IMG/VR virus record: IMGVR_UViG_3300045988_023530
Direction: 5' to 3' (one strand)
DNA: 6,233 nt
Source: a virus
The translations under genes and the position numbers were made by a program. The notes under the pieces were generated by a model. That model had not been told where the DNA came from. It saw nothing but the letters and a program-made list of their open reading frames with translations, and did not search any database. This document shows, in pieces, positions 1-6,233 of this stretch (positions within the stretch are counted from its first letter, which is position 1; each line of letters starts with the position of its first letter).

Positions 1-77
1 CTCGTACCATACGCTCGATTTGATAACCTTGTTCAAGTCGTCCTGGAACTGTGCGATTCTGGTCTGTACTTCCTTGT
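1..77. repeat. Terminal direct repeat, copy 1 (identical to 6157-6233); circular-contig overlap
   Basis: ctcgtaccatacgctcgatttgataaccttgttcaagtcgtcctggaactgtgcgattctggtctgtacttccttgt occurs at 1-77 and again, base for base, at 6157-6233. Confidence 0.95.
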
Positions 78-726
78 TGGCTACGTTTGCCTGAATGAGC
101 TTAATTGATTCTTCGGTCGCTTCTGCTGTTGTCTTCAGGTTTTCAATTTTCTGTTCCACTTCTTCGGTATCTTTCTTGCTCTTTCTCACTTCGGCTACCT
201 TTTTTGCCAGGTCTATTCCTACACCTACCAGATTTTCAATTTTTTGAGCTGTTGTTTCGCTCCTTACCTTTTCGGCTTGTGCATTTGTCAGTTCTGTTTG
301 TGCTGCCACCTGTTGTGCCTGTAATGCTACTTGTAGTCCCATTGGTTGCATTGCTGTTGCTGGACTGACTGTTGCACCGTGTGCCTGACCTGCACTTCCT
401 GACCCTCCGTTAAGTAATGCCGGATTCAGACCCGCTGCTTCCATTTGTTTCACTTGGTTTTCATAACCTGTATAGTCAAACATCTCCTTGGCGTATTCCT
501 GGCTTTTTTCTGCCGCTTCCTTATTCCACTGGTTCTGCAGTTCCATTCTTTCCTTTTCGTCTTTGCTTTGCAGCGCATACATCTCCCGCCCGTATTCCAT
601 CTGTTTTTGTTGGAGTTCTCTCTGCATGCCTCTGTCCTTTGCGCCGCTTACTGCTCCTGCGATGGTTCCTGCGAGTCCTGTAATTAAACCGCTTCCTCCA
701 CTTCCTAAAAATCCTAAAAATCCCAT
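1..726 (-). CDS. VP2: VP2 DNA pilot / minor capsid protein, N-terminal 242 codons (runs off the window edge and continues at 6156..5815)
   Basis: This ORF is absent from the ORF track because it has no stop inside the window. Hand translation from ATG 726..724 finds no tta/cta/tca triplet in plus frame 1 over 1..726, so the minus frame stays open. The protein begins MGFLGFLGSGGSGLITGLAGTIAGAVSGAKDRGMQRELQQKQMEYGREMYALQSKDEKERMELQNQWNKEAAEKSQEYAKEMFDYTGYENQVKQMEAAGLNPALLNGGSGSAGQAHG... The Gly-rich hydrophobic N-terminus, the AGLNPAL motif and the long Q/E/K/A-rich coiled-coil-like region are typical of microvirus VP2/H-type pilot proteins. Confidence 0.8.
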   Translation of the reverse strand, partial: MGFLGFLGSGGSGLITGLAGTIAGAVSGAKDRGMQRELQQKQMEYGREMYALQSKDEKERMELQNQWNKEAAEKSQEYAKEMFDYTGYENQVKQMEAAGLNPALLNGGSGSAGQAHGATVSPATAMQPMGLQVALQAQQVAAQTELTNAQAEKVRSETTAQKIENLVGVGIDLAKKVAEVRKSKKDTEEVEQKIENLKTTAEATEESIKLIQANVANKEVQTRIAQFQDDLNKVIKSSVWYE

Positions 727-742
727 AACTTGATTGTTTTCG

Positions 743-759
743 CGCTTTTTTGAAAAGCG
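743..759 (-). other. 7-bp hairpin (cgctttt / aaaagcg, 3-nt loop) 16 nt upstream of the VP2 ATG
   Basis: cgcttttttgaaaagcg has perfectly complementary arms at 743-749 and 753-759. It lies in the VP2 5' leader. Its function is unknown. Confidence 0.5.
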
Positions 760-787
760 AGGTTATTATACTAGATTATAATGGCTA

Positions 788-811
788 CATGCGTACCCGA
801 AGGTACGCATG
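788..811 (-). other. Perfect 10-bp stem-loop capped by a C(UUCG)G tetraloop on the sense (minus) strand, just 3' of the VP3-like ORF
   Basis: On the plus strand the sequence is catgcgtacc cgaa ggtacgcatg. On the minus strand it is catgcgtacc TTCG ggtacgcatg. No U-tract follows, so it is not a canonical intrinsic terminator. It could be an mRNA-stabilising or processing hairpin, or an ssDNA hairpin. Confidence 0.6.
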
Positions 812-830
812 ACTTATTGAAGTCCTACTG

Positions 831-1157
831 TCATGTAGGTTGCCCAGCATCATTTGATGCGCCGCCTTGAGCGGTATCTTTCTTGTTCACTTCTTCACTT
901 GGAGGCTGTTGTCCTTTTGCAATGCGTTCCCTGTTAACTCTGTCCATCGCATTTTGTGCGATTTCCCACTTGTCTGCTCTCACGTCGTATTGTGGCATTA
1001 CCCCTTTTTCCTTTGGTGTGTAGATTAATGGTGAGGTATCTTTGATAGGTTCTCCTGTTTCTACCAGTTTCTTACATCTATCCTCAATGGACTGTCCCTC
1101 GTATGATTCCACCCCGAATTGGGTAAAACTCTTTGTGATAATTCTTGGCTTTCCCAT
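831..1157 (-). CDS. Small protein downstream of VP1; putative VP3-like internal scaffolding protein (108 aa)
   Basis: The ORF track gives an ATG at 1157, only 5 nt after the VP1 TAA (1165..1163). The segment VESYEGQSIEDRCKKLVETG and the following WEIAQNAMDRVNRERIA loosely resemble the GESxTxQSxxDxCDIN...TG pattern and helical tail of gokushovirus VP3, as I recall them. The homology is not verified. Confidence 0.5.
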   Translation of the reverse strand: MGKPRIITKSFTQFGVESYEGQSIEDRCKKLVETGEPIKDTSPLIYTPKEKGVMPQYDVRADKWEIAQNAMDRVNRERIAKGQQPPSEEVNKKDTAQGGASNDAGQPT

Positions 1158-1162
1158 ATTGT

Positions 1163-3133
1163 TTACATTAAAGGTATCTGTGCTGCGCTCATAACTCGTC
1201 TTGCGATAATTCTCTTTCCGATTTGTACCCAGAAGTCTCGGTTGGTATCCGTGTTCGTTGCGAAGATATACGTATAGTCTTTCGGTGAGATATATGTACT
1301 GGGATTGGTAATTTCTCCAACATCGTTGACGTCATATATCCTGTTCAGGACCATGTAGCTTTCGGTTTCTCCTGCTGCGAAGTCTGCATACGTTCTGTTC
1401 ACGTCCGTCATGTAGTTCAGCCATGCAGGTTGCTTCCCTATTGCCTCATTAAGCCTAGCCCGTCCGTGCATCTGGTTGCTTAACAGGTCTTGGTATCCGA
1501 TTCCATCCAGCTGTGGTTTGTGCAGGTCGTCCATTGTGTCTAGCTGCACCATATCCCAGTCGTTACCCTGTGAGTAGTCTACGTTTGGTGTGATGCTTGC
1601 AATACCGATAATATAGCATGGTTCGTTACACTTGATTACGATTTTGCCACCTCTCTTTCCTCGGTTAAAACCACGTCCTGCCAGGCTTCCCAATGGTTCT
1701 TCTACTCCGCTCGCTGTTGATGCCGAGTTTGATACTACTGCTTCAAATTCGATTGTTGTCGACATACCTCCTTCATATACTGGAGTTTCGGCTCTGAAGT
1801 AGTAATCTGTTGTGTATACTGTCTCAATCCAGTCCTTGTAACTGCCTCCGCTGATTGCGATACGGTTCAGCATGTTGTACACTTTTTGTGCCAGGTTCAG
1901 TGCGTCCAGGTTAAGTTTTCCGTCGCTTACGTCTACGTCTGTTACTGCGTTGATTCCATTATCACCGTCTACCCACTCTTTATTGACCCAGTTGTTAAAC
2001 AGGTCTGACTGATATGTTTTTAAACATAAGCCACCCATTTCTGAGTTTACTATGGGGTATATTATCCTGTCTTTGTCAGTTTCTTCGTAATTTTCCGTGA
2101 ACAGTACTCTGTAGATGAAGTTTGATTTCAATTTTTCATCGCTATTTCTTCCGACTACGATTTTTTCACGTCCTTTACTCAGGATGTATTCCCTTAAGTC
2201 GTCGATTTCTGTTAACGGGAATGAGCTTGTGTATGCATTTGTTACTGTTCCCTGTTTAATGTTTTCGGTTGTTCCCTTAAGAGTTACACTTGTCCCTGGA
2301 TCTACTTGTATTGTTCGTGATGTTTTGTAATACTGTCCTGCTTTTGCTTTGATTATTATTTTGTTTTTTTCGACACTTACTTTTTCCCACGCATCGATAT
2401 CGACTATTTTTATGTATATAGGTTCTGAATCTAATGTGAATTTTATTTCTTTTATGTCTTCAAGTTTTATATCTGTTCCTGTAATTGTTACTGTAGTTGG
2501 AGCTGTACAGAAGAAGTCAAATGTATAGGTATTTTTATATACATTTCCCGTAAAATCTTCAGACACAATAGTCGTCGCATTCTGAATCGAGCTGCCACCC
2601 ATTACATAAAACCGTTCTTCCTGCTTATTGGCGTAATAGTTTTTAAAGACGTCATAGTATCCTAGGAATGGAACTATGTTGTATTCTTGTACTTCTGACG
2701 TTGTATACCATGGTTCTACTTTTACTCCTAGATATTCTGCTAATGATGCCTTCCCTTCTTTGTCCCCTTTGTTTCTCACATAGAATTCTGCCTTGGGAAG
2801 CTTTACTTTGCTCATATCCAGTCCGATATTGAGTGTGTTGTTATGCAGCATTGCGTTGTACAATCTGATGGGACACGTAAATACATCTGCCTGGAACTTG
2901 AAGTTTCCGAACAGCGGCCCGATAGTCGGATGTGTCATGATTTGTGTGTCCATATCTATCTCGAATGTGTCTCCTGGTAATCCCAACAGCTTCATGAATG
3001 GTACTAGTGTACCTACTCCCATAGGACTGCGCCAGGCACTTGACAGGTTATGTGTACTTCTTCCGTACTCCCTGAGGGATACCGACATCTTGTTGCTATC
3101 CCCTAGTGTGTTTTTTCCGATGTTTACTTTCAT
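1163..3133 (-). CDS. VP1: Major capsid protein VP1 (F-like), 656 aa
   Basis: The ORF track shows Microviridae capsid signatures throughout: RSTHNLS, GTLVPF, LPGDTF, YYDVFKNYYAN, KTYQSDLFNNW, LAGRGF, EPCYIIGIASITPNVDYSQG, PAWLNYMTDVNRTYADFA and FWVQIGKRIIARRVMS. The length fits the long Alpavirinae-type VP1. Confidence 0.95.
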   Translation of the reverse strand: MKVNIGKNTLGDSNKMSVSLREYGRSTHNLSSAWRSPMGVGTLVPFMKLLGLPGDTFEIDMDTQIMTHPTIGPLFGNFKFQADVFTCPIRLYNAMLHNNTLNIGLDMSKVKLPKAEFYVRNKGDKEGKASLAEYLGVKVEPWYTTSEVQEYNIVPFLGYYDVFKNYYANKQEERFYVMGGSSIQNATTIVSEDFTGNVYKNTYTFDFFCTAPTTVTITGTDIKLEDIKEIKFTLDSEPIYIKIVDIDAWEKVSVEKNKIIIKAKAGQYYKTSRTIQVDPGTSVTLKGTTENIKQGTVTNAYTSSFPLTEIDDLREYILSKGREKIVVGRNSDEKLKSNFIYRVLFTENYEETDKDRIIYPIVNSEMGGLCLKTYQSDLFNNWVNKEWVDGDNGINAVTDVDVSDGKLNLDALNLAQKVYNMLNRIAISGGSYKDWIETVYTTDYYFRAETPVYEGGMSTTIEFEAVVSNSASTASGVEEPLGSLAGRGFNRGKRGGKIVIKCNEPCYIIGIASITPNVDYSQGNDWDMVQLDTMDDLHKPQLDGIGYQDLLSNQMHGRARLNEAIGKQPAWLNYMTDVNRTYADFAAGETESYMVLNRIYDVNDVGEITNPSTYISPKDYTYIFATNTDTNRDFWVQIGKRIIARRVMSAAQIPLM

Positions 3134-3372
3134 TGTTTTTCGTTATTAGTTGATAGTTCAATTACTCGCCCAATAGCTCCTGAGATTATTTTGCATATTG
3201 TCTCCAGGTTTAGGCTCTCCAGGCTTTCGATTAGCTCCTTTTTGGTTTTATACACTCCGTCCGATACAATTTGTCTTCCTACTGTTGCGAACCATACGTC
3301 TTCATCTTTTTCTCTTCCCTTACGCAGCATGATTATGCCTTTGTATTGTTCCGTGTAATCATTTTCGTTCAT
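3130..3372 (-). CDS. Hypothetical protein, 80 aa, translationally coupled to VP1
   Basis: The ORF is in the track. Its TGA (3132..3130) overlaps the VP1 ATG (3133..3131) as ATGA. Its own ATG (3372..3370) overlaps the upstream ORF's TGA in the same way. I recognise no family. Confidence 0.6.
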   Translation of the reverse strand: MNENDYTEQYKGIIMLRKGREKDEDVWFATVGRQIVSDGVYKTKKELIESLESLNLETICKIISGAIGRVIELSTNNEKQ

Positions 3373-3569
3373 TTCATTTTAAAATTAAAATTAGTACTGT
3401 CATTTTCTTGATTTGCGCTAGCGTTCTGGTCTACTTTCTGCTCGCTGTTGCTGTTGTTTTTCTGGATGTTAAGGCTTATTACACATCCTCCTAGTGTTGC
3501 TGCCAAAACCCATGCCACTACTAGCAGCTTAATCAGTTTTCCTTCCTTGTCACTTTTAACATTCTCCAT
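3369..3569 (-). CDS. Small secreted/membrane protein, lipoprotein-like (66 aa)
   Basis: The sequence is MENVKSDKEGKLIKLLVVAWVLAATLGGC VISL... It has a charged n-region, a hydrophobic h-region and a lipobox-like L-G-G-C with Cys29, followed by an N/Q/S-rich polar tail. It has an ATGA overlap with the downstream 80-aa ORF. Confidence 0.55.
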   Translation of the reverse strand: MENVKSDKEGKLIKLLVVAWVLAATLGGCVISLNIQKNNSNSEQKVDQNASANQENDSTNFNFKMK

Positions 3570-3718
3570 GATTTTTTGTTCATATCTGTTAAATACTTCC
3601 CTAATTCCTTGTAGCTTCCACAGGTGGTGGTTAGGTTCACCACCTGTCCTGTCATTTCGTTAACGAACTCGATTTCAAATATAATGAATAATTTTACATC
3701 TTGATTTGTTTCTTTCAT
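3533..3718 (-). CDS. Hypothetical protein, 61 aa
   Basis: The ORF is in the track with ATG at 3718..3716 and TGA at 3535..3533. It is co-oriented in the small-ORF block and overlaps the next ORF by 37 nt in another frame. I recognise no family. Confidence 0.4.
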   Translation of the reverse strand: MKETNQDVKLFIIFEIEFVNEMTGQVVNLTTTCGSYKELGKYLTDMNKKSWRMLKVTRKEN

Positions 3719-3739
3719 TTTTTTGATTTATTAATTTTT

Positions 3740-3937
3740 TCAATTATTTCCCAATGCCCACATAACTCTCCAGCTTTTTTCTTTCACTTCAAGCGCAGCG
3801 CCTATGAATATGGTTGGAAATAGTACCTTCATTTGTTTTATTGTATTCATGGCTACAAACTCAGTTTCGAATCTCTCAACTGTTATTCCATCTTTAAAAA
3901 TGATTGTAACTCTGTAGTTTCTTTTTATTTTTTCCAT
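3740..3937 (-). CDS. Hypothetical protein, 65 aa
   Basis: The ORF is in the track. Its ATG at 3937..3935 lies 2 nt after the stop of the upstream 57-aa ORF. I recognise no family. Confidence 0.5.
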   Translation of the reverse strand: MEKIKRNYRVTIIFKDGITVERFETEFVAMNTIKQMKVLFPTIFIGAALEVKEKSWRVMWALGNN

Positions 3938-3939
3938 TG

Positions 3940-4113
3940 TTATCCTACGATTTCGGTTATACTTACCACTTCTATTTGAATCCCGCTTGCTTTACATGCT
4001 TTGCACAGTTTTTCTGCTTCCAGCAAAGCGTGGAGCATCTTCTTCGCTCTTGTTAATCCTTCTAACATTCTTCCGTTGTTTAGATTCTTGTAAGTAATCA
4101 TAAAATTTTTCAT
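3940..4113 (-). CDS. Hypothetical protein, 57 aa (below the ORF-track size cutoff); first ORF after the predicted promoter
   Basis: Hand translation from ATG 4113..4111 to TAA 3942..3940 gives MKNFMITYKNLNNGRMLEGLTRAKKMLHALLEAEKLCKACKASGIQIEVVSITEIVG. It sits about 26 nt downstream of the predicted transcription start. Confidence 0.4.
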   Translation of the reverse strand: MKNFMITYKNLNNGRMLEGLTRAKKMLHALLEAEKLCKACKASGIQIEVVSITEIVG

Positions 4114-4145
4114 AACTGTAATCTTTTATTGGTTTTTCTGTATTA

Positions 4146-4176
4146 CAAATATACGCATTTTTTTCTAAAACACAAA
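4146..4176 (-). promoter_or_regulatory. Bacteroides-type promoter: -33 TTTG (4176..4173), 19-nt spacer, -7 TATATTTG (4153..4146)
   Basis: The minus strand reads TTTG-tgttttagaaaaaaatgcg-TATATTTG. This is an exact match to the Bacteroides consensus TTTG-N19-21-TAnnTTTG. It lies in the only large non-coding AT-rich region, upstream of the co-directional gene string. Confidence 0.55.
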
Positions 4177-4251
4177 ATTTTTGGCATTTCTTTTATTATA
4201 ATCAAATAATATTTTTTCTATTAAAAATAAATCTATATGTATATGATAGCC

Positions 4252-4356
4252 TGTTGAAACTGTTTATAACTATGTTAATTTATTCATTTTCAATCATTTA
4301 TCTTGTTCATAACTTTGTTGATAACTTTTCATTTATTTATTTGTATTGTTCATAAC
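4252..4356. repeat. Iteron array, orientation 1: TGTTnATAAC at 4261-4270, 4304-4313, 4316-4325 and 4347-4356 (degenerate copy at 4252-4260)
   Basis: The copies are tgtttataac, tgttcataac, tgttgataac and tgttcataac. Three of them are followed by ttt. Copies 2 and 3 are 12 nt apart. Confidence 0.7.
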
Positions 4357-4404
4357 TTTCTTCTGTAGTAAAACATTTGTCATTTCCAAATTTTAAGGCA
4401 TTTA

Positions 4405-4469
4405 TTTATCAACAAGTTATTAACAGGTTTATTAACCGATTTTGTTGGGTTATCAACAGGTTATCAACA
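4405..4469. repeat. Iteron array, opposite orientation: GTTATnAACA at 4405, 4416, 4428, 4449 and 4460 (about 11-nt phasing)
   Basis: The copies are tttatcaaca, gttattaaca, tttattaacc, gttatcaaca and gttatcaaca. Each is the reverse complement of the 4252-4356 motif. The core TTATCAACA is one mismatch from the DnaA box TTATCCACA. Confidence 0.7.
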
Positions 4470-4473
4470 CCCA

Positions 4474-4588
4474 CAAGCCGAATACTTGGAGGCTTGCATA
4501 TAGTTGGCAGCATGACCGCCCGAGAGCGTTGTCTCGGGCAGCAAGCTAGCCTTGCGTAGTCATGTTAATAATCGGAGCCGCAGGCTCC
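4474..4588. other. GC-rich structured island 3' of rep: a hairpin (4474-4496), a perfect three-way junction (4511-4564) and a hairpin (4574-4588)
   Basis: The first hairpin is caagcc/ggcttg. The junction has P1 catgac (4511-4516) with gtcatg (4559-4564), P2 gcccgaga (4518-4525) with tctcgggc (4532-4539), and P3 gcaag (4541-4545) with cttgc (4551-4555). The last hairpin is ggagcc-gca-ggctcc. GC by hand count is 72/130 over 4471-4600. Confidence 0.6.
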
Positions 4589-4603
4589 CTACCTTCTGGT
4601 CAC

Positions 4604-5569
4604 TCAAGGATGGCGAAGCTGGCGAAGTTTTCGAGCATTTAGCCTTGCTTGGCGCATTTTTTCCAGCCTTGCCTTGACTTTCTCTCGTTCCCAGTCTTCT
4701 GGGTTATCTCCATATAGAAGCTCGGCTCTTCTTTGGTAATATCTTGTCAGATTCTCCCATTCTTCCAGATTATCCGTGCTTACCTTCTCTCCTGCTATGT
4801 ATCGGTATCCTCTTTCCTGCTTGATTATCCACAGGTTCTCACGCTCTTCTTCGGTGTATAGTTTGTCATGGTAATACTTTGGCAATGGTAGTTCATTTCC
4901 GTCTTCCAGTTTGTAGGTCTCTTTTGTTTCCTTACCTCTGTAACGGTTTCTTTTGGCGTTATAGCTCGTTTCGTATTTGCTTCCTATCCCTGCGCTGCAC
5001 ATTACTTTTCCTCTGAAATCAGGCCATTTCTCGCATATCTTCAGCATGTACTTAGTTACATATGCAATAGTTGTCTGGTTAACATAATCTCCTATGTAGG
5101 TGTATCCGTACCCCCAATGGTTTATTCTTTCTTTCGGACACCATACTATTCCATGTAAGTGTATTCTTCCGTAGTCTTCTCCCTTTTCTGTGACCATCCA
5201 GTGTCTGATGGACTTTCCCGTTTTTTTCCGGATTCTTTCCAGCCATCTTCTCACAGCTACCTTGCACATCTCGTTTTGTTCGGTATAGTTCAGGTTTTCC
5301 TTACTTTTCTTGAACAGCTCCCACGACAGTTTCTGGTAATTTTCTTCGTTGAATGTCAGTGTAATAAATAGTGCGTTAGGATTGTTTTTCAACTCTTCTG
5401 CCAGTCTTATCCTCCAGTTTCTCGCTTTTTCCTTCCGGCATTCGATACATTTTCCGCATTTTGTCGGCACATATCTTAACCTTTCATCATTGCATTCTGG
5501 TACATTTCCTTGATTTTTCTTGGTGTACATGTACTTTTTGTTTAATATATATTTGGTATATAAGCACAT
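4604..5569 (-). CDS. VP4: Replication initiation protein VP4 (HUH rolling-circle endonuclease, phiX174 A-like), 321 aa from ATG 5569
   Basis: The ORF-track frame is 4604..5713. I place the start at ATG 5569..5567 (MCLYTKY...) because microvirus VP4 proteins typically start with MC, and the 48 upstream codons cross the GC-rich structured island. Motifs present are the Cys cluster CGKCIECRKEK, RCR motif 1 FITLTF, the HUH motif IHLHGIVW, and the two-Tyr motif 3 YVTKYMLK (compare phiX174 A YVAKY). Confidence 0.9.
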   Translation of the reverse strand: MCLYTKYILNKKYMYTKKNQGNVPECNDERLRYVPTKCGKCIECRKEKARNWRIRLAEELKNNPNALFITLTFNEENYQKLSWELFKKSKENLNYTEQNEMCKVAVRRWLERIRKKTGKSIRHWMVTEKGEDYGRIHLHGIVWCPKERINHWGYGYTYIGDYVNQTTIAYVTKYMLKICEKWPDFRGKVMCSAGIGSKYETSYNAKRNRYRGKETKETYKLEDGNELPLPKYYHDKLYTEEERENLWIIKQERGYRYIAGEKVSTDNLEEWENLTRYYQRRAELLYGDNPEDWEREKVKARLEKMRQARLNARKLRQLRHP

Positions 5570-5635
5570 AGTTAAAATTGTTTCACGTGGAACATAAATA
5601 AAAAAATAGAACAGCACAATGTATGTAGCATTATG

Positions 5636-5818
5636 GTCTGGCACGCTTGCGTGCCTGGCCTCTGGTGCATACGTTGTACTGTTCTTAGGCGAGCGCCGAT
5701 TGAGCTCCATCAAATAACGAGTCCCGCATGGTGCGTTAGGGATAGGAGGCGAGTATGGCCTTTAGGCCATTTGTCTGAGCCGGATAGCCCGACCCCCTTG
5801 CGGGGTAACGCCCCCTAT
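5636..5818. other. GC-rich structured island between the VP2 stop and the rep start
   Basis: A 10-bp closing helix (5742-5751 with 5809-5818) has one G.T wobble when read on the minus strand. It encloses hairpin atggcc-ttta-ggccat (5755-5770) and hairpin CCCC-GCAA-GGGG (minus strand, 5794-5805). A separate 6-bp hairpin ggcacg-cttg-cgtgcc lies at 5640-5655. GC by hand count is 104/175 over 5641-5815. Confidence 0.55.
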
Positions 5819-6233
5819 AATTTTTCTACAATCATCTTGATAACTTTTCCAAGCAGCCTTGCGTATTCTCCTTGGCCTGTCATCTCTTCCAGCATTTTGC
5901 TGAATGCCTGGTCTTGATCCAGTTCCCAGTCTTCTCTTTCGTATTTTTTTAACATTAGCTTTATTTCCTGAGTCGGCTTGGTCATCTCGTCCAGCTTTCC
6001 TTGTGCGATTAGTCCTATATCATTGCTTAGCTTGTCGAGAATCTTCTTGTCGAATAGCATCTTCTTTTCGTCGTGAGACAGTGCTGCTATGTCTTTTTTG
6101 AAGTTTCCGTAGTACCTTTCTATTACGGAGTCCTCCCATCCATAAGACTTTCCGTTCTCGTACCATACGCTCGATTTGATAACCTTGTTCAAGTCGTCCT
6201 GGAACTGTGCGATTCTGGTCTGTACTTCCTTGT
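5815..6233 (-). CDS. VP2: VP2 DNA pilot / minor capsid protein, C-terminal part (6157-6233 duplicates 1-77; unique part is 6156..5815)
   Basis: It is in the same frame as 726..1. The ORF-track entry 5815..6192 starts at a TTG (caa at 6190-6192), which is an internal Leu codon of the longer wrapped ORF (...QFQDDLNKVIKSSVWYENGKSYGW...). The stop is TAG at 5817..5815. The joined product is 726 + 342 nt, or 355 aa. Confidence 0.8.
   Translation of the reverse strand, partial: KEVQTRIAQFQDDLNKVIKSSVWYENGKSYGWEDSVIERYYGNFKKDIAALSHDEKKMLFDKKILDKLSNDIGLIAQGKLDEMTKPTQEIKLMLKKYEREDWELDQDQAFSKMLEEMTGQGEYARLLGKVIKMIVEKL
6157..6233. repeat. Terminal direct repeat, copy 2 (identical to 1-77)
   Basis: This is the same 77-mer as 1-77. 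The length matches a typical assembler k-mer overlap, so it is most likely redundancy of a circular molecule rather than a biological repeat. Confidence 0.95.

Follow-up and report, generated by a model that had tools for sequence, protein, structure and literature searches.

Genomic Context of the Intergenic Region

The window analyzed here, the whole stretch of 6,233 nucleotides, is a complete circular microvirus genome of ~6156 nt in which every gene lies on the minus strand. The gene for the VP4-like Rep spans 4604..5569 and matches Pfam REP_ORF2-G2P (E = 7e-11), its start codon having been picked by homology and upstream context. Its stop codon borders an intergenic region, beyond which a first small ORF of 57 aa (3940..4113, minus strand) is found downstream of a promoter region, followed on the same strand by further small ORFs and then by VP1 (1163-3133). 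No Rfam match was obtained anywhere in the window at E <= 1.

Three features of the sequence point to a probable host in the Bacteroidota: none of the genome's genes is preceded by a Shine-Dalgarno sequence, the leaders are A-rich, and a TTTG-N19-TAnnTTTG promoter has one match on the coding strand. Absence of the Shine-Dalgarno sequence, A-rich leaders and a TTTG-type promoter have been described for Bacteroidetes (PMC6847099, PMC3155529, PMC7366714). A prophage copy that would identify the host was searched for by tblastn, and Rep or VP1 was found in 0 of 120 bacterial genome loci; the ~6-kb contigs in MAGs (L168, L199, L211 and others) corresponded to unrelated chromosomal fragments.

Between the Rep stop codon and the first repeats there is a GC-rich block (4470..4603, minus strand) of four hairpins and a closing stem, whose DNA fold has a z of -3.7. 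Covariation marks this block, with 252/252 cells paired and seven pairs carrying compensatory changes, against 32-42% paired cells in slid controls; the genome holds two covariation-supported hairpin modules. The block is a structured element separate from the repeat arrays described below, and it is absent in four relatives (L008-L010 and L012) that keep the arrays. Its unpaired linker contains an 11th box-like 9-mer, TTATTAACA (4563-4571), at a fixed distance of 101-102 nt from the nearest array.

The opposite side of the region is AT-rich: positions 4141-4260 have a GC fraction of 0.183, which agrees with the 22 G+C in 120 nt counted by hand in the first-pass annotation. The part closest to the repeats (4227..4251, minus strand) is a near-invariant segment, GGCTATCATATACATATAGATTTAT on the virion strand, and the rest of the tract (4141..4226, minus strand) carries promoter-like sites for the small-ORF/VP1 operon, namely a sigma-70-like site (TTAATA-N18-TATAAT, 4224 to 4195) and a Bacteroidota-type site (TTTG-N19-TATATTTG, 4176 to 4146). 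Both TATATTTG and GATTATAAT are conserved in the alignment of relatives. Since the tract doubles as a promoter region, it need not be an unwinding element.

Two Opposed Arrays of Helically Phased Boxes

The exact pattern GTTATNAACA occurs seven times in the window, always within 4261-4469 in the intergenic region after Rep, with four copies on the minus strand (4261, 4304, 4316, 4347) and three on the plus strand (4416, 4449, 4460). Only 0.08 copies were expected from dinucleotide shuffles of the whole window and 0.019 from a local simulation of the 22% GC region 4114-4470, and seven copies were reached in 0/200 and 0/20,000 trials, respectively; chance or low complexity as the source of the repeats is thus ruled out (0.02-0.08 expected vs. 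7 observed). Three degenerate copies complete the set, two of them on the plus strand and one, at 4252-4260 (TGTTGAAAC), with one base deleted.

These copies form two arrays of five boxes of the form (G)TTATNAACA. Array A (4405..4469, plus strand) comprises the degenerate TTTATCAACA (4405-4414), GTTATTAACA (4416-4425), the degenerate TTTATTAACC (4428-4437), and boxes A4 and A5 (4449-4458 and 4460-4469), which both read GTTATCAACA. Array B (4252..4356) lies on the minus strand, which is the virion and coding strand, and its exact boxes (4347-4356, 4316-4325, 4304-4313 and 4261-4270) are followed by a fifth, GTTTCAACA (4252-4260), which is degenerate and nevertheless invariant in relatives. The helical phasing of ~11 nt claimed from the first inspection of the sequence was borne out, with box starts in array A separated by 11, 12, 21 and 11 nt. 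The spacing in array B is 31/12/43/10, in which 43, 12 and 31 nt equal 4, 1 and 3 helical turns, so that ten boxes lie on one helix face in two oppositely oriented arrays. The earlier count of four to five copies against five was right, since four exact copies and one degenerate copy stand against three exact and two degenerate ones; the arrays do not face each other as had been stated. Read as DnaA boxes (5'-TTAT..ACA-3'), both point away from the spacer of 48 nt that separates them (4357..4404, containing the invariant TTAAAATTTGGAA on the virion strand), that is, they stand back to back.

Relationship of the Repeat to the DnaA Box

Each box contains the 9-mer TT[A/T]TNAACA, which is the DnaA box TT[A/T]TNCACA with C replaced by A at position 6. 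The core was accordingly found, as first proposed, to be one position off the DnaA box (TTATCAACA vs. canonical TTATCCACA), and the same single mismatch at position 6 separates from TT[A/T]TNCACA all exact TTATNAACA sites, eight in the arrays and a ninth in the GC-rich block. Moreover, the repeat varies at position 3 (A/T) and position 5 (any base), exactly where the DnaA consensus is itself degenerate. The E. coli consensus, strict or relaxed, has C at position 6, and the affinity of the present boxes for DnaA may therefore be low. The E. coli boxes R1 and R4 are consensus high-affinity boxes that nucleate DnaA binding; no canonical TT[A/T]TNCACA, and thus no high-affinity anchor box, is present in 4114-4603. 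The genome's only TTATCCACA (4825-4833) is located inside Rep, occurs at chance level and is unconserved in relatives.

Variants of this kind have been described elsewhere. In T5-like phages, TTATCAACA and TTATTAACA are given as non-consensus DnaA boxes (bioRxiv 10.1101/866236), a Thermoanaerobacter oriC probe contains TGTTGATAAG adjoining TGTGGATAAC (PMC1888806), and TT(T/A)TCAACA has been proposed as the mollicute DnaA box (PMC3322544). In E. coli oriC, low-affinity sites are grouped in fours at 2-bp intervals, forming two arrays of opposite orientation (PMC6070618), and the B. subtilis DnaA binds boxes carrying 1-3 mismatches (PMC4447404).

Other site types were also compared with the arrays. 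Tandem boxes in which N is C spell WATCAANNNNTTR, reminiscent of IHF, but N varies freely among relatives and the IHF reading was rejected. Readings as XerCD/dif-like or parS-like sites gave no convincing match.

DnaA-trios (5'-[C/T]TA-3'), which together with a box pair and AT-rich DNA make up the bacterial basal origin-unwinding system, were also looked for. Segment 4227..4251, which directly follows the last box of array B, occupies the place of the DnaA-trios and of the start of unwinding in real oriC, but only its first triplet fits: the triplets after the GG past the proximal box are CTA TCA TAT ACA TAT AGA, and a run of at least three trios after this box is absent. Two triplets (CTA TTA) fit in the relative L012 and six in the oriC of Roseburia (L250), where tccc-(CTA)6, a DnaA-trio run, comes after a box. 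Boxes B4 and B5 (4261-4270 and 4252-4260) point toward the AT-rich tract, as the proximal box of the Roseburia origin does.

Conservation among Related Microviruses

The first-pass annotation had made its origin-like reading depend on motif and copy number being kept in relatives, and ~19 related genomes with Rep identities of 56-98% were found to agree in box number, orientation and spacing. The spacing common to these genomes is 11/21/12/11 in array A and 31/12/43 in array B, with a box-to-box distance between the arrays of 59-60 in all relatives, so that the spacer length is fixed. The arrays are still recognizable at 54-55% Rep identity; in Rep homologues at 45-52% identity the repeats are missing, without replacement. 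The intergenic region as a whole is more conserved than the flanking genes, the sequences between boxes are invariant, and the small ORFs just downstream vary among relatives while the arrays remain unchanged.

Conservation was also followed slot by slot in an alignment of 10 relatives comprising 98 box instances, which gave the position table (G)TT[A>>T]TNAAC[A>>C](R). T2 and T4 are present in 98/98 instances and A7 and C8 in 97/98, and position 6 is A in 97/98 slots. Variation is concentrated at position 3 (A in 86 instances, T in 12) and at position 5 (C in 38, G in 31, T in 23 and A in 6). In one relative (L090), boxes A4 and A5 carry a T-to-A change and are replaced by TTTTCAACA, which is also permitted by the DnaA consensus.

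The Same Motif in Bacterial Genomes and Other Phages

A scan for the paired motif in one genome per bacterial species returned 120 loci. In 21 of them dnaA lies immediately beside the paired motif, where ~0.3% would be expected for random sites, and the identity of the neighboring gene as dnaA was confirmed by Pfam in 8/8 cases tested. In dnaA-flanking origins from many phyla, the motif with A at position 6 alternates in phase with canonical TTATCCACA, the pairs of A-variant and canonical box being spaced by 11, 12, 21, 22, 31, 32, 42 or 43 nt, as in the phage arrays; this spacing was not imposed by the search pattern.

Within the Bacteroidota, in an Alistipes genome (L221, Bacteroidales) the paired motif occurs within a canonical box cluster upstream of dnaA, and one Bacteroidaceae array is placed just upstream of dnaB. 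However, only 1/35 Bacteroidota matches is beside dnaA, and 14/16 multi-copy loci of this phylum are pure A-variant with no canonical box nearby.

Unrelated large phage contigs (L073, L080 and L035 among them) contain tandem A-variant boxes, with 4-7 perfect copies at 11 nt, beside canonical boxes and other iterons. Among the genes flanking these arrays, Pfam and PHROGs identified no replication initiator and only RusA, HNH endonucleases and an AAA ATPase. By tblastn against the viral and genome-scan loci bearing the motif, no match to the present Rep or VP1 was found beyond related microviruses. No microvirus with canonical TTATCCACA pairs was detectable by tblastn among the 119 viral contigs listed, a result limited by the number of contigs covered and by the sensitivity of the search.

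Possible Functions of the Arrays

The arrays are most likely a cluster of predicted host-DnaA boxes with an oriC-like layout in the main intergenic region of this clade, a reading that carries about half of our confidence. The succession of AT-rich tract, array and opposed array mirrors chromosomal origins, which upholds the origin-like architecture first noticed in the sequence, and the array adjoining the tract has the same orientation to it as the origin-proximal boxes of real oriC. The conservation of such a cluster suggests recruitment of the host initiator DnaA by these phages. Replication initiation on the duplex form is the favored role, with priming on ssDNA and promoter control also possible. 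On the double-stranded replicative form, DnaA, probably as ATP-DnaA bound cooperatively to low-affinity sites, would oligomerize on the arrays, and the resulting nucleoprotein complex could assist in melting the AT-rich DNA alongside, in bringing in the host replicative helicase, or in both. Phage DNA replication would thereby start or be boosted in a manner coupled to the initiation potential of the host, while nicking would still be done by the HUH Rep. That the module is a working DnaA-dependent origin in a rolling-circle ssDNA phage, either as an ABC-primosome-type site turning the incoming single strand into duplex or as an oriC-like origin, is a more tentative proposal that we consider rather doubtful.

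A quite improbable alternative is that the repeats are iterons of a rolling-circle double-strand origin, which the phage HUH Rep would recognize in order to nick nearby. The arrays are indeed directly downstream of rep, beside hairpins, and have an 11-nt period. The nick core of phiX174 and pC194-type origins is CTTG|ATA, which is resembled by the TTGATA contained in the virion-strand box TGTTGATAAC, and the loop of the hairpin nearest the arrays contains AGTATT. However, N must be G for TTGATA and is A in many copies, and some relatives keep the arrays yet have no hairpin block. A weak phiX174-like nick-site hint had been seen in the minus-strand string at 4427..4405, whose letters were correctly read; the hint did not survive, as its AACTTG is unconserved (AAGTTG in L008, AAATTG in L010 and AACTTA in L012). 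The phiX174 origin core is CAACTTG|ATATTAATAAC, and it has 0 matches with <=3 mismatches in the window; k-mers common to all Rep-homologous genomes, among which a conserved nick site was sought, were only A-rich low-complexity words. Above all, the motif is constant over 54-98% Rep identity and absent from Rep homologues at 45-52%, and arrays of the 10-mer recur, with no Rep match, in large, unrelated phage contigs and beside dnaA at bacterial origins; this disfavors the earlier CRESS-virus or RCR-plasmid reading. A different DNA-binding protein of the host lineage that shares DnaA-box-like specificity is considered just as improbable. Because arrays in the host phylum are mostly pure A-variant (14/16 multi-copy loci without a canonical box) and beside dnaA in only 1/35 cases, a different Bacteroidota protein could read the boxes, and the strictness of A6 (97/98 slots) suggests positive selection for A over mere tolerance. 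Against this stand the degeneracy pattern, which is exactly that of the DnaA box, the Alistipes motif inside a canonical cluster upstream of dnaA and the direct interleaving with canonical boxes in other phyla; we know of no other DNA-binding protein with such a specificity.

Two further alternatives, each unlikely though less so, assign the arrays another task. The inverted arrays could constitute a natural A-site: pairing in the incoming ssDNA would restore DnaA boxes in duplex form within a hairpin, DnaA would bind them and load the replicative helicase, and primase would start the complementary strand as in an ABC-type primosome. In M13 ssDNA, DnaA-dependent loading of DnaB and replication require no more than a hairpin carrying a single DnaA box (PMC6127211). 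The inversion of the arrays is conserved and the genome is single-stranded; a 19-bp stem of boxes A4-A5 with B3-B2 appears in the centroid structure predicted for the virion strand, is 96% paired across 10 relatives, and has its mismatches at N and in the flank, positions at which DnaA has no base-specific requirement. This stem shows, however, no covariation: 17/19 pairs never vary, the two varying positions break pairing, and N is unpaired in 6/10 sequences, whereas the neighboring GC-rich block compensates every change. The unequal spacing of the partners (11 vs. 12) forces a bulge in every genome, the change in A4/A5 of L090 has no compensation in array B, and L008 and L010 lack the outer stem. 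The fold barely beats shuffles (z = -2.1), and the two covariation-supported hairpin modules could already serve single-strand functions. Ten boxes and the 31/43 helical phasing would also be superfluous for an A-site. Selection for pairing of array A with array B is unsupported. The other alternative, held at the same low level, is a regulatory or titration element, in which bound DnaA or another factor would control the small-ORF/capsid promoter, or copies of the replicative form would act as a DnaA sink like datA or the DnaA-box clusters of B. subtilis and perturb host initiation. The nearest box (4252-4260) is ~28 nt upstream of the sigma-70-like -35 and ~76 nt upstream of the Bacteroidota-type -33, with the remaining boxes in helical phase behind it. 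In addition, DnaA is a known transcription factor and box clusters are known outside oriC (PMC4447404; PMC3245932), and one Bacteroidaceae array is upstream of dnaB. Yet no box overlaps the promoter elements, and a simple operator or sink has no need of the fixed spacing, the invariant inter-box sequence, the opposed second array or the 59-60 nt gap. The downstream small ORFs, moreover, differ among relatives while the arrays are constant.

Significance of a Probable DnaA-Box Cluster in a Microvirus

Knowledge of microvirus replication comes almost wholly from phiX174-type phages of E. coli, in which the origin is a single 30-nt site in gene A. To our knowledge, DnaA plays no part in the replication of these phages, and we know of no precedent for its use in the family; for the far more diverse uncultured gut microviruses, we are aware of no mapped origin and of no known host-factor requirements. 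No report of DnaA boxes in Microviridae was found in the literature, although subscription journals were poorly covered and this is weak evidence. The cluster predicts a host factor (DnaA), a binding region of ~220 bp with ten defined sites, and phenotypes of box mutants. If the DnaA-box reading were confirmed, this would be a case of a rolling-circle ssDNA phage borrowing the host initiator, with replication or gene expression tied to the initiation status of the host.

If the more specific proposal of a DnaA-dependent origin were true in either form, one branch of the Microviridae would rely on the host's DnaA, unlike the phiX174 paradigm. With an oriC-like origin, the replicative form could replicate in plasmid fashion with no need of Rep and might even persist, and such persistence would offer a mechanism for carrier states such as the extrachromosomal dsDNA form reported for the ssDNA phage FLiP in a Flavobacterium host (PMC12781566). 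The composition of the motif, with A at position 6 in all boxes as in chromosomal arrays of the Bacteroidota, might be of use for predicting hosts. The position-6-A variant is, in addition, a regular phased part of dnaA-flanking origins, which is useful for origin-prediction tools restricted to the E. coli consensus.

Comparison with Known Origins and DnaA-Dependent Systems

The closest likeness is to bacterial oriC. The AT-rich tract lies beside an array in the same relative orientation as in the Roseburia origin and in the DUE-R1 arrangement of E. coli, and the identical 10-mer is found in real dnaA-flanking origins. As in oriC, a 9-mer degenerate at positions 3 and 5 is organized in two opposite arrays, with sites 2-3 bp apart (11-12 nt period) or at whole helical turns (PMC6070618). 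Unlike in bacterial oriC, all phage boxes are A6, there is neither a canonical anchor nor a DnaA-trio run, the AT-rich tract holds a promoter, and the replicon is a 6-kb ssDNA genome with a HUH rolling-circle Rep and not a theta replicon.

Mobile elements that borrow the host initiator through DnaA-box clusters provide a second parallel, as in P1 oriR, RK2 oriV, pSC101, lambda and the first-step-transfer region of T5. In T5-like phages, inverted repeats contain these very variants, TTATCAACA and TTATTAACA (bioRxiv 10.1101/866236). Those replicons are, however, double-stranded and mostly equipped with their own iteron-binding initiator, whereas the microvirus is without separate iterons and its initiator is a nicking enzyme. 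With the A-site/ABC primosome of R6K and of M13-A-site constructs, the present system shares a single-stranded circular template and inverted boxes that can pair into a duplex box, but one box in a stable hairpin is enough there, in contrast to the ten phased boxes, unequal partner spacing and lack of covariation observed here.

Among rolling-circle systems, phiX174 is likewise a member of the Microviridae with a HUH Rep, and both sequences are AT-rich and include TAATAAC-like strings; its 30-nt origin inside gene A nevertheless differs from repeats that are intergenic, tenfold and common to bacterial origins. The pMV158 'bind' locus consists of three 11-bp direct repeats, and the iterons of CRESS-DNA viruses are found beside a stem-loop, so that short direct repeats with an 11-nt period near hairpins and rep are a shared trait. 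In those systems, however, each set of repeats is matched to its own Rep and diverges along with it, whereas the boxes of the present microviruses are invariant across divergent Reps and identical to host DnaA-box variants.

Genome organization and the box arrays

The first 77 bases of the window (1-77) recur exactly as 6157-6233, and this terminal direct repeat establishes a complete circular genome of ~6156 nt. Every gene lies on the minus strand: Rep (4604-5569; Pfam REP_ORF2-G2P), the Phage_F major capsid protein (1163-3133), a 355-aa ORF spanning the circle junction (726 back to 5815), which probably encodes the pilot protein, and a string of small ORFs. This gene content and its uniform orientation identify a microvirus whose virion (coding) strand is the minus strand of the window. 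The Rep frame stays open for 48 more codons 5′ of the homology-backed ATG at 5569, up to TTG 5713 (5570-5713, minus). Since this extension overlaps a structured GC-rich block and receives no support from the relatives, the length of 369 aa annotated for this ORF is probably excessive.

The box arrays lie in the main intergenic region (4114-4603), which separates the Rep stop codon from the first small ORF. The sequence GTTATNAACA occurs in seven exact copies in the window, every one inside 4261-4469, against 0.08 copies expected from whole-window shuffles and 0.019 from simulation at the local 22% GC, in which seven copies were not reached in any of 20,000 runs. Together with three degenerate copies, they form five boxes per strand, namely array A (4405-4469, plus; spacing 11/12/21/11) and array B (4252-4356, minus; spacing 31/12/43/10), with all spacings corresponding to whole helical turns. 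The phased repeats reported in the first-pass annotation were thus recovered, as was its low-GC tract (4141-4260, 18.3% GC). The arrays are indeed opposed, but they do not face each other as had been described: read as 5′-TTAT..ACA-3′, the boxes point outward from a central spacer of 48 nt.

The sole perfect canonical DnaA box of the genome (TTATCCACA) is found at 4825-4833 (plus), within the Rep coding sequence and oriented like array A; its occurrence is at chance level (0.73 expected) and it is not kept in the related genomes L008-L010. Tandem boxes with N = C at 4451-4463 (plus) spell TATCAACAGGTTA, which fits the IHF consensus, WATCAANNNNTTR; as N varies freely among relatives, this fit is probably incidental.

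Conservation among related microviruses

Relatives were collected via Rep and via a clade-specific DNA signature. The architecture (A 11/21/12/11, gap 59-60, B 31/12/43) is kept in ~19 genomes with 56-98% Rep identity to the window, so that motif and copy number, whose maintenance had been proposed as the test of the repeats, are both maintained. In three genomes with 54-55% Rep identity (L012, L078, L090), both arrays are present with slightly altered spacing, and in L014-L017 (45-52%) they are absent, without an equivalent repeat in their place. The intergenic region is conserved more than the flanking coding sequence, and the arrays are constant while the first downstream ORF varies; purifying selection on the box region is strong. 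At the equivalent intergenic position, L014 (OP549868, 4830-4870; Rep homologue 52%) carries a different two-copy repeat, (A)TATCAA(A/T)TTTGTTGAAT, and L015 a long inverted repeat (CTTGCAAAGATAAATAGCATATAG ... CTATATGCTATTTATCTATCTTGCAAG).

A DnaA-box variant shared with bacterial origins and other phages

The ten box slots were set by alignment columns instead of motif matching, to avoid circularity, and the resulting position table reads (G)-T-T-[A 86 / T 12]-T-[any base]-A-A-C-[A 87 / C 11]-(purine). In sequence terms, the motif differs from the DnaA box TT[A/T]TNCACA by a single systematic change, C to A at position 6, and its two degenerate positions are precisely those of the DnaA consensus. 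In both arrays, a purine occupies the free position on the virion strand, in agreement with the compositional skew of that strand, which argues that this position is neutral. The box sequence has already been treated as a DnaA-box variant: among non-consensus boxes of the T5 first-step-transfer region, TTATCAACA and TTATTAACA are the most frequent (bioRxiv 10.1101/866236), a Thermoanaerobacter oriC probe contains TGTTGATAAG next to TGTGGATAAC (PMC1888806), and the box proposed for mollicutes is TT(T/A)TCAACA (PMC3322544). DnaA-box clusters are well known, as is their borrowing by other phages and plasmids. What is new is the setting, a rolling-circle ssDNA microvirus, and the form, two rigid arrays made up of ten pure position-6-A boxes and conserved across a clade; no link of Microviridae to DnaA boxes or iterons was found in the literature covered, mostly outside subscription journals.

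A scan of one genome per bacterial or archaeal species for pairs of the 10-mer separated by 1-2 nt returned at least 120 loci. A dnaA-like gene lay directly beside the motif pair in 21 of 120 among the matches listed, against a random-site expectation of ~0.3%, and both Bac_DnaA and Bac_DnaA_C were detected in all eight such neighbours that were tested. Taxa represented are, among others, Clostridia, Peptostreptococcaceae, Tissierellaceae, Tenericutes, Saccharibacteria, Bdellovibrionota, Deltaproteobacteria, Spirochaetota, Melioribacteraceae and Alistipes onderdonkii (Bacteroidales). Copies of the 10-mer at such origins alternate in register with canonical TTATCCACA. Mixed pairs of an A-variant and a canonical box, which the search pattern did not impose, show spacings of 11, 12, 21, 22, 31, 32, 42 or 43 nt and so follow the grammar of the phage arrays. 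In Roseburia (locus L250), tccc-(CTA)6 comes after one of the boxes, which is the DnaA-trio signature that marks a genuine oriC. The dnaA-flanking cluster of an uncultured Tenericutes (L198; dnaA 389-1774) consists of seven position-6-A boxes and no canonical box, and the domain IV signature of its DnaA is RNHSTI, most other DnaA hits having D at that position (e.g., RDHTTV). These sequences hint that the specificity of the initiator at position 6 may vary with lineage.

Perfect 11-nt tandem arrays of the 10-mer also occur in unrelated large phage contigs, with seven copies in L131 (4593-4668), five in L073 (4124-4177) and four in L080 (6574-6616), the last two adjoining canonical TGTGGATAA and repeated CCGTGCAAAC iterons. 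A further contig, L035 (2758-3010), resembles a T5-type terminal region, its boxes interleaved with TTATTCACA. In dsDNA phages, such regions are probably origins of replication or clusters of DnaA boxes, and their presence indicates that the motif is not private to this virus or its Rep.

Host assignment

No Shine-Dalgarno sequence was found at any gene of the window, leaders are A-rich, and one coding-strand match to the Bacteroidota promoter form TTTG-N19-TAnnTTTG occurs at 4176->4146; A-rich leaders lacking Shine-Dalgarno sequences and TTTG-type promoters have both been described for Bacteroidetes (PMC6847099, PMC3155529, PMC7366714). Among the scan matches listed, Bacteroidota account for 35 of 120 loci, and 14 of the 16 Bacteroidota loci with at least three boxes have no canonical box nearby, a pure composition like that of the phage, whereas arrays outside this phylum are often mixed. 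We infer a host in Bacteroidota; no prophage copy was found among the at least 120 loci. Individual Bacteroidota arrays comprise nine pure position-6-A copies of alternating orientation beside a very AT-rich stretch in Rikenella (L254, 1-260), five tandem copies after a tRNA-like sequence in Muribaculaceae (L142, 4729-4790) and three just upstream of dnaB in Bacteroidaceae (L140, 2873-2894); two more pure arrays lie at L226 5074-5110 and L241 1307-1345.

Structured blocks and alternative roles of the repeats

Between the Rep stop and array A, block 4470-4603 (virion/minus) folds into four hairpins plus a closing stem (DNA fold z = -3.7), the loop of the last hairpin being TCCAAGTATTC; it has no Rfam match. 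Every variable stem position is compensated, with 100% of cells paired against 32-42% in slid controls. Its absence from L008-L010 and L012 marks it as a portable module. Candidate roles are those of a priming site for the complementary strand, a Rep hairpin or a terminator. Another GC-rich structured block (5570-5814, virion/minus; fold z = -2.9) separates the VP2 stop from the Rep start and shows compensatory changes among relatives. Exact matches to it occur in this clade only (8 contigs). Its first half has a clear homologue at L015 (MG945282) 1190-1275, downstream of Rep in that distant relative, which has no DnaA-box arrays and in which one stem is swapped from GGCC/GGCC to CCCCC/GGGGG.

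Being inverted, the arrays could pair in ssDNA and rebuild duplex boxes for DnaA-dependent priming, an attractive arrangement for an ssDNA phage, since a one-box hairpin suffices for such priming on M13 ssDNA (PMC6127211). The predicted centroid structure does hold a 19-bp stem joining boxes A4-A5 with B3-B2. However, 17 of its 19 pairs are invariant and both variable pairs lose pairing, partner spacings are unequal in every genome, and in L090 two A boxes have changed without compensation in array B, whereas the neighbouring GC-rich block compensates every change (252/252 cells paired, seven compensatory pairs). Box identity alone thus explains the inverted symmetry, and the hairpin role is possible but not supported. 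Recognition by the phage's own Rep, the iteron reading of CRESS-virus or RCR-plasmid type advanced in the first-pass annotation, is disfavoured as well, because Rep-specific iterons are expected to change with Rep, whereas these repeats stay constant and also occur in replicons without a match to this Rep. The resemblance to the phiX174 origin did not hold either: the origin core is absent from the window and the partial string is not conserved. The nick site was not located, and no k-mer is common to all Rep-homologous genomes.

Proposed action on the duplex replicative form

Sequence comparison establishes identity with DnaA-box variants, an origin-like grammar and strong purifying selection; binding of DnaA to the arrays, and its consequence, are inferred. 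A full origin-unwinding role is made less probable by the lack of both a DnaA-trio run and a canonical anchor box at the arrays and by the promoter-like sites that the AT-rich tract also carries. The furthest-reaching reading, true dependence of replication on DnaA or plasmid-like persistence, is considered rather unlikely. The favoured reading is that DnaA would act at the arrays on the duplex replicative form, since only in duplex DNA does helical phasing matter, the 31-nt and 43-nt steps included. Further in its favour, the fixed spacer and the invariant inter-box sequences suggest a defined nucleoprotein complex. Action on the duplex is also favoured by the likeness to known systems: the E. 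coli DnaA-assembly region is likewise organized as two opposed arrays of low-affinity sites at close spacing (PMC6070618), and the array on the side of the AT-rich tract is oriented towards it as the proximal box is in the Roseburia oriC.

Follow-up and report, generated by a model that had tools for sequence, protein, structure and literature searches.

A structured island between rep and the origin iterons

The DNA analysed here (the window) is a viral record of 6,233 nucleotides and represents the genome of a microvirus. A Phage_F major capsid protein is encoded at 1163-3133, and all of the convincing genes in the ORF list lie on the minus strand. The best GenBank matches of the capsid protein are uncultured gut or faecal microviruses, Parabacteroides-associated records among them, with identities of at most 51%. 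The rep gene (4604-5713, minus strand) encodes an HUH rolling-circle initiator (Pfam PF23343, REP_ORF2-G2P, E = 7e-11), and its stop codon occupies 4604-4606, where the original prediction had placed it. In Microviridae, the packaged strand shares its polarity with the mRNAs. Because the genes are on the minus strand, the viral (+) strand is thus the minus strand of the window.

Between the rep stop and the presumed plus-strand origin lies a GC-rich island which comprises, in viral sense, a hairpin (H1), an iteron-like linker, a three-way junction, a spacer and a second hairpin (H3). As a discrete cassette it measures 127 to 139 nt. A clean indel relative to the island-less relative L060 defines a minimal island of 127 nt (4469-4595, minus strand), and a separate indel relative to another such relative, L010, defines one of 139 nt (4473-4611, minus strand). 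H1 (4574-4588, minus strand; alignment columns 15-29) begins 15 nt past the rep stop and consists of a 6-bp GC-rich stem closed by a variable 3-nt loop. It is followed by a conserved, AT-rich linker (4563-4572), which, read on the plus strand, repeats the origin iteron in inverted orientation. The three-way junction spans 54 nt (4511-4564, minus strand) and is the minimum-free-energy fold on both strands. It is formed by P1 (4511-4516 with 4559-4564, 6 bp), P2 (4518-4525 with 4532-4539, 8 bp and a 6-nt loop) and P3 (4541-4545 with 4551-4555, 5 bp and a 5-nt loop), all given on the minus strand. A conserved single-stranded spacer (4498-4510, minus strand), which reads CTGCCAACTATRT in viral sense in the alignment, leads from the junction to H3 (4473-4497, minus strand; columns 106-130). 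The latter has a nearly invariant 11-nt loop (TCCARGTRTTC) on a stem of 6 bp at 4474-4496, or 7 bp if the G.T pair at 4473/4497 is counted. The junction had been predicted from the sequence as a perfect fold flanked by two hairpins, and reading the sequence again reproduced it exactly: the coordinates and pairings of P1, P2 and P3 and the junction linkers of 1, 1 and 3 nt are as described, as are the hairpins at 4474-4496 and 4574-4588, the latter with its GCA/TGC triloop.

H3 adjoins the first of the iterons. A pattern scan located direct iterons of consensus TGTTRATAAC at 4405-4469 (minus strand), immediately 3' of the island on the viral strand, in what we presume to be the plus-strand origin region; inverted copies lie at 4261-4356. 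The prediction of a GC-rich island beside an AT-rich region also holds, the GC fraction being 0.52-0.57 over 4450-4650 against 0.16-0.24 over 4100-4400. Annotation pipelines call spurious small ORFs across the island, which calls for caution when such genomes are annotated.

The stability of the fold far exceeds that of shuffled sequence. Folded as DNA, each strand of the 54-mer reaches its energy minimum in the proposed junction, at -16.7 and -15.8 kcal/mol (z = -5.1 and -5.2), and none of 200 dinucleotide shuffles was as stable. For the 139-nt island, z is -4.4 as DNA and -3.2 as RNA. In a genome-wide sliding scan of 60-nt segments (viral-sense strand, single-stranded DNA, mononucleotide shuffles), the island is the most stable segment of the genome, at -16.0 kcal/mol against a mean of -3.4 (sd 2.5).

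Conservation and covariation of the fold

Copies of the island were gathered by Rep-based and pattern-based scans of IMG/VR and public metagenomes, as well as from the contexts of Rep homologues in ENA and Logan assemblies, and a covariance model built in this analysis was used to screen all gathered contexts. The resulting 24 copies, 22 of them distinct, come from independent gut metagenomes, the contigs that bear the element being of human-gut origin. They are 82-100% identical to the island of the window, with a lowest pairwise identity of 76%, and their alignment is nearly free of gaps, the sole indel being a 1-nt deletion in one variant group. Some matches to a degenerate pattern were set aside. 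Two of these, on large or unrelated contigs (L058, L059), lack the fold on reading, and the covariance model did not recognise another three (L053, L055, L056); we took all five as matches by chance.

Compensatory double changes are present in 13 of the 32 base pairs of the five local helices, making up 64 sequence-by-pair cells over the 22 distinct sequences. When a 4-pair extension of H3 is included, standard pairs occupy 99.7% of cells over 36 pairs. The observed covariation values were reached in 0 of 500 column shuffles, and sliding the partners by 1-3 columns as a control left only 0-2 covarying pairs. In H1, two of six pairs covary (GGAGCC/GGCTCC exchanging with GCGGCC/GGCCGC) and pairing is 100% in the 22 distinct sequences. 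Compensatory changes affect three of six pairs in P1, four of eight in P2, where pair 69-80 takes all four Watson-Crick types, two of five in P3, and two of seven in H3 (C-G to G-C and C-G to T-A). RNAalifold recovers the same helices without being given them. The element of the original prediction is therefore one that related microviruses keep, with compensatory changes in its stems.

Variable columns are concentrated in the stems (27 of 64) relative to unpaired positions (14 of 65; Fisher p = 0.014). The TAC of the junction and the GCTAG of the P3 loop are invariant in the alignment, as are the GCCAACTAT core and the final T of the spacer, the first two bases of which are altered, one of them by deletion, in the variants L054, L057 and L063. 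The 11-nt loop of H3 is nearly invariant and the loop of H1 varies freely. This pattern points to stems that would be constrained in shape only and to loops that may be recognised in a sequence-specific manner, as described for the single-strand origins (sso) of plasmids. Our analysis shows that the island is a selectively maintained functional fold and not a chance cluster of palindromes.

Two further pairings were considered and rejected. A long-range helix, GGTAG/CTGCC, which would enclose H1 and the junction, appeared in the single-sequence RNA fold and in RNAalifold and was invariant in the first 19 sequences; we dropped it because the L054, L057 and L063 variants break it. Apparent covariation between positions 74 and 76 of the P2 loop (CAACGC versus CAGCAC) is broken by a third variant, CAGCGC.

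An accessory cassette linked to the origin iterons

The site of the island is constant. Each carrier genome has one copy, flanked by the rep stop on one side and the iterons on the other and at most about 50 nt from the rep stop, and this holds across genomes whose Rep and capsid proteins are 50-95% identical to those of the window. All relatives, carriers or not, keep the iteron array. Carriers have Rep proteins 57-95% identical to that of the window, and island-less relatives span nearly the same range (59-93%). The relatives that keep the iterons and have no island include L009-L012 and L016-L028, together with the contexts of P0001 (Rep 93% identical), P0002, P0003, P0010 (GenBank MK012486.1), P0011, P0014 and P0019; the covariance model detected no copy of the island in the island-less relatives screened.

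The boundaries of these absences are informative. In L060, the context of the rep stop is kept and the sequence reads ...ATCCTTGAGTGACCAG|GTTAATAAC, with the 127 nt of window positions 4469-4595 gone, so that ...GTGACCAG is joined straight to GTTAATAAC. L010 reads ...AAGCTTCGA|GGGTGTTAATAAC; it is without the left flank and keeps GGGTGTT on the right, which corresponds to removal of 4473-4611. Because L060 and L010 retain different island-proximal remnants, the simplest explanation is that the island was lost independently at least twice. In L013, the block formed by the 3' end of rep, the island and the intergenic region is about 85% identical to that of the window despite a Rep only 57% identical, which argues that this block recombines between lineages. 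Judged from these comparisons, the island is advantageous enough for its fine details to be conserved, yet non-essential. Within a clade of human-gut microviruses, it behaves like a self-contained accessory module of the region that holds the replication origin.

The linker between H1 and the junction connects this cassette to the origin. Its plus strand, TGTTAATAAT, is an inverted iteron when compared with the consensus TGTTRATAAC. The iteron pattern occurs at 10 sites in the window, where 1.08 would be expected (0 of 200 shuffles), and all but one of these sites lie in 4261-4572. The linker is a perfect 9-nt complement to the iteron at 4417-4425, and its T/C polymorphism mirrors the R position of the iteron. 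As the linker is an inverted iteron, the island is tied to the protein that reads the iterons, and hence to replication.

One reading of this link is that the island is part of the architecture of the plus origin, its inverted iteron and extrudable palindromes aiding the binding of Rep or of an iteron-binding protein, DNA bending, termination or the handover to packaging. The island does contain an inverted iteron and adjoin the array, the Watson-Crick symmetry of its helices would permit them to form on either strand or as cruciforms, and the nearly invariant H3 loop (CCAAGTATTCG) lies 12 nt from the first iteron. A loose analogy may also be drawn with the recognition of T-shaped hairpins by HUH Rep proteins. 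Nevertheless, we regard this reading as rather improbable, since genomes with the same iterons and Rep proteins 88-93% identical have no island and the island thus provides no essential nick site. The H3 loop had been a candidate for a CRESS/geminivirus-type nick site. The origin nonanucleotide motif of that type is TAGTATTAC, to which the loop bears only partial resemblance, and the loop cannot be an essential Rep nick site because island-less relatives, which lack H3, share the iterons and a near-identical Rep. Moreover, the island is about the same at ~57% Rep identity, which argues for a partner other than Rep, or at least for the absence of co-evolution with Rep.

The same distribution could be taken to indicate that the island, as RNA or as single-stranded DNA, is an accessory decoy or serves in counter-defence, or that it is another host-interaction module unrelated to replication. 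Being patchy, recombining and repeatedly lost, yet under strong purifying selection where present, the island has traits typical of host-dependent accessory functions. It has, however, no likeness to catalogued RNAs and no copy in bacterial genomes, and both its fixed site at the origin and its iteron-like linker point to replication. We therefore hold a decoy or counter-defence role to be quite improbable.

Sharp ends and a GC content foreign to the AT-rich surroundings would also be seen in an insertion that is selfish or a relic (a miniature mobile element, for example, or a recombination scar) and functionless for the phage. This is very improbable. The core pattern of the island had 0 matches in 185,579 bacterial and archaeal species (one genome each), and its occurrences in metagenomes are confined to microvirus-type contigs, one of which, L047, also has bacterial genes. 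The island shows no terminal repeats or target duplication, and its compensatory evolution and conserved loops indicate selection on structure. A MITE/REP-like mobile element in particular was rejected in view of the missing bacterial copies and of the single copy at a fixed site in each phage genome.

Related microviruses of Bacteroidetes have been proposed to integrate at dif-like sites (PMC3091885), and the island could on this precedent be a folded attachment site for Xer-type integration of a single-stranded genome, as in CTX-phi. This is the least credible of the readings considered. The whole window contains 0 matches to the 28-bp dif-like Xer consensus at up to 3 mismatches, and the longest helix of the island, at 8 bp, falls far below that length. 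In L047, the contig with flanking bacterial genes, the junctions fall outside the island, and a Rep-based search of reference genomes found no prophage relatives.

DNA or RNA, and on which strand

The helices H1, P1, P2 and P3 are 100% Watson-Crick, with G.T in 0 of 550 cells, even though 8 of the 13 covarying pairs of the island alternate between G-C and A-T, the sort of exchange for which G.T could be an intermediate step. RNA helices usually tolerate G.U pairs. The absence of wobble in the core of these 22 sequences is suggestive: it would fit short DNA hairpins and be unusual for RNA. The core is also symmetric with respect to strand, so that covariation is blind to the difference between the viral strand, the complementary strand, a cruciform and an RNA.

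Wobble pairs are confined to H3. A change of C-G to T.G at 107-129 occurs in 6 sequences of different backgrounds, the base of H3 carries an invariant G.T, and a possible G.T-rich extension of H3 (columns 101-105 with 131-135) pairs in viral sense only. Two C.A cells at the loop-closing pair 112-124 would be G.T on the opposite strand and thus speak for that strand. On balance, the wobble pairs of H3 would weakly favour action in viral sense. We infer that the island would act as DNA, on the viral strand, and would recruit priming machinery.

The strongest alternative to a DNA element is an RNA role, because the island must be transcribed: it starts 10 nt past the rep stop, with no terminator-like site before it. 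It could then be a structured 3' UTR of rep, serving in protection from 3' exonucleases, weak termination or insulation of transcription ahead of the origin, or the regulation of Rep, or it could be a processed sRNA. As RNA the island is very stable (-55 kcal/mol; z = -3.2), the GC-rich H1 with its freely varying loop is followed by GAUUAUUA in the style of a terminator, and the G.U pairs of H3 and its extension are compatible with the rep-sense strand only. The intergenic hairpins of phiX174 are known to stabilise mRNA. Several results nonetheless make an RNA role unlikely, if far from negligible. A consensus scan found no intrinsic terminator on the minus strand in 3900-4800, H1 being followed by GATTATTA, with 4 T in 8, a T-run too weak for the scan. 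G.U is absent from all 550 cells of the four main helices, and the strict conservation of the loops, the junction and the iteron-like linker exceeds what a generic 3' stabiliser would need. Relatives in which the rep ORF leads straight into the iterons do without the island altogether.

The searches against RNA catalogues bear on the same question. The original prediction had stated that standard microvirus annotation does not account for the element, and by both Rfam and ARAGORN no catalogued family does so either. With the whole window as query, Rfam gave no match in 4469-4611 at E<=10. With the island alone and permissive filters, the best score was 15.7 bits, where the gathering score is 40, the models concerned being unrelated eukaryotic snoRNAs and miRNAs. 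ARAGORN reported 0 tRNA or tmRNA genes in the window. Among GenBank phage records, there was no match to the island, and only the AT-rich intergenic part matched distant microviruses.

A possible signal for complementary-strand synthesis

Returning to a DNA element on the viral strand, we tentatively propose, by analogy with plasmids and as a reading that has somewhat less than an even chance of being right, that the island is an accessory, sso-like signal for complementary-strand synthesis. Its GC-rich helices would fold on the packaged or displaced viral (+) strand and stay free of single-strand-binding protein. The conserved loops and junction bases would be offered to a host priming activity, which may be a primase, a PriA-type primosome or RNA polymerase, and synthesis of the complementary strand would then start efficiently. 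The three-way junction could plausibly mimic a branched fork. Such a role would be auxiliary or host-adapting and not essential, making the island the phage equivalent of a plasmid sso or ssi.

The position of the island, its distribution as a cassette, the stems kept in shape, the conserved loops and the inverted iteron would all fit a complementary-strand origin or priming site, one of the two candidate roles named in the original prediction. Traits of sso elements are found in the island: extensive conserved intrastrand pairing in a non-coding region, and dispensability together with exchange between replicons. sso elements fold into several stem-loops only when single-stranded (PMC4595007; PMC5703833). 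Replicons can do without them but benefit from having them, and they restrict host range and are exchanged among replicons (PMC5703833; PMC4595007). The sso of pBAA1 still works when its primary sequence is replaced and its structure retained (PMC4595007). The relaxase gene of ICEBs1 is directly followed by sso1, an element of three stem-loops (PMC4595007). In other microviruses, intergenic hairpins that are conserved and show compensatory changes were proposed as sites of minus-strand initiation (PMC9865509).

The window contains a second cluster of hairpins, at about 745-845, between the gene that follows the capsid gene and the next gene. This cluster shows compensatory changes and is conserved throughout the clade, including the island-less relatives checked (L011, L023, L026). 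From this conservation, it is more likely than the island to be the essential minus origin. If the cluster has that function, the island would be a second origin, auxiliary or host-adapting. The plasmid pMV158, for instance, carries two sso elements. In ICEBs1, the second strand can be made efficiently in at least two ways (PMC4595007).

A unique or essential role of the island as the minus origin is weakened by its absence at 93% Rep identity, by the 745-845 cluster and by the missing conservation of a CTG. A G4-like CTG primase start beside P1 was indeed considered and rejected, as the variants L054, L057 and L063 have GG in place of CTG, with a 1-nt deletion. For the accessory, sso-like role too, our confidence is held down by the success of close relatives without the island and by the 745-845 hairpins.

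A bolder version of this proposal, which we consider doubtful at best, is that the island is a horizontally exchanged, host-adapting cassette whose junction mimics a branched replication intermediate and either recruits a PriA or primase of Bacteroidales or titrates a host sensor. If this were true, the island would, as a single-strand origin or host-interaction element, be the first to be defined for single-stranded DNA phages of this dominant gut phylum, and it would help to determine host range while being gained and lost between near-identical phages.

Comparison with known systems

The island is of a kind already known, namely a structured cis-element beside the origin of a single-stranded DNA replicon. 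The sso elements of rolling-circle plasmids and integrative and conjugative elements (pBAA1/pTA1060-type, sso1 of ICEBs1, ssoA, ssoU) are, like the island, non-coding, about 130-230 nt in length and composed of several stem-loops. The sso of pBAA1 and sso1 of ICEBs1 have three stem-loops, and the structure of such elements outweighs the sequence of their stems (PMC4595007). The location of sso1 of ICEBs1 downstream of the gene for an HUH relaxase is matched by that of the island downstream of rep (PMC4595007; PMC5703833). In contrast, no sequence similarity was found between the island and any characterised sso, ssi or oric. Conserved motifs of ssoA include RSB and CS-6, the latter being TAGCGT/A in the terminal loop of one long hairpin. 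The region of the P3 loop (TAGCTT, TAGCTC or TAGCGC) bears only partial likeness to CS-6, and an assignment to the ssoA type was rejected, as the island has three separate domains with a compact three-way junction and not the one long, imperfect hairpin of ssoA. The replicons also differ: the island is carried by a phage of gut bacteria, whereas the hosts of sso elements there are plasmids of Firmicutes.

The closest comparison within the same virus family is with the coliphages. The G4-type oric, with hairpins recognised by primase, and the PriA site of phiX174 are intergenic hairpins of the viral strand that escape single-strand-binding protein and recruit host priming proteins. Closely related microvirus coliphages differ in the complementary-strand origin element that they carry. 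Like the island, the G4 and phiX174 elements are clusters of stable intergenic hairpins on the viral strand. They lie, however, behind the capsid gene, between F and G, a position occupied here by the 745-845 cluster, whereas the island follows rep. G4 has a conserved CTG start site and the island does not.

In layout, the succession of rep stop, H1, junction, H3 and iterons resembles the intergenic region of the Ff phages (hairpins A-E). On the viral strand of these phages, the end of a gene is followed by a terminator and packaging hairpin, by the minus-origin hairpins B and C and by a plus origin with initiator-binding repeats. Ff phages nonetheless belong to a different virus family and have a different initiator, and their minus origin mimics a sigma-70 promoter; no such promoter mimic is evident in the island. 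The promoter motif of Bacteroidetes type is TTTG, and no TTTG was found when the sequence of the island was read.

A DNA three-way junction in a single-stranded DNA virus is also known from the T-shaped inverted terminal repeat of AAV, which lies beside short repeats bound by an HUH Rep. The likeness to the island resides in the junction and the neighbouring repeats. The AAV repeat is, however, terminal and self-priming, belongs to a linear genome and has both a long stem and a defined nick site, whereas the junction of the island is internal, has a basal stem of 6 bp and is dispensable for Rep function.

Reekeekee- and roodoodooviruses are, like the carriers of the island, microviruses known from metagenomes, and they have intergenic hairpins by rep with compensatory stems and conserved loops (PMC9865509). 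These hairpins were tentatively assigned to the initiation of minus-strand synthesis, in a study that also cites the phiX174 hairpin (PMC9865509). They differ from the island in being single or paired simple hairpins of unrelated clades, whereas the island is a three-domain module with an iteron and a polymorphism of presence and absence. In the literature and catalogues searched, we found no description of this family, of its hairpin/three-way-junction/hairpin architecture, of its iteron linker or of its presence/absence polymorphism. With support from covariation and no match in Rfam, it is a candidate new entry for catalogues of structured nucleic acids. Microviruses are among the most abundant phages of the human gut, and the natural pairs of genomes with and without the island make its role experimentally tractable.

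A second structured intergenic cluster

The window contains a second multi-hairpin intergenic cluster at 745-845 on the minus strand, 3' of the 108-aa gene that comes after the capsid gene. It includes a hairpin whose perfect 10-bp stem is capped by TTCG (CATGCGTACC-TTCG-GGTACGCATG) and a further hairpin that is invariant (TCGCTTTT-NNA-AAAAGCGCGAAAA), and its DNA fold gives z = -5.7. Homologous regions were compared in related contigs and genomes from virus and metagenome collections (L003, L006, L008, L011, L023, L026, L032, L046 and L047). Both the compensatory changes and the conservation of the cluster extend to distant relatives that are devoid of the island, the structured non-coding module located between the rep stop and the iteron array. 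The 745-845 cluster is a candidate essential minus-strand origin; alternatively, it could be a terminator/promoter block.

Other hairpins are present in the window. The small-ORF region carries a perfect 10-bp hairpin on the minus strand (ACAGGTGGTG ... CACCACCTGT; 3623-3650), whose 91-nt context reaches a z of only -2.6. A terminator-like hairpin followed by a T-run is located at 4631-4662 on the plus (non-coding) strand, within the 3' coding region of the rolling-circle initiator gene rep and downstream of the island when reading along the plus strand. The number of such terminator-like sites, two against 0.9 expected, is not above chance.

Sequences bordering and overlapping the island

The 3' end of rep includes a 9-nt tandem repeat, CTTCGCCAG in the viral sense, which codes for LRQ (4611-4628). 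Relatives differ in how many copies they carry, roughly two to four (corresponding stretch of L002, L007, L008, L013 and L015), and the L054, L057 and L032 lineages exhibit another 9-nt repeat, GTTCCNGRA, at the equivalent site directly before the island.

Two mechanical ORFs on the plus (non-coding) strand overlap the island, one of 60 aa (4377-4559) and one of 41 aa (4552-4677). The pattern of compensatory substitutions argues that neither is a gene. Gene calls in the retrieved relatives likewise show small ORFs over the non-coding stretch from rep to the next conserved gene, for instance at 1518-1625 in L072 and, in antisense, at 1893-2057 in L076 and 2016-2372 in L077.

The metagenome contig L047 (OGXA01002617.1; 12,617 nt) consists of a partial microvirus genome fused to bacterial genes. 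The viral part runs from capsid to rep, with the island and a portion of the AT-rich intergenic region, and lacks the four small ORFs. The bacterial genes include a truncated sodium:solute symporter, EPSP synthase and prephenate dehydrogenase, and the opposite end of the contig carries what appears, by eye, to be an internal fragment of glycyl-tRNA synthetase. Either the contig is a defective prophage or its assembly has produced a chimera; both phage/bacterial junctions fall outside the island.

Iteron-like sites and their sequence resemblances

The window holds ten iteron-like sites (TGTTRATAAC), where chance alone would give 1.08. Four of them share one orientation at 4405-4469 and four others, at 4261-4356, are inverted; a further inverted site lies within the island (4563-4572), and an outlying match is located at 5835-5844. 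On the opposite strand, the iteron core reads TTATCAACA, with a single mismatch to the DnaA-box consensus TTATCCACA. Such DnaA-box-like sites number five against 1.6 expected, a count reached in 3 of 200 shuffles. Finally, the last iteron region, AACTTGTTGATAAATAA, is similar to the phiX174 origin, CAACTTGATATTAATAAC.
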